Assembly: GCA_021739695.1 (NCBI GenBank)
Contig: JAIPBM010000023.1
Coordinates: forward strand, 1,156 to 65,155
Source of the DNA: Flavobacteriales bacterium
Lineage (GTDB): Bacteria > Bacteroidota > Bacteroidia > UBA10329
Reading direction: 5' to 3'
Length of the DNA stretch: 64,000 bases
Position 1 is the stretch's first letter, and each line of letters opens with the position of its first letter. Of the stretch, positions 1 through 64,000 are shown one piece after another. The notes under the pieces are model-generated. The model did not search any database. It worked only from the letters and a program-made list of their open reading frames with translations, and had not been told where the DNA came from. A program made the translations under genes and the position numbers.

Positions 1-299
1 TCAACGATGAGATGGAAAGCATCGCATTTGAGCGCAGCGGCTTGTCCGAAACACCTGTGAACAGCATGAAAGGTTATTTCGGTCATACGCTTGGTGCGGC
101 TGGCGTGATAGAAACCTTACTTGGATTGGAAGGCATGAAACGCAAACAACTCGTTCCTTCATTAGGATTCGAAGAAATGGGTGTTTCGCAGCCAATGAAT
201 ATCATTCAGGAAACCACTGCTCCAAACTCAGCATACTTCCTCAAGACCGCTTCAGGTTTTGGCGGATGTAACGCTTCAGCCTTATTCAAAGTGGGATGA
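1..299 (+). CDS. 3-oxoacyl-ACP synthase (KAS), C-terminal fragment; the gene begins upstream of the window
   Basis: Translation ends ...GYFGHTLGAAGVIETLLGL...FGFGGCNASALF, the conserved KAS C-terminal thiolase-fold motifs. Reading frame is open from position 3. Confidence 0.8.
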   Translation, partial: NDEMESIAFERSGLSETPVNSMKGYFGHTLGAAGVIETLLGLEGMKRKQLVPSLGFEEMGVSQPMNIIQETTAPNSAYFLKTASGFGGCNASALFKVG

Positions 300-895
300 G
301 TTTGTTCCTGAAAACATATTGCCGCATTAAGGGTGGAGAGGTTCACATCAATGGCGAATTGTTCTGCCAACACATGGACGAAGACCCGTTTCTGCGTTCG
401 CTTTACAAGCACATTGGACTTAGCTATCCGAAGTTCTTCAAGATGGATGAGCTATCGCGGTTGGGTTTTATCGGTGCCGAAATGACCTTGATGCGTTCCG
501 AATTGGAGAATTACGCAGACGATGAAGTGGCGGTTATCTTCTCCAATCGTTCGTCCAGTTTGCAAACCGATTTCCAGTATTACGAAACGCTGAAAGGCGG
601 AATCGCCAGTCCTGCGCTGTTCGTATACACCCTTCCGAACATTGAGGTAGGCGAGATTTGCATCCGCCACAAACTCTATGGCGAGAATAACTTCCTTATT
701 ACCGAACGCTTTGATGCTGCGCAATTGCTGGAGCAATGCGAAGCCCTGTTCGAAGACAATGCCGCCAAAGCCGTTCTCATTGGTTGGACGGAGGTAGAAA
801 GCGATAACCACGATGGTTTCTTCGCGTTCATTACCGCATCAGGAATGAACGAAGTGACGGCAGAAAGTTTGACGGATTTGTATTTGAACAGATGA
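296..895 (+). CDS. hypothetical protein of the aryl-polyene/flexirubin-type cluster (KAS-related fold, no obvious catalytic Cys)
   Basis: 199-aa ORF whose start overlaps the previous stop (ATGA) and which sits between two KAS genes. No recognisable catalytic motif. Confidence 0.4.
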   Translation: MSLFLKTYCRIKGGEVHINGELFCQHMDEDPFLRSLYKHIGLSYPKFFKMDELSRLGFIGAEMTLMRSELENYADDEVAVIFSNRSSSLQTDFQYYETLKGGIASPALFVYTLPNIEVGEICIRHKLYGENNFLITERFDAAQLLEQCEALFEDNAAKAVLIGWTEVESDNHDGFFAFITASGMNEVTAESLTDLYLNR

Positions 896-1008
896 ACATG
901 TTAGAGCCACAGATGCACGGATTATCACTGATTTTCCACGGAAAGGAATCATCTTTTTCATCTGTGGAAATCTGTGAATCTGTGGCTAAAAAATGTAATT
1001 ATTAAGCC

Positions 1009-2196
1009 TTGGAAATTGCAATCACGGGCATAGGAGCGATTTCGGCCATTGGCAACGATGTAGATGGAAACCTGCGTTCGCTATTGTCGAAAGAAACAGG
1101 CATAGGCAAAGCCAAATTGCTTCGTTCCAAACTCACAGAAACGCATCTTTTTGGAGAAGTGAAACTCTCCAATGAAGAATTGAGAATAGGTTTGAACTGG
1201 ACTTCAGAAGCTGTTTCTCGAACCACGCTTTTGAGTGCTTGGGCCATGAAAGAAGCCATCAAGCAGTCAGGGATTGTGATGGATAATCAGGTCGGTCTGG
1301 TTTCATCTACAAGTGTTGGCGGCATGGATCGCAGCGAAGGCTTTTTCGAGCCGTATTACACCGAACAGGATTTTGCGAATGTGTTTATGCTCGGCACGCA
1401 CGATTGTGGCACCTGCACGAAACAAGCGGCCGCGCATTTCGGAATTACCGCTTATTCTACAACCATTAGCACGGCCTGTTCTTCGGCAGCAAACGCCATC
1501 GCTATGGGCGCACGCTTATTGCGCCAAAGAAAATTGAAGCGTGTGATTGTAGGCGGAACTGATGCCTTGTGCCGATTTACGGCCAACGGTTTCAATTCGC
1601 TAATGATCTTGGATACAGAATGGTGCAAACCCTTCTCTGCCAATCGTGCTGGATTGAATTTAGGCGAAGCCGCGGCTTATCTCGTGCTTGAAAGCAGGGA
1701 AGACGCAGAAGCTCGTGGAGCTGAAATCCTCGGACTGGTGACAGGCTGGGCCAATACGAATGATGCCTATCACCAAACGGCTTCATCGCCAGATGGAAAC
1801 GGTGCGTTTATGGCGATGACGCAGGCGTTGGAAAAAGCGAATTTGAAGTCCACAGACATCAGTTACATCAACGCCCACGGAACGGGAACGCAGAATAACG
1901 ATCAGTCGGAAAGCATTGCCATTCATCGTGTTTTCGGAGCACAGAAACCACCAATTAGCTCTACGAAAGCTTACACCGGTCATACATTGGCTGCCGCTGG
2001 CGCGATTGAAGCGGTTTATTCAGTTCTTGCTCTCAAGGAGAGTAAGTTGTTTCCGAATTTGAATTACCAAGATCCAATTGAGGAGAACGATTGGAAACCG
2101 CAATTGGAAGTTGAGAGTGCGGATATCAAGCACGTTTTGTCCAACTCATTTGGGTTTGGAGGTAACAACTCAACGGTAATCTTTAGTAAGTATTAA
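1009..2196 (+). CDS. beta-ketoacyl-ACP synthase (KAS I/II-like) of aryl-polyene/flexirubin-type cluster
   Basis: 395 aa. Active-site Cys context TISTACSSAANAIAMG, His motifs (HGTGT, GHTLAAAG), C-terminal FGFGGNN. Confidence 0.85.
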   Translation: MEIAITGIGAISAIGNDVDGNLRSLLSKETGIGKAKLLRSKLTETHLFGEVKLSNEELRIGLNWTSEAVSRTTLLSAWAMKEAIKQSGIVMDNQVGLVSSTSVGGMDRSEGFFEPYYTEQDFANVFMLGTHDCGTCTKQAAAHFGITAYSTTISTACSSAANAIAMGARLLRQRKLKRVIVGGTDALCRFTANGFNSLMILDTEWCKPFSANRAGLNLGEAAAYLVLESREDAEARGAEILGLVTGWANTNDAYHQTASSPDGNGAFMAMTQALEKANLKSTDISYINAHGTGTQNNDQSESIAIHRVFGAQKPPISSTKAYTGHTLAAAGAIEAVYSVLALKESKLFPNLNYQDPIEENDWKPQLEVESADIKHVLSNSFGFGGNNSTVIFSKY

Positions 2197-2376
2197 TGGT
2201 TGCACTGTCAAATAAATCCTCCGCCTTACTTCGACAGGCTCAGCACAAGCTGTTCCTCGGCACCTCCTTTAAAAGGAGGAATGAGCTCCTTCCCCCTTTG
2301 AAAGGGGGTGGCTCGAAAGCGGAACTTGTGGAGCTTTTCGAGACGGGGGATTTAGTAATTGAGAAATTAGTCTGAA

Positions 2377-3261
2377 ATGTATTTAGGAGCCGCCACTTGC
2401 ATATCGTTTCAAGACACTTTCGGGAATGAAAACCCTTGGAGTTCACTCGCTGCAATCAACGGGGAAACGCAACTTGTCCAGCCTGATTACAAGGAATTTG
2501 TGAGCCCAGCAGCCTTGCGAAGAATGAGCAGCGTTCTAAAAATGGGTGCTGCAGGCGGTAAATCGTGTTTGTATAAAGCAGGATTGGAAAATGCAGATGC
2601 CATTACGGTTGGAACTGGCCTTGGCTGCGTTCGCGACACACTCAAGTTCTTGAAAGCGGTTTATGAAGATGGTGAAGGAGGACTTTCGCCTACGGCATTC
2701 ATCCAATCCACGCATAATTCCATTGCTGGACAATTGGCGTTAATGCTCGGAAACCATGGTTACAACATGACGCATGTGCAAGGCGGGTTGTCGTTGGCCT
2801 ATGCGCTTTCAGATGCAGAATTATTGATTGGTGAAGGTGATGCTGAGACGGTGCTGGTTGGTGCTGTCGATGAGAAAACGGAGGAATTGGTAGAATTGCT
2901 TTCTAAACTTGCTGATACCGTCAGTTATAAATTGCCAGAAGTAGGCGAGGGCGGAGCGTTCTTTCTTGCTTCCAAGGAAAAATTGAATTCATCTGTTGCC
3001 AAAATGGTCGGATTGAATTTGTCGGGAAAACTGGAGGTTGATGCAGACCTCGTGCTTTCAAACACGGATCAAGGATTCAATTACACCCAATTCTCAGGCG
3101 AGCATTTCACCTCTGTTGGTTTCGGACTTTTCATGGCGCTAAAGGCTTTTGAACTAGGAAAAGTTGACAACGGTCACATTTCATTCGACCATCCAACGCG
3201 TATTTTAGTGCATCATAAGTTGCTCGGACAGGAAATGAGCATCTTGCTTGAAAAGCTTTGA
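2377..3261 (+). CDS. KAS N-terminal-domain-like protein (chain-length-factor-like partner of KAS)
   Basis: 294 aa with a thiolase N-terminal-like sequence (VGTGLGCV...) but lacking the C-terminal catalytic His motifs. Lies directly downstream of the KAS. Confidence 0.5.
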   Translation: MYLGAATCISFQDTFGNENPWSSLAAINGETQLVQPDYKEFVSPAALRRMSSVLKMGAAGGKSCLYKAGLENADAITVGTGLGCVRDTLKFLKAVYEDGEGGLSPTAFIQSTHNSIAGQLALMLGNHGYNMTHVQGGLSLAYALSDAELLIGEGDAETVLVGAVDEKTEELVELLSKLADTVSYKLPEVGEGGAFFLASKEKLNSSVAKMVGLNLSGKLEVDADLVLSNTDQGFNYTQFSGEHFTSVGFGLFMALKAFELGKVDNGHISFDHPTRILVHHKLLGQEMSILLEKL

Positions 3262-4016
3262 ACTTCCAACGACTGAACATACTGGCTATTGGATTTGTCC
3301 TCGTTCTAATTCCAGCCATCACACTTGGATTTATTACATGGAAAGTCCTTATTATTCTATTGCTCGCGTATTCAATCACACTTGGTTGGGGTGTTTTCGA
3401 CATCGGTTCGCAGTTTTTCATCCCGACTTTTTGGAGAGGCGAGAAGGGAACGGTCAGTTTTACCTTCGATGATGGCCCAGACCCAGAAGTGACGCCAAAG
3501 GTGCTGGATGTGCTTCGTGAGGAAGGAGTGAAGGCCGCATTTTTCGTCATAGGAAGAAATGCTGAGAAACATCCGAAGCTACTGAAACAGATCATGGATG
3601 AAGGTCATGTGATCGGGAATCACACCTACAATCATGATTACGTGTTCTCAAAAGCTGCAGCTGAAAAACAAGTAACGGAAGGACAAGAAGCCATTGAGAA
3701 GATCATCGGTAAGAAACCAGCCTATTTCCGGCCTCCATTTGGCGTAATGACGCCAGAGATTGCTTCCGCTATCCGAAAGGAAAAATGCACGGTCATCGGT
3801 TGGGATATCCGTTCGCAGGATGGACGCATTCGCACAAAAGATGCGACCATCAAGCGAATCAGTGCGCACCTCGAAAAATCAACCGTACTGTTGTTCCACG
3901 ATACCAATCCGACAACGCCTGATGCACTTCGCGAGATTATTCATCTTTGCAGGCAGAATGGCATGAAGATCGTTTCAGTGCCAGAGCAATCGGGAATTGA
4001 ACCCTACCATGCCTAA
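3258..4016 (+). CDS. polysaccharide deacetylase (NodB-homology domain) with N-terminal TM segment
   Basis: FTFDDGPDPEVTPKVLDVL...GNHTYNHD motifs typical of the CE4/NodB family. Confidence 0.8.
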   Translation: MNFQRLNILAIGFVLVLIPAITLGFITWKVLIILLLAYSITLGWGVFDIGSQFFIPTFWRGEKGTVSFTFDDGPDPEVTPKVLDVLREEGVKAAFFVIGRNAEKHPKLLKQIMDEGHVIGNHTYNHDYVFSKAAAEKQVTEGQEAIEKIIGKKPAYFRPPFGVMTPEIASAIRKEKCTVIGWDIRSQDGRIRTKDATIKRISAHLEKSTVLLFHDTNPTTPDALREIIHLCRQNGMKIVSVPEQSGIEPYHA

Positions 4017-4635
4017 AATCACAACATTTTTCCTTTTCATCCTTTTTCCATTTTTCCTTTTCGCGCAGGATTGGAAAACGATTGAAGCGAGCGACCCGAT
4101 GCTAACGGGGTTGAAATCAACTTTGGCGGGAATGAATAGCATCAAAGGCGATATCAAGCAAGAAAAGAGCTTTGCATTTCTAACAGATAAACTCGTTTCC
4201 ACAGGCATTTTCCTCTATCAGAAGGAAAGCAAATTGCGTTGGGAGTTCAAAGAGCCAATTGATTATGTCATTCTCATCAACGAGAGCACCATGCGCTTGC
4301 GCGAAGAGGGCGTGGAGAAGAAATACAAGGGGATGAACCAGATCTTGCGGCAAGTGAAGGAGATCATTCTTGGTTGTATTGATGGTTCGATCATGAGTAA
4401 TTCGAACTACAAAACGGTGTTCTCGACAGACGGAACCAACATTCGAATTCAGCTTCAACCGAAGGAGAAGAACCTGAAGGAATTCATCAAGCAGATTGAT
4501 GTCGAGTTTGCAAAATCGGGTTCCATTCTAAAGAAAGTAACTTTGACCGATCCGTCTGGCGACATGACGGACATTCATTTCTCGAACGTTCAGTCCAACC
4601 AAAAGATAGATGCGGCTCTTTTTGCTGATTTTTAG
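3997..4635 (+). CDS. LolA-like outer-membrane lipoprotein carrier family protein
   Basis: Signal peptide followed by a LolA-like sequence (GDIKQEKSFAFLTDKLVSTGIFLYQKESKLRWEF). A LolA-like gene is typical of aryl-polyene/flexirubin clusters. Confidence 0.6.
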   Translation: MNPTMPKITTFFLFILFPFFLFAQDWKTIEASDPMLTGLKSTLAGMNSIKGDIKQEKSFAFLTDKLVSTGIFLYQKESKLRWEFKEPIDYVILINESTMRLREEGVEKKYKGMNQILRQVKEIILGCIDGSIMSNSNYKTVFSTDGTNIRIQLQPKEKNLKEFIKQIDVEFAKSGSILKKVTLTDPSGDMTDIHFSNVQSNQKIDAALFADF

Positions 4636-5173
4636 TCTTCTTGCCACTTCAGTTCAGGCGCAAGCTCCCGGACAGGACGTAGAAATTCTCGCTCGCGGAA
4701 AAGAGGCTATTTATAAGGCTGAATTCAATATCACGGGAACAGCGATCAACGGATTTCTTGCGGTTCAGCACAAGCGAAATGACGTGCTTCATGTGGAATT
4801 CACCTCACCAATGGGTAATAATCTGTTGGAGATAGAGTGGAAGCGGGGTAAATGGAAAAAGATCTACGCCACCAAGAAACTCAGCGGAAAGTTGATCTTT
4901 AACATGATGACGGAAGACATTCTATTGCTCTTTGCACATTATCAGTATGATCAGAGTTTTGAGGATTTTGGCAACGAATGGAAGTGGAACAAAAAGACAC
5001 TTCTTCCTGTTTTTGAGGACGGAAAACTGAGCTCGGTGAAGATCATTGGAAGACGCCATCATCCATCTAAAACGGTGAAATACAAACGTGGCGAAGATTG
5101 TATTGATGAATTAAGCATCGACCATCAAGGTTTTCCTTTTTCCATCACATTGGAACCATTGAAGAAGAAATAA
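4610..5173 (+). CDS. exported hypothetical protein (aryl-polyene cluster accessory, possibly LolB/DUF3261-like)
   Basis: 187 aa with an N-terminal signal peptide (LLATSVQAQA). Its start overlaps the 3' end of the preceding gene. Confidence 0.45.
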   Translation: MRLFLLIFSLLATSVQAQAPGQDVEILARGKEAIYKAEFNITGTAINGFLAVQHKRNDVLHVEFTSPMGNNLLEIEWKRGKWKKIYATKKLSGKLIFNMMTEDILLLFAHYQYDQSFEDFGNEWKWNKKTLLPVFEDGKLSSVKIIGRRHHPSKTVKYKRGEDCIDELSIDHQGFPFSITLEPLKKK

Positions 5174-5535
5174 TGGCAACACTTGCGGGATTTTACGAAC
5201 GAATTTCTGAAACCAAGACCGCTGCTGGTTCGGTGGTAAGTGCCAGACTCAATCCGGATCATGAAGTGTACGTTGGGCATTTTCCAGAAAAGCCTGTAGC
5301 GCCAGGTGCAGCGCTCACCCAAATGGTTTTGGATGAAGCCATCAGATTGACCAATGGTGAGAAGAAAGTGACTGAATTCCGCCAGATCAAATTCCTATCG
5401 GTTATTGATCCTACTCAAGTTCAAGATATTGAATTGGAGTTCGATTTTAGAGAACGGAATGGCGTTGATATGTTCACATGCGTTGGTCGCTCTGGCGAAA
5501 CCAATTATTTCAAGTTGAATGGCATCTTCGGATAA
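5173..5535 (+). CDS. hotdog-fold 3-hydroxyacyl-ACP dehydratase (FabZ/FabA-like)
   Basis: YVGHFPEKPVAPGAALTQMVLDEA matches the FabZ active-site region. 120 aa. Confidence 0.75.
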   Translation: MATLAGFYERISETKTAAGSVVSARLNPDHEVYVGHFPEKPVAPGAALTQMVLDEAIRLTNGEKKVTEFRQIKFLSVIDPTQVQDIELEFDFRERNGVDMFTCVGRSGETNYFKLNGIFG

Positions 5536-6718
5536 TTCGATGAATTACCGTTCTGAACTCAAGCAAATGGGAATTTGCGTGATTGTTCCTACATACAACA
5601 ATCACAAAACGGTCAAACGCGTTATTGAAAGTGTGTTGGAATACACGGATGATCTAATCGTTGTGAATGATGGTGCCACAGATGGAACGCCAGCTATTCT
5701 GGACGAATTTGGAGATAGGATCGTTCTCATTTCGTACGCTCCCAACAAAGGAAAAGGCTATGCACTGCGGATGGCTTTCGCTAAAGCAACGGAACTGGGT
5801 TATCACTACGTTATTACGATTGATAGCGATGGGCAGCATTTTGCCAATGATATTCCAAAATTCATTGAAGTGCATCGAAGTCACCCGGATGCGGTAATTA
5901 TGGGCGCCCGTAATTTGGAGGCACACGGAATGGCAGCTAAAAGCAGCTTCGCTAACCGTTTTTCCAATTTCTGGTTCCGATTACAAACGGGAATTTACAT
6001 GCCCGACACGCAGACGGGTTTTCGTTTGTATCCGCTCGAAAAGATCAGGAACCTTACGCTGTTCACCAATCGGTTTGAGTTTGAAATTGAGGTGATTGTG
6101 AAACTTGCTTGGCGCGATGTGCCGTTCGTTTCCGTACCGATACAAGTGAAGTACGATCCTAATGAACGTGTTTCACATTTCCGTCCAGGACCAGATTTCA
6201 CGCGTATCAGTTTTCTCAATGCGTGGTTCACGATTCTTACAGCGTTGTATCATCTTCCACGAAGACTGCTTTTGAAAGGGAAGCTGCTCAAGCTTATCAA
6301 AGAAGAAGCCATCAAACCAGAGGAAACCAATCTGCGCAAGGCGGCAAGCATCGGTTTCGGGTTCTTCTTCGGAATTCTACCTATTTGGGGATTTCAGTTG
6401 TTAATTGGTATTCCAACCGCCATTTTTCTACGGATGAATAAGGTGCTGTTCATTACAGCGGCAAACATCAGTTTGCCACCGCTCATTCCGTTCATCATCT
6501 TCTTCAGCTACTTAATGGGACAGCCGTTCGTGGATGGCGAACCAATTCCATTTGATAAACTATCTGAGCTATCGCTGGATAATATCCACGATAGTTACAT
6601 CCAATATGTGATTGGAGCAATTCTGCTCGCAATCTCTACAGGATTGATGGGTTTCTTGGTGAGTTGGATAACGCTTACAGTCCTTCGGAAAGACCCTGAA
6701 GCGGTTCAAAGTGTCTGA
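5519..6718 (+). CDS. family-2 glycosyltransferase fused to C-terminal DUF2062-like membrane domain
   Basis: N-terminal GT-A fold motifs (CVIVPTYNN, TIDSDGQH), then 3-4 TM helices. This fusion is typical of aryl-polyene/flexirubin loci. Confidence 0.75.
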   Translation: MASSDNSMNYRSELKQMGICVIVPTYNNHKTVKRVIESVLEYTDDLIVVNDGATDGTPAILDEFGDRIVLISYAPNKGKGYALRMAFAKATELGYHYVITIDSDGQHFANDIPKFIEVHRSHPDAVIMGARNLEAHGMAAKSSFANRFSNFWFRLQTGIYMPDTQTGFRLYPLEKIRNLTLFTNRFEFEIEVIVKLAWRDVPFVSVPIQVKYDPNERVSHFRPGPDFTRISFLNAWFTILTALYHLPRRLLLKGKLLKLIKEEAIKPEETNLRKAASIGFGFFFGILPIWGFQLLIGIPTAIFLRMNKVLFITAANISLPPLIPFIIFFSYLMGQPFVDGEPIPFDKLSELSLDNIHDSYIQYVIGAILLAISTGLMGFLVSWITLTVLRKDPEAVQSV

Positions 6719-7302
6719 ACTTCCTTGTGACGGAAGCAATCTACCGTATGGTCGTTTACCATACCAGTTGCCTGCATGTGAGCGTAGATAACTGTTGGCC
6801 CAACGAATTTGAATCCGCGTTTCTTGAGGGCTTTACTGATCTGTTCGGCCAATTCAGTTTTGGCAGGAATGTCTTTTAGCGAAGCCAAGGAATTCTGCAT
6901 CGGCTTCCCATCTACAAAATCCCAAATGTATTTGCTGAACGAACCGAATTCCTTTTGAATTTGAATGAAAGCCTGCGCATTTGAAACAGCTGCGCGAATC
7001 TTGGCTCCATTTCGGATAATACCAGCGTCAGCCATCAGGCTTTCAAGCTTAGCATCATCGTATGTGGCCACTTTTTTTACGTCAAAATGGTCGAATGCCG
7101 CACGGAAATTCTCGCGCTTGCGAAGCACTGTGATCCAACTCAATCCGGCTTGGAATGTCTCTAATATCAGAAACTCGAAAAGCCGCTGTTCATCAAACAG
7201 CGGCACTCCCCATTCTTCATCGTGATAAGAGATGTAAAGCGGATCATCAGAAACCCAGCCGCAACGTTTTTTTGCTTGTGGATGATGATTCATATCGTTC
7301 AA
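6706..7302 (-). CDS. tag: DNA-3-methyladenine glycosylase I
   Basis: CGWVSDDPLYISYHDEEWGVPLFDEQRLFEFLILETFQAGLSW is the canonical Tag N-terminus. Confidence 0.9.
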   Translation of the reverse strand: MNDMNHHPQAKKRCGWVSDDPLYISYHDEEWGVPLFDEQRLFEFLILETFQAGLSWITVLRKRENFRAAFDHFDVKKVATYDDAKLESLMADAGIIRNGAKIRAAVSNAQAFIQIQKEFGSFSKYIWDFVDGKPMQNSLASLKDIPAKTELAEQISKALKKRGFKFVGPTVIYAHMQATGMVNDHTVDCFRHKEVQTL

Positions 7303-7311
7303 AAGGAGTAG

Positions 7312-7686
7312 TTACCCTTTCTTCTTTACGATCTTTGCTTCTTTTATGAACTTACCATTCACTGATTCGCCAAGAATCACGACTTCTTTCGATTTTTCGT
7401 AATCCTTAACTGCTAGCATCATTTCATCTTCAGTATCCCTTCTGATCTTGATTCCGGATACTGCACCCGTATTACGCACTTCAATATAATAGCCGTCTTT
7501 AAGCTTCTTCGGTCTTGTAGGAGGTCTTCCCATGTCTTGTTTTGTTCTTTTTTCACACCAAGCTCGAACAATATCATGTTCAACTCGGCCTTTACTCTTC
7601 GGTGTGAAATATAGGTATTTGAACCATACTAGGATAAAATAACTGTCAATAAGTCTTAACCGATACATGTTGATTCTGAAATTCAA
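7312..7686 (-). CDS. small hypothetical protein (start uncertain; internal ATG at 7533 would give 74 aa)
   Basis: ORF only. Lys-rich, no recognisable motif. Confidence 0.3.
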   Translation of the reverse strand: MNFRINMYRLRLIDSYFILVWFKYLYFTPKSKGRVEHDIVRAWCEKRTKQDMGRPPTRPKKLKDGYYIEVRNTGAVSGIKIRRDTEDEMMLAVKDYEKSKEVVILGESVNGKFIKEAKIVKKKG

Positions 7687-7799
7687 TGATTTCTGAGTTC
7701 AAAATGCAATTATTCAGGTTAAATTTTGTTGATTTCCGATGGTTTATAACCGACAGAAAGACCGATTCATAATCGTTTAGTAATCGAAAGCAACTGTAA

Positions 7800-7807
7800 T
7801 ACCTTTG
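7800..7807 (+). promoter_or_regulatory. putative Bacteroidota sigma-A -7 element (TAccTTTG) upstream of ispH
   Basis: Matches the TAnnTTTG consensus, about 20 nt upstream of the ATG at 7828. Confidence 0.3.
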
Positions 7808-7827
7808 CAACCGAATTCTGTAAGTAG

Positions 7828-9057
7828 ATGAAACAGTTCGACATACCTGAGTTTTACCGTAGTCCGATCATCGGACCGCTGAAAGAAATGCGCAAGAGCA
7901 AAGATCCGCGTAAGCAGGACTTTACGCCAACGTTGCTCGACTTCGGTCCGGTTCAGTTTTACATCGCGCGGCATTTTGGCTTCTGTTATGGAGTGGAGAA
8001 TGCGATTGAAATATCCTATCGCGCACTAAGCGAGAATCCAGGGAAACAGATTTTTCTCTTGAGTCAAATGATCCATAACCCTGCTGTGAATGACGATCTT
8101 CAAGGTCATGGTATTCAATTTATCATGGATACCTACGGAAATCAGCTTATTCCTTGGGATGATATTTCTTCGGATGATATTGTCATTACGCCTGCATTCG
8201 GAACAACGGTTGAGATTGAAGATCTATTGAAACAAAAAGGCATTCAGCCTGAATTGTACAATACAACATGTCCGTTTGTCGAGAAAGTATGGAAACGGTC
8301 TTCCAAATTGGGTGAGGACGATTTTACCGTCATTATTCACGGAAAACAGAAACACGAAGAAACGCGAGCAACGTTTTCGCACAGCTATCAAAATGCGCCA
8401 TCGTTGGTCATAAAAGACCTGAATGAAGCGCACATTTTGGGCGAGATCATTATGGGCAAACGCCCGGTGGAAGAGTTTGAAAATCAATTTCGTGATCGTG
8501 CATCCGAAGGTTTTGACCCGAACACACATTTCGACCGCATTGGAGTGGTGAACCAAACAACCATGTTGGCCACGGAAACACAGGCCATTGCCGATCACCT
8601 CAAAAATGTGGTGCTTGAGAAATTTGGGGAAGCGAATTCTAAGCAACATTTTGCTGATACGCGTGACACGCTTTGCTATGCTACCAACGATAATCAATCT
8701 GCAACGTACGGCTTGATGGAAACCGATGCTGACCTGGCCATTGTGGTTGGAGGTTACAATAGTTCCAATACATCGCATTTGGTGGAGTTGCTCGAAGAGA
8801 AATTCCCAACCTATTTTATCAGTTCAGAGAATGAGATAAAAGATGATGCAAGCGTTGAGCATTTCAATTTCCATGAAGGAACTATTGGTCAAACGTCCGA
8901 TTTCTTACCCAAAACCGACCGACCATTGAAAATTGCATTGACCAGTGGTGCATCGTGCCCTGATTCGGTGGTTGACCGTGTGCTTCAAAAAGTGCTTTCC
9001 TACTTTACTGGAAGTCGGGAAATAGGGAAGGTGATGGAGGAGTTGGAGGTGAATTAA
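7828..9057 (+). CDS. ispH: 4-hydroxy-3-methylbut-2-enyl diphosphate reductase (long Bacteroidota form)
   Basis: FGFCYGVENAIEISYRAL and TCPFVEKVWK motifs (LytB Cys ligands). 409 aa. Confidence 0.9.
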   Translation: MKQFDIPEFYRSPIIGPLKEMRKSKDPRKQDFTPTLLDFGPVQFYIARHFGFCYGVENAIEISYRALSENPGKQIFLLSQMIHNPAVNDDLQGHGIQFIMDTYGNQLIPWDDISSDDIVITPAFGTTVEIEDLLKQKGIQPELYNTTCPFVEKVWKRSSKLGEDDFTVIIHGKQKHEETRATFSHSYQNAPSLVIKDLNEAHILGEIIMGKRPVEEFENQFRDRASEGFDPNTHFDRIGVVNQTTMLATETQAIADHLKNVVLEKFGEANSKQHFADTRDTLCYATNDNQSATYGLMETDADLAIVVGGYNSSNTSHLVELLEEKFPTYFISSENEIKDDASVEHFNFHEGTIGQTSDFLPKTDRPLKIALTSGASCPDSVVDRVLQKVLSYFTGSREIGKVMEELEVN

Positions 9058-9740
9058 TTCTGCCTTTCAGCAACCCACCCCAAAGCCAATTCCAATTGCT
9101 GATCAGGAGATAGATTGGAGTTGTCTAGAACCACAGCATCTTCTGCCTGAATCAGTGGGTCTTCCTTTCTGCTGGTATCTTCCTGATCACGAGAAAGAAG
9201 GTTGTTTCGAACTTCTTCCAACGAAACGTCTTTGCCATTGGCTTTCAGCTCATCGAATCTGCGTTGGGCTCGCACGTCTGGCGAAGCCGTCATGAAAATC
9301 TTGAGTTCGGCATGCGGAAAAACGGCTGTTCCAATATCGCGGCCGTCCATAACCACACCACCGCGTTTACCCAATTCCTGCTGGAGCGAACGCAGCTTGG
9401 CGCGCACTTCTTTGATGACACTTACAAAACTGACTACCTCAGAAACACGCATACTTCGTATTTCCTCTTCCACGTTTTTTCCGTTCAAAAACGTGGTTAC
9501 TCTTTTGGTATTTGAATCGTAATTCAGGTCAATATCGATGTTGTTGAGCTCTAGAACGAGGCTGTCTTTATCCACATATTCTTTTGTTGCCAAACCATGT
9601 TCTATGGCAAACAGCGCCATAGCGCGATACATCGCACCGCTATCTACATACGTGTAATTGAGTTTGGCAGCGAGTTGTTTGGCAAGTGTGCTTTTGCCGC
9701 ATGAAGAATACCCATCAATGGCGATGGTGATCTTATCCAT
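9054..9740 (-). CDS. cmk: cytidylate kinase
   Basis: ITIAIDGYSSCGKSTLAKQLA P-loop plus Cmk fold. 228 aa. Confidence 0.9.
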   Translation of the reverse strand: MDKITIAIDGYSSCGKSTLAKQLAAKLNYTYVDSGAMYRAMALFAIEHGLATKEYVDKDSLVLELNNIDIDLNYDSNTKRVTTFLNGKNVEEEIRSMRVSEVVSFVSVIKEVRAKLRSLQQELGKRGGVVMDGRDIGTAVFPHAELKIFMTASPDVRAQRRFDELKANGKDVSLEEVRNNLLSRDQEDTSRKEDPLIQAEDAVVLDNSNLSPDQQLELALGWVAERQN

Positions 9741-10836
9741 CGGTAGCTGGCTTATCTTTTTTCGGTTCTTTCTGTACTCGTTTGGGCATTTTTATATGCG
9801 TACCCAAATTGGTTGAAATCGAAATCTGGTTGGTTCCACCAGCCAAGTGGTACGTGGCGCGGCTGTATGAAAATGTGAATCGATTGACCTTGATTCCAAT
9901 TCCCCACGAGAATCCGACTGTTGCAGGTTTGCTGGCCACTTTGAATTCTTGGCGTCTGCCGTAGTTATATCCAGCACGAATAAAGATTCTTCGGGCAATG
10001 GTCAACTCCGTACTGAAAATGAAATGCCGCATGATGGCATCTCCAACGTTCGATTTCTGCTTGATCGCTTCGCCAGTAAGCGGATCAATGTCTGGAGGAG
10101 AATTGGTTGGGTCTTTGTAAGTAAGATCTGGTTTCTGAAGGTCCACAATGGTCATTGACAAGCGAAGTGGAATGTATTTCAGTTTATGACTGACTCCAAG
10201 ATCCAAGCTAAGCGGAAGGGGCTCGTACTGACCAGTAACATATGGCTTCAATTGAGAACCAAGATTTCGCGCTACCAAACTTACTGTCCAATTTTTCTGT
10301 GGATGATAAAACGTTGCCGCTAGGTCAACCGCCATTCCAACACTGCTGTAATCGGCCAGTTGTGAATAAATGAGTTTAAGATTCGCTCCGGTAGAGAAGA
10401 ATTTTCCAAATGGGCGTGCATACGTAGCGTGAAGCAGCGTCTCGTTGGCCGAAAAGTTTCCTTGAACGGTTCCGTTCACATCCGCTCGCGTAAAATTTCC
10501 ATAATTGGCATACATCACGCCAAATGCCATGTTGCCGATCTTATTGAACGTGTGTCCGTAGCCAATGTATCCGTAGTTGATGCCACCATAATAATTGGTG
10601 AAATCAGTGACGAGATACTTGTTCATGGAACTGTCCAAAATGGCCGGATTCAAGTAAACCAGATCAAGATCCCCGTCTTTGATGGCAATTTGATCACCAC
10701 CCATCGCTGCATTTCGGGCCGAAGCCGTCATGTCCATAAAACTATAGGTAGAACTTCCACCAAGCTGCGCAAATGCAGCAGAAGCAGAAAGTGTAAAGGC
10801 AAGGATGGATAGGAGTCGAATTCGCATCAATGGCAA
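9733..10836 (-). CDS. outer-membrane beta-barrel protein, T9SS-associated PorQ/PorV-like (FadL-like) family
   Basis: Signal peptide, Gly/Tyr/Asn-rich beta-strand pattern, C-terminal aromatic-rich strands. The exact family is uncertain. Confidence 0.45.
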   Translation of the reverse strand: MPLMRIRLLSILAFTLSASAAFAQLGGSSTYSFMDMTASARNAAMGGDQIAIKDGDLDLVYLNPAILDSSMNKYLVTDFTNYYGGINYGYIGYGHTFNKIGNMAFGVMYANYGNFTRADVNGTVQGNFSANETLLHATYARPFGKFFSTGANLKLIYSQLADYSSVGMAVDLAATFYHPQKNWTVSLVARNLGSQLKPYVTGQYEPLPLSLDLGVSHKLKYIPLRLSMTIVDLQKPDLTYKDPTNSPPDIDPLTGEAIKQKSNVGDAIMRHFIFSTELTIARRIFIRAGYNYGRRQEFKVASKPATVGFSWGIGIKVNRFTFSYSRATYHLAGGTNQISISTNLGTHIKMPKRVQKEPKKDKPATDG

Positions 10837-10895
10837 ATAAAAACATTATTTGTGGCCGAGGGAACGGACAAGGTCTAGACTTATTGCCTTACACA

Positions 10896-11756
10896 TCACA
10901 ATTGTGCAATTTTTACTGAAAAGCCTTGCGGAAAGTTCAATTCAGCAGGTTCATTTTCAAATAGACCAAAGACTGTTGATCCGCTTCCGGTCATTGCTGC
11001 ATAATCTGCTCCGAGTTCGTACAGTTTCATGTTCAAATCAGCAATAGCGGGATATTTTGGAAAGATCGATAGTTCAAAATCATTCTTCACGCTATGTTTC
11101 CAATGTGCCACATCCTTCGAAAGCGAGGAAAGAAGCAACGTTTCAGTTGCTTGCGGTCTAATTCCTTCGTACGCTTCCTTGGTTCCAATATGTATGTTAG
11201 GATTTACGAGAACGATCCAATAACCAGAAAGTTCAAGGTCAAATGGTTCAAGAATTTCTCCTCGCCCAGTAACGTATGCAGGCTTGTTTGAAACGAAAAA
11301 CGGACAATCGCTTCCAACTTTCGCAACAATTTCTTCAAGTTTTGTTTCTGTGATACCAAGGTCGAACATATCGTTGAGCATTACAGCTGCGAAAGCCGCA
11401 TCGGCACTTCCACCGCCTAAACCTGCTCCAATAGGAATGATCTTGTGCAAGTGCATTCGAACAGAAGGAAGCCCAAATTCTTGATGAAGCAAGTGATAAA
11501 CGCGTTCGCAGAGGTTCGGTTTTCCGTCAGAAACAATTTCAATTCCTGATGAAGTGAAAGTCACTTTCCCTTTTCCCTTGTCGGCAACAATTTCTAAGAT
11601 GTCGTGCCACGGAATAGGGTAGAAGACACTTTCAATATCATGGAAGCCATCCGCACGTTTGCGAATAACGTTCAGTCCAAGATTGATCTTTGCGTTTGGG
11701 TAAGAAATCACGGAGGCGAAATTAGAATTCACTTCGGTCTGCATCATTAAATTCAT
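10896..11756 (-). CDS. ispE: 4-diphosphocytidyl-2-C-methyl-D-erythritol kinase
   Basis: YPNAKINLGLNV...GHKIIPIGAGLGGGSADAA, GHMP-kinase motifs. Confidence 0.9.
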   Translation of the reverse strand: MNLMMQTEVNSNFASVISYPNAKINLGLNVIRKRADGFHDIESVFYPIPWHDILEIVADKGKGKVTFTSSGIEIVSDGKPNLCERVYHLLHQEFGLPSVRMHLHKIIPIGAGLGGGSADAAFAAVMLNDMFDLGITETKLEEIVAKVGSDCPFFVSNKPAYVTGRGEILEPFDLELSGYWIVLVNPNIHIGTKEAYEGIRPQATETLLLSSLSKDVAHWKHSVKNDFELSIFPKYPAIADLNMKLYELGADYAAMTGSGSTVFGLFENEPAELNFPQGFSVKIAQL

Positions 11757-11828
11757 TCGTACATCTGTTTAAGAACACAGATTTTTTCTGAAATTGAATA
11801 ACATTACTCGATCAACATCCAAAACGGA

Positions 11829-11960
11829 ATGGGCATTGCAACCAAAATAGTTCTGATTCTGATAGCGCTTCATTTGATCATCGGTTTCGGATGGCTCATG
11901 TATAAGTTATCGCCACAGAAGCATGATGGTGATGACGACAAAGCGGAAGGCGCTGAATAG
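11829..11960 (+). CDS. possible small membrane protein (43 aa; not in the supplied ORF track)
   Basis: ATG-initiated ORF MGIATKIVLILIALHLIIGFGWLMYKLSPQKHDGDDDKAEGAE. One clean TM helix plus an acidic tail, in the ispE-fadH intergenic gap. Confidence 0.3.
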   Translation: MGIATKIVLILIALHLIIGFGWLMYKLSPQKHDGDDDKAEGAE

Positions 11961-12040
11961 CGGCCAATTCCTAAACGTCAACTTTTCGGGAATAATTATG
12001 AAATTCGCACAATGAATTTGCAATGCATGCATTGCTTTAA

Positions 12041-14077
<2,037 letters not shown>

Positions 14078-14089
14078 TTTGGCGGCTGA

Positions 14090-15553
14090 ATGCTGAATTA
14101 TCTTAAAACCCACAAACTCGCATGGCTGGTCACAGCGGTGTATGGCGTGGTTTTCTGTCTGATCTCGCTGATCAATCACTACAATTTCAGAACCTACGGG
14201 CTCGATCTGGGCATTTACACCCATGGGATCTATAGCTATTCTCACCTGCATTGGCATCAATTCACGCTTGGATTGGAAGGTGAATCATTCAATCATTTGG
14301 GGAATCATTTCTCACCGATTGTCGCGCTGCTTTCGCCCTTCTATTACCTTTTCGGGACCTACACGCTTCTGATTCTTCAGATTGCTGCCATTGTCTTTGG
14401 CGGGTGGGGCATTTATCTATTTGCGAAGGAACGACTGGAAGGATTTCAGCCAGAGTTGGTCATGGTGCTATTCTTCAGCATGTGGGGCATTTATTCGGCC
14501 TTGGCTTACGATTGGCATGCGAACGTGATGGCCGCCATGTTCGTGCCATGGTTCATCCTGTTCTACGAACGAAAAGATTGGAAAAAAGCCATGATGATGT
14601 TCGTCCTAGTGCTCATTTGCAAAGAAAACATGGCTGTTTGGATGGCTGCGATCTTAGCTGGATTGGCCGTTCGTGATTTCTTCCTAAAACCGAATCAGAC
14701 CAACTGGCTTTTCCTTGGTTCATTACTTGGTTCAGCTATAGTTTATTTTCTCGTTGTTCAGGCGGTCATCATGCCTGCACTGAACACGGCAGGTGTTTCT
14801 GATCATCTCGGTAATTACAGCCATTTGGGTAACGGACCGGTTGGAGTAATCAAGACCATGCTTGGTAAGCCACGGCACATTTTCTATCTGATGTTTGAGA
14901 GTTTGCAGAACGATCCTTTAACCTTCATGCTCAAATCACAGTTGCATTTCATGGTATTGGTTTCTGGTGGATTTGCTTTGATCTATCGTCCACATTACCT
15001 CATCACGCTAGCGCCCATTTACGCGCAGAAATTGTTGTCGTCAAATCCAGCGCATTGGGGCGTTTATTCTCAATATTCGATTGAGTTCGCGCCCATCATT
15101 GCATTGGCTTTTGTTGAATGGATGCAGCATTTTCCTTTCGAAAAGTGGAAGACGACTTTGCTTATTGGTACGATTGCCACGGCAACGTTTTTCAATTGGC
15201 ATCCAACACGACCGAATACGGGTTTTTATCAATCGGCACATTACCAATCGGGATTGAACTCAGAAGCCATTTACAATGCGTTGGAATTAATTCCTGCCGA
15301 TGCGGTTGTTTCGGCAAGTAATGTGATTGTGCCGCATGTTGCTGATCGGGAAAAAATCTATTTGTTTCCAGTTGTAAAGGATGCGGATTATCTGGCCATT
15401 CTAACTCACGGCCGCGACCTTTATCCAGTTGATAGTCTCGAATTTCCGCAGAAAATGGTGGAACTTAGAAGCGATTCCTTGAACGAGATCATTTATGACG
15501 AGAATGATTTCCTCATCATCAAACGGAAAGTTATTTCCGAAGGAATGAGATAA
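14090..15553 (+). CDS. polytopic membrane protein, DUF2079 family
   Basis: 487 aa with >10 TM helices. N-terminal sequence resembles DUF2079 proteins. Confidence 0.55.
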   Translation: MLNYLKTHKLAWLVTAVYGVVFCLISLINHYNFRTYGLDLGIYTHGIYSYSHLHWHQFTLGLEGESFNHLGNHFSPIVALLSPFYYLFGTYTLLILQIAAIVFGGWGIYLFAKERLEGFQPELVMVLFFSMWGIYSALAYDWHANVMAAMFVPWFILFYERKDWKKAMMMFVLVLICKENMAVWMAAILAGLAVRDFFLKPNQTNWLFLGSLLGSAIVYFLVVQAVIMPALNTAGVSDHLGNYSHLGNGPVGVIKTMLGKPRHIFYLMFESLQNDPLTFMLKSQLHFMVLVSGGFALIYRPHYLITLAPIYAQKLLSSNPAHWGVYSQYSIEFAPIIALAFVEWMQHFPFEKWKTTLLIGTIATATFFNWHPTRPNTGFYQSAHYQSGLNSEAIYNALELIPADAVVSASNVIVPHVADREKIYLFPVVKDADYLAILTHGRDLYPVDSLEFPQKMVELRSDSLNEIIYDENDFLIIKRKVISEGMR

Positions 15554-16475
15554 AATCAGCCACTGATCTTTCAGGAATTTCTTCCATCGGAACGTGACCC
15601 ATGTTTTCGTAGATCAAGAGTTCTGAATTTGGAATGTCGGCATGGAACTTAGCCGCAGCTTCCACATTTACCAATCCATCCGAATCTCCCCACATGATAA
15701 GTGTTGGACATTTGATCTGTTTGACTTCTTCAGAATGATCGTAATTGATCTGTCGCGTCTTGCCCATCAAACCAGCGCGGTTTCCTTCGCGAAGCAATAA
15801 TTCGTGATAACGTTCCACCAATTCCTCTGTGATCTTCCAATCATCGAAATAAACCACTTTGACCGATTTTCTTACCAACGATTGAGGCGTAAGATGCAGC
15901 AAAACAGGTTTCATCCAGTCCATTTTCTGAAGTTTGAAACTTACAGGCGTAGGCTGATCTCCACGTGGATAACCGCTTGAATTGAGCACAGCCAACTTCT
16001 TCACCTTATCGGGATGATTGACAGCAAAGCTCCATGCCATATATCCACCGAAGGAATTACCGGCCATGTAGCACGTGTCCACATTCAGTTTCAGTAAAAC
16101 ATCTTCAATGAATTTTTGGTACCGTTCGCGGGTGTAATTGTCGTTCGGTTCAGGTCCAGTAATGCCGAAACCGGGCATATCGAAACTCACCACGCGGTAA
16201 TATTTCGAAAGTTCGTTCGTCCAGCCTTCCCAAGTGTGCAAAGAGGAAGCCGTTCCATGCAAAAGCACCACCGTTTCGCCTGTGTCGCCATTGATGCGAT
16301 AATGAACCTGCATGCCATCCAATTCTACGAACTGCGAATTGTCGTAAGCATATTTTTCGATGATCTCTTCAACCGGAATATCATCATGCCAAGAAGATGC
16401 TATGAATCCACAGACGAGACCAACTAGGCCGATAAGAATAAGACGGATGGCTATTTTCATTTTGATTTGGTTCAA
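15531..16475 (-). CDS. alpha/beta-fold hydrolase
   Basis: HGTASS oxyanion region, GNSFGG nucleophile elbow, C-terminal His. Signal peptide or TM at the N-terminus. Confidence 0.8.
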   Translation of the reverse strand: MNQIKMKIAIRLILIGLVGLVCGFIASSWHDDIPVEEIIEKYAYDNSQFVELDGMQVHYRINGDTGETVVLLHGTASSLHTWEGWTNELSKYYRVVSFDMPGFGITGPEPNDNYTRERYQKFIEDVLLKLNVDTCYMAGNSFGGYMAWSFAVNHPDKVKKLAVLNSSGYPRGDQPTPVSFKLQKMDWMKPVLLHLTPQSLVRKSVKVVYFDDWKITEELVERYHELLLREGNRAGLMGKTRQINYDHSEEVKQIKCPTLIMWGDSDGLVNVEAAAKFHADIPNSELLIYENMGHVPMEEIPERSVADFISFLRK

Positions 16476-17347
16476 AGATGCTTCGGTCGCTCTGGTTCAG
16501 AATGCTGAATTACAGAACGAATCTCATCTTTTTCGATGATAATGAGTTTTTGCTTGTAAAGTCCTCCGATGGCTTTTTTGAAGAGTTTCTTACTCATATG
16601 TAATTGTTCCTCAATGTCTTCGGGTGCGCTTTTGTCGGATAGGTGAAGAACCCCTTTGTTTCGGTTCAATGCATCCAAAATCTTACGAGAGTTGGGTTCG
16701 ATGCTTGCCACTCCCAACGGTTCAAGGCTTACATCGATCTTACCGTCTTCACGAACCAGTTTGATGTAGCCTTTGGTTTCATCACCAACCTCAATTGGTC
16801 GAAAAACCTCGTTTTCATACACCAATCCACCGTGCTTACGATTGATCATTACCTGAAAACCAAGTTCGGTTTCATTATAAACTACAAGATCGACTTCTTG
16901 ACCAGTTTTTAATTGGATGTCAGATTGATCCAATAGTTTTCCGATGCGCGGAGTTGCCACTAAGCGTTCCGATTTTTCGTCCAGGAAAACGCCAACTAAA
17001 TATTTTTTGCCCACTTCCATTTGTTCCACCATTTCGGCATACGGAACAAAAAGATGTTTCTCCAAACCCCAGTCCAAAAACGCTCCGATCCGATTCACAG
17101 AATGAACTTCAAGCCATTCGAATTTACCCAACGAAATGCGTGGTGTCTGAGTAGTGGCAACAGGGCGTTCTTCGGTATCCAAGTAAACGAAAACAGTGAG
17201 TTCATCGCCTTCTTGCATGCCTGGTTTCAGGTATTTGTTGGGCAATAGGATAACGTCATCGTAGCCAGCATCTGGCTCGCCCAAATAGGCACCAACGCTG
17301 GTAAATCTGTGAATGGTAAGTGTATTGTATTCGCCTATTTTGAACAC
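16472..17347 (-). CDS. S1 RNA-binding domain protein, CvfB/YitL family
   Basis: Repeated S1-like units and a C-terminal winged-helix; N-terminus EYNTLTIHRFTSVGAYL. Confidence 0.7.
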   Translation of the reverse strand: MFKIGEYNTLTIHRFTSVGAYLGEPDAGYDDVILLPNKYLKPGMQEGDELTVFVYLDTEERPVATTQTPRISLGKFEWLEVHSVNRIGAFLDWGLEKHLFVPYAEMVEQMEVGKKYLVGVFLDEKSERLVATPRIGKLLDQSDIQLKTGQEVDLVVYNETELGFQVMINRKHGGLVYENEVFRPIEVGDETKGYIKLVREDGKIDVSLEPLGVASIEPNSRKILDALNRNKGVLHLSDKSAPEDIEEQLHMSKKLFKKAIGGLYKQKLIIIEKDEIRSVIQHSEPERPKHL

Positions 17348-17383
17348 GAATTTTGAATTAAGAATGATGAATTAATAGTTGGT

Positions 17384-18853
17384 TCAAAGCTCTTTTCTGA
17401 GCCGTGCAACTGGAATTCCCAATTGCTCGCGGTATTTGGCAACGGTTCTTCTAGCAATGATGTAGCCTTTTTCTTTGAGCAACGCAGCCAATTTTTCATC
17501 GGCCAAGGGATGGTTTTTTTCCTCGCCTTCAATCGCATCGCTCAAAATCTTTTTCACTTCCCTAGAACTTACTTCTTCGCCACTTTCTGTGGTCAACGAT
17601 TCAGAGAAAAAGGATTTTAATAAGAAAGTCCCGAATTGAGTTTGAACGTATTTGCTGTTCGCAACGCGAGAAATGGTGGAAATATCCAAGCCAACGATGT
17701 CTGAAATATCCTTCAGGATCATCGGTTTCAACTTCGTTTCATCTCCCGTGAGGAAATATTCTTTCTGATATTCCATAATGGCATCCATGGTGCCATAAAG
17801 TGTCATCTGTCGTTGCAGAATGGCATCAATGAACCATTTGGCGCCATCCAACTTTTGCTTTACAAACTGTACAGCTTCCTTCTGTTCTCTATTGGCCTTT
17901 CCCTTTGTTTCTGAATAGGCGCGAAGCATTTGCTTGTACTCGTTACTTACTTTCAGTTGAGGCGCATTTCGCCCGTTCAGTGTCAATTCGAGCTTGCCAT
18001 CTTCATTATTGATCATGAAATCGGCAACGATGTTCTGAACAACTTTCGTGCTGTCGGAAAGTGAATTTCCAGGACGAGGATTGAGTTTTAGGACCTCATC
18101 AAGCACCTTTTTCAATTCGTCTTCTTCGATATGAAGTCGTTGACAGATTTTGGTGTAATGCTTTTTCGAAAACTCATCCATCATATTGGAGATGAGTTCT
18201 TTAGCAAGATGAACAGTGTCTGTTTCTTCCTTGCGGTTTAACTGCAATAGAAGACATTCTTGCAAGTTTCTAGCACCAACTCCAGCAGGTTCAAAGCTTT
18301 GTATCACATCCAACAGGTCTTCAACTTCATCTTCGTTGGTGTGAATGTTCTGGGTAAAAGCGAGGTCGTCAACAATGGCATAAACCTCTCTGCGTAAATA
18401 ACCGTCATCGTCTAAATTCCCAATGATGGTCTCGGCAATCGTCCGCTGCTGTTCAGAAAGAACGCGCATTCCAAGCTGTTCATCAAGCAATTCGCGAAAA
18501 CTGAAACCACCGCTCAGCGGCATTTCGCGCTCCTCGTCATCGGGGCTCGTGTTATTCGCGTAAAGCTTGTAGTCAGGAATGTCATCGTCATCCAAATAAT
18601 CCTCTATCGTGAATTCGTCATCCGCGCTAGAGTCTTCCTCAAAATCATCCTGATCGTCATTCTGAAGATCTGACAGTTCATCATCAAACTCATCGCCTTC
18701 TGGTCCTTCTTCCAAAGCTGGATTTACTTCCAACTCTTCCTTGATGCGCTGTTCAAGTGCGATTGTAGGTATCTGAAGCAACTTCATCAGCTGGATCTGC
18801 TGAGGCGAAAGTCGCTGTAATTGCTTCTGCTGTAATCGTTGTTTCATTGCCAT
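17384..18853 (-). CDS. rpoN: RNA polymerase sigma-54 factor
   Basis: Acidic region II, then C-terminal RpoN box ARRTVAKYREQLGIPVARLR. Confidence 0.9.
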   Translation of the reverse strand: MAMKQRLQQKQLQRLSPQQIQLMKLLQIPTIALEQRIKEELEVNPALEEGPEGDEFDDELSDLQNDDQDDFEEDSSADDEFTIEDYLDDDDIPDYKLYANNTSPDDEEREMPLSGGFSFRELLDEQLGMRVLSEQQRTIAETIIGNLDDDGYLRREVYAIVDDLAFTQNIHTNEDEVEDLLDVIQSFEPAGVGARNLQECLLLQLNRKEETDTVHLAKELISNMMDEFSKKHYTKICQRLHIEEDELKKVLDEVLKLNPRPGNSLSDSTKVVQNIVADFMINNEDGKLELTLNGRNAPQLKVSNEYKQMLRAYSETKGKANREQKEAVQFVKQKLDGAKWFIDAILQRQMTLYGTMDAIMEYQKEYFLTGDETKLKPMILKDISDIVGLDISTISRVANSKYVQTQFGTFLLKSFFSESLTTESGEEVSSREVKKILSDAIEGEEKNHPLADEKLAALLKEKGYIIARRTVAKYREQLGIPVARLRKEL

Positions 18854-18999
18854 GGGAGTGGTCTTTTACGATTGGTCGAAGATCGGTATTCCAATTTGAG
18901 TGCCAAAGACAATTCAATGGTCAATTGGCAATTTACCGTTTTATAGATTGATTGCAATTATTCATCTCCAATTATAGATTTTTACAAAAACTGAACGGT

Positions 19000-19338
19000 A
19001 TGGCTTACAGCGAACATTTAGTAGAACGTGTGAGACTGCGGCTTCAAAAAGCCAACATTACGGACGAAAAAAAGATGATGGGTGGTTTCATTTTCATGGT
19101 CAATGGTAAGATGTGTATTGGCGTGGATAGAGATAAAACAACAGGAGAAGACCGTTTGATGGTTCGTGTTGGTAAGGCAAGGCACGATAAGCTGTTATTC
19201 AAAAACGGAAGTCGAGAAATGGATTTCACGGGCAAGACAATGCGCGGTTTTCTTTTCATATCGCCCGAAGGATTTGATGCGGAAAGTGATCTGGATTTTT
19301 GGACTGAGAAAGCGCTAGAATTCAACCAGATGATTTGA
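19000..19338 (+). CDS. TfoX N-terminal domain-containing protein
   Basis: MAYSEHLVERVR...KKMMGGFIFMVNGKMCIGV is a TfoX_N-like sequence. The ORF could extend to an upstream ATG at 18952. Confidence 0.6.
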   Translation: MAYSEHLVERVRLRLQKANITDEKKMMGGFIFMVNGKMCIGVDRDKTTGEDRLMVRVGKARHDKLLFKNGSREMDFTGKTMRGFLFISPEGFDAESDLDFWTEKALEFNQMI

Positions 19339-19404
19339 ATTCAATAAAAAATTTACCTTCGGCCGAATTCAAAAACGAGTTTAAGTAAACACAGATCAGG
19401 TACG

Positions 19405-19977
19405 ATGGAAAAGGAAATAATTGCGAGAAGCGGTTCAAAATGCGAATTGTGTGGTTCTGAAAAGGACTTGCAGTTTTATGTCGTTCCACCGAAATCTGCC
19501 GGTTCTACCGATAATGCTATCCATGCCTGTGGAACTTGTTTTGAACAATTGAATGATTCCGAAAAAGTAGATTCCAATCATTGGAGATGCCTAAATGATA
19601 GTATGTGGAGCACGGTTCCTGCAGTGCAGGTGGTTGCTTGGCGCATGCTTAATCAGCTAAAGGCAGAAGGTTGGCCGCAAGACCTGCTTGATATGATGTA
19701 TTTGGAAGATGAAACCGCTGAATGGGCAAAAGACGGAATGTTGCCAGAAGGCGAAGAGGCCATTATACATAGAGATAGTAATGGCGTGGTTCTGAGCTAC
19801 GGAGATTCTGTAGTGCTGATAAAGGATTTGAATGTGAAAGGGACAAGTATGGTGGCCAAGCGTGGCGAAGCTGTTCGCAACATTACATTGGTGCACGACA
19901 ATGCAGAACAGATCGAGGGCCGCGTAAACGGCCAAATGATCGTGATTCTAACGCAATACGTGAAGAAGACGAATTAG
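19405..19977 (+). CDS. phnA: PhnA/YjdC family protein
   Basis: N-terminal Cys4 zinc ribbon and a C-terminal PhnA domain ([11 protein letters not shown]...[13 protein letters not shown]). Confidence 0.8.
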
Positions 19978-21416
19978 AATTCGCAGTTATTCGGAGTTCT
20001 TGGAAAAGGAATAACGTCTCGAACGTTTGTCATTCCAGTAATGAACATCATCAGTCGTTCGAAGCCAAGGCCAAAACCACTGTGTTCAACCGTTCCGAAT
20101 TTACGAGTGTCCATGTACCACCAAACGCTTTCGAGTGGAATGTGGAAGTCTTCGATTTTCTTCATCAGCACATCATAACGTTCCTCACGTTGTGATCCTC
20201 CTACAATTTCTCCAATGCCTGGAAATAGAATGTCCATCGCGGCCACTGTTTTTCCATCTTCATTCAGCTTCATGTAAAACGCCTTGATCTTAGCTGGATA
20301 ACCCGTAATGATCACTGGTTTTTGAAAGTGTTTCTCAACCAAGAAACGTTCGTGTTCGCTTTGAAGGTCAACACCCCATTCATCTACAGGGTATTCGAAT
20401 TTCTTCTTTTTGTTTGGTTGGCTGTTTTGGAGAATATCAACTGCTTCTGTATAAGTGATACGAGCAAAGTCATTGCTTACCACAAACTTCAGTTTGTCTA
20501 ACAGCTCCATTGGTTGGCGCTTATCCTGTGGCAGACTTTTTTCTTCTTCAGCTATTCGGTCGCTCAAGAATTTCAAGTCGTCCGGACAGGTTTCCATTAC
20601 ATATTTAATTGTCTCCTTGAGAAAATCCTCTGCAAGGTCCATGTTGTCGTAGATATCGTTGAAAGCAACTTCAGGTTCAATCATCCAGAATTCCGCCAAA
20701 TGGCGAGAGGTGTTGCTGTTTTCAGCACGGAATGTTGGTCCGAAAGTATAAACCTTCGAAAGTGCCATAGCGGCCAATTCTGCTTCCAACTGACCAGTTA
20801 CGCAAAGGTTAGTCTGCTTTCCGAAAAAATCTTCCGAATAATCTACTGCTCCATCTTCATTCAGCGGTGGGTTTTTAGGATCAAGCATCGTAACGCGGAA
20901 CATTTCTCCAGCGCCCTCGCCATCCGTACCTGTGAGAATAGGGGAGTGGATATTGAAGAATCCGCGATCATTGAAATACTTATGAATGGCAAATGTGAGT
21001 GCATGACGCACTCGGAAAACCGATCCGAATGTATTGGTCCGCATTCGCAAGTGTGCGTTCTCACGAAGAAACTCCAAACTGTGTTTTTTTGGCTGGATTG
21101 GAAATTTCTCAGGGTCTGCAATTCCATGAACCTTTACAGATGTCGCTTTTACTTCAACAGTTTGGCCTTTGCCCTCGCTGGCAACCAATTGTCCGACAAT
21201 GGAAACGCAAGCTCCCGTTGTCACTTCTTTAAGTGCTTCATCGCTAAACTGTTCCATGTCAAAAACGCACTGGAGGTTATTGACCGTAGAGCCATCATTC
21301 ATTGCTACGAAATTGACATATGCGTTTCCACGTTTCGTTCTTACCCATCCTCTTACCGTCACTTCACGGTCAATTTTGTCCGTGGTCAATAATTGTTTAA
21401 TGCTTTCCATTGCCAT
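19974..21416 (-). CDS. asnS: asparagine--tRNA ligase
   Basis: Class II aaRS motifs and the AsnRS C-terminus [29 protein letters not shown]. Confidence 0.9.
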
Positions 21417-21606
21417 GTTTTTGAAGCGTGCAAAGATAGATGCTTAGATTATTGTGAAATGAGCCCGAAACGAATTGGCGAAGAAGATTTATACACCATG
21501 TATTCTGATGTGATTGGGCGGAAAAGATGTTTCGAAAGCTTCAAACCTGCCAAAGCAATTGAAATTTGAGCTTGAATTAACATGCGAGAACGGTTATTTA
21601 AATTAC

Positions 21607-21614
21607 TATTTTTG
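21607..21614 (+). promoter_or_regulatory. putative Bacteroidota -7 promoter element (TATTTTTG) upstream of rpsA
   Basis: TAnnTTTG match about 95 nt upstream of the rpsA start. Confidence 0.25.
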
Positions 21615-21710
21615 CAATCCCAAAAATGGGAGGCTCTTCCCGAACAAGAGTCGTATATAAAAACAATCTCTCTAACGATACGGGAACGTTGAGATACAAA
21701 TCTGACCAAC

Positions 21711-23747
21711 ATGGCAGAAGAAAAAAAATCAGCAGAAACCACAGAAAACAAGGTTGCTGCAAACGCTGGAGCAGATGCTCCGAAAGCTAAAAAACCACGA
21801 ATTAAGGCAACACCAGTAGCAGAAGAAACTGAGGAATCAGTAGAAGCTGCAGCACCAGTTGCAGAAGTGGAAGTTGTAGCCGAAGTTGAAGCTGCAACTG
21901 AAGAAGTAGCTGAAGTAAAACCAAAGAGAACAGAGCCTCGCAAACCAGCTGAGCGTCCTGCTGACTTTGATTGGAGTGCCATCGGTAAGAAACAAGAAGT
22001 TTATGCTGAGAAGGAACGCGCTGCGTTGGAGGCAATGTATGATGCCACCATCACTTCGTTCAATTCTAATGACGTGCTTGATGGTACGATCATAGAAAAG
22101 ACCAAAAAGGATTTCATCGTAACTATCGGTGGAAAATCTGAAGGTATCGTTCCTTTGAGCGAAACACGATACAACCCTGATTTCGAAGTAGGAAACCCGA
22201 TTGAGGTTTACATTGAGAAAGTAGAGGATAAAGGTGGACAATTGGTATTGTCTCACAGAAAAGCCCGTGCCCTTCGTTCTTGGGACCGAGTTAATAAAGC
22301 CTTGGAAGATGATGAAATCATCAGAGGACAGATCAAATGCAGAACTAAAGGTGGTCTTATTGCCGATGTATTCGGAATTGAGGCATTCCTTCCAGGTTCT
22401 CAGATTGATGTGAAACCTATCCGTGACTACGATGTGTACGTAGGTAAGATCATGGAGTTCAAAGTGGTTAAGATCAATAACGAGTACAAAAACGTTGTTG
22501 TTTCGCATAAAGCGCTTATCCAAGCAGAACTTGAATCTCAGAAGAAAGAGATCATCGGTAAATTGGAGAAAGGACAGATCCTTGAAGGAACTGTTAAGAA
22601 CATCACTTCATACGGTGTATTCATCGATCTTGGAGGTGTTGATGGACTTATCCACATCACCGACCTTTCTTGGGGACGAATCAATCATCCAGAAGAAATC
22701 GTTGAACTTGATCAGAAAATCAATGTGGTTATCCTTGATTTCGATGACGATAAAAAACGAATCGCTCTTGGTCTTAAACAGCTAAGCTCACATCCATGGG
22801 ATGCTCTTGAAAAAGACGTTAACATTGGAGACAAAGTGAAAGGAAAAGTTGTTGTTGTTGCTGATTACGGTGCGTTTGTAGAAGTTGCTCCAGGAGTGGA
22901 AGGACTACTTCACGTTTCTGAAATGAGCTGGTCACAGCACTTGAGAAGCGCTCAGGATTTCCTTAATGTTGGAGACGAGGTTGAATGCGTTGTCCTGACT
23001 CTTGATAAAGAAGATAGGAAAATGTCATTGGGTATCAAACAATTGATGCCAGATCCTTGGACCGACATCGTTACCAAATATCCTATGGGATCGCAGCATA
23101 CTGCTAAAGTTCGCAGCTTTACCAACTTCGGAATTTTTGTTGAGTTGGAAGAAGGAGTTGATGGTTTGATTCATATCTCTGACCTTTCATGGAACAAGAA
23201 AGTGAAGCATCCATCTGAATTCACCAGCATTGATGCTGATATCGAAGTTCAGGTTTTGGAAATCGATGCTGAGAACAGAAGATTGAGCCTTGGACACAAA
23301 CAATTGGAGCAAAATCCATGGGATGTGTTTGAAACGGTCTTCACAATCGATAGCGTTCACCAAGGAACAGTTACCTCTGTAAATGACAAAGGAGCTACCG
23401 TTGCTTTACCTTATGGTGTTGAGGGATTCGTTCCAAAACGTCACATGGCAAAAGAAGATGGTTCTGAAGTGAAATTGGAAGAAGCTGCAGATTTCAAAGT
23501 GATTGAATTCAGCAAAGACAGCAGACGTGTCGTTGTTTCTCATGCCAAGATCCACTCAGATGAGGCATTTGCTTCTCAAGCGGAAGAAGGCGACAAGAAG
23601 AAAGCAGCTGGAAATGCTACAAGCCGCGGAGTTAAGAAAGTACAAGCAAGTCAAGAAAAGACAACACTTGGAGACCTTGACGCTCTTGCAGATCTCAAGT
23701 CTCAACTTGAGAACTCGGAAAAGGCAGCAAAAAAGGCCAAGAAGTAA
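21711..23747 (+). CDS. rpsA: 30S ribosomal protein S1 (with N-terminal acidic low-complexity extension)
   Basis: Six S1 domains (GQILEGTVKNITSYGVFIDLGGVDGLIHITDLSW and others). An N-terminal ~90-aa A/E/V-rich extension of the kind seen in Flavobacteriia RpsA. Confidence 0.9.
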   Translation: MAEEKKSAETTENKVAANAGADAPKAKKPRIKATPVAEETEESVEAAAPVAEVEVVAEVEAATEEVAEVKPKRTEPRKPAERPADFDWSAIGKKQEVYAEKERAALEAMYDATITSFNSNDVLDGTIIEKTKKDFIVTIGGKSEGIVPLSETRYNPDFEVGNPIEVYIEKVEDKGGQLVLSHRKARALRSWDRVNKALEDDEIIRGQIKCRTKGGLIADVFGIEAFLPGSQIDVKPIRDYDVYVGKIMEFKVVKINNEYKNVVVSHKALIQAELESQKKEIIGKLEKGQILEGTVKNITSYGVFIDLGGVDGLIHITDLSWGRINHPEEIVELDQKINVVILDFDDDKKRIALGLKQLSSHPWDALEKDVNIGDKVKGKVVVVADYGAFVEVAPGVEGLLHVSEMSWSQHLRSAQDFLNVGDEVECVVLTLDKEDRKMSLGIKQLMPDPWTDIVTKYPMGSQHTAKVRSFTNFGIFVELEEGVDGLIHISDLSWNKKVKHPSEFTSIDADIEVQVLEIDAENRRLSLGHKQLEQNPWDVFETVFTIDSVHQGTVTSVNDKGATVALPYGVEGFVPKRHMAKEDGSEVKLEEAADFKVIEFSKDSRRVVVSHAKIHSDEAFASQAEEGDKKKAAGNATSRGVKKVQASQEKTTLGDLDALADLKSQLENSEKAAKKAKK

Positions 23748-23754
23748 ATCAAGA

Positions 23755-23785
23755 AAAACCCCGCTAACAGCGGGGTTTTTTTTTA
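23755..23785 (+). terminator. Rho-independent terminator of rpsA
   Basis: ccccgctaacagcgggg hairpin followed by 9 T. Confidence 0.85.
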
Positions 23786-23816
23786 CCTAATATCGAATTA
23801 CATTTGCACGAAATCA

Positions 23817-24368
23817 ATGAGCATTGAGTCGCGCATAATCTTAGATAGCCAACAGCTCAATCTTTCTATTGAAAGAATTTGCTATCAGCTCATCGAGAAC
23901 CACAACGATTTTTCGGACACGGTTTTGGTTGGATTACAACCCAGAGGCGTTTTTGTCGCTCAGCGAATCCACAAAAGATTAGAAGATCTCCTTGGAACCA
24001 AAGTATTGCTTGGTTCATTGGATATCACTTTCAATAGGGACGACCACCGTAGGCACGACCTTCCGCTGATTCCGTCTAAAACCAAAATGGATTTTCTTAT
24101 CGAAGGAAAAAATGTCATTATGATAGATGACGTGCTATTCACTGGAAGGACAATTAGAGCGGGTATGGATGCGATGATGGCATTCGGAAGACCCTCTACG
24201 GTTGAATTAGTAGTTCTGGTTGATAGAAGATTCACTAGGCAACTTCCTATAGAACCTAATTATGTAGGAGCTAGAATTGATACGATTGTTTCCGAAAGGG
24301 TAGAAGTGGCTCTTTTGGAAAGTGGCGGCAACGACACGGTTAAACTTTATTCACCTGAAGCAGAATGA
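23817..24368 (+). CDS. pyrR: bifunctional pyrimidine operon regulator / uracil phosphoribosyltransferase
   Basis: PRTase motif VIMIDDVLFTGRTIRA; 183 aa. Confidence 0.9.
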   Translation: MSIESRIILDSQQLNLSIERICYQLIENHNDFSDTVLVGLQPRGVFVAQRIHKRLEDLLGTKVLLGSLDITFNRDDHRRHDLPLIPSKTKMDFLIEGKNVIMIDDVLFTGRTIRAGMDAMMAFGRPSTVELVVLVDRRFTRQLPIEPNYVGARIDTIVSERVEVALLESGGNDTVKLYSPEAE

Positions 24369-25291
24369 GCGGGTTATCGGTAAAACATCTTCTTGGCATA
24401 AAATACATCACCAAAGAGGATATAGAACTGATTTTTCAAACGGCAGATAATTTCAAGCAGGTCATTAATCGACCTATTAAGAAAGTGCCTTCGCTTCGCG
24501 ATATTACCATCGCTAATCTGTTCTTCGAAAACTCAACTCGAACAAAACTTTCCTTCGAATTAGCTGAAAAGCGTCTGTCTGCAGATGTGATCAATTTTTC
24601 AGCTTCAGCTTCTTCAGTAACGAAAGGAGAAACGCTACTCGATACGGTCAATAATATTTTGGCGATGAAGGTGGATATGGTAGTTATGCGTCATCCATTG
24701 CCTGGTGCTGGTCAGTTTCTTTCAAGAAACATCAATGCGGTCATTGTAAATGCGGGTGATGGAACGCACGAACATCCAACCCAAGGATTGTTGGATGCGT
24801 ATTCCATTCGCGAAAAATATGGTGAGGTAGCTGGCAAAAAAGTCGTGATCGTAGGTGATATTCTTCATTCGCGGGTGGCGTTGTCAAACATTTTCGCCCT
24901 TCAGAAACTTGGAGCAGAGGTTAGGGTCTGTGGTCCTGCCACGCTTATCCCAAAGCACGTGGAGTCTTTAGGTGTGAAATACGAACCGAACCTTATAAAG
25001 GCTTTGGAATGGTGTGATGTCGCCAATATGTTGAGAATTCAGTTGGAACGTCAGGATGTTCAGTATTTCCCAACGTTGAGGGAATATTCGCTTCAATATG
25101 GATTGAACAAGCAATTATTGGATACCTTAAGTAAAAAGATTACGATTATGCATCCTGGCCCTATAAACCGTGGGGTTGAAATAACTTCCGATGTGGCTGA
25201 TAGCGAACAGGCCATTATTTTGCCTCAAGTTGAAAATGGGGTTGCAGTGAGAATGGCAGTTATATACTTGCTGGCTGGAAAAATTGAATAG
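24365..25291 (+). CDS. pyrB: aspartate carbamoyltransferase catalytic subunit
   Basis: STRTKLSFE carbamoyl-phosphate motif and HPxQ region; overlaps pyrR by 4 nt. Confidence 0.9.
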   Translation: MSGLSVKHLLGIKYITKEDIELIFQTADNFKQVINRPIKKVPSLRDITIANLFFENSTRTKLSFELAEKRLSADVINFSASASSVTKGETLLDTVNNILAMKVDMVVMRHPLPGAGQFLSRNINAVIVNAGDGTHEHPTQGLLDAYSIREKYGEVAGKKVVIVGDILHSRVALSNIFALQKLGAEVRVCGPATLIPKHVESLGVKYEPNLIKALEWCDVANMLRIQLERQDVQYFPTLREYSLQYGLNKQLLDTLSKKITIMHPGPINRGVEITSDVADSEQAIILPQVENGVAVRMAVIYLLAGKIE

Positions 25292-25367
25292 AAACGTTTT
25301 TTAGCATATTGAAATAGATCGTAACTTACCGCCTCAATATTTTGATAAATTTGCAGCAAAGCATACC

Positions 25368-25739
25368 ATGAATTTCGAAATAGAAAAGAAAGACAACTAC
25401 GCTGTAGTAAAAGTGAAGGCTGAGAAATTGGATAGTCAGATTTCACCTTCGTTGAAGTCAGAACTGGTGGTTCTGAACGCAGATGAATTCAAGAACATCA
25501 TAATAGACCTTTCTGATACGCGATATTGCGATAGCTCTGGTCTTAGTGCCATCTTGGTTGCAAATAGATTGTGCAAGAATTCAAACGGTTCTTTTGTCCT
25601 TTGTGGACTTCAGCGATCTGTTTCTAAACTTATTTCTATATCTCAATTGGATACCATTTTGAATATAACACCAACGCTTGAGGAGGCAGTGGATCTCTTG
25701 GCTTTGGAATCAATTGAAAAAGACCTTAATGACGAATAA
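25368..25739 (+). CDS. STAS-domain anti-sigma-factor antagonist-like protein
   Basis: SpoIIAA-like: DLSDTRYCDSSGLSAILVANR. Confidence 0.7.
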   Translation: MNFEIEKKDNYAVVKVKAEKLDSQISPSLKSELVVLNADEFKNIIIDLSDTRYCDSSGLSAILVANRLCKNSNGSFVLCGLQRSVSKLISISQLDTILNITPTLEEAVDLLALESIEKDLNDE

Positions 25740-25777
25740 TTTAAATCTAAACTCTAAACAATAATTCAAACAAAATC

Positions 25778-26704
25778 ATGAAAAAAGTTCTACTTACATT
25801 TATTGCTGGTGCACTTTCAATCAGCTTTGCTGGTGCACAATGTACTCCAGATCCAGCCTTGGCTGGCGAATCATTTGGTCTGTTTCCAGATAGCTTGGCT
25901 ACTGTTTACACTTTTCCAGGTGCTGGTGATCAAGTTCGCGTTGTTGATTTGGTTACTTTTGCTGATACCTCATTGCCAAATCCAATTAACCCAGCAGGTG
26001 GAGATATCGTTATCTACATCGATGCTTTCAAAATTGTTGATGTAAGAAACGTTCCTGCAGGAATGACTTACGGAACAAACATTCCTACGAATGACCCATC
26101 TGTCAATGCAACAACATCTCCTTGGGGAATTTGGTACAATGGAGGAACTGTTCCAAATCAAACACTTACTCAAGGTTGTGTTTATATTAACGGTACTGAA
26201 GGACAATGGAGTGCTCTTGCTGCAACTGAAACTTACGGTGCAGGTTCTATGCAAGGTGCTGTTCAATTGGAAATTGATGTTGATGCAAGAATTGCAGCAT
26301 CTAATCCTGACATCAGCGCAATCATCGCAAACGGAGCTTGGTTAAGTTCAGTACCTGCTTCTTTTGGTGGTGGTGTTATTACTGTTGATTCTTACTGGTT
26401 GGTAGCTAAGGAAAGCGGTGTTGGCATTGCTGAAGTTGACGAAAGCAAATTCATGCTTGTTAACAGCTACATTGACAATGCAACTGGAATCACAAACATC
26501 GAGTTCAATGCTCCTTACGACATGAAAGGACTTGAGTTCAACGTTTACAGCGTTCTTGGAAGCAAAGTTCAAAATGTGAAGTTTGACGTTGAAAGAGGAA
26601 TGAATGCTGTTAAATTCAACGGAACTCGTCATGCTGCTGGTCTTTACATCTACACTATTTCTGATGGAAACAGCATGCTTACAAGCAAAATGTACACTAA
26701 CTAA
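25778..26704 (+). CDS. secreted protein with T9SS C-terminal sorting domain
   Basis: Signal peptide plus a C-terminal ~80 aa with the Por_Secre_tail pattern (FNAPYDMKGLEFNVYSVLGSKV...NGTRHAAGLYIYTI). Confidence 0.6.
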   Translation: MKKVLLTFIAGALSISFAGAQCTPDPALAGESFGLFPDSLATVYTFPGAGDQVRVVDLVTFADTSLPNPINPAGGDIVIYIDAFKIVDVRNVPAGMTYGTNIPTNDPSVNATTSPWGIWYNGGTVPNQTLTQGCVYINGTEGQWSALAATETYGAGSMQGAVQLEIDVDARIAASNPDISAIIANGAWLSSVPASFGGGVITVDSYWLVAKESGVGIAEVDESKFMLVNSYIDNATGITNIEFNAPYDMKGLEFNVYSVLGSKVQNVKFDVERGMNAVKFNGTRHAAGLYIYTISDGNSMLTSKMYTN

Positions 26705-26726
26705 GAATTAGTTGGTTTTATGAGAA

Positions 26727-26756
26727 GCCTCGCATCATTGATGCGGGGCTTTTTTA
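26727..26756 (+). terminator. Rho-independent terminator
   Basis: gcctcgcatcattgatgcggggc hairpin followed by TTTTTT. Confidence 0.75.
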
Positions 26757-26848
26757 TGCCATATACCCTCAATCGGGTATTGCTGCTGGGCAATTGGTAG
26801 GATAGATTTGCGTCACTATTTAAAATCAATCTAAATAATAAAAGCCTA

Positions 26849-27994
26849 TTGCAAATCCTTACAAAATCATACCTCGCTGTCTCTTCAATACTCGTTTTCA
26901 TTCTCATCATCACAGCTTCATGTAATCAAAATGAAGAAGGTGAATTAGAAGTTCCATTGACTTACTCCTTTGCGAGAAACGGAGTGTCTACGGTTGATTA
27001 TTCAGGACAGACAGAGCGTTTGGACATGTTGACCATACTGGGTAATTACCTTAAAACTGCTAATACGGTTGGTGCGGCTCCATTGGACGCTGATGTGCTG
27101 AAAGCCATGTTCCGTAATCAGAACGATCCGTTTTCAGGTCAATCATTTGAGAAAGATCTGGTGTCGAAATGTTTTGGGCCTGACACAAGCTTTTTTCTTC
27201 AATTATTTGATGATGTAGCATTAGCAAGTCAATCTAGTACAACCGCATCAAACGGAGTGGCTGGAGTCTTGGTTGATGGAAGTAGTGATCCAAACAGTGG
27301 ATATCGTGTGAATGAAAACGGAATAGAGTACAGGCAAGTGATCATCAAAGGGTTGATGGGAGCTGTTTTCTATTATCAGGCCATGGAAATTTATTTGTCG
27401 GAAGATCGAATGGGAATTGATGGAAATCTGGATTTTGAGACTGGAGAGAATTTTACATCAATGGAGCATTATTTTGATGAAGCCTTCGGTTATTTCGGAA
27501 TTCCAACCGATTACCCTAATCCCGTGACGTTGGAAGATGCCAGATTTTGGGGTGAATACTGTAACACACGTGATGAAGGTCTTTATCCAGGAATTAATAA
27601 TATAATCTCTACCGCTTTCCGAACCGGAAGGGCGGCTATTTCTGCGAAAGATTATGCGGCTCGTGATGAGGCCATTCAAACCCTGATGCAAAAATGGTCG
27701 GTTGTGATTGCCGCATCAGCAGTTGGCTATTTGAATGAAGGCTTGTCTACTTCCGGTACGCCTGTATACAAACGCCACCACGAAATGAGTGAAGCAATAG
27801 GTTTTATGCTTGCGCTTAAGTATCATTTCAATGGGGGAAACTCAAAATATCCACCACATTACACATATTCGCACATTGAAGATGCATTGGCAATTGTTGG
27901 CTTGGAATCCAATTTGTACGAGCTATCCGATGCACAGATTCAAATGGCCATTGACCACATAAAGATGGCATTCCCAACTGGAGAGATCAAATAA
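26849..27994 (+). CDS. DUF4856-like lipoprotein (partner of imelysin/HTTM locus)
   Basis: Lipoprotein signal (ITASC), and a conserved context upstream of an imelysin-family gene. Confidence 0.5.
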   Translation: MQILTKSYLAVSSILVFILIITASCNQNEEGELEVPLTYSFARNGVSTVDYSGQTERLDMLTILGNYLKTANTVGAAPLDADVLKAMFRNQNDPFSGQSFEKDLVSKCFGPDTSFFLQLFDDVALASQSSTTASNGVAGVLVDGSSDPNSGYRVNENGIEYRQVIIKGLMGAVFYYQAMEIYLSEDRMGIDGNLDFETGENFTSMEHYFDEAFGYFGIPTDYPNPVTLEDARFWGEYCNTRDEGLYPGINNIISTAFRTGRAAISAKDYAARDEAIQTLMQKWSVVIAASAVGYLNEGLSTSGTPVYKRHHEMSEAIGFMLALKYHFNGGNSKYPPHYTYSHIEDALAIVGLESNLYELSDAQIQMAIDHIKMAFPTGEIK

Positions 27995-27995
27995 T

Positions 27996-29114
27996 ATGAA
28001 ACGAATATTTATTGTGCTAAGCACTTTCCTTATCATTTCTACAGGCTGTAATCAGAAAGATGATCTGATTAATTGCGATTTTGATCAAGAAGCCATGTTG
28101 ACCAATTATGCGGACAACATCATCATTCCGCGCTTTGAGAATCTTAATCTTGGGCTTGCTTTTCTGCATTCCTCTGTGCTCGCTTTTAAAGCAAATCCGA
28201 CCGCTGGATTATTGGTTGAAATCCGAGTATCATTCGGAGCGGCTTATTTAGCATATCAGGATTGTAGCCCATTTGGATTTGGACCTGCCTTGATAAATGG
28301 GGTCTCGTTCCGAGAGCGGTTCAATACGTTCCCAACGAATGTTGCCGCAATTGAAGCAAATATCAGCAGCGGATCTACGGTTTTAGCGGGTTCAAAATCT
28401 GCTGTTGGATTTCCAGCCATTGAATATTTGATCTTCGGGGATGGCACGATGACCGAACAGCAACTTTTGGAAGCTTTCACAACTGGATTGAATGCTGACG
28501 CTCGAATGGCTTATCTAGAAGATTTGGCCACTGAAATGAAGAACACGGGCGCAACCATTAGTGAACATTGGGATTCATCGCGATCTGCGTTCATTTCCAA
28601 CACTGGTGCTGCTGAAGGAAGCTCGATTTCACTGCTGGTCAACGATCTGAACTTTGATTTCGAGACGCTGAAGAACTTTAAGTTCAAGATTCCCTTAGGT
28701 AAGTTCAACGGTGGAGCTATTTTGCCAGAAACCGTAGAAGGTTATTATGCTGGTGGATCCATCCAACTGGCACAACGACAATTGCTTGGAATGCGTGAAA
28801 TGTTTCTAGGAATTGGAAGCAATGGTGCTGATGAACTTGGGTTATATGAGTTCACGGAATGCGTAAAACCTTTAACCAATGATGAGCAACAACAAGGAAT
28901 TGTTTCGTTGGCTGATGAGATCAAAGATCAATTCTTTTCTATTGGAGATGCAATGGATTTAGTTCCAGATCCAATGTCTGAAACGCTTGTTTCTGATAAA
29001 CCGATTGTAGATGCTGTTTATTTACAACTACAGATGATGACTCCCTTGATCAAAAATGAAATGACATCTGCGATGGGAGTTCAGATCAATTATCAAGACA
29101 ATGACGGGGATTGA
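27996..29114 (+). CDS. imelysin-family (peptidase M75-like) lipoprotein
   Basis: Lipoprotein signal (ISTGC); the fold-family call rests on sequence resemblance only. Confidence 0.55.
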   Translation: MKRIFIVLSTFLIISTGCNQKDDLINCDFDQEAMLTNYADNIIIPRFENLNLGLAFLHSSVLAFKANPTAGLLVEIRVSFGAAYLAYQDCSPFGFGPALINGVSFRERFNTFPTNVAAIEANISSGSTVLAGSKSAVGFPAIEYLIFGDGTMTEQQLLEAFTTGLNADARMAYLEDLATEMKNTGATISEHWDSSRSAFISNTGAAEGSSISLLVNDLNFDFETLKNFKFKIPLGKFNGGAILPETVEGYYAGGSIQLAQRQLLGMREMFLGIGSNGADELGLYEFTECVKPLTNDEQQQGIVSLADEIKDQFFSIGDAMDLVPDPMSETLVSDKPIVDAVYLQLQMMTPLIKNEMTSAMGVQINYQDNDGD

Positions 29115-30463
29115 TGTCCTCCATCTTTAAGCATACACAACAGCTATTGAACCGTGAAGTGAGCATTGCGCCACTTGTCACGGTTCGCTTGCTTTTTGGG
29201 TTGATGATGTTCTTCGGAACTGTCAGATTCATCAGCAAAGATTGGGTCGATCAACTGTATGTTCAGCCACATTATTTCTTCCATTATTACGGATTTGATT
29301 GGGTCAAGCCGCTTCCCGAAAACGGGATGTATTTCGTGTTCGGCTCAATGGCAATCCTCGCCCTTTTTGTGGCAGCGGGTTTTCTTTATCGCATCAGTTC
29401 GCTGCTTTTCTTTATGCTATTCACTTACGCGGAATTGATCGATGTGACCAATTACCTGAATCACTACTATTTCATCAGCATATTCTCTTTTCTGATGGCA
29501 TTGGTTCCTGCCCATCGCAGGTTTTCGGTAGATGGGTATCTGTGGCCAAAGATCAAGCGAGAAAGCATTCCGTTTTGGGTGATCGGTGCATTACGGTTTC
29601 AACTCGGAATCGTTTACTTTTTTGCAGGCGTTGCCAAACTGAATTTCGATTGGCTGTTCCGTGCCGAACCGCTTAGAACATGGTTTTTACCATTTACACA
29701 GTTACCGATTTTTGGTAAAATGTTCGGATACAGATTTACTGCGTTCATTTTTAGTTGGGCTGGGGCGTTGTATGACCTATCCGTTCCGTTTTTACTTTCT
29801 ATGCGCAAGACTTTGCCATTTGCTTACGCAGCCGTGATTGGATTTCACATTATCACGTGGCTCATGTTTCCTATCGGCATGTTTCCGTGGGTGATGATCG
29901 TGTTGACGTGGGTTTTCTTCCCGATTCCATTCCACGAAAAACTGATTACAAAACTGGAGTCGTTTTTTCCGAAGGGAGGCGTTCAGACAGCAGCATGGAA
30001 ACCCAGACTTGTCCAGCCGCTTGTTGTGTTTCTGGTTGTGCATTTCACCATTCAACTACTCGTGCCATTTCGTTATTTGCTTTATCCCGGTGAACTGTTT
30101 TGGACGGAACAGGGATTTCGATTTTCGTGGCGCGTTATGCTGATGGAAAAGTCTGGAAGTGCGCAGTTCTACGTTTCTGAACCTAAAACTGGTAGAACTT
30201 GGGACATCTACAATCCGCATTACCTTACACCGGTTCAGGAAAAGCAGATGAGCACACAGCCAGATCTCATCTTACAATATGCTCAGATTCTGGAAAGTGA
30301 GTTTCAATCCATTGGAGTAGTAGATCCTGTGGTAACGGCTGATATTTTTGTGAGCGTGAATGGGAAGCGGAGTAAGCGATACATCAGCAATAAAATTGAC
30401 CTAACTAAACTGAAGGATGGTTGGGCGCACAAAACCTGGATTTTAGACAATGAATCAGATTAG
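29111..30463 (+). CDS. HTTM-domain (vitamin-K-dependent gamma-carboxylase-like) integral membrane protein
   Basis: RLLFGLMMFFGTVRFISKDWVDQLY...FSVDGYLWPK is characteristic of the HTTM domain. 450 aa, multi-TM. Confidence 0.7.
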   Translation: MMSSIFKHTQQLLNREVSIAPLVTVRLLFGLMMFFGTVRFISKDWVDQLYVQPHYFFHYYGFDWVKPLPENGMYFVFGSMAILALFVAAGFLYRISSLLFFMLFTYAELIDVTNYLNHYYFISIFSFLMALVPAHRRFSVDGYLWPKIKRESIPFWVIGALRFQLGIVYFFAGVAKLNFDWLFRAEPLRTWFLPFTQLPIFGKMFGYRFTAFIFSWAGALYDLSVPFLLSMRKTLPFAYAAVIGFHIITWLMFPIGMFPWVMIVLTWVFFPIPFHEKLITKLESFFPKGGVQTAAWKPRLVQPLVVFLVVHFTIQLLVPFRYLLYPGELFWTEQGFRFSWRVMLMEKSGSAQFYVSEPKTGRTWDIYNPHYLTPVQEKQMSTQPDLILQYAQILESEFQSIGVVDPVVTADIFVSVNGKRSKRYISNKIDLTKLKDGWAHKTWILDNESD

Positions 30464-32894
30464 TCGATTATCCATTATCCTTATACTGCTGCTGGTCAGT
30501 CATTTTGTGTACGCCCAGATTACTATAAAAGGGACCGTTACCGATGATAACGGTGAACCGATGTTCGGAGTGATTGTGCATGTTGATGGAATCACGGAAA
30601 GTTTTACGACCGATGATCAAGGTTCGTATAAGATCGTTGGCCTGAAACCAGGATCTAAGAATTTCACTTTTTTCCAGCCTGGTTACAAAAAAGTTGAGCG
30701 GACCATTGATCCAAAGAGTGGCACACATCGATTGGATGTACAACTTGCTCCACTATCGAAAGACCTCGAAGGCGTGGTTATTTCAGGTAAGAAGGAGGAT
30801 TTAGAAGTGATGACCACGCTTCGACCTGTGGAAGGAACGGCCATTTATGCAGGAAAGAAAACCGAAGTGATTCAGATGAATAACATCACTGCAAACCTTT
30901 CCTCCAATCGGGCACGACAGATATTTGCACAAGTAGCAGGATTGAATATATGGGAATCTGATTGTGCAGGAATTCAAATTGGAGTAGGAGGTAGGGGACT
31001 CAGTCCGAGCAGGAACGAGAATTTCAACACACGGCAGAACGGGTACGACATTGCTGCAGATGCACTCGGCTATCCCGAAAGCTATTATTCGCCTCCGATG
31101 CAATCGATAGAACGCGTGGAAGTAGTGAGAGGCGCGGCATCGTTGCAATACGGGCCGCAGTTCGGTGGTATGATCAACTTCGTAATGAAGGAAGGCACGA
31201 AGGATCGGAAATTTGAATCAGAAAGTATTCAATCCATCGGATCGTATGGATTTTTCAATTCTTACAATGCTGTTGGCGGAACCATTGGCAGGTTCAATTA
31301 CTACTCTTTCTTTCAATATAAATTAGGGAAATGCTGGCGTTGTAATTCCGATTTCGACAATTACACGGCTTATGCAGGTTTGCGCTATACATCTAAGAAT
31401 GGCACGTCTGTAAAGATGGAATACACTCGAATGTGGTATCTGGTGCAACAGGCTGGAGGTTTGACTGATGCTCAATTCAATCAGGATCCGCAGGCCGCTT
31501 ACCGAGACCGAAATTGGTTCCGCGTGAAATGGAACGTAATGGCGCTTTCGCTGCAACACGAATTTTCCTCAACCGCAAAATTGGATGTACGCTTGTTTGG
31601 CTTGATCGCTTCGCGCGAAGCTTTGGGTTTTCAAGGAACTCCAAATCAAAGTGATCCGATCAATAATCCCGGATCTTCCGCCATTCAGAAATTCAGGAAT
31701 CTGATCTTAGGAAACTTCAACAACATAGGAGGCGAGTTCCGATTTCTTAAACGCTATCAGATAAAAGAACAGCCACAGATTTTTCTAACTGGCGTCCGAT
31801 TGTATAAAGGATTCACGCAAAGTAAACAGGGAGCTGCAGATTCTACTGATGGGCACATTTTTGAATTCGTAGATGTTGTTGCAAACGGATCATCGTCAAG
31901 TTATCCGAGTGGAAATGTGGCGTGGTTTGCTGAGAATATCTTCAACCTTCATAAAAAGTTGAGTATCACACCTGGGGTTCGCATTGAGTTCATTGATACA
32001 AAGGCCACTGGTGAGTCGCGTACTGTTTACCGCGATCAGGCTGATAACGTGATTCTAGATAGTCTGCGAACAGGCGATACAAGACGACAACGATGGTTCC
32101 CGTTGTTTGGCGTTGGTCTGAGTTACAAACCTCTCAAAGGAATGGAGCTTTATTCCAACTTTTCGCAGAACTATAAGCCGATCAACTTCAACGATCTGTG
32201 GGTCTCCAATCCAAGTTATCGGATTGATCCTAATATGAAGGACGAAACAGGATTCAATGCCGATCTCGGTTTGCGAGGCAGAATAAAGAACGCGTTCCAG
32301 TTTGATGTAACAGGTTTCCTTATGATGTATAACGACCGCATCGGTTACATACAACAGGTTGATCCAGAATTGTTCAGCGTTTACAGGCTTCGCACAAATG
32401 TCTCGAATGCCCGAACGGTTGGCATAGAAAGCTATTTGAGATGGAACGCTGTGGAAACCTTCTTGCACAATTCAGATTGGAAGTTGGGAATCTTCTCAAA
32501 CGTAACTTGGCTTGACGCCAGATATGTTTCGTCAGACGAATCTGCGTTTAGAAACAATCGGGTAGAACTGACGCCTTCGTTCCTTGTTCGTGCTGGATTA
32601 GATCTTGGATGGAAAGATATTAAGCTCTCTTATCTGTATTCTTATACAGCCAAGCAATTTACAGATGCAACCAATTCTGTTCAGACAAGCAACGCTGTAA
32701 ATGGTGTCGTGCCGTCTTATTATGTAATGGACATCAACATGACTTACAAAATCTGGAAGTTCAATTTTGGGGCAGGAGTAGAGAACCTTACGAATAATAT
32801 GTACTTCACGAGGCGTGCAACCGGATATCCTGGCCCAGGCATCATTCCTTCATCAGGAAGAACCTTTTACCTGACCGTTGGAATAAAGGTGTAA
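30450..32894 (+). CDS. TonB-dependent outer-membrane receptor with N-terminal carboxypeptidase-D-like regulatory domain
   Basis: Signal peptide, CarbopepD_reg-like region (ITIKGTVTDDNGEPMFGVIVHV), plug, 22-strand barrel, C-terminal aromatic residue. Confidence 0.85.
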   Translation: MNQISRLSIILILLLVSHFVYAQITIKGTVTDDNGEPMFGVIVHVDGITESFTTDDQGSYKIVGLKPGSKNFTFFQPGYKKVERTIDPKSGTHRLDVQLAPLSKDLEGVVISGKKEDLEVMTTLRPVEGTAIYAGKKTEVIQMNNITANLSSNRARQIFAQVAGLNIWESDCAGIQIGVGGRGLSPSRNENFNTRQNGYDIAADALGYPESYYSPPMQSIERVEVVRGAASLQYGPQFGGMINFVMKEGTKDRKFESESIQSIGSYGFFNSYNAVGGTIGRFNYYSFFQYKLGKCWRCNSDFDNYTAYAGLRYTSKNGTSVKMEYTRMWYLVQQAGGLTDAQFNQDPQAAYRDRNWFRVKWNVMALSLQHEFSSTAKLDVRLFGLIASREALGFQGTPNQSDPINNPGSSAIQKFRNLILGNFNNIGGEFRFLKRYQIKEQPQIFLTGVRLYKGFTQSKQGAADSTDGHIFEFVDVVANGSSSSYPSGNVAWFAENIFNLHKKLSITPGVRIEFIDTKATGESRTVYRDQADNVILDSLRTGDTRRQRWFPLFGVGLSYKPLKGMELYSNFSQNYKPINFNDLWVSNPSYRIDPNMKDETGFNADLGLRGRIKNAFQFDVTGFLMMYNDRIGYIQQVDPELFSVYRLRTNVSNARTVGIESYLRWNAVETFLHNSDWKLGIFSNVTWLDARYVSSDESAFRNNRVELTPSFLVRAGLDLGWKDIKLSYLYSYTAKQFTDATNSVQTSNAVNGVVPSYYVMDINMTYKIWKFNFGAGVENLTNNMYFTRRATGYPGPGIIPSSGRTFYLTVGIKV

Positions 32895-33087
32895 TTCGTA
32901 ATAGTTTTTGTAACCAATTGTGCCCGAATTAAGTAAGAAGGCATCAGATAGAATGGGAACCAGTCAAGAGCACATTTCGTTATTTGTCGATAAACCCTCT
33001 GAAAATGAGGGTTTAAGGCTCGTTCGAGACGTTGTCTGTTCCTGCTAATTTTTGTTACTTGCGAACCATAATAACCAGACATAGGTC

Positions 33088-33999
33088 ATGACAAAAAGTA
33101 AATATTCAAACAAGTGGATCGGATACAGTGGCGCACTTGCGCTTGCTGCCATTTTTATGGTCGGCTGTGTATCTGACGTAAAGAAAGACGATGGAGGAGA
33201 GGGCGTTGCTGAAGTGGATTCTTCGGCTACTAAGTTGATGACCATTGGAGGAAGTATGTTCAGTATTCCTTCTCCAATTCAAACAGCCATGCTGATTGAA
33301 AAGTCAGGTTCAGATTACAATAAAGGTTTTTTGAATGATGCCAAAAAAGTGACCACTTACGCTACCAACTACCAAAAAGCGCTCAACTTGGGTGTTTACG
33401 GAGCTGATGTTGGTTACGTTACCATTTACGATCAAAGTCAGGATGCCATCAAATATCTTGGAGTCATCAACAAATTGTCTGATGAGCTTGGTATTACTGG
33501 TGCATTTGATGAGAACACCATCAAACGATTTGAGAACAACTTCGGAAAGCGAGATTCCATGCTGAACTTAGTAGCAGTTGCTTATCGTAATTCAGATGCT
33601 TTCTTGAAAGATAACGACCGAATGAATGTTGGAGCCTTGGTTCTTGCAGGAGGTTGGATTGAGACTCTTTACTTCTCTACTCAAATTGCAGTTAAGGATA
33701 AGAACAAAGATGTGATCAATAGAATTGGCGAGCAGAAGTACACGCTGAACAACATCGTTAAAATGTTGACTCCTTATTACAATCAACCAGAGTATGACGT
33801 GTTGGTTGATGACCTGATTGAGTTGGCTTACGATTTCGATGCGATTGATATTCAATACTCCTATGAAAAACCAGTAGTTGATATTGCCAATAAAACTACC
33901 AAGATCAACAGTAAGACCACGGTGGTGATCACTCCTGAGCATCTTCAGGGAATTGCCGATAGAGTAAAAATGATCAGAAACAAAATAGTAGGCCAATAA
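33088..33999 (+). CDS. hypothetical lipoprotein
   Basis: Lipobox FMVGC; no recognisable domain. Confidence 0.5.
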   Translation: MTKSKYSNKWIGYSGALALAAIFMVGCVSDVKKDDGGEGVAEVDSSATKLMTIGGSMFSIPSPIQTAMLIEKSGSDYNKGFLNDAKKVTTYATNYQKALNLGVYGADVGYVTIYDQSQDAIKYLGVINKLSDELGITGAFDENTIKRFENNFGKRDSMLNLVAVAYRNSDAFLKDNDRMNVGALVLAGGWIETLYFSTQIAVKDKNKDVINRIGEQKYTLNNIVKMLTPYYNQPEYDVLVDDLIELAYDFDAIDIQYSYEKPVVDIANKTTKINSKTTVVITPEHLQGIADRVKMIRNKIVGQ

Positions 34000-34424
34000 T
34001 GAGAACGATGACACTAAGAACACTTATGGCCACCCTTATTGTGGGATTGGCGTACGTTGGAAACGTTTCCGCGCAATGTGATTCCATTGCAAAAATCTGC
34101 GCTGACAACATTACTGGAGATTACATTTCTGATGGGCAGTCTTATCGGGCCCTGTTAAATGGAGATCAAGTTGCTGAATTCCGTGCTACTTTCTACGGAG
34201 GAAGCACTTACAGAATTGCAGGTTGTAGCGGGTTTACAGATGGAAATCTCATTTTCGAGATCTATGATGAAGACCACAATCAACTTTTCGCAAGCAGCGA
34301 ATACAAGAACACGCCTTACTGGGATTTTCAGTTTGGTTCTACCGTTGATTGTACGATAGAGGCGAAATTGAATACGGTTAATGTGAAATCCGGTTGTGCC
34401 ACAATGGTCATCGGCTTCAAATAG
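33999..34424 (+). CDS. small secreted Cys-containing hypothetical protein
   Basis: Signal peptide (VGNVSAQC); 6 Cys in 141 aa. Confidence 0.45.
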   Translation: MRTMTLRTLMATLIVGLAYVGNVSAQCDSIAKICADNITGDYISDGQSYRALLNGDQVAEFRATFYGGSTYRIAGCSGFTDGNLIFEIYDEDHNQLFASSEYKNTPYWDFQFGSTVDCTIEAKLNTVNVKSGCATMVIGFK

Positions 34425-34455
34425 CACCTAATCTTATTACGCGATTCGCGTAACC

Positions 34456-34497
34456 AAAGGCATCCTTACCCCGTTGTAAGGATGCCTTTCTTTTTTA
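34456..34497 (+). terminator. Rho-independent terminator
   Basis: aaaggcatcctta...taaggatgccttt 13-bp stem followed by a T-run. Confidence 0.8.
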
Positions 34498-34503
34498 GCG
34501 CCT

Positions 34504-37500
34504 ATGAGTGAACGTATACTAAAAGCCTTAATGCAGCTCTTTGCCTTGGTAGCCAAGGACGAGAGCTTTTCCGATTCAGGAAGGAAGGTCGTTAGGGTTT
34601 TTTTAGAACAGCAGCTTAATAAAGAGCTTGTTCTTCAGTATCTCAATACGTTTGACGATTTCTTTAAGGAATATCATGGCGATACAGATGAGCTTGACGA
34701 AAAGAAGAAGAAGCGAATCTCCAGAAGTTCGGTTAAGATCCTTAAGATCTGCATGGCCATTAATTCTGAGCTTACGCAGAAGCAAAAGATCATTGTGCTT
34801 TTCAGGTTGCTTGAGTTTGTCAATTCTGACGGATCAATAGACGGACAAGAGCTTGATTTCGTCAACACTGTTTCTGATTCATTTAACATTGATGAACAGG
34901 AATTCTTACGCTGTCTTCGTTTCGTTAAGGCTACGCCAGGCGACCAACACGATTCGGATACGATTCTAGTGGTTAGCAATCAGAAGAATCAAGCATTCGA
35001 GCGCGCGCATCACATTTATTCCGAATCACTGCATGGGGAAATTCGTGTGCTTCATGTTCAAAGTGTAAGTCTTTATGTATTCAGGTATTTCGGCACGGAA
35101 ACCCTGTTTATCAATGGGCAGCCGGTACGTTCCGGAACGGTAAATATTCTGTCTCAAGGATCATCCATCAGAACTTCTGGTCTTGCGCCTATTTATTACA
35201 GCGATATCGTTGGCCGATTTATGCGCGCCACGGTCGATCAGGCGTTGGTGTTTGAAGCAGATAAGATTGAATTCACTTTTCCTGGTGGAAAAACGGGCTT
35301 ACATCGACTTGAGCATAGGGAAGGTTCTGGACAGTTACTTGGTATTATGGGAGCCAGCGGTGCTGGAAAATCCACTTTGCTCAATATTCTTAATGGCACA
35401 ACAGCTCCAACAAAAGGAGCCGTTAAGATCAATGGCGTTGATATTTACAAAGAGCCCGAAAGGGTAAAAGGACTTATCGGATACATTTCTCAGGATGATC
35501 TTCTTATTGAAGACCTGACCGTGTTCGAGAATCTATATTACAACGCGAAGTTATGCTTTGATGGATTCACGGAGTATCGTCTTACCAAAATGGTGATGGC
35601 AACGCTTAAGAATCTAGGATTGCATGAGATAAAGGACCTGAAAGTTGGAAGTCCGCTCAATAAGAAGATCAGCGGTGGGCAGCGCAAGCGACTGAATATT
35701 GCTTTGGAATTGATTCGAGAGCCATCCATCCTATTCGTAGATGAACCAACATCAGGTCTGTCATCGCGCGATAGCGAGAACATTATGGACCTCCTGAAAG
35801 AACTGGCTTTGAAAGGAAAGCTGGTATACGTGGTGATCCATCAGCCATCGTCAGACATTTATAAAATGTTTGATAAGCTGATGATCTTGGATACGGGCGG
35901 ATATCCTGTTTATTACGGAAACCCGATAGATGCCATCAGTTACTTTAAAGCGCAGATAAATGATGTGACCAGTAATGACGTTGAATGTCATAATTGCGGT
36001 AATGTGAATCCGGAGCAGGTGTTCAACATCATTGAGGGAAAGGTATTGGATGAATACGGGCAGCTTACTCAATTGAGACGAGTGAAACCGGTAGATTGGA
36101 ATGAGAAATTTCTGAATTCCGGTAAAATGGAAGCGGAATTGGCGGATAAAAGCAGTCATCCGGGAACGCTTCCGAAAGCTGCAACCATTCCGTCAAAATT
36201 CACCCAGTTCGTGGTTTTTATTACGCGTGATGTTAGGTCGAAATTGGCCGATACGCAGTATATGTTGATCAATTTCCTTGAGACACCTGTGCTTGCAGTC
36301 ATTCTTGCATTTCTCGTCAGGTATTTTGCCAATGATGAAGTAGGATATCTGTTCCGAGAGAACGACAACATCCCTGCATACATGTTCATGTGTGTGGTTG
36401 TGGCCTTATTTTTTGGTCTTACCGTTAGTGCTGAAGAGATCATTAAAGACAGGAAAATCCTTAAACGGGAGAAGTTCTTGAACTTAAGTAGATCCAGTTA
36501 TCTGGTATCTAAGATCATGATCATGTTCTTCATTTCATTTGCTCAAACCCTTTCGTTTATACTTATTGGGAATGCGATCCTTGAAATTCAGGGCATGAAC
36601 ATGGCTTATTTTCTCGTCTTGTTCTCTACGGCTTGCTTTGCCAACATGTTGGGCCTTAATATTTCAGCCAGTTTCCGAAATGCAGTCACCATCTACATTC
36701 TCATTCCATTCCTCATCATTCCACAATTACTATTAAGCGGTGTTATTGTGGAATTTGACAAATTGAACCCTGGATTTTCTTCCAATGAATATGTGCCGAT
36801 AACGGGAGAGATCATGGCTTCAAAATGGGCTTACGAAGCACTGGCAGTCCATCAGTTTAAAACGAATAAATACCAGAATGATCTGTTTGAATTCGATAAG
36901 ACGATCAGCGAAGCGACATTCCGAAAGGATTATTGGATTCCTGAACTGAAGAAGAAGGTGATTTCGCTTGATGCTGAATCAATGGATCAGGATAAGCAGA
37001 TCAGTACGCTTGGTCTTATCCGTTCTGAATTGATCAAAGAGAATAACTTCAATCAGGATCTTCAATTCGCAAAGGTTGATGAACTAACTCCTGACAAGCT
37101 TTCGGCTGAATTGCAAACGGAACTAAGAGAGTACTTAGATCGACTTGCAAAGCATTACGTGAAAAAGCGCAATACGGTTGATGCTGAAAAAGATGGGTTG
37201 ATTGCTACCAAGATCAAAACTCCAGAAGAACGCGAAGCATTTAATCTTCTAAGAGACGATAATTACAATGAGAGTTTAGGTGATCTTGTGCTTAATAGTT
37301 CCGATTTCTATCGGATCATAGAGCGCGATGGCAAGTTTATCCAGCGCTTACATCCTATCTATCAGGATCCTGTTGGAAGTAACCTACTTCGATCTCATTT
37401 TTTTGCTCCTAGAAAAATGCTTTTCGGCCATTACATTGATACGTATTGGGCCAACGTGCTGGTGATCTGGTTGATGTCCATTTTCCTGATGGTCACGCTC

Positions 37501-37587
37501 TATTTCGATGCGCTTTCTAAGCTGCTCAATTTCATTGGCGGACTGGGCGAGAGGATTTCGGACCTACGCGAAAGGAAACGGAAGTAG
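34504..37587 (+). CDS. ABC transporter, fused ATPase + ABC-2 permease (ABCG/White-like) with N-terminal TerB-like and FHA-like domains
   Basis: Walker A (GASGAGKST), signature (ISGGQRKRL), Walker B (LFVDEPTSGL), then 6 TM. The N-terminal ~130 aa are a TerB-like helical module (IIVLFRLLEFVNSDGSIDGQE). Residues ~150-260 look FHA-like (TLFINGQPVRSGTVNILSQGSSIRT). Confidence 0.75.
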   Translation: MSERILKALMQLFALVAKDESFSDSGRKVVRVFLEQQLNKELVLQYLNTFDDFFKEYHGDTDELDEKKKKRISRSSVKILKICMAINSELTQKQKIIVLFRLLEFVNSDGSIDGQELDFVNTVSDSFNIDEQEFLRCLRFVKATPGDQHDSDTILVVSNQKNQAFERAHHIYSESLHGEIRVLHVQSVSLYVFRYFGTETLFINGQPVRSGTVNILSQGSSIRTSGLAPIYYSDIVGRFMRATVDQALVFEADKIEFTFPGGKTGLHRLEHREGSGQLLGIMGASGAGKSTLLNILNGTTAPTKGAVKINGVDIYKEPERVKGLIGYISQDDLLIEDLTVFENLYYNAKLCFDGFTEYRLTKMVMATLKNLGLHEIKDLKVGSPLNKKISGGQRKRLNIALELIREPSILFVDEPTSGLSSRDSENIMDLLKELALKGKLVYVVIHQPSSDIYKMFDKLMILDTGGYPVYYGNPIDAISYFKAQINDVTSNDVECHNCGNVNPEQVFNIIEGKVLDEYGQLTQLRRVKPVDWNEKFLNSGKMEAELADKSSHPGTLPKAATIPSKFTQFVVFITRDVRSKLADTQYMLINFLETPVLAVILAFLVRYFANDEVGYLFRENDNIPAYMFMCVVVALFFGLTVSAEEIIKDRKILKREKFLNLSRSSYLVSKIMIMFFISFAQTLSFILIGNAILEIQGMNMAYFLVLFSTACFANMLGLNISASFRNAVTIYILIPFLIIPQLLLSGVIVEFDKLNPGFSSNEYVPITGEIMASKWAYEALAVHQFKTNKYQNDLFEFDKTISEATFRKDYWIPELKKKVISLDAESMDQDKQISTLGLIRSELIKENNFNQDLQFAKVDELTPDKLSAELQTELREYLDRLAKHYVKKRNTVDAEKDGLIATKIKTPEEREAFNLLRDDNYNESLGDLVLNSSDFYRIIERDGKFIQRLHPIYQDPVGSNLLRSHFFAPRKMLFGHYIDTYWANVLVIWLMSIFLMVTLYFDALSKLLNFIGGLGERISDLRERKRK

Positions 37588-37754
37588 CTACGTTGACCTT
37601 CTAAAAACATCAGTTGTCGGGCTAAACAAGGCAACTATTGTTAACTATGTTTCCAAATCTTGGATTTCGGCCATAAGTGCTTGAAAAAGCGCTGCATGCA
37701 TACTAATTTCGGAGAGTAGCTTTTAAGTTACACTCAACCCCTAATTATACACGA

Positions 37755-39860
37755 ATGAATTTCCGCTTATTGGCTCTTTTGTTGAGCCTTTTGTTCACCT
37801 GTCAGCTCAGCTCTCAGGCACAGATCAATGTTGCTAATGTTGAAATTGTCAGAGACAATTTTGGAGTTCCACATATTTTCGGGAAGACCGATGCAGATGT
37901 TGCTTACGGTTTAGCTTGGGCAACTGCCGAAGATGATTTTGGCACGGTTCAACAATTATTGTTGGCGGCAAACGGCCGACTTGGTGAAGTGACAGGTAAA
38001 AATGGCGCCTTGCTTGATTTTATGGGCAAGATAGCGCAAGTAGAAGAGCAGGTCGAAAAACGATTTGACGGTACGTTTTCTGAGCATTATCTGGAATATC
38101 TGAATGCATACACCGATGGATTGAATCGTTTTGCAGAATTACATCCAGACGAAATACTGCGGAAAGGCCTTTTTCCCATCACTCCTAAAGACTTGGTCAA
38201 GGCAAATACACTCACCTTGGTTTTTCTAACGAGCGTTTATGTTGAGATTCAGCAGATCTTCACGCGTTCCATCGTGCTTTACGAACGAACTATAAAGTAT
38301 GATGGAAACCTTCCCGATGGTTCGAATGCCTTTGCAATCAATGGAAACAAAACCGCTAACGGACACACCTATCTTGCCATCAATTCCCATCAGCCTTTGG
38401 AAGGGCTTTTTTCTTGGTATGAAGCGCATTTGGTAAGCGATGAGGGAATGAACATTTTGGGAGGAACATTTCCAGGAGGAGTCAATATTTTTCATGGTGT
38501 AAATGAACATTTGGGATGGGCAGCAACGCTCAATCATCCCGATCTGTGCGATGTCTATAAATTGGAAATGAATCCGAAATCAAAATTGCAATACAAGTTT
38601 GATGACGGTTACGAAAATTTGGAGACGTTCAAAGCCAAAGTGAAGGTAAAACTTGGGCCACTTCGCGTTCCTGTTACCCGTAAATTCTACCGAAGCAAGC
38701 ACGGAGTTGTCATCAGAAATAAAGATGGTTTCTATGCGCTCAGATTCCCAGCCAATATGGATCTGGCAGGGACAGAACAGCTGTATTGGATGAACAAGGC
38801 CGACAACTTCGATGAGTTCAATAGAGCCTTGGCATTGGGGCATTTTCCCGGAACAAACAACATTTACGCAGATGGTGAAGGCAATATCCAATATGCGAGT
38901 CTTGGTATGTTCGCGTACAAAGACTCCACTTACGATTGGCTTTCTGTATTGCCCGGAAATACTTCCAAAACACTTTGGGAAGAGAAGTTCCATCCTGTTT
39001 CAGACCTTCCTCGTTACGTAAATCCTACATCGGGATATCTGTTCAATACCAACGGAACGCCATTTGTGGCCACTGCGGATGAGGAGAATCTGAAATCATC
39101 CGATTTTAACAAAACCTTCGGGTATCAAGATGAGAGCAAGATCAACAATCGCACGATCAGATCTAAAGAAATACTGAGTGGCTTTGACAAGATGACTTGG
39201 GAAGATTTCAGAACACTCAAGTACGATCAAACTTTCAATGATGAATGGGCGACCTTCAATATCAACAACATGAGGACGATTGAACAATTGGATCCCGCCA
39301 AATATCCTGATCTGAAAGAAGCGATTGAGGTTGTTAACGCTTGGGACCATACTGCCAATGTGGAAGACACAGAAGCAGCTTTGTTGATTCTTGCTTTCAA
39401 TAATTTGGCTGCCATCATCATGTCAAACGGAATGCAATACGCATCCAATACGATTCCTGAAGAAAAGTTTGTGGAAGCTTTGCTTGATGCCAAGAAACAC
39501 ATGTTGAAGCATTTTGGTGCTTTGCGCGTACCATTAGGAGACGTTCAAAAACACGTAAGAGGCGATAAAGTGATCGGAGTGGGTGGAGCCCCTGACGTGA
39601 TTGCGGCCAACTTCTGCAAACCTTACAAGAAGGGAATGATGAAGACCTTTGTGGGCGATTCGTACATCATTCTGGTTGATTTTGATGAAAATGGAAAACC
39701 AACCATTGGAAGTATCAATGCATTTGGTGCAAGCAACAGACCAGAAAGCGCGCATTACAACGATCAGATGGAACTCTGGGCTGCTCAGAAAACCAAACCT
39801 ATGACCTTGGACAAACAAGAGGTTTACGAAAAAGCAGAGCGCGTTTACCATCCTGAATGA
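37755..39860 (+). CDS. penicillin-acylase-family Ntn hydrolase (peptidase S45; possible N-acyl-homoserine-lactone/beta-lactam acylase)
   Basis: Signal peptide, alpha-subunit region, and a presumptive autoprocessing site ...GSNAFAINGNKT (Ser nucleophile). Confidence 0.7.
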   Translation: MNFRLLALLLSLLFTCQLSSQAQINVANVEIVRDNFGVPHIFGKTDADVAYGLAWATAEDDFGTVQQLLLAANGRLGEVTGKNGALLDFMGKIAQVEEQVEKRFDGTFSEHYLEYLNAYTDGLNRFAELHPDEILRKGLFPITPKDLVKANTLTLVFLTSVYVEIQQIFTRSIVLYERTIKYDGNLPDGSNAFAINGNKTANGHTYLAINSHQPLEGLFSWYEAHLVSDEGMNILGGTFPGGVNIFHGVNEHLGWAATLNHPDLCDVYKLEMNPKSKLQYKFDDGYENLETFKAKVKVKLGPLRVPVTRKFYRSKHGVVIRNKDGFYALRFPANMDLAGTEQLYWMNKADNFDEFNRALALGHFPGTNNIYADGEGNIQYASLGMFAYKDSTYDWLSVLPGNTSKTLWEEKFHPVSDLPRYVNPTSGYLFNTNGTPFVATADEENLKSSDFNKTFGYQDESKINNRTIRSKEILSGFDKMTWEDFRTLKYDQTFNDEWATFNINNMRTIEQLDPAKYPDLKEAIEVVNAWDHTANVEDTEAALLILAFNNLAAIIMSNGMQYASNTIPEEKFVEALLDAKKHMLKHFGALRVPLGDVQKHVRGDKVIGVGGAPDVIAANFCKPYKKGMMKTFVGDSYIILVDFDENGKPTIGSINAFGASNRPESAHYNDQMELWAAQKTKPMTLDKQEVYEKAERVYHPE

Positions 39861-39978
39861 TCTTTCATTTTGGTCTGAGTTCAAGTAGCAGGTAGTTGCT
39901 TGCAAATGTTTTAGTCGAAATGGTCAAGCCGTGAGAGGTGGAATCTCTCTACTTTTACATTGATAAAAATCTTGGATC

Positions 39979-40863
39979 ATGAAAGTCATTAAGTCCTTAT
40001 TACTGCTTACGCTCCTAGGTGTTTTCAGCCTTCAATTGTCGGCACAGAACCAGCTAGAAGATGTGGTTTATTTGAACAACGGTAGCATCTATCGCGGTGT
40101 GATCATTGAAGAAGTTCCGAACGAGAGCCTCAAGATCCGGATCATGGGAGGAAGCGTAGTTGCCATTGCTATGGGTGATATAACGAAGAAGACCAAAGAG
40201 CCTTTTTATACGGAAGAATCACCAGCGCCCGAAACTGTTTCTCCTGTGCGAAATGAACCAAGGCCAGAGCGTGTAAAAACACCATTCGAACCAAGAAAGA
40301 AAGGCTACTTTTTCCAAGGGCAATTGATGCTCGAAATTCCACAGGCAGGGGTTAGAGTAGTGAACGGTTACAAATTCGGACGCTTCGGACATGTGGGTAT
40401 TGGTGTTGGATTGGACCTCGTGGGAGGTTCCGTATTCAATGGTCCGGTCAATGATCTGGATGTGACTGATCTGGCTGGTGTTTATCTGCCTTTGTACCTC
40501 TACTATGCTGGAGACATCCTGCAAAGTCGTATCACACCATTCTATGCCATTGAGGCTGGCTATACGCACCCACTCAATTCTGGAAGTTTTGGTGGCGGCA
40601 GATTTGTAGACGATGGCTTTGGAGGAAGCAGTATTACGCTTGATAGAGGTATTGCCATGGGTTCTGTGGGAGTAGGAGTTCGGTTCAATACGGCCCGAAG
40701 AGTCAATTTTAGCCTCTTGCTGAACGTAGAGATCAAAAGCGTGCAGTATTCTGAGGAATATTACATCTACGATGATTTTAGTGGCGTGTATGATAGCTAT
40801 GGAGTTCAGAATCAGAATGCCACGCTTATCATTGGCGGACTTCGATTTGGCATCGGATTCTAA
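39979..40863 (+). CDS. hypothetical exported protein, possible outer-membrane beta-barrel
   Basis: Signal peptide; Gly-rich alternating hydrophobic pattern; C-terminal ...GGLRFGIGF. Confidence 0.4.
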   Translation: MKVIKSLLLLTLLGVFSLQLSAQNQLEDVVYLNNGSIYRGVIIEEVPNESLKIRIMGGSVVAIAMGDITKKTKEPFYTEESPAPETVSPVRNEPRPERVKTPFEPRKKGYFFQGQLMLEIPQAGVRVVNGYKFGRFGHVGIGVGLDLVGGSVFNGPVNDLDVTDLAGVYLPLYLYYAGDILQSRITPFYAIEAGYTHPLNSGSFGGGRFVDDGFGGSSITLDRGIAMGSVGVGVRFNTARRVNFSLLLNVEIKSVQYSEEYYIYDDFSGVYDSYGVQNQNATLIIGGLRFGIGF

Positions 40864-40910
40864 CGGGCCCACGTAAAAACCAGATTAAGTTATTTCCCAA
40901 AAACCACTGT

Positions 40911-43079
40911 GTGAATCAGAAGATACTATTTGTAACTCCTCCGTTCACACAGCTGAATACGCCCTATCCGGCCACTGCGTATCTTAAAGGCTTTCTGAAC
41001 ACCCAAGGAATTCCTTCTGAACAGATGGATCTTGGCATCGAAACCATTCTTCAGTTGTTTTCAAAACAAGGATTGGAGCAGTTGTTTGACGCTGCTACAG
41101 AAAAGATACGATTGGCCACTCCGAATGCCGAGCGCATCTATGATCTGCGAGAGAGTTACATCCATACCATTGATCCCGTCATTCAGTTTTTGCAGGATCA
41201 AGATCCAACCTTGGCCCATTTTATCTGCGGAAGGAACTTTTTGCCGGAAGCATCGAAGTTTGAACAACTCGAAGACCTTGAATGGGCCTTTGGCTCCATG
41301 GGAATCCGCGATCAGGCTCGACACATTGCTTCCTTGTATCTCGAAGATCTGGGTGATTTTATAGTTGAATTGATCGACCCTCATTTTGGCTTCAGTCGCT
41401 ATGCCGAACGCTTGGGCATTTCGGCCAATTCCTTTGATGAATTGTATGCCGAATTGAAGGCACCAACGAGTTACATCAGCGAGGTGATGTTATCGGTATT
41501 CGAGCAACGGATTTCGGCACTCAAGCCAACGCTGGTTTGCATATCGGTGCCCTTTCCTGGCAATCTATTTGCCGCCTTCAAATGCGGACAATGGTTGAAA
41601 CAAACGCACCCTGAAATTAAGATCGCGATGGGGGGCGGTTACCCGAATACGGAGCTGCGTTCGCTGAGCGATGCCCGCGTATTTGAGTTTGTCGATTTTA
41701 TCAGTTTGGATGATGGCGAAGCACCGATGTTAGCGCTTCTCGATCACTTGGATGGAAAGACGGAGCTTCCAATGCTCAAACGAACCTTTGCGTTGATAGA
41801 CGGAAAGGTGAGCTATTGCAACGGCAGCCTCAGTAAAGACATTCGGCAGGAAAAAGTAGGGACGCCTGACTATGCAGGCCTTCCGTTAAAGAAGTATCTA
41901 TCAGTCATTCAGCTTACCAACCCCATGCACCGCCTTTGGAGTGATGGTCGTTGGAACAAGCTTACCATGGCGCACGGTTGCTATTGGGGCAAATGCACCT
42001 TTTGCGATATATCGCTCGATTACATCAAAAACTACGAAGCTTCTTCTGCATCACTTATTGTTGATCGGATGGAAATTTTGGTGCAACAAACGGGCGAACG
42101 GGGCTTCCATTTTGTGGATGAAGCCGCTCCGCCTGCATTGATGAAAGCGGTGGCCTTGGAAATACTGCGTAGAAGGTTGGTGGTGAGTTGGTGGGCCAAT
42201 ATCCGATTCGAGAAAAGCTTTCACTACGACCTCTGCCGACTGCTTGCCGCATCTGGCTGTATTGCTGTTTCGGGTGGTTTAGAAGTAGCTTCTGATAGAC
42301 TGCTGAAACTGATTTCTAAAGGCGTATCGGTGCAACAGGTGGCGGTTGTGAATGAGAATTTCAATAGAGCCGGCATTATGGTGCATGCTTATCTGATGTA
42401 TGGATTCCCTACTCAGACGGAGCAGGAAACCATCGACTCCTTGGAAGTTGTGCGGCAGTTGTTCGAAATGAATGTGCTGCAATCTGCCTTTTGGCATCGC
42501 TTTGCCATGACGGCCCACAGCCCTGTGGGCATGTTCCCTGCGCAATTCAAGGTGAAGACAGTGACGGAAGGAGTAGGCACCTTTGCAAATAACGACCTCG
42601 TGCACGAAGACCCGACAGGAGCCGATCACGACATGTTCAGCGAAGGTCTCAAGCGCTCACTTTACAATTACATGCACGGAATTGGCTTCGATCTTCCGCT
42701 TCAGAATTGGTTCGACCACGAGGTACCGTCAACCAACTTGCCGCCCGATCTGATAGAAAGCTATTTGGCCGATCTGCCTTATCGCGAGATGAAGGACAGC
42801 CACTTACTCGTTTGGATCGGTGGGCCAGTGATGTTTGATGCACAGTTTTCGCTACTTACCATTATTGGCAAGCAAGAAGGTGTGCAGATGGAATGCAGCC
42901 CCGAGGAAGGGGAGTGGTTGGCTGAAAAGCTCAACCTGATGGCACCAACCAATGCGAAGCCTATCACTTATCAATTGCTACAGGAAGCGTACGCAAACAG
43001 CGGCCTTCACGATTTTACCGCCTTCTGGTATGATGGACTAATGGAAGAACTGAGAGAAATAGGTCTGTTGATCTTGTAG
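40911..43079 (+). CDS. B12-binding-domain radical SAM protein (722 aa)
   Basis: N-terminal cobalamin-binding-like region; Cys cluster HGCYWGKCTFCD (Cx4Cx2C); rSAM core; ~120-aa C-terminal extension. Confidence 0.65.
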   Translation: MNQKILFVTPPFTQLNTPYPATAYLKGFLNTQGIPSEQMDLGIETILQLFSKQGLEQLFDAATEKIRLATPNAERIYDLRESYIHTIDPVIQFLQDQDPTLAHFICGRNFLPEASKFEQLEDLEWAFGSMGIRDQARHIASLYLEDLGDFIVELIDPHFGFSRYAERLGISANSFDELYAELKAPTSYISEVMLSVFEQRISALKPTLVCISVPFPGNLFAAFKCGQWLKQTHPEIKIAMGGGYPNTELRSLSDARVFEFVDFISLDDGEAPMLALLDHLDGKTELPMLKRTFALIDGKVSYCNGSLSKDIRQEKVGTPDYAGLPLKKYLSVIQLTNPMHRLWSDGRWNKLTMAHGCYWGKCTFCDISLDYIKNYEASSASLIVDRMEILVQQTGERGFHFVDEAAPPALMKAVALEILRRRLVVSWWANIRFEKSFHYDLCRLLAASGCIAVSGGLEVASDRLLKLISKGVSVQQVAVVNENFNRAGIMVHAYLMYGFPTQTEQETIDSLEVVRQLFEMNVLQSAFWHRFAMTAHSPVGMFPAQFKVKTVTEGVGTFANNDLVHEDPTGADHDMFSEGLKRSLYNYMHGIGFDLPLQNWFDHEVPSTNLPPDLIESYLADLPYREMKDSHLLVWIGGPVMFDAQFSLLTIIGKQEGVQMECSPEEGEWLAEKLNLMAPTNAKPITYQLLQEAYANSGLHDFTAFWYDGLMEELREIGLLIL

Positions 43080-43162
43080 AGATTGCTTCGTTGGCCTTAT
43101 TCAAAGAAAAAGGGCCCCTCAGCTTTCGCCAAAGGACCCCATCCACCTACATAAGATAAAGC

Positions 43163-44983
43163 TTAGTGCTTTATCAAGCGTTTAGATTCTACTGTTCCAT
43201 CTTTAGCTATTACTCGCACGAAGTAAACACCTGCCGGCATCATCGATACGTTCAATTCGGTAGCGTTTATACCAAGTACTGGGGTTGATTTCAGCAGCCT
43301 TCCAGAAATGTCGAGCAATTCAATTTGAGATAGGTCTGTGCCATTTACGGTAACCACCGTTGAAGCTGGATTCGGATAAATGGTCATGGTTTGTTGTTTT
43401 TCGGTTTCGTCAATTCCTGTGCAAAGCGATACGTTGACGTTCACAACATCTGTGTATTGGTTATCGAATTCGTCATAGGCCTCAACCATTATCTGATGAT
43501 CCCCTGTTCCCAATTCGGTAGCATCGATAGTGAATGATGGCAGGTTGCTGTTGTTATGGGTCCATAGGTAGCTGCAAAGACCACTTGCAGCGCTTACTGT
43601 TTGGGTTTCCCCAGTACACATAACGAGGTTGTCTTCCGATACCAGATCAATATTATCACGCATCATATCTGAACGCAATTCGCAGATGCTCAAGGCACGG
43701 TCCCAAACCTTTAGGTCATCCATAACACCACTGAAATATTCACCTGAAGTACCTAAGGCACCGATTGTCCAAGGGGCAGTGGTAAATGTTGGGCCAGTTG
43801 CAGGCGTAGTGCTCTGGAGTTTATTTCCGTTGTGGTAGATGGCCATTTCGGTACCATCCCAGGTACAAGCAATGTGATGCCAATCTGTTCCGATGATGGT
43901 AGCCGTAGGCGCTATGCACCAGACGTATGAGCCAATGTAATAGTGGGCAGTCAGCTTATTGGCCTGAACGCGAAGCACGATATCTCGACCAGTTTGAGTC
44001 TTCGAAACAATGGTATGGATTCCTGCACCGTTATCCACTTTGATCCATGCAGAAATGGTGAATGCACTGGCTAGAGCTGCGTACTCAGTAATGTATGGTA
44101 CCACCGTTTTGCTGCTTATACCATTGAAACGGGAAGCTTTGCTGGTCTGACCCCAACGATCGGTTGCTGCAGTTACACCGTTTGCAGTCCCGCTATTTGC
44201 ATTCGGAGAGATATCCAATCCATTATTGTCTAATGGCATTTGTAGAACGATATTCTCATGCATTGGAACAAAAGCCGACATAAGACAGGCAATTTCATCT
44301 TCGGGTGTAGTGTAGGCTCTAATTTGAACATCATCTATGTGGCCATTCAATCGTTCAGCACTTCCAGTAGCAAAAGAGCCGATTCTCAAGTTTCCAGCAT
44401 TCTGAAAATCGGGTCCGCCAGTTAGCACAAGGTCTTTTTTCAATTGACCATTCACATAAATGCGCATCTCGTTACCATCCCATGTGGCGGCCAAATGTTG
44501 CCAAGTATTAAGGGATATGACAGATGAATCGCAGGTAACGAAGCTGATACCATTGGAAGAGTTAGTGAAATGAACCTGCGGCTTGCCCGTATCGTCAAAT
44601 CGGAATACGATGTCGCGATGACTGCCGTTCAATTTGGAGATGACCGTATTGTATTGTTGGAATGCCGTAGGATAGATCCAAGCAGCCATGGTAAAGGAGT
44701 TATTCATGATAGAAAAATCCTCTGGATTCGAAATGGAAACATAATGGTTAATTGAACTGAAACTCAATGCTCCTTGTGAACTTTGGTCTTGCCCTGTTGT
44801 GTAGCTCGGTCCGCTTACGGTAACCGTATGGAAGTAAAGAGATTCATCGATGGCAGAACCACTGACGATAGGTAGGTTCACCAATTCGTCCAGGTCAATG
44901 CACTGTGCTCTGACGCTTGCGGTCCATGCAAGTAGACTCATAATGCCCAAAAGGCTCAGTAAAAAAGGTACATGTTTTTTCAT
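43163..44983 (-). CDS. secreted LamG/concanavalin-like-domain protein with T9SS C-terminal sorting domain
   Basis: Signal peptide; LamG-like motifs (GNLRIGSFATGSAERLNGHIDDVQIRAY); C-terminal Por_Secre_tail (TIYPNPASTVVTVNG...AGVYFVRVIAKDGTVESKRLIKH). Confidence 0.7.
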   Translation of the reverse strand: MKKHVPFLLSLLGIMSLLAWTASVRAQCIDLDELVNLPIVSGSAIDESLYFHTVTVSGPSYTTGQDQSSQGALSFSSINHYVSISNPEDFSIMNNSFTMAAWIYPTAFQQYNTVISKLNGSHRDIVFRFDDTGKPQVHFTNSSNGISFVTCDSSVISLNTWQHLAATWDGNEMRIYVNGQLKKDLVLTGGPDFQNAGNLRIGSFATGSAERLNGHIDDVQIRAYTTPEDEIACLMSAFVPMHENIVLQMPLDNNGLDISPNANSGTANGVTAATDRWGQTSKASRFNGISSKTVVPYITEYAALASAFTISAWIKVDNGAGIHTIVSKTQTGRDIVLRVQANKLTAHYYIGSYVWCIAPTATIIGTDWHHIACTWDGTEMAIYHNGNKLQSTTPATGPTFTTAPWTIGALGTSGEYFSGVMDDLKVWDRALSICELRSDMMRDNIDLVSEDNLVMCTGETQTVSAASGLCSYLWTHNNSNLPSFTIDATELGTGDHQIMVEAYDEFDNQYTDVVNVNVSLCTGIDETEKQQTMTIYPNPASTVVTVNGTDLSQIELLDISGRLLKSTPVLGINATELNVSMMPAGVYFVRVIAKDGTVESKRLIKH

Positions 44984-45222
44984 GATGTGTTGTTTTGTGG
45001 ATTAATATGCCACAAGTGTAGCCATGTGCCATTGGTACATTGGGTCTACTTCAACAACTGTTATGAAAGCTGTAATAAGTGTTTGGAGCTTTGTATGTTG
45101 TTCCGAGGAACAAGGATTACGCACTGAGATGCTTCCTTCTTCAGCAAGACAAAACGAAATCTGATTTCAGAATTTACTTTCTGACTTATGACTTGGGTCT
45201 TAACAAAATGGGCTTCCTTCCC

Positions 45223-45948
45223 TTATAGCCGTTTCATCAGTTCGTCCTTCTTTCTTACGGAAATAGGCACCTTATGGGCTTGGCTGAGGTGTACCGTCAG
45301 GTTAACCTTATCAATGCGGTGGATGTGTGCCAGATTGATGAGGTGCGAGTGATGGATGCGCGCAAATCCACTAGGGGAGAGCAGCTGCTCATATTCCTTT
45401 AGGTTAGTGGAAACAAGAATTGGACGAAGCATTTCCTTTACAAAGAAACGGGTGTATCGGCCATCGGCCTCGCAATGGATGATGTCTGCAATTTTGAGGA
45501 CGTAGATGCTGTCTAGGTCTTTGAGCACAATGCGGTCTTTTATGCCCGATGCATGTTGAAGCATTACATCTATCGGGTCTCCGCCAAGATTTACCAACTT
45601 GGTTTTGGCGCGCTCTATGGCCTCTACCAGATCGTCTGGGTCTACGGGTTTTAGAAGAAAGTCGCAGGCACTCATACGAATGGCTTCAATGGCATAATGC
45701 TGATGGGCCGTGACGAAAATGACCTCGAAATTCCGGTTGGGCAGTTGTTTCAGCAGGTCGAAACCCGTTCCATCGCCCATTTCCACATCCAGAAAAAGCA
45801 GCTCTGGCTGAAGCGTTTCAATGGCTTTCTTTGCTTCTTCTACACCACTTGCTTCGCCAATGAGCTCCGTTTCTGGAGCATACAATTGCAGCAATGCCCT
45901 CAGCGCTTCGCGCACATTCTGTTCATCATCTACTATCAGTGCTTTCAT
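45223..45948 (-). CDS. LytTR-family two-component response regulator
   Basis: Receiver domain (IVDDEQNVREAL...LFLDVEMGDGTGF) and C-terminal LytTR DNA-binding domain. Confidence 0.85.
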   Translation of the reverse strand: MKALIVDDEQNVREALRALLQLYAPETELIGEASGVEEAKKAIETLQPELLFLDVEMGDGTGFDLLKQLPNRNFEVIFVTAHQHYAIEAIRMSACDFLLKPVDPDDLVEAIERAKTKLVNLGGDPIDVMLQHASGIKDRIVLKDLDSIYVLKIADIIHCEADGRYTRFFVKEMLRPILVSTNLKEYEQLLSPSGFARIHHSHLINLAHIHRIDKVNLTVHLSQAHKVPISVRKKDELMKRL

Positions 45949-47849
45949 GTCTGTGTAAATGGGATTTTGAAAATTACTTCAGTCCCCGAACCATCTTCAT
46001 TGGCATCTCTTATCTCTAACGAGTATTTGCCTTTTCCTTGTCGGTTAAGCAATGAGATACGTTCTTCTGTGATGACGGTTGCAAGCGATTTCTTGTCTGC
46101 TACTTTAGGGCCTTCTTCAGCTGCACGTTTTCGGCCAATGCCGTTGTCTGAAAGCTTCATTATCAGACGATCACCTTCCAACTCATACTTAAGTGTGATC
46201 TTACCGTTATCCATGTTTCGGATACCGTGCTCAATGGCGTTCTCAATAAGTGGCTGCAGAATCATTGGAGGAACCTGAACTTCTTCTGGAATCAGTTGAT
46301 CATCAATTTCCACATCAAACTCGAAACCGTTGCTGAATCTCAGTTTCTGAATTCCAACGTATAGTTCTAGTGCATTCAACTCCTTATCGAGTGTTATCTG
46401 TTCTTCCTGGTTGTACTCGAGGAATGCCCGCATCACCTTGGCAAAATTGGAAAGGTAGCGAACGGCTTCGCGCAGGTCTTTTCCGCCTAGCATGTAGTTC
46501 TGCACGGCTGTGAGTGCATTGAAAATGAAATGTGGGTTCAGTTGAACACGCAAGGAAAGGAGGCGATTTTCCAGTGTTTCGCGTTCTTGCTTCAGCAAGC
46601 GCTGTCGCGATACGAAATAGATGGTTCCAGCTACCAGAAGTGCTATTACGATGAGGACGATGATCCAAATGTTCCGCTGTTTCACTTTCAGCTCCGATAT
46701 CTGATTCTGCTGCGCCAGATCACGCAGTTGCTGTTCCTTTTTCTCGGTTTCGTACTTCGTTTCGAGCTCGTTCAATATGCGGATGTTCTCTTCGCTGGCC
46801 AATGTATCAGCGGCATTCTTGTATTCAACCATATACCGATACGCATCCTCAAACTTTCCGGCTGCAGCGTAGGCCAAATGGATCTGTTTAAGCACAGATT
46901 CGGTGCGCTGTAAGGAGTGTTCGTTTTTGGCATAGGCCAATGACTGCTCAAAATCGGCAACGGATTGCTGAACCTTACCCAATTTCAGATAGGCGATTCC
47001 TCGGTAATGGAGTGCCGATGAAAACGTGTGGTCGTGCTTCAGTATACCTTCAAAAGAGAGAACCTCATTCACGTATTCGATGGTTTTCTGGTAGTCTTCC
47101 TTGCGATTTGAAATGTTGGCAAGATGATTCAGTATCTGGGTAGTGGTCTTTGAGGTTCCGAACTCCCGACTCTTCGCCAGTATTTCAAGCCCCAAGGTTT
47201 CGGCTGTGTCCAGGATTTCGCTGTTCAAGTAATTCACAGCCAAATTGGAGGCCAGCGTGAGAGTTTTCCGGTCCTTGATCACCCCTCCGCCCATCGCGAA
47301 GGCTTTCTTGCTATAACCGAGTTGTTCCTCCCGTTCACGGATCTTGCCGAATAGGATTCCGATATTGGTATATACATACGAGAGCATGCTGGAATCCTTC
47401 TTTCCTTCGAACAACTTGGCAGACCGGAGCAAGGTTTCCATTGCCTTCTTAGTACTATCCAAGGCCGTATATACCGAGCCGATGTTTATCAGTACCTGAG
47501 CTTCAGCCACCGTATCGTGCAGCTCAATGGCCAACTGCCTATTCTCGTTGAAATAGCGCATGGCCTCTGCAAAGTTGTTTTCTCTGATGTAGGTAACTCC
47601 CAATACGGAAAGTGCCTCCATTTTCCCTTCTGGGTTTTGGGTTTCTTCCGAACAGGTAAGCAGCCTGGAAGCGAAATACCGCAACGAATCGTTTGCATCA
47701 TAACGTTGCGAAAACAGTTTCACGCTGTCCATGTAAGCATGGCACATAGCAGTGTCTGCCGCTTGGGCATGGGCCTGCGATACAGATAATGGCGTGCATA
47801 GGAAACACGCCACAACAAAAGCCATGGTACGATGTAGGTGGATCATCAC
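45945..47849 (-). CDS. sensor histidine kinase with periplasmic/N-terminal TPR repeats and LytS-type His_kinase domain
   Basis: Signal peptide, TPR-like repeats, one TM (IWIIVLIVIALLVAGTIYFV), His_kinase region (NPHFIFNAL), ATPase domain. Overlaps the regulator by 4 nt. Confidence 0.8.
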   Translation of the reverse strand: MMIHLHRTMAFVVACFLCTPLSVSQAHAQAADTAMCHAYMDSVKLFSQRYDANDSLRYFASRLLTCSEETQNPEGKMEALSVLGVTYIRENNFAEAMRYFNENRQLAIELHDTVAEAQVLINIGSVYTALDSTKKAMETLLRSAKLFEGKKDSSMLSYVYTNIGILFGKIREREEQLGYSKKAFAMGGGVIKDRKTLTLASNLAVNYLNSEILDTAETLGLEILAKSREFGTSKTTTQILNHLANISNRKEDYQKTIEYVNEVLSFEGILKHDHTFSSALHYRGIAYLKLGKVQQSVADFEQSLAYAKNEHSLQRTESVLKQIHLAYAAAGKFEDAYRYMVEYKNAADTLASEENIRILNELETKYETEKKEQQLRDLAQQNQISELKVKQRNIWIIVLIVIALLVAGTIYFVSRQRLLKQERETLENRLLSLRVQLNPHFIFNALTAVQNYMLGGKDLREAVRYLSNFAKVMRAFLEYNQEEQITLDKELNALELYVGIQKLRFSNGFEFDVEIDDQLIPEEVQVPPMILQPLIENAIEHGIRNMDNGKITLKYELEGDRLIMKLSDNGIGRKRAAEEGPKVADKKSLATVITEERISLLNRQGKGKYSLEIRDANEDGSGTEVIFKIPFTQT

Positions 47850-48129
47850 TGTAAATTTCTCATCTTCTTACGAAGAAATGGAATTCGGGTAATATGTGTT
47901 GCCAATGGAGTAATAAGTGTTGCCAGCAGAAGCGGTTTATAGAAAAGATAAGCATGGTAAGCCACCTTCAGCAACAGCAAGGTGAAACGCTTTTTTACCG
48001 TTTGGGGCGTGGCCCGATCTTTGCCTTCGTTCTCACTTTCGTGTTGATATTGCTGTTGAAGTAGAATATTGGAGAGCTTGCCTGAGCAGAACTAGACTGG
48101 CGCGATGCTTCCTTATTGAAGAAGTACTT

Positions 48130-48729
48130 TTGCGCTTGATGTCGCACGCATTCAGAACCATTTCAGAAGCAACAGAAGGCCTTTTTAAGGACAAGGGCTC
48201 CAAGTTCTTGGCTTACGCATTTCCGATTTCGAGTGTGGAGGATGTAAGACCGTATTTGGAACGATTGAAGTCCGAACATCCATCGGCAAGGCATGTGTGC
48301 TACGCGTATATGCTGGGAACAGATGGAAACGACTATCGGGCCAATGATGACGGAGAACCGAACGGAACAGCCGGACTGCCCATTCTCAATCAGATCAAAA
48401 GCAAGGATGTGACCAATGTGCTTGTGGCCGTAGTGCGTTATTTCGGTGGAACCAAATTGGGTGTTTCTGGTTTGATTCACGCCTATAAGGAATCGGCCAA
48501 GGAAGCCCTGGAGAAAGCCGTTGTTATCGAGAAGGTTCCAACCGTCACCATCACCGTTCAATTTCCACATTCGAGCATTGGCGAAGTGGAACGACTTATC
48601 CGTCAGAATGGATGGGAAGTGAAAAACCGAGCGTTTGCCATGGATTGCACATGGATGGTTGAAGTCATTGACGAACAGCAGGCTGCCGATGCACTAGCAA
48701 CTGTTCAAGGCTTAGTGCAGTGCGAATAA
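48130..48729 (+). CDS. yigZ: IMPACT/YigZ-family protein (UPF0029)
   Basis: KGSKFLAYAFPISS...GEPNGTAGLPIL...RYFGGTKLG are conserved IMPACT motifs. Confidence 0.8.
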   Translation: MRLMSHAFRTISEATEGLFKDKGSKFLAYAFPISSVEDVRPYLERLKSEHPSARHVCYAYMLGTDGNDYRANDDGEPNGTAGLPILNQIKSKDVTNVLVAVVRYFGGTKLGVSGLIHAYKESAKEALEKAVVIEKVPTVTITVQFPHSSIGEVERLIRQNGWEVKNRAFAMDCTWMVEVIDEQQAADALATVQGLVQCE

Positions 48730-48756
48730 TAAGTAGCGCGATTGGTTCGTCAGTTG

Positions 48757-49269
48757 TCAATCTTGCAAATACCTCTCCTTCACCACATTCATGTGATGTA
48801 TTTCGTGACCGATGATGATGAAACCAGCGGCCGCGGCTGTCAGCGGGTTTCCATTTGCTTTTCCAACACGGTTCAGTGCCTCGTCCGTAAAACTGTTGAA
48901 TAGGAGCATGGTGGCATTCCGTACGCTGAAAAACTCATCGACCAATTCTTCCATTGAACGAGAATCTGCCGCAGAATGTGTGGCATATTGGTTCTCGTCA
49001 TAGCCGGGTAGAGGAGTGGTTTCGCCTCGGGCAATGGCCAAGGCACGGTAACTGAAAATGCGCTCGGTATCGATGATGTGCAGCAGCAGTTCTTTTATGC
49101 TCCATTTTCCTTCGGCATAACGGTAGTTGCCTTGTTCTTCCGTCAGGTTGAGCCAAAAAGCGTAGCTTTCTTCTGTGATGGCATTAAAGGCTTCGGACAG
49201 GTCGGTCTGCGGAACCAGATCAATATATCGACCGAAATAAGTTCCGTAAGTGCTTGGGTTTGGTTTCAT
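48757..49269 (-). CDS. DinB/YfiT-like (DinB_2) metal-dependent hydrolase superfamily protein
   Basis: Four-helix-bundle His pattern (LLHIIDTERIF ... GHEIHHMNVV). Confidence 0.65.
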   Translation of the reverse strand: MKPNPSTYGTYFGRYIDLVPQTDLSEAFNAITEESYAFWLNLTEEQGNYRYAEGKWSIKELLLHIIDTERIFSYRALAIARGETTPLPGYDENQYATHSAADSRSMEELVDEFFSVRNATMLLFNSFTDEALNRVGKANGNPLTAAAAGFIIIGHEIHHMNVVKERYLQD

Positions 49270-49409
49270 GAAAGTGCTTATTGCTCAGGTTACCTCATAC
49301 AAAGGGGTGGTAAAGATCGGGGGATTTATTTTCTGTACACCAACAAAATTCCTGATTAAATGGCGCGCTCTACCATGGCTATCGCTACTTCAGACCCTAC
49401 AACATGCGA

Positions 49410-49985
49410 TCAATTGGCGCATTCACTTTTATTGGTCCTTGAATACTCATTTGGGTCATACACTCTATTCGAAAGTGTTGCACGAACCTTTATGTTGCCC
49501 GCTGGTGCAGATGATTCACCATAGATCCATCTCACCGTATAGCTTGTTCCTTCTGGATGGTTCTTATCTAATGCGCCACTTGCATAATACGAGTAGCTGT
49601 AATGGATGATGTATTCGCCAAGATCCTCGTCAAATCTCAAAATTGTTTCTTTGGTTCTAAGGTCCGATGATGGGAAATATCCCAATGGAGTTTCGAAACT
49701 TGGAATAATAGAAGGCACCTCCGTAGTGCGTGCACGCGCACTGTCTTCCCATTCAAAATAGATGAACATCAGTGCGTGGCATGCAGCATCTGCCGTAAAA
49801 TCTCCATCCTGATCATAGTTGTTGATACTTCCAACAGCTCCTTGTGTGCTGACTATGGCGCTTTGATCGATGTACGCCTCCGCTTCGCATTCACAAGCTG
49901 ATATCTCATCATCTTCGCAACCTTCGCAACCGGAAATGAAGAGCGCCATCATGGCGTATCCTAAAATGTATTTTGATTTTGTCAT
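49410..49985 (-). CDS. hypothetical lipoprotein
   Basis: Lipobox FISGC; Cys/acidic-rich N-terminal segment. Confidence 0.45.
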   Translation of the reverse strand: MTKSKYILGYAMMALFISGCEGCEDDEISACECEAEAYIDQSAIVSTQGAVGSINNYDQDGDFTADAACHALMFIYFEWEDSARARTTEVPSIIPSFETPLGYFPSSDLRTKETILRFDEDLGEYIIHYSYSYYASGALDKNHPEGTSYTVRWIYGESSAPAGNIKVRATLSNRVYDPNEYSRTNKSECAN

Positions 49986-50065
49986 CGTATCTAATTTGAT
50001 GGCAAGATGCCGTACTTTTCAGCTGTATTTCATGATTTCCGTCATCCGATAAACTGAGAAAATAG

Positions 50066-50389
50066 ATGTTCGCTAAAACCCCACCAACCCCGTATTACAC
50101 GGTCATTTTCAGCTCGCAACGCACAGATGTTGAAGAAGGATATACCGAAATGAACGATTCGCTTTGGAATGACGCGCAGAAATTGGAAGGATTCATTGGT
50201 GCCGAGTCATTGAGAGGCGGAGATGGATTTGGCGTCACGGTCCTTTATTTCAAAGACAAGGAAACGATACACGAGTGGTCGAAATACCAGAAGCACCTGC
50301 GTGCCAAAGAATTGGGAAAGGAGAAATGGTATGAAGGCTACCGCGTTCGGATCGCCAAAGTAGAGCGGGAGTATGGCATGGGCGAATGA
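50066..50389 (+). CDS. ABM (antibiotic-biosynthesis-monooxygenase)-like small protein
   Basis: 107 aa; ferredoxin-like fold pattern (YTVIFSSQRT...GFGVTVLYFKDKETIHEW). Confidence 0.45.
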   Translation: MFAKTPPTPYYTVIFSSQRTDVEEGYTEMNDSLWNDAQKLEGFIGAESLRGGDGFGVTVLYFKDKETIHEWSKYQKHLRAKELGKEKWYEGYRVRIAKVEREYGMGE

Positions 50390-50464
50390 ACTTGAGATCA
50401 GAAATAGCTATTAGACCTCCTAACTCCTAAGCACTACTTTAGCGCGCCTAAATATCCCAGAAGC

Positions 50465-50752
50465 ATGACATTACTAAGCGCCTTCCGAATCCTAGCCATT
50501 TTAGAAGGCATCAGCTATCTGTTGTTCGGTATTACCATGCCGCTTAAGTATGTGTATCAGATTCTTGAGCCCAACTACTATGTTGGAATGGCCCATGGTT
50601 TTCTGTTCATGTCCTATTGTGTTTTAGGCCTAAGTGCCGCTATCCATTACAAATGGAAATTCGGTTTTAGCTTCATGGTCTTCGCTGCTTCCTTGGTTCC
50701 CTTTGGCACCTTTTACTTAGATGCCAAGTACCTGAAATACAAGGCGCATTGA
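50465..50752 (+). CDS. DUF3817-family small membrane protein
   Basis: FRILAILEGISYLLFGITMPLKY is the characteristic DUF3817 N-terminus; 3 TM. Confidence 0.65.
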   Translation: MTLLSAFRILAILEGISYLLFGITMPLKYVYQILEPNYYVGMAHGFLFMSYCVLGLSAAIHYKWKFGFSFMVFAASLVPFGTFYLDAKYLKYKAH

Positions 50753-50898
50753 CGGTTCCTGTGTAGCGTGGAATGGGCAACAACCTTTCTGCGCTTCAAG
50801 ACACTTGATAAAGCATAGCGATCTTTCAACAATTGACCGCTGAATTACGTTTTCACTACGGGATTCACATAGATTCGCAACGCAAAAAATAAAAAGCT

Positions 50899-53800
50899 TT
50901 GATGAAACACTTACACATCTTGGTATTCGGCCTATTTATCAGCTCGGCCACTTTCGCTCAGAAAGACAATGTTCTGAGAAACCCGACCGAAATTCCTGTC
51001 ACCTTCCATGGCGAAACTGTTCCGCTTCGCGATTACATCGAAGACCCGAATGCGGTGAACGAGATTACCAAAACACTCAAACCAGGGTATCATCCAAAGA
51101 AAGATTGGATATTGAATGAGGCTGTCAATCCATTGGCAAAGCCCAATGGTGATGATCCTGCCTGGCAACAGAGTTATGCGCCATCAGCAGTCAATACCAA
51201 GTCATTGGCTTACAGCTTTGAGGGAATTGGATTTACGAATGTGAGCCCTGCCGACCCATGCGTGGATGTAGGTCCAAACCATGTCATTCAGATGATCAAT
51301 GGCGGTTCAGGTTCCTATTTTAAGGTGTATAGTAAGACGGGGCAGGTGTTGGCCAATGCTACTTACTTAGATAACTACATGGGTTTTCCTGGAGGGGCCG
51401 GAGACCCGATAGTACTTTACGACCAGCAGGCCGACCGTTGGTTGATGAGCGAGTTTGCCAGCAGCGGAAACGTACTTCATGTGGCTATTTCCACTTCGGC
51501 CGATCCGCTCGGAACGTGGTACAAATACACCTACAACGCCACCAATTTCCCCGATTACCCGAAATATTCGGTTTGGAATAACGCGTATATCGTCACAACA
51601 AATGAGAATTCGTCTGCTGTTTATGCCCTCAACAGAACTCAGATGTTGGCAGGAACAGGCGGAACAGCGCAGCGCTTTACGGTAGCAACATTTGGAACTA
51701 TTGGCTTTCAGGCCATGACGCCTGTAAGTTTAGATGGCACCACCGCACCGCCTTCTGGCACGCCTGCCATGGTGATGCGTATGCGCGATGACGCTTGGAG
51801 TGGGGCAGCAACAGATGCCTTGGAAATTTGGGCATTCAACATCAATTGGAGCAATGCCAATGCAACTACCCTTACCCAAGTTGCCACCCTAGGTGTTCAG
51901 GCCTTTGATTCAAATCTTTGTGGCTACACTTCATTCTCATGCATTGATCAACCTGGTTCGAGCACCAATCTTGATCCACTGCGCGAATTGTTGATGAACC
52001 GCATACACTACAGGAATTTCGGAACTCACGAATCCATTGTATGCTGCCACGTGACAGATGTGAACGGCAGCGACCGTTCGGGAATCCGTTGGTATGAATT
52101 AAGAAGAACCAACGGAACATCAGGTTCTTGGAGCATCTATCAGCAAGGGACCTATTCTCCAGATGCCGCCAGCCGTTGGATGCCTTCTATCGGAATTTCC
52201 GCTTCAGGAAACATCGGAATGGCGTATAGCGTCAGCAGCAGTTCCATTTATCCTTCATTGCGTTACACAGGTAGAAAATCCTGCGATCCGCTCAATTCCA
52301 TGACCGAACCGGAAACAAGCATCATTGCTGGCACCACTCCCAATAATTCAAACCGTTGGGGAGATTACCATGCCTTAGGTCTCGATCCAACGGATGGCGA
52401 AACCTTCTGGTTTACAGGAGCTTACGGAACAGGAAATGCCTGGAGTACCCGTGTGGCCGCATTCGACCTTCCTACGTGTTCGCCTGCTGTTACTTTCAGT
52501 GTGGCCACACAAGCGGCCAACGAAGCCAATGGAACAACAGCCAATGGTTGCTTGCCATATGTGGATGTGATCATTCCGATCGGAATTGCTTCGGCACCTT
52601 CTCAGAATGCCTCTGTTAACGTCACTGTTTCTGGCGGAACGGCCACACAGGGAGTTGATTATCAATTGCTCAACACGAACATCACCCTTTCAAGTGGAAA
52701 CTTGACTGGAAACGTGACCGTGCGTGTATTTAACGATGATTATGTGGAAGGAAACGAGACCATCATTCTTAGTTATTCGTTGAATGCCAATGGTGGGAAT
52801 GCCACACAGGGTGGCGTGAATCAAACCGTTACCATTACCATTAACGATGACGACCTCGACCCAGCACTGGCGCAAGGCACACAGACCATTCTTTCCGAGA
52901 ATTTTGAAAACGGTTTGGGAATCATGACCACCTTGAATCCTGCAGGAGACACGCCTTGGCAAGTAGGGAATGAAGCAGCGGCAGAAACGCAACCATACAA
53001 TATCCCTTCTACCAACACCAGCAATTTCGCTTATGTGAATGATGATGATTGTAATTGCGATATGAGCGAAGTAGACCTCATCTTCCCAACCATAGACCTT
53101 AGCAGCTACACCAGTGCGCAGGTAAGCTTCGATACTTATTTTGAAGGAAACACCTACCAAGGAAGCACTGAATATGCAGGGCTTTTCGTTTCGTTGGATG
53201 GACAGAATTTCAGTCTGGTGGGCGATCTGGTCGCATCGGGTGTTGATGGCCCATGGGTGTCGCAGCAGTTTGATCTGGCAGCTTACTTGGGAGAAAGCAC
53301 CGTTACGCTACTTATCTATTACAACGATGGTGGCGGTTGGTTGTATGGTTGCACAGTAGATAACGTGTTGGTGACAGGCGAAACGAACATTGCTGTTCAG
53401 GCCGCAGTGAATACCAATAATGGCGATGAAGCCAAACTTGGACCGAATGGAACTGTTCACTTTTACGACCCAACCACAGGCGATGTAATGGCTTCTATTC
53501 AGAATACCAGTTCGTGGGATTATGGTTGTGTGACCTTGGAAGTGGATAGAAGTGGGTTGAATCCGAGTGCCGTGGCTTTCAATTCGAACGCCAATGCTGA
53601 TAAGTTGCATTCGAAGACTTTCTCCATTGTTCCTGAAAACAACAACCCGAACGGAACCTACAATCTGAGCCTGTATTACCGACAGAATGAGGTGACCGCT
53701 TGGGAAAGCGCCACAGGCAACAGCCGGAATAATGCACAGATCATCAAGGTTTCCAACGCCCGCATTAACGATGTGACGCCAGCCAATTTCGCTTCGTATG

Positions 53801-54165
53801 CGATCGGAAATGCAAGTGCCACGGTCAGTTCATTCGGTTCAGATGTCAAGTTCACTGCCAGTTTCAACACAGGTTTCTCCGGTTTCGGAGTAGGTATTCT
53901 AAACACCTTGATCACAGATATTAACGAACCATTGACAGATGTGGGAGTGTATCCGAATCCGAACGATGGTTCGTTCACCATTTCTGGTTTGGAGTTGGGC
54001 TCTACCTACCGTGTATACAACGCTCTTGGAAAACTCATTCTAGGCGAGCAGTTTGCCGTTCAGAATCAACGCGTGCAACTGTCAGATGTGGCTCCAGGGG
54101 TTTATTTCCTGGTGGCAGAGCAAGATGGCAAATTGGGTAAGGTTCAATTCATAGTTACCGATTAA
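50899..54165 (+). CDS. large secreted protein with Calx-beta domain and T9SS C-terminal sorting domain (1088 aa)
   Basis: Signal peptide; Calx-beta motif (VTVSGGTATQGVDYQ...GNVTVRVFNDDYVEGNETI); C-terminal Por_Secre_tail (VGVYPNPNDGSFTISGL...GVYFLVAEQDGKLGKVQFIVTD). Confidence 0.7.
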   Translation: MMKHLHILVFGLFISSATFAQKDNVLRNPTEIPVTFHGETVPLRDYIEDPNAVNEITKTLKPGYHPKKDWILNEAVNPLAKPNGDDPAWQQSYAPSAVNTKSLAYSFEGIGFTNVSPADPCVDVGPNHVIQMINGGSGSYFKVYSKTGQVLANATYLDNYMGFPGGAGDPIVLYDQQADRWLMSEFASSGNVLHVAISTSADPLGTWYKYTYNATNFPDYPKYSVWNNAYIVTTNENSSAVYALNRTQMLAGTGGTAQRFTVATFGTIGFQAMTPVSLDGTTAPPSGTPAMVMRMRDDAWSGAATDALEIWAFNINWSNANATTLTQVATLGVQAFDSNLCGYTSFSCIDQPGSSTNLDPLRELLMNRIHYRNFGTHESIVCCHVTDVNGSDRSGIRWYELRRTNGTSGSWSIYQQGTYSPDAASRWMPSIGISASGNIGMAYSVSSSSIYPSLRYTGRKSCDPLNSMTEPETSIIAGTTPNNSNRWGDYHALGLDPTDGETFWFTGAYGTGNAWSTRVAAFDLPTCSPAVTFSVATQAANEANGTTANGCLPYVDVIIPIGIASAPSQNASVNVTVSGGTATQGVDYQLLNTNITLSSGNLTGNVTVRVFNDDYVEGNETIILSYSLNANGGNATQGGVNQTVTITINDDDLDPALAQGTQTILSENFENGLGIMTTLNPAGDTPWQVGNEAAAETQPYNIPSTNTSNFAYVNDDDCNCDMSEVDLIFPTIDLSSYTSAQVSFDTYFEGNTYQGSTEYAGLFVSLDGQNFSLVGDLVASGVDGPWVSQQFDLAAYLGESTVTLLIYYNDGGGWLYGCTVDNVLVTGETNIAVQAAVNTNNGDEAKLGPNGTVHFYDPTTGDVMASIQNTSSWDYGCVTLEVDRSGLNPSAVAFNSNANADKLHSKTFSIVPENNNPNGTYNLSLYYRQNEVTAWESATGNSRNNAQIIKVSNARINDVTPANFASYAIGNASATVSSFGSDVKFTASFNTGFSGFGVGILNTLITDINEPLTDVGVYPNPNDGSFTISGLELGSTYRVYNALGKLILGEQFAVQNQRVQLSDVAPGVYFLVAEQDGKLGKVQFIVTD

Positions 54166-54518
54166 TGCAGTTGAAATTCACATTAAACAGCGCGCTGGCT
54201 TTGGTTGCCAGCGCTCTGTTTCTTTTTGCATTGGTAGGATGTGTTCCTACCAAACCAAGCGTTTCCTTATCGGGAGAGTCTGACGAGGAAGGTTATTTTG
54301 GCGAAGTCACCACCAAGTTTGCCAAAGATGGCTGCCCGATACTTATTCAATACAAGGAAGGCACGGAGCTGAAATACCTCATTCCTGTTCAATTAGATGA
54401 ACAGTTCAAAAAGAATGGGCTGAAAGTGAACTTCACCTTTCATTACTCACGGATTGCGCAAGGCGAATGCCAAATAGGACAACCAGCGGTCTTGGAAGAG
54501 ATTAAGCTGCTTGACTGA
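54165..54518 (+). CDS. hypothetical lipoprotein
   Basis: Lipobox LVGC; 117 aa. Confidence 0.45.
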   Translation: MQLKFTLNSALALVASALFLFALVGCVPTKPSVSLSGESDEEGYFGEVTTKFAKDGCPILIQYKEGTELKYLIPVQLDEQFKKNGLKVNFTFHYSRIAQGECQIGQPAVLEEIKLLD

Positions 54519-54533
54519 TAGCAGTCTTTCTGT

Positions 54534-55445
54534 TTGGTAAGGACTAATGGTCCTATCCTTCATATTTGCATCTTTGTTTTTAAACATCAGTCTGTGTTTC
54601 AAAAACTCAAACAACCATTTCCGGATAAGGCCGAACTGAAGCAAAGCCTGATCACCATCTTCTGGGTTGGCGTGTTCGTTGGCCTGTTTCTGTTCCTGAT
54701 CCGTCCTTTCAGTATCGAAGGACCATGGGCCGACCTTGCTTGGGCATCTGCTGGTTTCGGTGCCGTTACCGTGGTTTTCGGTTGGATGTTTGAACTGGCC
54801 ACCCGATTCATTTTCAAGATAGAAACCCATGGCCCCAGTTGGACGCTTGGTAAGTGGATGTTCACATCGATCATCCTTGTGGTCTGGATAGCGTTGGGCA
54901 ATTTCCTTTTCGTCAATTTTCTTTCCGGTTGGAATGCCATGGGTTATTTCAGTTTTGTTCGGATGATCGGTTACACATCGCTGATAGGGATTTTTCCCGT
55001 GGCGCTTTCCGGTGTGCTTATTCAGCTACGGGCAACGCAGAAGAATGAAGAATCTGCCTTAGATATTTCGGAACATCTTCATTCGGATAAAGAAGTAGAG
55101 AACCAGCAAACGATTGTACTCGAAGCCGAGAATGGGCAGCAATTAGGCCTGAAAACGATGGATGTTTGCTACATCGAAGCCATGCAGAACTACGTAACGG
55201 TCTGGTTTCTGAAAGACGGAAAGTTGAGCAAGGAAATGCTTCGTGCTACCATCGCCTCGGTAGAAGAGAAGTTTGCAGGAACGGATGTTATCCGCTGTCA
55301 TCGTTCGTATCTGGTCAATGTGGATCGCATTGAAACGGTTTACGGAAATGCCCAAGGCCTGAAGCTGAAACTCAGGGATGTTGGCGTTGTGGAAGTGCCT
55401 GTTTCACGGTCGTATATTCCGAAAGTCAGGGAACTATTGGATTGA
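54534..55445 (+). CDS. membrane-tethered LytTR-domain transcriptional regulator (4 TM + LytTR)
   Basis: Four N-terminal TM helices, then a LytTR domain (VCYIEAMQNYVTVWF...IRCHRSYLVNVDRIETV). Confidence 0.7.
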   Translation: MVRTNGPILHICIFVFKHQSVFQKLKQPFPDKAELKQSLITIFWVGVFVGLFLFLIRPFSIEGPWADLAWASAGFGAVTVVFGWMFELATRFIFKIETHGPSWTLGKWMFTSIILVVWIALGNFLFVNFLSGWNAMGYFSFVRMIGYTSLIGIFPVALSGVLIQLRATQKNEESALDISEHLHSDKEVENQQTIVLEAENGQQLGLKTMDVCYIEAMQNYVTVWFLKDGKLSKEMLRATIASVEEKFAGTDVIRCHRSYLVNVDRIETVYGNAQGLKLKLRDVGVVEVPVSRSYIPKVRELLD

Positions 55446-55549
55446 ATATCATCCCGCAGAATTGTCATCTGTCCCACGTGTTTGACACTCGTCACCAAAG
55501 CTTGTAAACCGTCCCTTTTGTTCTTGATTGTTTTCAATTTGTCTCAGAT

Positions 55550-56272
55550 TTGAGCCGAATCAAAAAACAGAACATCATGGAGATCATCGTCAAATCACTG
55601 CTATTTCTACACGTTTCATTCGGATTTACAAGCCTGCTGCTTTTCTGGCTTCCTGTCTTTATGAAGAAAGGAGGGAAGGGCCATCGTGTGGTTGGGAAAC
55701 TCTATGTATTAGCCATGTGGGTGGTGGTTACATCGGCTGCGCTGCTCTGCATCAAGAATGTCATCATCGGGAAGTATTTCATGGCGGTTTTTCTAGGATT
55801 CATCTCGCTTATCACGGCCAATCCACTTTGGTACGGTATGGCCATTCTGAAGCCAAGGGTGTACGAAACAAGCGCATTCCATTGGAAACGTACGGCATTT
55901 GATGGTCTCATCGTTTTGGCAGGCGCCTTGATGCTTGTTTACGGTATCATCCTCGAAGGAAAAGATTCAGCGGTGCTTATGCTCATTTTCGGTTGCTTGG
56001 GGCTTACAGGCATTCCATCCTTCATTAAGAATCTGAAAGGTCCGCGCGAAAAGGAAGACCGGATCCGTCTTCACATGATCGGTATGCTTACCAGTGGAAT
56101 TGCTGCTTACACAGCCTTTTTCGTGTTTGGTGGCTATACATGGATGAGCAAATTGCTTCCTGGTATGTGGGGCATTCTTCCGTGGACAGCACCTGGATTG
56201 ATCGGTGCCATTGGCATTAACTATGGCGTGAAGTATTTTCGAAAAAAGGGAATGATTTCCGAGCAGCATTAG
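55550..56272 (+). CDS. hypothetical polytopic membrane protein
   Basis: 6 predicted TM helices; no motif. Confidence 0.45.
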   Translation: MSRIKKQNIMEIIVKSLLFLHVSFGFTSLLLFWLPVFMKKGGKGHRVVGKLYVLAMWVVVTSAALLCIKNVIIGKYFMAVFLGFISLITANPLWYGMAILKPRVYETSAFHWKRTAFDGLIVLAGALMLVYGIILEGKDSAVLMLIFGCLGLTGIPSFIKNLKGPREKEDRIRLHMIGMLTSGIAAYTAFFVFGGYTWMSKLLPGMWGILPWTAPGLIGAIGINYGVKYFRKKGMISEQH

Positions 56273-57708
56273 CACGCTGCGATCTCGGAAAGGTGCGTGA
56301 GCTCGGTTTGGTGTAGGATGGGTTGATCTTGGTTCTTTCCCAGTATCAGCACAGAGAATTCTTCCGTTCGGTCGATATTGAAGATCTTGTTGCAATTGAT
56401 AAGGTCGTAGCGCGCAACTACCCGTTTCCGATGCAATAGATGATGCCAAAGGCGCTTGTTCACAGGGTCTGAAAGCGTAGAACCTTTCAAGATCAGACCG
56501 ACCGAGCTCCGTTCCGTACCAAGACTGTCGCAGAGCTCGGTGAAAAGAACGTTGGTCTGCAAGCCGCCCATACAGGAATGGTCAAACCGTTCATCGTTGT
56601 AGACATTCTCCATGGCCACGTCAACAGCTTCATCATGCATCAGCAGCCAACGGTACAATTCGGGATGCGATTCTTCCAGTATTTCCAATGCTGTGTCCAG
56701 CTCCTCTTCATCGTCTATTTCTGCCAAACGCGGACAAAGAAGATGCAGGTAGTGGCTCAGGTCAAAACCGATGCTTCCCCATGGAGGATTGCCAATGATC
56801 ACATCACAGCGTTGAATTTGATCTGGTCTTAAAGCAAGCCCGTTGTGATAATAGAAGTTAGGTGAATGATCAAAGGCATCAGCTTCGTCATCAGGCCAAA
56901 TGAGGGGATTTCCGTTGACGAAACGTTTACTCAGTTCAGGGTAAAGCGCAAGTCCATCTACTGCTTCCAACACACATATTCGTGCAATTTCCAGCGATAT
57001 GGAATCTGCTTCGATGGCATGAAAGTTCAGCACCATCTTCTTTAGGTCCTCATGTGAAAGGCAAAGATGCTTCTTGAAATATCGGATAAGGGCAAGGAAA
57101 AAACTTCCCGTTCCGCAAGAATGGTCTGCGTAGGAGGAGTTCCGTAGAAGTTCTGTGACGCGTTCCAGATCGGCTTCTGAGCTTTGCAACTTGGAAAACT
57201 GCTCTATTCCCAGGTTCTTCAAAATGTAATTGTCGATGGTGAGTTGCACCAAAGTATCGGCAAGGAGTGTGGGCGTGTAAAACGAACCAATGGAGTTCAA
57301 ATGCTCCTTGTCGTCCATAATAACGCCATCCCGTACAGGGAATTCGAGCAGCAGCATTGATTCGTAGAGGTCCGACAGTTCCACCCGTGCTAGGTGCTGT
57401 GACTTAAACCAATCGAGGAAAGTGGTAAGCGCTTGCTTTTCGGCCTTACTCAGCAGATTGAAGCTGGCTGTGAAAGTATTTTCTCCAGCCAAACTGCCTT
57501 TAAGTGATTGGAACACATCGTTCAGAGCTAATGAATCAGGTCCGTTCAGATTGTGTTCGGCAACTATTCCAAGGACAGTCGATTGCATGCGATGAATGCT
57601 TGCAAAATAGGCACTCGGCTGGCAAATGGCCCCATCTTCCACCAGTATTTCCTGCTTAAGTGCAGTTAAAATGGCGTTGGAAGTATGGTGACAGATAGCT
57701 TGTAGCAT
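56269..57708 (-). CDS. N6-adenine-specific DNA methyltransferase (gamma-class, HsdM/Eco57I-like), solitary
   Basis: Motif X (GSFYTP), motif I (DHSCGTGSFF), motif IV (VIIGNPPWG). No adjacent specificity or restriction subunit. Confidence 0.7.
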   Translation of the reverse strand: MLQAICHHTSNAILTALKQEILVEDGAICQPSAYFASIHRMQSTVLGIVAEHNLNGPDSLALNDVFQSLKGSLAGENTFTASFNLLSKAEKQALTTFLDWFKSQHLARVELSDLYESMLLLEFPVRDGVIMDDKEHLNSIGSFYTPTLLADTLVQLTIDNYILKNLGIEQFSKLQSSEADLERVTELLRNSSYADHSCGTGSFFLALIRYFKKHLCLSHEDLKKMVLNFHAIEADSISLEIARICVLEAVDGLALYPELSKRFVNGNPLIWPDDEADAFDHSPNFYYHNGLALRPDQIQRCDVIIGNPPWGSIGFDLSHYLHLLCPRLAEIDDEEELDTALEILEESHPELYRWLLMHDEAVDVAMENVYNDERFDHSCMGGLQTNVLFTELCDSLGTERSSVGLILKGSTLSDPVNKRLWHHLLHRKRVVARYDLINCNKIFNIDRTEEFSVLILGKNQDQPILHQTELTHLSEIAAC

Positions 57709-57787
57709 GCTGCGCTAAGAACGGAAATGTTGCGAAAAAAGCTGATGAAAAGCGCGGTGGTTTGGCACCAAAGGTCTACAGCTTGCC

Positions 57788-58093
57788 TTAGTGGATGAAA
57801 TCGCCTGCGCGCAAAACCCCTACCAGACCCACCAATATCCAAAATCCATTGAGCAGGGAGTATGCGGCATCTTTCTTCAGAATGGCGCACCAGGTAAGCA
57901 ATATGGCATCGATGGTATTCAGTAACCACACATACATGAAAGGGCTGTCTGCACCCATCCAACTGACCACACTGAAACTGCTGATGCGCATGATGACACC
58001 CGTCATTTCCAACTGCTTCAGGTACTTTAAAACGAAACGGTTAAGGGGATCAGCCATGGCGCAGATATTGGGCAAAATTGGAGAGGAAAGCAC
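57788..58093 (-). CDS. small hypothetical membrane protein (probable start at internal ATG ~58057)
   Basis: 2-3 hydrophobic helices; lies upstream of and co-oriented with the methyltransferase. Confidence 0.35.
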   Translation of the reverse strand: MLSSPILPNICAMADPLNRFVLKYLKQLEMTGVIMRISSFSVVSWMGADSPFMYVWLLNTIDAILLTWCAILKKDAAYSLLNGFWILVGLVGVLRAGDFIH

Positions 58094-58197
58094 CCGCTCT
58101 TACATCTTCATCGAAATTTAATTCGGATGGCGGCAGCTAAGCTTTAACACCAAAGGCTTGACTGGTTTTTTAGTTTTGCATCCATAAAACCACGAAA

Positions 58198-58977
58198 ATG
58201 AGCGAAGCAGTAGATCAAGGAGCCGTAGTTATCAATGTAGATGCTCGAGGTATTGCCACCATCGAGTTCCAGCACCCACTCAGCAACTCCTTACCAGGGA
58301 AAGTGCTGCGTAAACTAGCACAGACCATTGAGGATGCTGGCAAGGATGAAGCTGTGAAGGTGATGGTGCTGAAAAGTGCAGGGGAGAAGGCCTTTTGTGC
58401 CGGTGCTTCGTTTGATGAGTTGATCTCCATAAATGACCTCGAAACGGGGAAAGTGTTCTTTTCGGGCTTTGCGGGCGTGATCAATGCCATGCGCAAAGCG
58501 CCTAAATTCGTGCTCTGCCGTGTGCAAGGGAAAGCCGTTGGAGGAGGTGTAGGGCTTGCTTCTGCTGCCGATTACACCTTCGGAACCAAGCATGCAGCCG
58601 TTAAGCTGAGCGAACTGGCCGTAGGTATCGGACCGTTTGTGGTAGGACCGGCCGTAGAGAAGAAGATCGGCAATGCGGCTTTCAGTCAGATGAGCATTGA
58701 CGCCACCACCTGGTATTCGGCCGAGTGGGCAAGGGAGAAAGGACTGTACACTTCCATCCACGAAACCATTGAGGAGATGGATGCCGCCATCGATGTGCTG
58801 GCCGAGCAACTAGCTAAAAGCAACCCAGAAGCCATGGCCATGCTGAAGAAGGTCTTCTGGAAAGGAACCGAAGATTGGGATACCCTTCTTTCTGCACGTG
58901 CCGGAATGAGCGGAAAACTCGTGCTATCCGATTTTACCCGCAATGCCATCGGCAAGTTTAAGAAGGGGGAGAGGTAG
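58198..58977 (+). CDS. enoyl-CoA hydratase/isomerase (crotonase) family protein
   Basis: VMVLKSAGEKAFCAGASFDEL oxyanion-hole region; 259 aa. Confidence 0.85.
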   Translation: MSEAVDQGAVVINVDARGIATIEFQHPLSNSLPGKVLRKLAQTIEDAGKDEAVKVMVLKSAGEKAFCAGASFDELISINDLETGKVFFSGFAGVINAMRKAPKFVLCRVQGKAVGGGVGLASAADYTFGTKHAAVKLSELAVGIGPFVVGPAVEKKIGNAAFSQMSIDATTWYSAEWAREKGLYTSIHETIEEMDAAIDVLAEQLAKSNPEAMAMLKKVFWKGTEDWDTLLSARAGMSGKLVLSDFTRNAIGKFKKGER

Positions 58978-59006
58978 GGGCGTGCGGCTATACGCCACTA
59001 CTGGTT

Positions 59007-59420
59007 TTAGTTTCCTATTTCAATTTGTTGTTCTACAAAGTTCTTGTAGGCTTTCGTTTTGAAGGTAAACCAATCTTGTCGGTACGCTGATGCATCAATC
59101 AGAATCTTGAAGTTCTGAAACGGTTTTTTTTCCGAAAGTTTGCCTAAAATTCTTTGCTTAAAGTTGGAGTCCGTCAATGAATGGGCGAAATTCTCCAATA
59201 CCTGGAATCCTTGATTTGAATCCATTTTTACAAATGACTGATAGTTTTCCACGTCATTTTCAATTTTGTCAATGACGTCTTGCCAAGGTTCTGGGTCGAA
59301 GTAAGGGTCGTCTGGGTCAGGGTGAGATTCAATGGTGCCAGTTGGTCGATGATAGTAGCACCTCATTCCGCAATCGAGTAGGTCGGAAATTTCTGCGATT
59401 TGTTCCTCTGTCAACTTCAT
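59007..59420 (-). CDS. small acidic cytoplasmic hypothetical protein
   Basis: ORF only; 137 aa; immediately downstream of the lipoprotein gene. Confidence 0.4.
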   Translation of the reverse strand: MKLTEEQIAEISDLLDCGMRCYYHRPTGTIESHPDPDDPYFDPEPWQDVIDKIENDVENYQSFVKMDSNQGFQVLENFAHSLTDSNFKQRILGKLSEKKPFQNFKILIDASAYRQDWFTFKTKAYKNFVEQQIEIGN

Positions 59421-59425
59421 TTGGC

Positions 59426-60001
59426 TTAAAAATAGCCAAAAGTTATTGTGTTAAGATCAGTTATAAACTGATCGTGTTTCATTCCACACAAGTCATCCTT
59501 CGGAAGACTTGCGCGAGCGGGGGTTCGTGATTTATTTTCTTTTTCAAGGTTAATGTCGTCAAGCAAGCTACTCATTAGGTCAAAGCCTTCGTCATTAAGC
59601 CCTCCCCATTTCGTCAGCGAATTGTAAGGTTGGAATTCCCATTGATTATAACCGCATCTGATTTCAATAATTCCTCTGACCGTTTCATCTTTTAAAACCA
59701 GTATCAACGCGTTTGTGTGGAATGTCCCACAGTCACCGTTAGAATAATAAGCGCTATCTGATATGAGTTGTTGGAGTTTCGCTTTCTGCGAATCTGTCAG
59801 GATAAACTCCCCTTCAGAACCAACGTAATCCAATGGATCTACGTCCATTGTCTCAATGGTCGGAAAGTTGTCAAAATTTAACTGAACGTAGTGAACTGAG
59901 TAATCCTTGTCAGAAAGTTGTGTCCAATCAAAATCCAGAGACTTGTTTCGAGAGGAGCAAGCACTTACAAATAGAAGTAAGCTTAATAGAATGTGTCTCA
60001 T
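59426..60001 (-). CDS. hypothetical lipoprotein
   Basis: Lipobox FVSACSS; 191 aa. Confidence 0.45.
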   Translation of the reverse strand: MRHILLSLLLFVSACSSRNKSLDFDWTQLSDKDYSVHYVQLNFDNFPTIETMDVDPLDYVGSEGEFILTDSQKAKLQQLISDSAYYSNGDCGTFHTNALILVLKDETVRGIIEIRCGYNQWEFQPYNSLTKWGGLNDEGFDLMSSLLDDINLEKENKSRTPARASLPKDDLCGMKHDQFITDLNTITFGYF

Positions 60002-60015
60002 TTCGTCATGACGCC

Positions 60016-60139
60016 CAACGGTTTCCGCTATGAAAATAGGGCTTTAACTCCTTCGACCTTTCAGCCCGATGCCGAACTTGGTAGAAACCACTAAGGCTTG
60101 CGTGCTTGTCGTCACGCCCTATTTACATAGCAGTTGTTG
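60016..60139 (-). repeat. attC-like imperfect palindromic element, variant B (same termini as the 60872/62467/63211 copies, different centre)
   Basis: 5' CCAACGGTTTCCGCTATGAAAATAGGGC ... GCCCTATTTACATAGCAGTTGTTGTG 3'. The termini are inverted repeats of each other. Contains the stop codon of ORF 60112..60873. Confidence 0.5.
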
Positions 60140-60873
60140 TGTGCTGGCATTTTCATTTTTTCGTTCGTCTGTTCTGTAATTCGTCTATTTCTTGATTTAA
60201 TAAACTCCATTACTCGGCTTTTGTAAACCAAATACTCGTCAATGACAGCAAAGGCTGGTTTTGATTTAAAGTTGTCAAACGGCAGATAGAACTTGATGTT
60301 TTGGTTTTCGTCAATAAGGTCATCAAGCAAGAAAAATTGAACATATCCTTCAAAGTTGTCAAACAGATTGAAGAAGCTTTCGTACCTCAAGAAGGTGTCG
60401 TAAAGGGGGCTTTCTTGTCCCAAATAGAATAAGCGAATACACTCTAATGTAAGGTCAAATCTGTCGTCAATGAAGCTATTTACTCCTCTTGCTTGATTGA
60501 TGGTGAATTTGTTGTCAATCTTGTTTTTCGGAAATACGGTGTATGCCCCGATTGTGCTTCCTGTATCAAAAAGCTCGTCAACCTCATTTGGGATTTGCTT
60601 TGTAAGCCAATGTTTCCGTTTCTGGTTTCTGTATGAGTGAGTTATTGCGTCACTACCCAAGATAAATTCTCCTAAAGATGACTTGTGATATAGGTAGGTA
60701 CCTTGTCTATTGTCGGTTAATTCGAAATGCTGTCCGCTTGGCAAAGGTTTACTCCATAGGATTTTGTGGTATCTCCTCAATGTCGGACTTGTACTGTCTG
60801 GGTCACCACCTCTTGCGTCAGAGTAAAAATTGAAGTCTATGTCGATTTGCGTTGTCATTTTTTGCTTGCACAC
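60112..60873 (-). CDS. hypothetical protein (cassette-like ORF; probable ATG start at 60858)
   Basis: 253-aa ORF, no recognisable domain. The stop codon lies inside the downstream palindromic element. Confidence 0.45.
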   Translation of the reverse strand: MCKQKMTTQIDIDFNFYSDARGGDPDSTSPTLRRYHKILWSKPLPSGQHFELTDNRQGTYLYHKSSLGEFILGSDAITHSYRNQKRKHWLTKQIPNEVDELFDTGSTIGAYTVFPKNKIDNKFTINQARGVNSFIDDRFDLTLECIRLFYLGQESPLYDTFLRYESFFNLFDNFEGYVQFFLLDDLIDENQNIKFYLPFDNFKSKPAFAVIDEYLVYKSRVMEFIKSRNRRITEQTNEKMKMPAHNNCYVNRA

Positions 60874-60998
60874 AACGTTTGCCGCTAAAGATAATGCGTT
60901 AGAAACTGCCGTCCTTTCGCCATGCGCAGAGAGCGCAGAACGAAATTGAGACTGACTGACGTACTGTCGCGAGCATTAGGTTTAGTGGTTGTTGGCAA
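60872..60998 (-). repeat. attC-like imperfect palindromic element, variant A copy 1 (~127 bp)
   Basis: About 90% identical to copies at 62467..62589 and 63211..63335. Termini CAACGTTTGCCGCTAAAG ... TTTAGTGGTTGTTGGCAA form an imperfect inverted repeat with asymmetric spacers. Contains the stop codon of ORF 60982..62469. Confidence 0.55.
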
Positions 60999-62469
60999 AT
61001 CGTTGTTTCTCCCAGATATAAACACCACCAGCTACCTTGTCGTCATTAATTCGTTCGAAACGAGAGCCGATAATTGCTCTGTCGTTTTCCATATCTACTG
61101 AAAATCCGAACTTGAGCCAACTTCTTTCCTGCACTGAGGTAAGTTTTTCAAGTTCTTTCCATCTGCCATTGGGAGTCAACTGAAAAACATAGGCGGCTCC
61201 GTGATAAAGTGCTTCTGCTGGGTCAGTGTTTTCCAATGCATCTGCAAATGCACCAACGATTAGCAAGCTGTCGTGAGCGCTTAAACACATTCCGAATTTA
61301 TCGTCAGCACCACGGTCAGAAGCAGTAATTTCCTGAGAAACTTTCCACATGCCATCCGCATCTTTCTCATACACAAAGACAGAACCAGCCCCAGCCTTTC
61401 TTTCTTCATGCTGCTCCCACGTTTCAACCCTCACGGCTTCTTCTCTGAATTTCTCTTTCGTAATATTCATTGATTCTAAAGTAGAAGGGTCGTTGGGAAT
61501 CAGTTCGATTGCCATCTGATAACCATCATCTGTCTCGGTCATTATGCGCATCACAAAAACCGAATCTGTTGCTGGCAGTGTATCTATATCGAATAGCTTA
61601 TAGCTGGTTTCTCCTTCGGCACCAACAAAGAGATAGTCGTCTGTCACGCAAACAGAACTTGCAAAGTGCCTTACACTGCTATTAGGACTGACCAGTTTCT
61701 GCTTGAAAACAGCTTTCAGACTCTCATCTAGATCATAGAGGTACGCACTATTGCTCTGTGCTGCGGTAATCAGGACGTGGCGGTCAGACATGGAAATCGA
61801 ATAACCGAAATTTTTAACGCCTTCAGGCGGCTGTATTTGGTCTCTCTGAATCCACTTGCCATTATCAGTCAACTGATAAATGAACACCGTACCTGAGGTT
61901 GAAGGGTTTTCACCGCGCTTGTACATGTGGGCAGAAACGATGAGTTTACCATTCTGCAACATGAGATTCTTTCCGAAATTATCGCTTTGGGATGGAGAAG
62001 GAATGGTAAGCGTCTGTGTTAATTTCCAAATTCCATCAGCGCCTTTCTCGTACATGAATACAGCCCCTTCCCTGATTCTATGCTCACCGTCATCATCCAC
62101 TTGATCGAAGCCGTTGGCTCCAACCGCTAAATGGTTTCCGTTGATGCTCACCGCTGTTCCGAACCAATCATTTGCTTTAGGGTAGGGTGCGGTTAGCTGT
62201 TGTGATTCCTTCCATGTTCCGGTAGTTGTTCGTTGAAAAACATAAACCGCACCTGCGTTTACAATCGTGTCCTTGTTAACAGCAATTTGATAATGGGGTG
62301 CGCCAGACACGGCTTGATCTTTCGAAATACTGGTAGACCAACCTATTACCTCACCTTCTTGTCTGTTGGTGTCGTCCAATTTTTGAAATGTTCCTTGGGC
62401 ATGGCAGGAGCCGAGATAGAGGAAGAATAAAATAAAGTGTGATAAAAGCTTCATTACAATGTTTGCCAA
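60982..62469 (-). CDS. secreted FG-GAP/integrin-alpha-like beta-propeller repeat protein (probable ATG start at 62454)
   Basis: Signal peptide (LLSHFILFFLYLGSCHAQG); repeated GAVYVF...W...FG.AVSI.GN.L.VGA units. Confidence 0.6.
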   Translation of the reverse strand: MANIVMKLLSHFILFFLYLGSCHAQGTFQKLDDTNRQEGEVIGWSTSISKDQAVSGAPHYQIAVNKDTIVNAGAVYVFQRTTTGTWKESQQLTAPYPKANDWFGTAVSINGNHLAVGANGFDQVDDDGEHRIREGAVFMYEKGADGIWKLTQTLTIPSPSQSDNFGKNLMLQNGKLIVSAHMYKRGENPSTSGTVFIYQLTDNGKWIQRDQIQPPEGVKNFGYSISMSDRHVLITAAQSNSAYLYDLDESLKAVFKQKLVSPNSSVRHFASSVCVTDDYLFVGAEGETSYKLFDIDTLPATDSVFVMRIMTETDDGYQMAIELIPNDPSTLESMNITKEKFREEAVRVETWEQHEERKAGAGSVFVYEKDADGMWKVSQEITASDRGADDKFGMCLSAHDSLLIVGAFADALENTDPAEALYHGAAYVFQLTPNGRWKELEKLTSVQERSWLKFGFSVDMENDRAIIGSRFERINDDKVAGGVYIWEKQRFANNH

Positions 62470-62589
62470 CGGTTTCCGCTAAAGATAATGCGTTAGAAAC
62501 TGCCGTCCTTTCGCCATGCACGGACAGCGCAGAACGAAACTGAGACTGACTGACGTACGGTCGCACGCATTAGATTTTAGCGGTTGTTG
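62467..62589 (-). repeat. attC-like imperfect palindromic element, variant A copy 2
   Basis: CAACGGTTTCCGCTAAAGATAATGCGT ... ACGCATTAGATTTTAGCGGTTGTTGGCAA. Contains the stop codon of ORF 62577..63197 and ends ~12 bp before the next ORF's ATG. Confidence 0.55.
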
Positions 62590-63197
62590 GCAATTGTAAT
62601 TTCTTTTCCGTCCCCGACTTCCAAAACAAGAAGAACCGCGATAATGTCAGGAATGATTAGAAAGCCGTACATGGTCGTGCTTAGTTCACCGTACCAATAA
62701 GGAGCTGCAAACATTAGAACAGCGCTGTAAACAAACATTAAAACAAACGCTGCTATCGAACCTTTCGCCCATTGTTTCATACGGATAAAGCGAGAATTTA
62801 AGTCGTCCGATTTTGCCCTAAGAATTAAAACCACCATAGCAATTCCTAAGAAAGCCGAAAGAATTTCAACGGCAGTCGAGCCAACCTGAGGGAGAAAGTC
62901 CGAAAACCTTGAACCAATCCCCAAAAGCTGGTAGATGATTTCGACAAACAAATTAAGTTTTGTGACTAGCACCAATTTGTCCAAGCGGTTATAAGCAAAG
63001 TAGTCTATAAAGAACTTATAGATGTAAACAGTACAAAGGATACTACCAATCGTGATGAACGACCATTGTACATCGTCAGGCTTTCCAGTTTTGATATATA
63101 GAAATTCAAGTGCGATGAATATTGTATTCACAATACTGTAACCAAAAGCAAAAAGCAAAAGGTTTCTCCTTTCTGATGTGATTGAAAATGTGTCCAT
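62577..63197 (-). CDS. hypothetical polytopic membrane protein (cassette-like ORF)
   Basis: 206 aa, ~6 TM helices. C-terminal residues ...IANNR and the stop codon are encoded by the repeat. Confidence 0.45.
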   Translation of the reverse strand: MDTFSITSERRNLLLFAFGYSIVNTIFIALEFLYIKTGKPDDVQWSFITIGSILCTVYIYKFFIDYFAYNRLDKLVLVTKLNLFVEIIYQLLGIGSRFSDFLPQVGSTAVEILSAFLGIAMVVLILRAKSDDLNSRFIRMKQWAKGSIAAFVLMFVYSAVLMFAAPYWYGELSTTMYGFLIIPDIIAVLLVLEVGDGKEITIANNR

Positions 63198-63210
63198 TTT
63201 TTATAATTGC

Positions 63211-63335
63211 CAACGGTTGCCGCTAAAGATAATGCGTTAGAAACTGCCGTCCTTTCGCCATGCACGGACAGCGCAGAACGAAACTGAGACTGACTGACGT
63301 ACGGTCGCACGCATTAGGTTTAGTGGTTGTTGGGG
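63211..63335 (-). repeat. attC-like imperfect palindromic element, variant A copy 3
   Basis: Near-identical to copy 2 as far as GTTGTTGG, then diverges (GGTTAG vs CAA), as expected for a recombination crossover point. Confidence 0.55.
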
Positions 63336-63375
63336 TTAGTTTTTTATTTCCAAGTTTCTATTGACCTTGAATAAC

Positions 63376-63885
63376 TCACAAGATTTCAGGGCGTTGTTTC
63401 ACAGGGTTGAACGGTTGAATTGTCTTATGAATCGGTACATCTTTAAGGCTTTCAATTTCCTTTTCAACAAAGGGAGTTACCAGATTTGTGATAATAATGT
63501 CAGGCCTGTTGTTTTTCAGATGAACCTGCGCAAAATGGTAAGTTGACATACTCAAGAAATGAATGTGCGACCGAGCTTTAATGGCGGCAGACATATTTAA
63601 GGTAATTCGGTCTATCTCATTCGCATAGATAAGTGTCTCATTTCCGGTTGACGTCCTTACCTGTATTGCTCTGGAACTTATACTGAATTCAACCCCTTTG
63701 TTTAATTCATAGTATTGCCAATGAAGGTAAATTGTCGGTGCTGCATCCAATATCGCTATCACACCTAGACTCAATGCAATGCCAACATCAAATCCTGAAA
63801 GAATAATGACTACCGCAAGGATTACGTTATGAAATATGAACACTCCTAGAGCTTCAAACTGATTTTTCTTCGTAATCCTAAGCAT
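63376..63885 (-). CDS. hypothetical membrane-anchored protein (2 N-terminal TM + ~100-aa soluble domain)
   Basis: ORF only; possible bacterial PH-like domain. Confidence 0.4.
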   Translation of the reverse strand: MLRITKKNQFEALGVFIFHNVILAVVIILSGFDVGIALSLGVIAILDAAPTIYLHWQYYELNKGVEFSISSRAIQVRTSTGNETLIYANEIDRITLNMSAAIKARSHIHFLSMSTYHFAQVHLKNNRPDIIITNLVTPFVEKEIESLKDVPIHKTIQPFNPVKQRPEIL

Positions 63886-63953
63886 TCCTAAAACCCAATC
63901 CTATCTTCTAATAAACAAGTTCCATTTAGTCAAAAACATTGATTAAGAAACCC

Positions 63954-64000
63954 AATTTTCAAGATGCGCCAAAATTAACCCCAACGGGTTACTGCTATGA
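63954..64000 (-). repeat. start of a further attC-like element (variant-B-like terminus), truncated by window end
   Basis: CCCCAACGGGTTACTGCTATGA resembles the 60016 terminus CCCAACGGTTTCCGCTATGA. Confidence 0.35.

Follow-up and report, generated by a model that had tools for sequence, protein, structure and literature searches.

Strictly defined, an integron comprises an integrase, IntI, that carries the I2 helix, together with an attI site and attC cassettes, and it is by IntI that integrons are defined and detected. Canonical attC sites are imperfect inverted repeats of 57-141 nt, with R''/R' boxes holding the AAC/GTT cores, L''/L' boxes, a variable centre, and two or three extrahelical bases in L''. 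These extrahelical bases are found on one arm, the cleaved bottom-strand AAC being on the other (PMC5027507), and the I2 insertion of the integrase is regarded as the innovation making single-stranded cassette recombination possible (PMC7790495). IntI-based surveys of the Bacteroidetes have recovered almost nothing: apart from In0 elements, the single complete integron is that of Salinibacter (PMC9024848).

Here we analysed a stretch of 64,000 nt from a Flavobacteriales genome (JAIPBM010000023.1; the whole stretch is hereafter called the window), for which an earlier note had proposed an attC-like cassette organisation. The region 60016-64000 is very probably the integrase-distal end of a chromosomal integron-like cassette array, and this is the best explanation of the results as a whole. 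Such an array has much in common with sedentary chromosomal integrons such as the Vibrio cholerae superintegron with its VCR sites: tandem promoterless cassettes in one orientation, imperfect palindromes of ~120 nt with R''/L''...L'/R' boxes and conserved AAC/GTT, an R'' flank complementary to the cassette start, a putative crossover at G|TT, probable insertion at an attI beside the recombinase gene, very diverse cassettes, and site families that are similar within a lineage. It differs from the superintegron in its candidate recombinase, which lacks the I2 helix, has an extra N-terminal domain, and is co-oriented with the cassettes, with attI at the 3' end of the gene.

Palindromic elements and cassettes of the window

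Between 60.0 and 64.0 kb the window holds four complete imperfect palindromes of ~122-124 nt and the edge of a fifth, lying between four ORFs which, as had been described, are all on the minus strand (ORF map). With the conserved CAAC and GTTG taken as end points, the complete attC-like sites, on the minus strand, are r1 (60016-60139; 124 nt), r2 (60873-60994; 122 nt), r3 (62467-62589; 123 nt) and r4 (63211-63332; 122 nt), and the ~125-bp palindromic repeats of the earlier note are thus real. The fifth site, r5 (63982-64000, minus strand), has in the window only R', the spacer and the first part of an L' box of r1 type; its R' GTTG is the plus-strand CAAC at 63982-63985, ~28 nt later than the start at 63954 that had been assigned to it. 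Mutual identity among r2-r4 is 85-97%, whereas r1, the last and integrase-distal site of the array, belongs to another core family and shares with them the termini and stem architecture and nothing more.

The termini read CAAC-5 nt-CCGCTA...TAGYRG-2 nt-GTTG on the plus strand, in agreement with the unequal spacers reported previously, and r4 reads CAAC-aa-CCACTAAA...TTTAGCGG-caacc-GTTG on the minus strand. Extrahelical bases had also been predicted, but the L-box stems have symmetric mismatches or none, with no conserved extrahelical bases. What is conserved is an unpaired asymmetry in the R-L spacer: read on the ORF strand, R'' and L'' are separated by 2-3 nt, but L' and R' by 4-6 nt. The longer spacer is on the arm with the cleaved bottom-strand AAC, opposite to the arm that bears the extrahelical bases in canonical attC sites (PMC5027507). 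With the full RYYYAAC/GTTRRRY consensus of canonical sites the R box agrees in part only.

Searches with blastn found no extra copies of the repeats in the other 59 kb of the window, and a structure-based detector run over 128 kb (both strands) returned the four elements and one chance hit. Single elements fold modestly better than shuffled sequences (z from -0.4 to -3.7, r3 reaching about -3.6 on both strands), and stability did not differ significantly between top and bottom strands (p=0.12). An Rfam scan of 56-64 kb gave chance-level matches only, Rfam having no attC family.

With its limits placed at G|TT in the R' boxes of r5 and r4, cassette A (63214-63984, minus strand; 771 bp) contains an ORF at 63376-63885 for a 169-aa membrane-like protein with no family match, together with its own attC, r4. 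Cassette B (62470-63213, minus strand; 744 bp) encodes a 206-aa hydrophobic protein (ORF 62577-63197), whose start codon lies 13 nt past the R' of r4 and whose final codons and stop fall within its own attC, r3, with a 13-nt overlap. Cassette C (60876-62469, minus strand; 1594 bp) encodes a secreted FG-GAP repeat protein of 490 aa (ORF 60982-62454; FG-GAP_2, E=3e-42, Pfam), and cassette D (60019-60875, minus strand; 857 bp) a DUF6994 protein (ORF 60112-60858; 248/253 aa; PF22507, E=5e-91, Pfam). The layout is compact, three of the window cassettes having a 5' UTR of 12-14 nt and three ORFs terminating within their own attC. As to the products first suggested, the FG-GAP assignment holds and the 253-aa protein is now placed in DUF6994, whereas the proteins called 'PH-like' and '6-TM' had no Pfam match. 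PADLOC and relaxed Pfam searches of the window cassette proteins gave only FG-GAP_2 and DUF6994, and exact-protein look-up of two of the cassette proteins returned no record.

Past the last site lie two co-oriented genes (59007-60001, minus strand) encoding a 191-aa lipoprotein-like protein and a 137-aa acidic protein. No attC-like element follows them, as had been noted, and their flank contains no R'' complementary to GTTGGGCG, the R' flank of r1. We therefore rejected them as a terminal cassette, there being neither a bounding site nor a complementary R''; of the two options originally offered, a distal end of the array or ordinary flanking genes, the latter is favoured, and the stretch is flanking chromosome. 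It is identical in an independent Logan contig (L001). A search with the flanking enoyl-CoA hydratase matched one contig only, a Logan contig of 6.7 kb ending in r2.

Cassette-boundary complementarity and stem covariation

The same repeat families occur in arrays of Flavobacteriales MAGs, with unrelated ORFs between the elements. The r1 core family is found in the arrays of L008, L010, L013, L016 and L018, while the r2-r4 family has 88-97% identity to a full-length copy in L004 and 73-100% to longer copies in L017. Across arrays the elements are 55-166 nt long, mostly 121-125 nt.

The variable bases beside the CAAC/GTTG cores find their complement not within their own element but in the next one, on the far side of the intervening ORF, r5 and r4 being one example (R' flank GGGTT, R'' flank AACCC). 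Perfect complementarity (6/6 positions) was found at 32 of 39 junctions in 12 arrays, including all four of the window, and none of 100000 permutations reached the observed total; the mean was 2.5/6 for non-cognate pairs and 2.8/6 for same-element pairs. Because the remaining 7 of the 39 are imperfect, three of them poor (L017 3306->2623, L020 13637->15243 and one in L010), some units may have decayed or been fused together. Where the rare TAAC/GTTA variants occur, they covary between cassettes, which puts the crossover on the 5' side of the fourth base. The G/TT crossover proposed in the earlier note stands as to G|TT but not as to the GTTGTTGG end (plus strand): the end concerned is R', GTTG on the minus strand, which is the low-coordinate end of each element.

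As for the stems, an alignment of 33 elements shows little or no variation in YAAC...GTTR, and covariation in the L stems. Counted on a hand-registered outer-stem structure over at least six unrelated core families, 89.4% of cells were paired, against at most 36.5% when partners were slid, and 74 cells were changed on both sides of the stem, against 23 in shuffles, none of 500 shuffles reaching the observed value. RNAalifold predicted no structure from a MAFFT alignment of the 33 elements, because the unrelated cores were mis-registered in it.

These results bear on the possibility that the elements are REP/BIME- or MITE-like palindromes, or terminator hairpins, accumulated between co-oriented genes, as could be supposed of imperfect palindromes that lie between genes, are uniform in length and recur in many genomes. 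The elements are nevertheless absent from the other 59 kb, and in the window as in the contigs of related genomes they occur only in arrays and in a single orientation relative to the ORFs, some of which run into them. Instead of target-site duplications or direct repeats they have flanks complementary across ORFs, and, as described below, arrays begin at a recombinase gene and gene content changes by whole GTT-bounded units. We consider this explanation hardly credible; judged from sequence, the elements behave as cassette recombination sites and not as dispersed repeats.

The sites might also recombine as double strands, as in Xer/dif or pdif systems, L'-spacer-R' serving as a conventional core and the palindrome being incidental or having another role. 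This would agree with the unremarkable folding energies and with the recombinase of related loci, which resembles XerA most and is without the I2 helix held necessary for single-strand recombination (PMC7790495). Double-stranded recombination at R' alone, however, would select neither for L-stem covariation nor for R'' complementarity, and yet L''/L' stems co-vary across unrelated families and R'' retains its complementarity to bases that become adjacent to R' only upon circularisation of the cassette. Furthermore, the bottom strand has three times as many G.T wobbles (33 vs 10), as in attC (PMC5027507), and each array has one shared orientation, in contrast to the alternating sites of pdif modules. 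The double-stranded dif-like sites of Xer/dif, IMEX and pdif are ~28 bp long, whereas those described here are co-varying palindromes of 55-166 nt, all in one orientation, in ordered arrays with a cassette signature. Double-stranded recombination is hence quite improbable.

In the integron-like array that we favour, the unit would be one promoterless-looking minus-strand ORF followed by an imperfect palindrome of ~122 nt, organised on the ORF strand as x5-CAAC (R''), 2-3 nt, L'', a variable centre, L', 4-6 nt and GTTG-x5 (R'). Cassettes would be excised and inserted by site-specific recombination at the G|TT of the R' core, the position used in integrons, so that the five bases past GTTG would move together with the downstream ORF and, in the circular cassette, be paired with R'' of the site belonging to that ORF. 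The active form of the site would be a folded single strand; since the crossover maps to R', the bottom strand is the likeliest.

Recombinase genes and cassette turnover in related arrays

No recombinase gene lies within the 64-kb window, as had been observed before, and evidence on the enzyme comes from other genomes. In all nine loci containing the 3' end of a gene of one tyrosine-recombinase family (L004, L017 with a truncated gene, L018, L019, L020, L101, L102, L103 and L027), the gene lies upstream of the array on the same strand as the cassettes. Its stop codon is followed, 24-54 nt further on, by an attI-like GTTR-x5 site, and then by co-oriented cassettes, the first of which ends in the complementary x5-YAAC. 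Both L004 and L017, whose arrays adjoin the recombinase gene, carry the r2-r4 family.

The gene encodes an Xer/IntI-like tyrosine recombinase of ~390-420 aa with a unique 75-aa N-terminal domain, of the pattern TVxFxxExHR...KAWVDYSAI. The IntI-specific insertion is absent, the L004 protein having 22 residues in place of residues 183-247 (65) of VchIntIA, and in the AF2 model the beta-hairpin is followed by the HxxR helix with no additional helix in between. TIGR02249 matched in two stretches with 224 bits, against a cutoff of 265, the best family being NF040815, of XerA type, and the best fold matches of the predicted structure were likewise XerA. The protein thus resembles the Xer recombinases (archaeal XerA, XerC/D) in its core and in being a simple tyrosine recombinase without the I2 helix, and differs from those systems in its family-specific N-terminal domain and its position at the head of an array. 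We infer that this family catalyses the cassette recombination, and the polarity of the window array suggests a minus-strand position beyond 64000 for its own integrase. Among the matches listed in a metagenome scan seeded with the recombinase alignment, more distant relatives had 32-48% identity and included canonical IntI-like and IS91-partner recombinases; most of those listed have no obvious array, L027 being an informative exception.

Cassette replacement is seen between two assemblies with an identical integrase, L102 and L103, which are 99.75% identical through the integrase and attI to GTTA, contain different cassettes past it, and rejoin at GTTATGCAC. This is the kind of cassette turnover at GTT boundaries that the earlier note had proposed looking for, and together with the boundary signature and the integrase adjacency in related genomes it supports the attC-like cassette organisation and the integron-like reading. 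The attI of both assemblies has a GTCTATTT direct repeat. No cassettes common to different arrays were found besides those of L102/L103. A Bacteroidetes-type -7-like motif, TATTTTTG/TATATTTG, is located ~60 nt before the integrase stop in L004, L017, L018 and L020; this motif, at most a candidate for the cassette promoter Pc, also codes for the conserved R-I-F residues.

An ordinary integron would have a canonical IntI with I2 and a divergent attI beyond 64000, the Xer-like recombinase elsewhere being incidental. The AAC/GTT triplets, R/L box layout, length range and cassette signature of the sites are those of attC, and the integrase of the window array is itself out of view. Nonetheless, an I2-less recombinase directly abuts the first cassette in all nine loci with an array start, where the attI flank matches the R'' of that cassette each time; two of these loci carry attC sites of the r2-r4 family found in the window, none of the related arrays had a canonical IntI beside it, and the L box lacks conserved extrahelical bases. 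We therefore regard an ordinary integron as very improbable and retain the integron-like array headed by an I2-less recombinase.

Class assignment and significance

Placed against the strict definition of integrons, these arrays have the attC architecture and the G|TT cassette structure, and the related loci have an attI in a position that differs from the classical one; the L'' extrahelical bases are absent, as is the IntI-specific domain from the recombinases of the related arrays. Because these recombinases are without that insertion, the system is not an integron in the strict sense, though it works like one. The co-oriented-integrase integrons of Treponema and the archaeal integrons resemble it in that the integrase is transcribed towards the array, with attI at or after the end of the gene (PMC4889954, PMC9668308), but in those cases the IntI-specific additional domain is reportedly retained by the integrase (PMC9668308), where the present family has its much shorter segment. 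The window array, with at least four sites and no integrase within the window, also resembles a CALIN, whereas the related arrays abut a recombinase and are not orphaned. IntegronFinder would probably label the complete elements CALIN or miss them, because the recombinase has no IntI C-terminal signature.

We tentatively propose, at slightly less than even confidence, that these arrays represent a distinct integron class of Flavobacteriales and related marine Bacteroidota (TARA metagenomes). This class would have an I2-less XerA-like recombinase with its own N-terminal domain, attI behind its stop codon, folded attC-like sites and the R-L spacer asymmetry as strand mark. It would be a pre-I2 relative or an independent reinvention of integrons, invisible to IntI-based detection. 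No description of such cassette arrays with an I2-less recombinase was found in the searchable literature.

Cassettes of the related arrays carry restriction-modification, GmrSD and Schlafen-like genes, and the arrays may hence also be a reservoir of defence genes. If the proposal is true, a large environmental phylum would have a cassette pool missed by current tools. Such a system would also allow the supposed need for I2 and extrahelical bases in attC-type recombination to be tested in nature, and would serve for comparison in work on how integrons arose from Xer-like ancestors.

Palindromic elements and the cassette signature

The last 4 kb of the window carry four complete imperfect palindromes on the minus strand, at 60016-60139 (r1), 60873-60994 (r2), 62467-62589 (r3) and 63211-63332 (r4), together with the edge of a fifth (r5), whose conserved CAAC lies at 63982-63985, and all the ORFs between these elements are likewise on the minus strand. 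The arrangement of same-strand ORFs separated by palindromes that the earlier note described therefore holds, as do its positions for the four complete elements, but not the start it gave for the fifth copy. Elements r2-r4 share 85-97% identity with one another, and r1 has the same termini with an unrelated centre. No further copies were found elsewhere in the 64-kb window by blastn, and a structure detector (CAAC, short spacer, 8-nt L box, its complement, longer spacer, GTTR) returned from the 128 kb of both strands exactly r1-r4 on the minus strand and one chance match.

On the ORF strand the elements read x5-CAAC, 2 nt (AA), L'', a variable centre, L', 5 nt (AAACC-like) and GTTG-x5, where x5 stands for five variable flanking bases, the CAAC side is R'' and the GTTG side R' in attC terms, L'' is CCRCTAAA or CTGCTATG and L' is TTTAGCGG or CATAGCGG. 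In an alignment of 33 full-length elements, which were drawn from this window as well as other genomes and have at least six unrelated core sequences, YAAC, CTA, TAG and CGTTR are invariant or nearly so. Every element family keeps the unequal spacers seen earlier at the conserved termini, with 2-3 nt between R'' and L'' as against 4-6 nt between L' and R'. The outer stems co-vary, with 89.4% of cells paired against at most 36.5% with slid partners, and 74 cells with two-sided changes against 23 in shuffles (0 of 500 shuffles attained the observed value).

The cassette boundaries gave the decisive internal test: the five variable bases after GTTG complement, on the far side of the ORF, the five before CAAC of the following downstream site, and not those of their own site. 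All four junctions in the window are complementary: GGGTT/AACCC (r5 to r4), GCAAT/ATTGC (r4 to r3), GCAAA/TTTGC (r3 to r2) and TGTGC/GCACA (r2 to r1). Over 12 arrays, 32 of 39 junctions were perfect at six of six positions, the mean being 2.5 matches of six for non-cognate pairs and 2.8 for same-element pairs, and none of 100000 permutations attained the observed total. Such complementarity is expected if an ORF and its downstream site circularise at G|TT like integron cassettes; neither dispersed repeats nor MITEs nor terminators would yield it. Rare TAAC/GTTA variants co-vary across cassettes in the same way, which puts the exchange point on the 5' side of the fourth GTTR base. Three junctions break complementarity, with 1-4 matches of six (L017:2623-3471, L020:13637-15276 and L010:5956-6988, in contigs from other genomes), and may represent fused cassettes, deletions or secondary-site recombination.

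Three of four window ORFs enter their own element by 13-28 nt and stop at the TAA/TAG of the L'' box (60112-60139, 60982-60994 and 62577-62589), as do ORF ends in contigs L013 and L017; these stops fall at the conserved CTAA/CTAT(G) of that box, and recurrent C-terminal tails such as ...ANNR, ...ANNH and ...PNNR are coded by GCC AAC AAC CRC TAA. In three window cassettes the start codon lies 12-14 nt past GTTG. The motif TATCTTTA in the L' arm of r2-r4 (63231, 62487 and 60893, minus strand), about 33 nt ahead of the next start codon, resembles the Bacteroidetes -7 element TAnnTTTG. The same resemblance is seen in TATTTTTG/TATATTTG, about 60 nt before the stop in the integrase 3' end of L004, L017, L018 and L020, a stretch that also codes for the conserved R-I-F of the integrase. 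Both motifs could be candidate cassette promoters.

Recombinase adjacency and cassette turnover in related arrays

Searching GTDB representative genomes with a 24-mer of the r2-r4 core yielded 16 matching stretches, of which all but one belong to MAGs of Flavobacteriales or Bacteroidota. The remaining contig, L012 (CAZSYV010000174.1), is 4.6 kb long, is labelled 'uncultured Klebsiella sp.' and has a small array of the Flavobacteriales-type attC family; the label is probably a binning error. The matched stretches have co-oriented arrays that mix elements of the r1 type, the r2 type and other core types, with ORFs unrelated to those of the window and to one another. A tblastn search, in which an IntI1 sequence served only as a probe, located a 417-aa tyrosine recombinase in L004 and, in L017, a homologue represented by a 3' fragment; both lie immediately upstream of the array, on the same strand as the cassettes. 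Homologues of the L004 recombinase are numerous, and contigs were retrieved for P0005 (74% identity; L018), P0010 (66%; L019), P0027 (64%; L020), P0059 (52%; L101) and P0090 (46%; L102 and L103), a metagenome scan adding a TARA relative (37%; L027).

One architecture is common to all nine loci (L004, L017, L018, L019, L020, L101, L102, L103 and L027): the recombinase stop is followed within 24-54 nt by an attI-like site, (hairpin or TAGC)-4 to 5 nt-GTTR-x5, past which come same-strand ORFs with attC-like elements between them, and the first cassette ends in a sequence exactly complementary to the flank of attI, for example GTTGGCGTG/CACGCCAAC in L018, GTTGGCAAAC/GTTTGCCAAC in L019, GTTGGCGTT/AACGCCAAC in L020, GTTGTGTAAC/GTTACACAAC in L004 and GTTGCCAGCA/TGCTGGCAAC in L027 (flank/cassette end). 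The 64-kb window codes for no member of this recombinase family, in agreement with the initial reading that no integrase is visible there; array polarity would place the recombinase beyond 64000 on the minus strand, r1 being the distal end, and the window array is linked to it through attC-family homology with arrays in other genomes.

Immediately ahead of AC-AATT-GTTA, the attI of L102/L103 (L102:11228-11265, equal to L103:1565-1600) contains a direct repeat in tandem, GTCTATTT GTCTATTT, reminiscent of DR1/DR2, the repeats of attI1 to which the integrase binds. The first attC of L101 is interrupted by an IS110-family element (DEDD_Tnp_IS110; L101:11789-13215) and that of L004 by an IS1182-like element, with a partial second end copy in another site (L004:4030-5800, 6752-6870); these insertions recall the IS1111-attC group, whose targets are the attC sites of integrons.

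Cassette gain and loss at GTT boundaries, proposed as a check on the array, was seen in this homologous system rather than at the window's own locus. L102 comes from a Salibacteraceae MAG at NCBI and L103 from an ENA assembly; the two have an identical 408-aa recombinase and are 99.75% identical through attI to GTTA, where they diverge. L102 continues with one cassette of two genes, one of the GerE family and the other of 202 aa, and L103 with three cassettes of defence-type genes (L103:1613-10641). Of these three, one encodes GmrSD, another an S1/Schlafen-AlbA_2 protein, and the remaining one an HTH protein together with two DNA methylases and a restriction enzyme of NgoFVII type. Identity returns at CGTTATGCAC, the R' ahead of a common esterase cassette. 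This cassette (L102:13309-14074 versus L103:10799-11564) is only 94.3% identical, against 99.75% for the integrase region, and separate acquisition or an exchange of the cassette may lie behind the difference.

The integrase-nearest cassettes of L018 also carry defence-type genes (an EcoRI-type methylase with a GmrSD_N/HNH protein, L018:11302-13480), and some cassettes comprise 2-4 genes. At its end the L102 array adjoins an opposite-strand tRNA-Gln gene (L102:16872-16944). Just outside the window array, a 479-aa ORF (56269-57708, minus strand) has an IIGNPPWG motif, of a type usual in N6-adenine DNA methyltransferases; no Pfam match is recorded for it in the matching Logan contig.

A recombinase without the IntI insertion

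The recombinase has Phage_int_SAM_4 and Phage_integrase domains (Pfam). Among NCBIfam models it scores 231.5 bits with NF040815, XerA/'integron integrase' (cutoff 220), 224 bits in two stretches with TIGR02249, integron integrase (cutoff 265), 181 bits with XerD (cutoff 329.6) and 176 bits with XerC (cutoff 335.15). Its best PDB-sequence matches are archaeal XerA (4a8e, 5hxy), and VchIntIA (2a3v) aligns in two pieces, with its residues 183-247 facing only 22 query residues. These residues are the IntI-specific insertion with the I2 helix, and by this alignment the array-heading recombinase lacks that defining insertion. The AlphaFold model of P0005 (mean pLDDT 86.5) comprises a confident 75-residue N-terminal alpha/beta domain, a disordered linker, and core-binding and catalytic domains of ordinary type with no extra helix; Foldseek places XerA first and VchIntIA next. 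The N-terminal domain (residues 1-75, L018:10001-10225; beta-beta-alpha-beta-beta-alpha-beta, pLDDT above 95) has no Pfam match, is kept across the array-associated family in alignments, and may be an arm-type or attI-binding domain.

Canonical attC sites have extrahelical bases in L'' (PMC5027507), whereas in the present sites the unpaired asymmetry is the longer spacer of the opposite arm (L'-R'); the L box itself shows no extrahelical bases of the kind that the earlier note proposed to look for. Because the I2 helix docks those bases in VchIntIA (PMC7790495), their absence from L'' fits the absence of I2. The insertion is incompletely conserved within the integron-like subgroup of a tyrosine-recombinase classification (PMC8138268), and hence I2-less relatives have already been seen as sequences. 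Archaeal integrons are reported to have attI just downstream of intI, but their integrases retain the additional domain (PMC9668308), and co-oriented integrases are known from Treponema (PMC4889954).

Bacteroidota are named among integron carriers in general reviews (PMC8618304, PMC9668308); the IntegronFinder 2.0 survey found in Bacteroidetes only In0 elements and one complete integron, in Salinibacter ruber (PMC9024848), and a later preprint counts Bacteroidota among clades earlier found without integrons (10.1101/2024.07.02.601686). The full-text literature searched, which lacks most subscription-journal papers, gave no description of Flavobacteriales cassette arrays served by an I2-less recombinase, and an earlier account may exist.

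Mechanism and relation to integrons

We favour integron-type recombination, in which an ORF and its downstream site would circularise as a unit at G|TT and a folded attC-like site would recombine with double-stranded attI. The site would be folded, as single strand or cruciform, since only then would R''/cassette-start complementarity and co-varying L stems be selected. Tyrosine recombinases cut at the arm/spacer junction, on the strand with the arm 5' of the spacer, and on the ORF strand the crossover falls in R'; from these we infer that cleavage should take place on the bottom strand, at CAA|C, which is also the case in integrons. The bottom strand has about three times as many G.T wobbles as the top strand (33 versus 10, many counted elements being related), and the difference in folding energy between the top and bottom strands is not significant. 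A wobble bias in the same direction is reported for attC (PMC5027507).

The system does not belong to integrons in the strict sense: tests for two of their features gave negative results, the defining IntI insertion in the recombinases heading related arrays and the extrahelical bases in the sites. The integron-like reading of the array is supported by the cassette signature, by recombinase adjacency in related loci and by the turnover between L102 and L103, and this array system would work like an integron.

Follow-up and report, generated by a model that had tools for sequence, protein, structure and literature searches.

The window (the whole 64,000-nt stretch of Flavobacteriales DNA that was analysed) ends in a series of minus-strand genes interspersed with palindromic elements. 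A search for the pattern of the element ends gave 6 matches against 0.75 expected, 4 of them within the last 4 kb of the window. The features are listed below by window position and strand, in the direction of the genes, under names that anticipate their probable reading as attC-type sites (E5 to E1) and gene cassettes (A to D); all cassette genes lie on the minus strand.

63977..64000, minus strand: E5, fifth attC-type site, cut by the window end; only its 3' end is present (L'-spacer-R' GTTGGGGTT)
63214..63984, minus strand: cassette A, 771 nt, from TT of the E5 GTT to G of the E4 GTT; ORF 63376-63885, 169 aa, no family match
63206..63337, minus strand: attC-type site E4; R'' AACCCCAAC complements R' of E5; own R' GTTGGCAAT
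62470..63213, minus strand: cassette B, 744 nt; ORF 62577-63197, a 206-aa membrane protein
62462..62594, minus strand: attC-type site E3; R'' ATTGCCAAC, spacer AAC, L'' CGCTAAA; L' TTTAGCG, spacer GAAACC, R' GTTGGCAAA
60876..62469, minus strand: cassette C, 1594 nt; FG-GAP repeat ORF 60982-62454/62469
60868..60999, minus strand: attC-type site E2; R'' TTTGCCAAC complements R' of E3; own R' GTTGTGTGC
60019..60875, minus strand: cassette D, 857 nt; DUF6994 ORF 60112-60858/60873
60011..60144, minus strand: attC-type site E1, last of the array in the window; R'' GCACACAAC complements R' of E2; own R' GTTGGGCGT
59007..60001, minus strand: two ORFs past the last attC-type site (191 aa, lipoprotein-like, and 137 aa); as in a cassette, the E1 GTT precedes the ATG of the first ORF by 18 nt

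The cassette array extends past position 64000, which is upstream on the gene strand. E2-E4 are 85-93% identical to one another, and E1 and E5 have only the end boxes in common; E1 belongs to a different sequence family from E2-E4 and has the same architecture. At the other end, an attC was searched for after ORFs 59426-60001 and 59007-59420 and none was found, and this segment is either the flank of the array or a cassette whose site was lost. For the database-annotated products P0001 and P0241, the start positions are 60858 and 62454 and differ from the GTG/TTG starts of the ORF list. A PADLOC run on the cassette proteins gave no match. A promoter scan confined to the sigma-70 type found no excess. 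A -7-box promoter candidate within the site (TAnnTTTG-like TATCTTTA) was rejected, as it is absent from the other site families and has the wrong spacing to a -33 box.

The earlier note on this DNA had claimed that three consecutive ORFs take their stop codons and terminal codons from the palindromes, and that their paired asparagine codons are the reverse complement of a GTTGTT box. Both claims are borne out at the codon level, with overlaps of 18, 18 and 33 nt in which the last codons and the stop are element sequence:

62577-62594, minus strand: ORF 62577-63197 with E3, 18 nt; the last 5 codons and the stop come from R''-spacer-L''; ATT GCC AAC AAC CGC TAA = IANNR*
60982-60999, minus strand: ORF 60982-62469 with E2, 18 nt; TTT GCC AAC AAC CAC TAA = FANNH*
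60112-60144, minus strand: ORF 60112-60873 (DUF6994) with E1, 33 nt; GCA CAC AAC AAC TGC TAT GTA AAT AGG GCG TGA = AHNNCYVNRA*

The two Asn codons are the AAC at the outer edge of the 5' box and the AAC spacer behind it; together they are the reverse complement of GTTGTT. The stop codon ends 9 or 24 nt past the outer AAC, and the ATG of the next ORF lies 16-18 nt past the G of the 3' GTT box. The overlap is found in three of the four complete cassettes, and the remaining ORF, 63376-63885, ends 39 nt short of E4. A gene end inside an attC is by itself ordinary, textbook integron anatomy and already known: a stop codon within R'' has been reported for integron sites, and ORFs may end inside the site (PMC7691350).

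Probable cassette boundaries and hairpin structure

The 5' box of each element pairs with the 3' box of the upstream element over 9 of 9 nt in all four pairs of the window (E5/E4, GTTGGGGTT with AACCCCAAC; E4/E3, GTTGGCAAT with ATTGCCAAC; E3/E2, GTTGGCAAA with TTTGCCAAC; E2/E1, GTTGTGTGC with GCACACAAC). Across the loci, where six positions of the box are variable, this chain rule holds at 6/6 positions in 19 of 35 consecutive pairs and at 5/6 in a further 4, and a 6/6 match of a site to its own 3' box occurs in only 1 of 35. An exception is the related array L118, which violates the rule and carries GCT where GTT is expected. The upstream 3' box forms the 5' end of the cassette itself, and a chain of this sort is the hallmark of cassettes that can circularise and are joined at G|TT. 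The chain rule also served as an independent filter, because the hairpin scanners were permissive: the first versions returned 164 matches in real and 75 in shuffled sequence, and a strict threshold 42 and 3.

A crossover at G|TT would mark the cassette boundaries. The DUF6994 cassette of Tenacibaculum sp. UWU-22 has boundaries identical to those in the window, from TTGTGTGCAAGCAAAA... to ...GCACACAAC, and the homology of the two cassettes begins precisely at GTT. Among related cassettes, homology stops precisely at R'', which suggests that crossovers may occur at R'' as well as at R' and could thereby swap attC interiors between cassettes. On the minus strand, each cassette would start with the TT of a GTT box, end with the G of the following one and comprise a short 5' leader, one promoterless ORF and a site of ~130 nt. 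The layout of the site is R''(xxxxxxAAC), a spacer of 2-3 nt, L'', a variable middle, L', a spacer of 5-6 nt and R'(GTTxxxxxx).

The fold of the sites was assessed on 51 copies with a hand-drawn structure, using controls in which the pairing partner was slid. In the drawn structure 82.9% of the cells are paired, compared with 35-47% in the slid controls, and the covariation score is 0.357 versus at most 0.123. Both-sided changes occur in six of the seven pairs of the L helix and in all eight of the distal helix, and the outer AAC and GTT triplets are invariant across the aligned copies. RNAalifold applied to a MAFFT alignment of the 51 sites predicted no pairs; indels between the site families misalign the middle of that alignment.

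In canonical attC sites, extrahelical bases at fixed positions of the stem govern the choice of strand. In the 51-copy set, no extrahelical base keeps a fixed position: the additional base falls on the '' arm in the E3 type and on the ' arm in the E1 type. What is consistently asymmetric is a bulge of 2-4 nt on one side, between the R and L helices, and a G.T pair beside AAC/GTT and an A-rich motif 5' of R'' are also conserved. Wobble counts favour folding of the bottom strand when all copies are taken together (130 G.T versus 32 A.C); since this bias is weak without the duplicate copies and gone among unique L-helix variants (7 versus 12), we make no claim on strand choice.

Recombinase genes at the starts of related arrays

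In 25 loci of other Flavobacteriales MAGs, the elements are shared and the cassette genes and flanks are not. The arrays are tandem and co-oriented, vary in gene content and have the site 3' of mostly promoterless ORFs. A co-oriented tyrosine recombinase gene adjoins the arrays in L007, L025, L036, L037 and L121, and wherever the start of an array is visible (these five and the metagenome loci), a recombinase without the IntI additional domain is encoded directly upstream. Because the peptide patterns of the metagenome scan were very general, most of what it returned were ordinary Xer/IntI-type recombinases, and the informative loci were only those that matched the N-terminal domain described below. 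Eleven loci have a recombinase with this N-terminal domain and at least 1.5 kb of downstream sequence, and in nine of them the first cassette lies 50-130 nt past the recombinase stop codon. R'' of the first cassette complements the presumed crossover site past that stop codon. The candidate attI is a small hairpin just after the stop, with arms like the L box, and the recombinase gene adjacent to it (L007, L036, L037, L121 and the metagenome loci) is co-oriented with the array, not divergent.

The recombinases of the related loci match Pfam PF00589 and PF13495, and the catalytic R-K-H-R-H-Y residues are invariant in both recombinase alignments (A3 and A7). The IntI-specific additional domain, placed around patch III by Messier & Roy 2001 as cited in PMC9668308, is missing: the proteins align to VchIntIA (2a3v) in two stretches, between which residues 186-242 face just 14 query residues. 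The same gap is seen against an IntI1 sequence. Against TIGR02249, the NCBIfam model for integron integrases, the score of 224.3 bits, reached in two stretches, falls below the curated cut-off of 265; among the NCBIfam families NF040815, named 'XerA/integron integrase', matches best (231.5 versus a cut-off of 220). An extra N-terminal domain of ~72 aa is beta-rich and is followed by a linker. The nearest relatives in both sequence and structure are archaeal XerA proteins (4a8e, 5hxy). One truncated member is the 'xerD' beside tet(X3), a name given to it in the literature (PMC7473080).

No integrase gene lies within the 64-kb window, and the link to a recombinase therefore rests on other genomes. 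From the related loci, not from the window, we infer that this recombinase acts on the sites. The enzyme would be the co-oriented tyrosine recombinase encoded directly upstream of the array, with its RKHRHY residues intact, the extra N-terminal domain present and the IntI additional domain absent, and it would act on the small hairpin attI right after its own stop codon.

One could instead imagine a classical integron, with a canonical IntI that has the additional domain encoded beyond the window and the domain-less recombinase being a bystander or an Xer-type enzyme with another job. The lack of any integrase in the window is compatible with this, as integrase-less attC clusters (CALINs) are common (PMC9024848), and the site scanner also detects canonical integrons (L096, L090). 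However, a canonical intI was seen in no locus bearing this attC family, the domain-less recombinase stands directly upstream in every related locus with a visible array start, and the first crossover, complemented by R'' of the first cassette, lies 50-130 nt past its stop codon. We therefore consider a classical integron improbable.

Origin of the C-terminal tails

Among 47 curated copies from the window and the related loci, 18 are entered by an open frame 50 or more codons long. Eleven of these frames read AAC as Asn, seven are in the +2 frame and none is in the third, a frame without an early stop in many copies. Identical types of tail occur on unrelated proteins: two proteins of L025 end TTANNH* and VPNNR*, and an unrelated MORN protein of L037, which has the same attC type behind it as the DUF6994 gene, ends TAHNNSYQNRA*. 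The earlier note had proposed a comparison with homologues from genomes that lack the repeat, and the outcome is as predicted: for the FG-GAP and DUF6994 proteins, homologues outside cassettes either stop sooner or have other C-termini. Distant FG-GAP homologues end ...YIWEK*, and QRF(A/G)N... is found only in cassette-borne relatives, so that QRFANNH is the element-derived tail of the window protein when judged against the former. In DUF6994, conservation stops at ...SRNKRI and the tails diverge beyond it. For the 206-aa membrane protein, homologues are available at 21-29% identity only. Since the same tails occur on unrelated proteins and homologues end earlier or differently, the tails are encoded by the element.

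Together with the chain rule and the hairpin covariation, these tails support the suggestion of the earlier note that attC sites lie at the 3' ends of integron cassettes. With high confidence, we regard the palindromes as attC-type sites for recombination that belong to an integron-like array of gene cassettes in a Flavobacteriales bacterium. As there is no spare sequence between gene and site, the reading frame would continue across R'' and the spacer and be closed by the TAA that belongs to the L'' stem (C[A/G]C TAA); in the E1 type, a TGA 24 nt in would close it. The recombination site would thus determine the stop as well as the final 5-10 residues, a short tail that is tolerated. For annotation, tails of the form ...NN[HR] and spurious ORFs within the sites are to be treated as site-derived.

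The earlier note had also raised the alternative that repeated insertions of a mobile palindromic element into the 3' ends of genes gave these genes new C-termini; MITEs or REP-like sequences would be elements of this kind. Near-identical palindromes of ~130 nt are indeed scattered across many contigs and genomes, and the tails do derive from the element. However, independent insertions cannot account for 5' boxes that each pair with the 3' box of the copy before. In each examined array every copy points the same way as the genes and stands 3' of its gene; the copies inspected show no target-site duplications; homologous cassettes have identical outer boundaries in different arrays; and the arrays begin at a recombinase gene. 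This alternative explains neither the chain rule nor the recombinase-adjacent array starts and is disfavoured as very unlikely. The idea that the C-termini are native and the palindromes are conserved terminators or regulatory hairpins, which the position of the elements as intergenic hairpins behind ORFs might suggest, has almost no probability left, because a terminator scan found none that coincides with the elements and no enrichment, Rfam, which itself has no attC family, gave no match in the element region, unrelated proteins bear the same tails, and the homologue comparison refuted coincidental coding conservation, with FG-GAP and DUF6994 homologues that lack the tails.

Relation to known integrons and Xer systems

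The attC-type array most resembles sedentary chromosomal integrons such as the Vibrio cholerae superintegron with its VCR attC sites. In both, co-oriented promoterless ORFs are arranged in tandem, an imperfect palindrome of ~120-130 nt with AAC...GTT ends stands behind each ORF, and sites are very similar within a lineage and cassette content varies. Both also have G|TT boundaries, an R'' that pairs with the 5' end of its own cassette, and ORFs that may end within the site (PMC7691350). Unlike those integrons, the present array is hosted by the Flavobacteriales, and Bacteroidota/Flavobacteriales are regarded as nearly integron-free (PMC9024848; bioRxiv 2024.07.02.601686). Its sites lack the fixed extrahelical base and have instead the 2-4 nt bulge between R and L and the conserved G.T pair; they also carry the A-rich motif 5' of R'', and the array-associated recombinase is without the IntI additional domain.

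The co-orientation of recombinase and cassettes and the position of attI downstream of the enzyme gene recall the 'reverse' or inverted-integrase integrons of the Treponema denticola group (PMC7691350, PMC4889954). The integrases of that group were gathered via the IntI additional domain or the IntI patch (PMC2426708), whereas the recombinase described here lacks this domain and has the beta-rich N-terminal domain of ~72 aa with its linker, and the attI is a small hairpin with L-box-like arms.

With XerA and XerC/D, the system shares the closest relatives of its recombinase (archaeal XerA), its best-matching family (NF040815) and the 'xerD' label. Xer enzymes act on short double-stranded sites of the dif type. 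In contrast, the repeated sites here are hairpins of ~120 nt with covarying stems, and integron-type cassettes adjoin the recombinase gene. REP/BIME sequences and MITEs are likewise short, multi-copy intergenic palindromes; the present elements differ from them in their fixed orientation to the genes, the chain rule, the arrays tied to a recombinase and the lack of target-site duplications.

In Riemerella anatipestifer, units carrying aph(3')-IVb, lnu(H) or blaRATA integrate site-specifically and independently of homology (PMC13148043). The mobile unit consists of a 27 bp 5' leader, the coding sequence and a 3' part of ~140 bp with an attC-like fold; no integrase or integron was identified in the study, whose authors call the mechanism unresolved (PMC13148043). 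Riemerella also belongs to the Flavobacteriales, and its units are alike by published description. We hypothesise that this cassette-like integration and the present attC family may be linked.

Taken together, it is tempting to speculate, at roughly even odds, that the window is the distal part of an undescribed integron class that is widespread in Flavobacteriales and other Bacteroidota. This class would combine a XerA-like integrase, with the N-terminal beta-rich domain and without the additional domain, with a hairpin attI and ~120-nt attC sites without fixed extrahelical bases, and it would lie behind both the Riemerella integration and the pick-up of tet(X3). It would be the source platform of tet(X3) and the truncated 'xerD', which were then taken up by ISCR2, and it would supply the mechanism of the homology-independent cassette integration in Riemerella. 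We found no description of this array platform or integron class in the literature; stops inside attC are already known, and the array platform appears to be new. Integron surveys define the integrase by the additional domain (PMC2426708, PMC4889954, PMC9668308), and by choosing integrases in this way they would miss the class.

The significance of the finding lies in the host and the enzyme and not in the overlap of gene ends with attC. Should the recombinase mobilise these cassettes, the additional domain would not be a universal requirement for recombining folded sites, and a big cassette reservoir would be hidden from current tools. There would also be testable explanations for the 'xerD' beside the tet(X) tigecycline-resistance genes (PMC7473080) and for the integration of resistance genes without homology in Riemerella (PMC13148043).

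Palindromic elements and the genes that enter them

The final 4 kb of the window contain four complete palindromic elements of ~130 nt and the beginning of a fifth, designated E1 to E5. The array genes are all on the minus strand with an element 3' of each, and three of the four ORFs reach into their own element.

Elements and ORFs at the end of the window (tails are written without the stop)
60011-60144: element E1
60868-60999: element E2
62462-62594: element E3
63206-63337: element E4
63977 to beyond 64000: element E5
62577-63197, minus strand: ORF ending ATT GCC AAC AAC CGC TAA, tail IANNR, 18-nt overlap with E3
60982-62469, minus strand: ORF ending TTT GCC AAC AAC CAC TAA, tail FANNH, 18-nt overlap with E2
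60112-60873, minus strand: ORF ending GCA CAC AAC AAC TGC TAT GTA AAT AGG GCG TGA, tail AHNNCYVNRA, 33-nt overlap with E1
63376-63885, minus strand: fourth ORF, stop 39 nt short of E4

These codons and overlaps bear out the earlier note, which had placed the ends and stops of three ORFs inside the palindromes; only ORF starts were amended, the database products P0001 and P0241, 100% identical here and from a Flavobacteriales MAG, beginning at 60858 and 62454. The distance from the G of an element's terminal GTT to the following ATG is always 16-18 nt. After the last attC, ORF 59426-60001, which has a lipoprotein-like signal, likewise starts 18 nt past GTT, as cassette ORFs do. No attC was found 3' of it or of the next ORF, 59007-59420 (window 59007-60001), and the region is either flank or a cassette with a lost site. 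About 1.3 kb past the end of the array region (59007) lies a 479-aa ORF (56269-57708, minus strand) with weak N6-adenine methyltransferase/Eco57I-like matches.

On the gene strand, the element consensus is xxxxxxAAC – AAC – C(A/G)CTAAA ... TTTAGCG – GNAAC(C) – GTTxxxxxx. The order of these parts is that of an integron attC site, R''-L''...L'-R'. The variable part of the 5' box (R'', holding AAC) complements the 3' box (R', holding GTT) of the upstream element, where the cassette's own 5' end lies, and not that of its own element.

Box complementarity between consecutive elements
R' of E5 GTTGGGGTT with R'' of E4 AACCCCAAC: 9/9
R' of E4 GTTGGCAAT with R'' of E3 ATTGCCAAC: 9/9
R' of E3 GTTGGCAAA with R'' of E2 TTTGCCAAC: 9/9
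R' of E2 GTTGTGTGC with R'' of E1 GCACACAAC: 9/9

Cassettes whose excision and insertion go through a crossover between the G and TT of GTT must follow this chain rule, the decisive feature for the attC reading. Across loci from other genomes (designated L), the six variable positions match 6/6 in 19 and 5/6 in 4 of 35 consecutive candidate pairs, which still contain scanner false positives, while the own 3' box is matched 6/6 in only 1/35. Across 51 aligned sites drawn from many loci, covariation supports the hairpin: 82.9% of cells are paired, compared with 35-47% when the partner column is slid, and the covariation score reaches 0.357, the control maximum being 0.123. Six of the seven L-helix pairs have changes on both sides, and AAC and GTT are invariant. 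A terminator scan of the region found the elements not terminator-like, and no Rfam family matched them.

Origin of the C-terminal tails

In the homologue comparison that the earlier note proposed, distant homologues of the FG-GAP protein terminate at ...GGVYIWEK or at most 3 residues from there. A continuation is present only in the window protein (QRFANNH) and its two closest relatives (QRFGNTSYEK and QRFGNTTNTN), one of which (L118) again has an attC-type site 3' of the gene. Conservation of the DUF6994 family stops at ...SRN(K/R)RI, and the protein here is 253 aa long, compared with 232-235 aa in most homologues. Its MPAHNN stretch (ATGCCAGCACACAACAAC, the extended R'') is common to only a few relatives, including a Tenacibaculum sp. 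UWU-22 copy, a cassette whose outer boundaries are identical to those here. The 206-aa membrane protein has relatives at only 21-29% identity. Thus, for FG-GAP and DUF6994, non-cassette homologues end earlier or diverge, as expected of element-derived tails.

The same tails occur on unrelated proteins before the same site types: TTANNH and VPNNR in L025, and TAHNNSYQNRA on a MORN-repeat protein in L037. Among 47 curated sites, 18 are entered by an open frame of 50 or more codons. In eleven of these, AAC is read as Asn and the stop is the L''-stem TAA (+9) or, for E1-type sites, lies at +24. The other seven take the +2 frame, with a stop inside R'' or right before it, and the frame that in many copies remains open for ~35 codons is used by none (0/18). 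Taken together, the homologue comparison, the shared tails and the frame census indicate that the recombination site provides both tails and stops. Earlier work already described stop codons within R'' (PMC7691350), and the overlap of ORF and attC is itself known, ordinary biology. The chain rule, the covarying hairpin and the element-derived tails thus support the reading preferred in the earlier note, that the palindromes are attC sites of integron cassettes.

ORFs of 59-120 aa (MRPYVSQSQFRSALSVHGERTAVSNALSLA...) also lie within attC sites and recur in every E2-E4-type copy (window 62351-62566 and 63128-63310 on the minus strand and 60922-61101 on the plus strand; L007 6387-6749). These are, almost certainly, spurious ORFs that reflect the conserved site sequence, and could be annotated by gene callers.

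In two independent cases, homologous cassettes have the ORF and extended R'' in common and unrelated site interiors, each typical of its host array: DUF6994 (window 60133-60144 and Tenacibaculum L026 3473-3500) and FG-GAP (window 60988-60999 and L118 4838-4870). In both, homology ends no more than 1-2 nt past the AAC of R'', a pattern for which canonical exchange at R' alone cannot account. We hypothesize that occasional crossovers at R'' as well as R' would give swapped interiors and keep the chain rule. Separately, a DUF6994 homologue, P0007, occurs without attC in L029-L032 (5900-6800), flanked by a ~60-nt direct repeat that encodes an apparent C-terminal tyrosine recombinase fragment (...GHSDMKVSLTYLRGLEVKQLDVEDLP); this unit is possibly another kind of insertion module.

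Distribution and array heads in related loci

Scanning one genome per species for a 21-nt stretch of E2-E4 identified 25 loci, nearly all of them under Flavobacteriales, Chryseobacterium or other Bacteroidota MAG labels. By profile search, an 8-kb locus has 1-5 copies, often arrayed, and both the E2-E4 and E1 site types are present in other genomes. In a BLAST of the window's final 14 kb against these loci, the elements were the only matches; cassette genes and flanks had none. On a 4.6-kb contig labelled uncultured Klebsiella sp. (L018, CAZSYV010000174.1), four sites of the Flavobacteriales family are chained; the contig was probably misbinned.

No relative of the array-associated tyrosine recombinases is encoded in the window, whose array, judged by orientation, has its head past coordinate 64000. 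L037 carries a gene for a 405-aa recombinase; past its stop come a small perfect hairpin (CTAACATCAC-ca-GTGATGTTAG), CAAGTA and GTTGGCGTG, and then six co-oriented cassettes that keep the chain rule, the R'' of the first (CACGCCAAC) being complementary to the site behind the recombinase gene. The same arrangement is present in L036, L007 (interrupted by an IS1182 element), L025 (recombinase truncated), a plasmid from cultured Chryseobacterium sp. SNU WT5 and several metagenome contigs, where recombinases are only 33-43% identical. A cassette start, with 9/9 box complementarity and a hairpin, lies 50-130 nt past the recombinase stop in 9 of the 11 loci that have a recombinase with the N-terminal domain and at least 1.5 kb of downstream sequence. 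Recombinases matching only from the core-binding domain onward mostly have no cassette start.

The presumed attI is the small hairpin right behind the recombinase stop, with arms like the attC L box (e.g. GCTAAAG...CTTTAGC), then a 5-nt spacer and GTT (L037 11219-11262; L007 3251-3290; L036 11165-11205). Canonical attI sites, in contrast, are not hairpins.

Some arrays contain mobile elements: an IS110-family transposase and a group II intron reverse transcriptase in L121 (the SNU WT5 plasmid, NZ_CP041688.1; 13272-17054) and the IS1182 transposase in L007 (4142-5728). L121 also has a short gene-less cassette with a 77-nt site, in three repeats. The first cassette after the L037 recombinase (11302-13480) carries two genes, for an EcoRI-type methylase and a GmrSD/HNH-type nuclease, and looks like a defence module; PADLOC found no match among the window's cassette proteins. 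Directly upstream of the truncated recombinase in L025 (5650-8000), the G+C content becomes very high and long ORFs overlap each other on both strands, which suggests a chimeric assembly or a foreign insertion.

Relation to known integrons and possible link to resistance genes

The window array resembles a sedentary chromosomal integron. Every testable defining feature of cassettes with attC sites was found except fixed extrahelical bases: none occupies a fixed position among the 51 aligned sites. Instead, a one-sided 2-4 nt bulge separates the R and L helices, a G.T pair adjoins AAC/GTT in 49/51 copies, and an A-rich motif, (A/G)AAA(A/C)AAC(T/G)A, is conserved directly 5' of R'' in most related copies (window 63338-63350, 62595-62606 and 61000-61010). 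Since this motif is kept with or without an overlapping ORF, the conserved site extends past the classical attC boundary; the N-terminal domain of the recombinase might bind it.

The array-associated recombinase has a complete set of catalytic residues and, in sequence and predicted structure, is nearest to archaeal XerA and next to VchIntIA. Residues 1-72 are confidently predicted to form an N-terminal beta-rich domain, with a disordered linker. The protein scores above the NF040815 ('XerA/integron integrase') cut-off and below that of the integron-integrase model TIGR02249 (224 vs 265 bits), and VchIntIA residues 186-242, the IntI additional domain, have no counterpart; it is therefore not filed as IntI. 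From the published role of this domain, we infer that its absence and that of fixed extrahelical bases go together.

Published surveys pick integrases via the additional domain (PMC2426708, PMC9668308), and a tyrosine recombinase classification calls the insertion 'not fully conserved' in its integron-like subgroup (PMC8138268). For Bacteroidetes, only In0 elements and one complete integron (Salinibacter) have been reported (PMC9024848), and a 2024 preprint places Bacteroidota among clades earlier found without integrons (bioRxiv 2024.07.02.601686). The integrase in the related loci is co-oriented, as it also is in Treponema 'reverse' integrons (PMC7691350, PMC4889954). Judged by these loci, the setting appears to be an integron variant; we found no description of the arrangement in full-text searches of non-subscription literature.

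Two resistance genes may be linked to this array type. In Riemerella anatipestifer, aph(3')-IVb was reported in 2026 to integrate after natural transformation with no flanking homology. The reported unit comprises a leader of 27 bp, the coding sequence and 140 bp of 3' sequence with an attC-like fold; no integron was found by the authors, who called the mechanism unresolved (PMC13148043). The 'tyrosine-type recombinase' ('xerD/TnpF'-type) beside tet(X3) on many Acinetobacter plasmids belongs, by a plasmid protein search, to the array-associated family with the N-terminal part missing; it is 50% identical to database protein P0125 over 208 ungapped residues, with the same family-score pattern. 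In the tet(X) literature, 'xerD' is noted as a recurrent neighbour and left unexplained (PMC7473080). On Acinetobacter indicus p80-1-2-tetX3 (L120, NZ_CP041297.1, 5043-7140), the gap between recombinase and tet(X3) holds a hairpin (TATACGCCA-tt-TGGCGTATA), a 7-nt spacer and GTTATGTGC, with the ATG 12 nt on, and past the tet(X3) stop lie the A-rich motif, an R''-like box, a short hairpin and CTTGTGTGC. tet(X3) is thus placed behind its recombinase like the first cassette of an array, and we regard the Riemerella and tet(X3) cases as leads, not proofs, of a link to such arrays.
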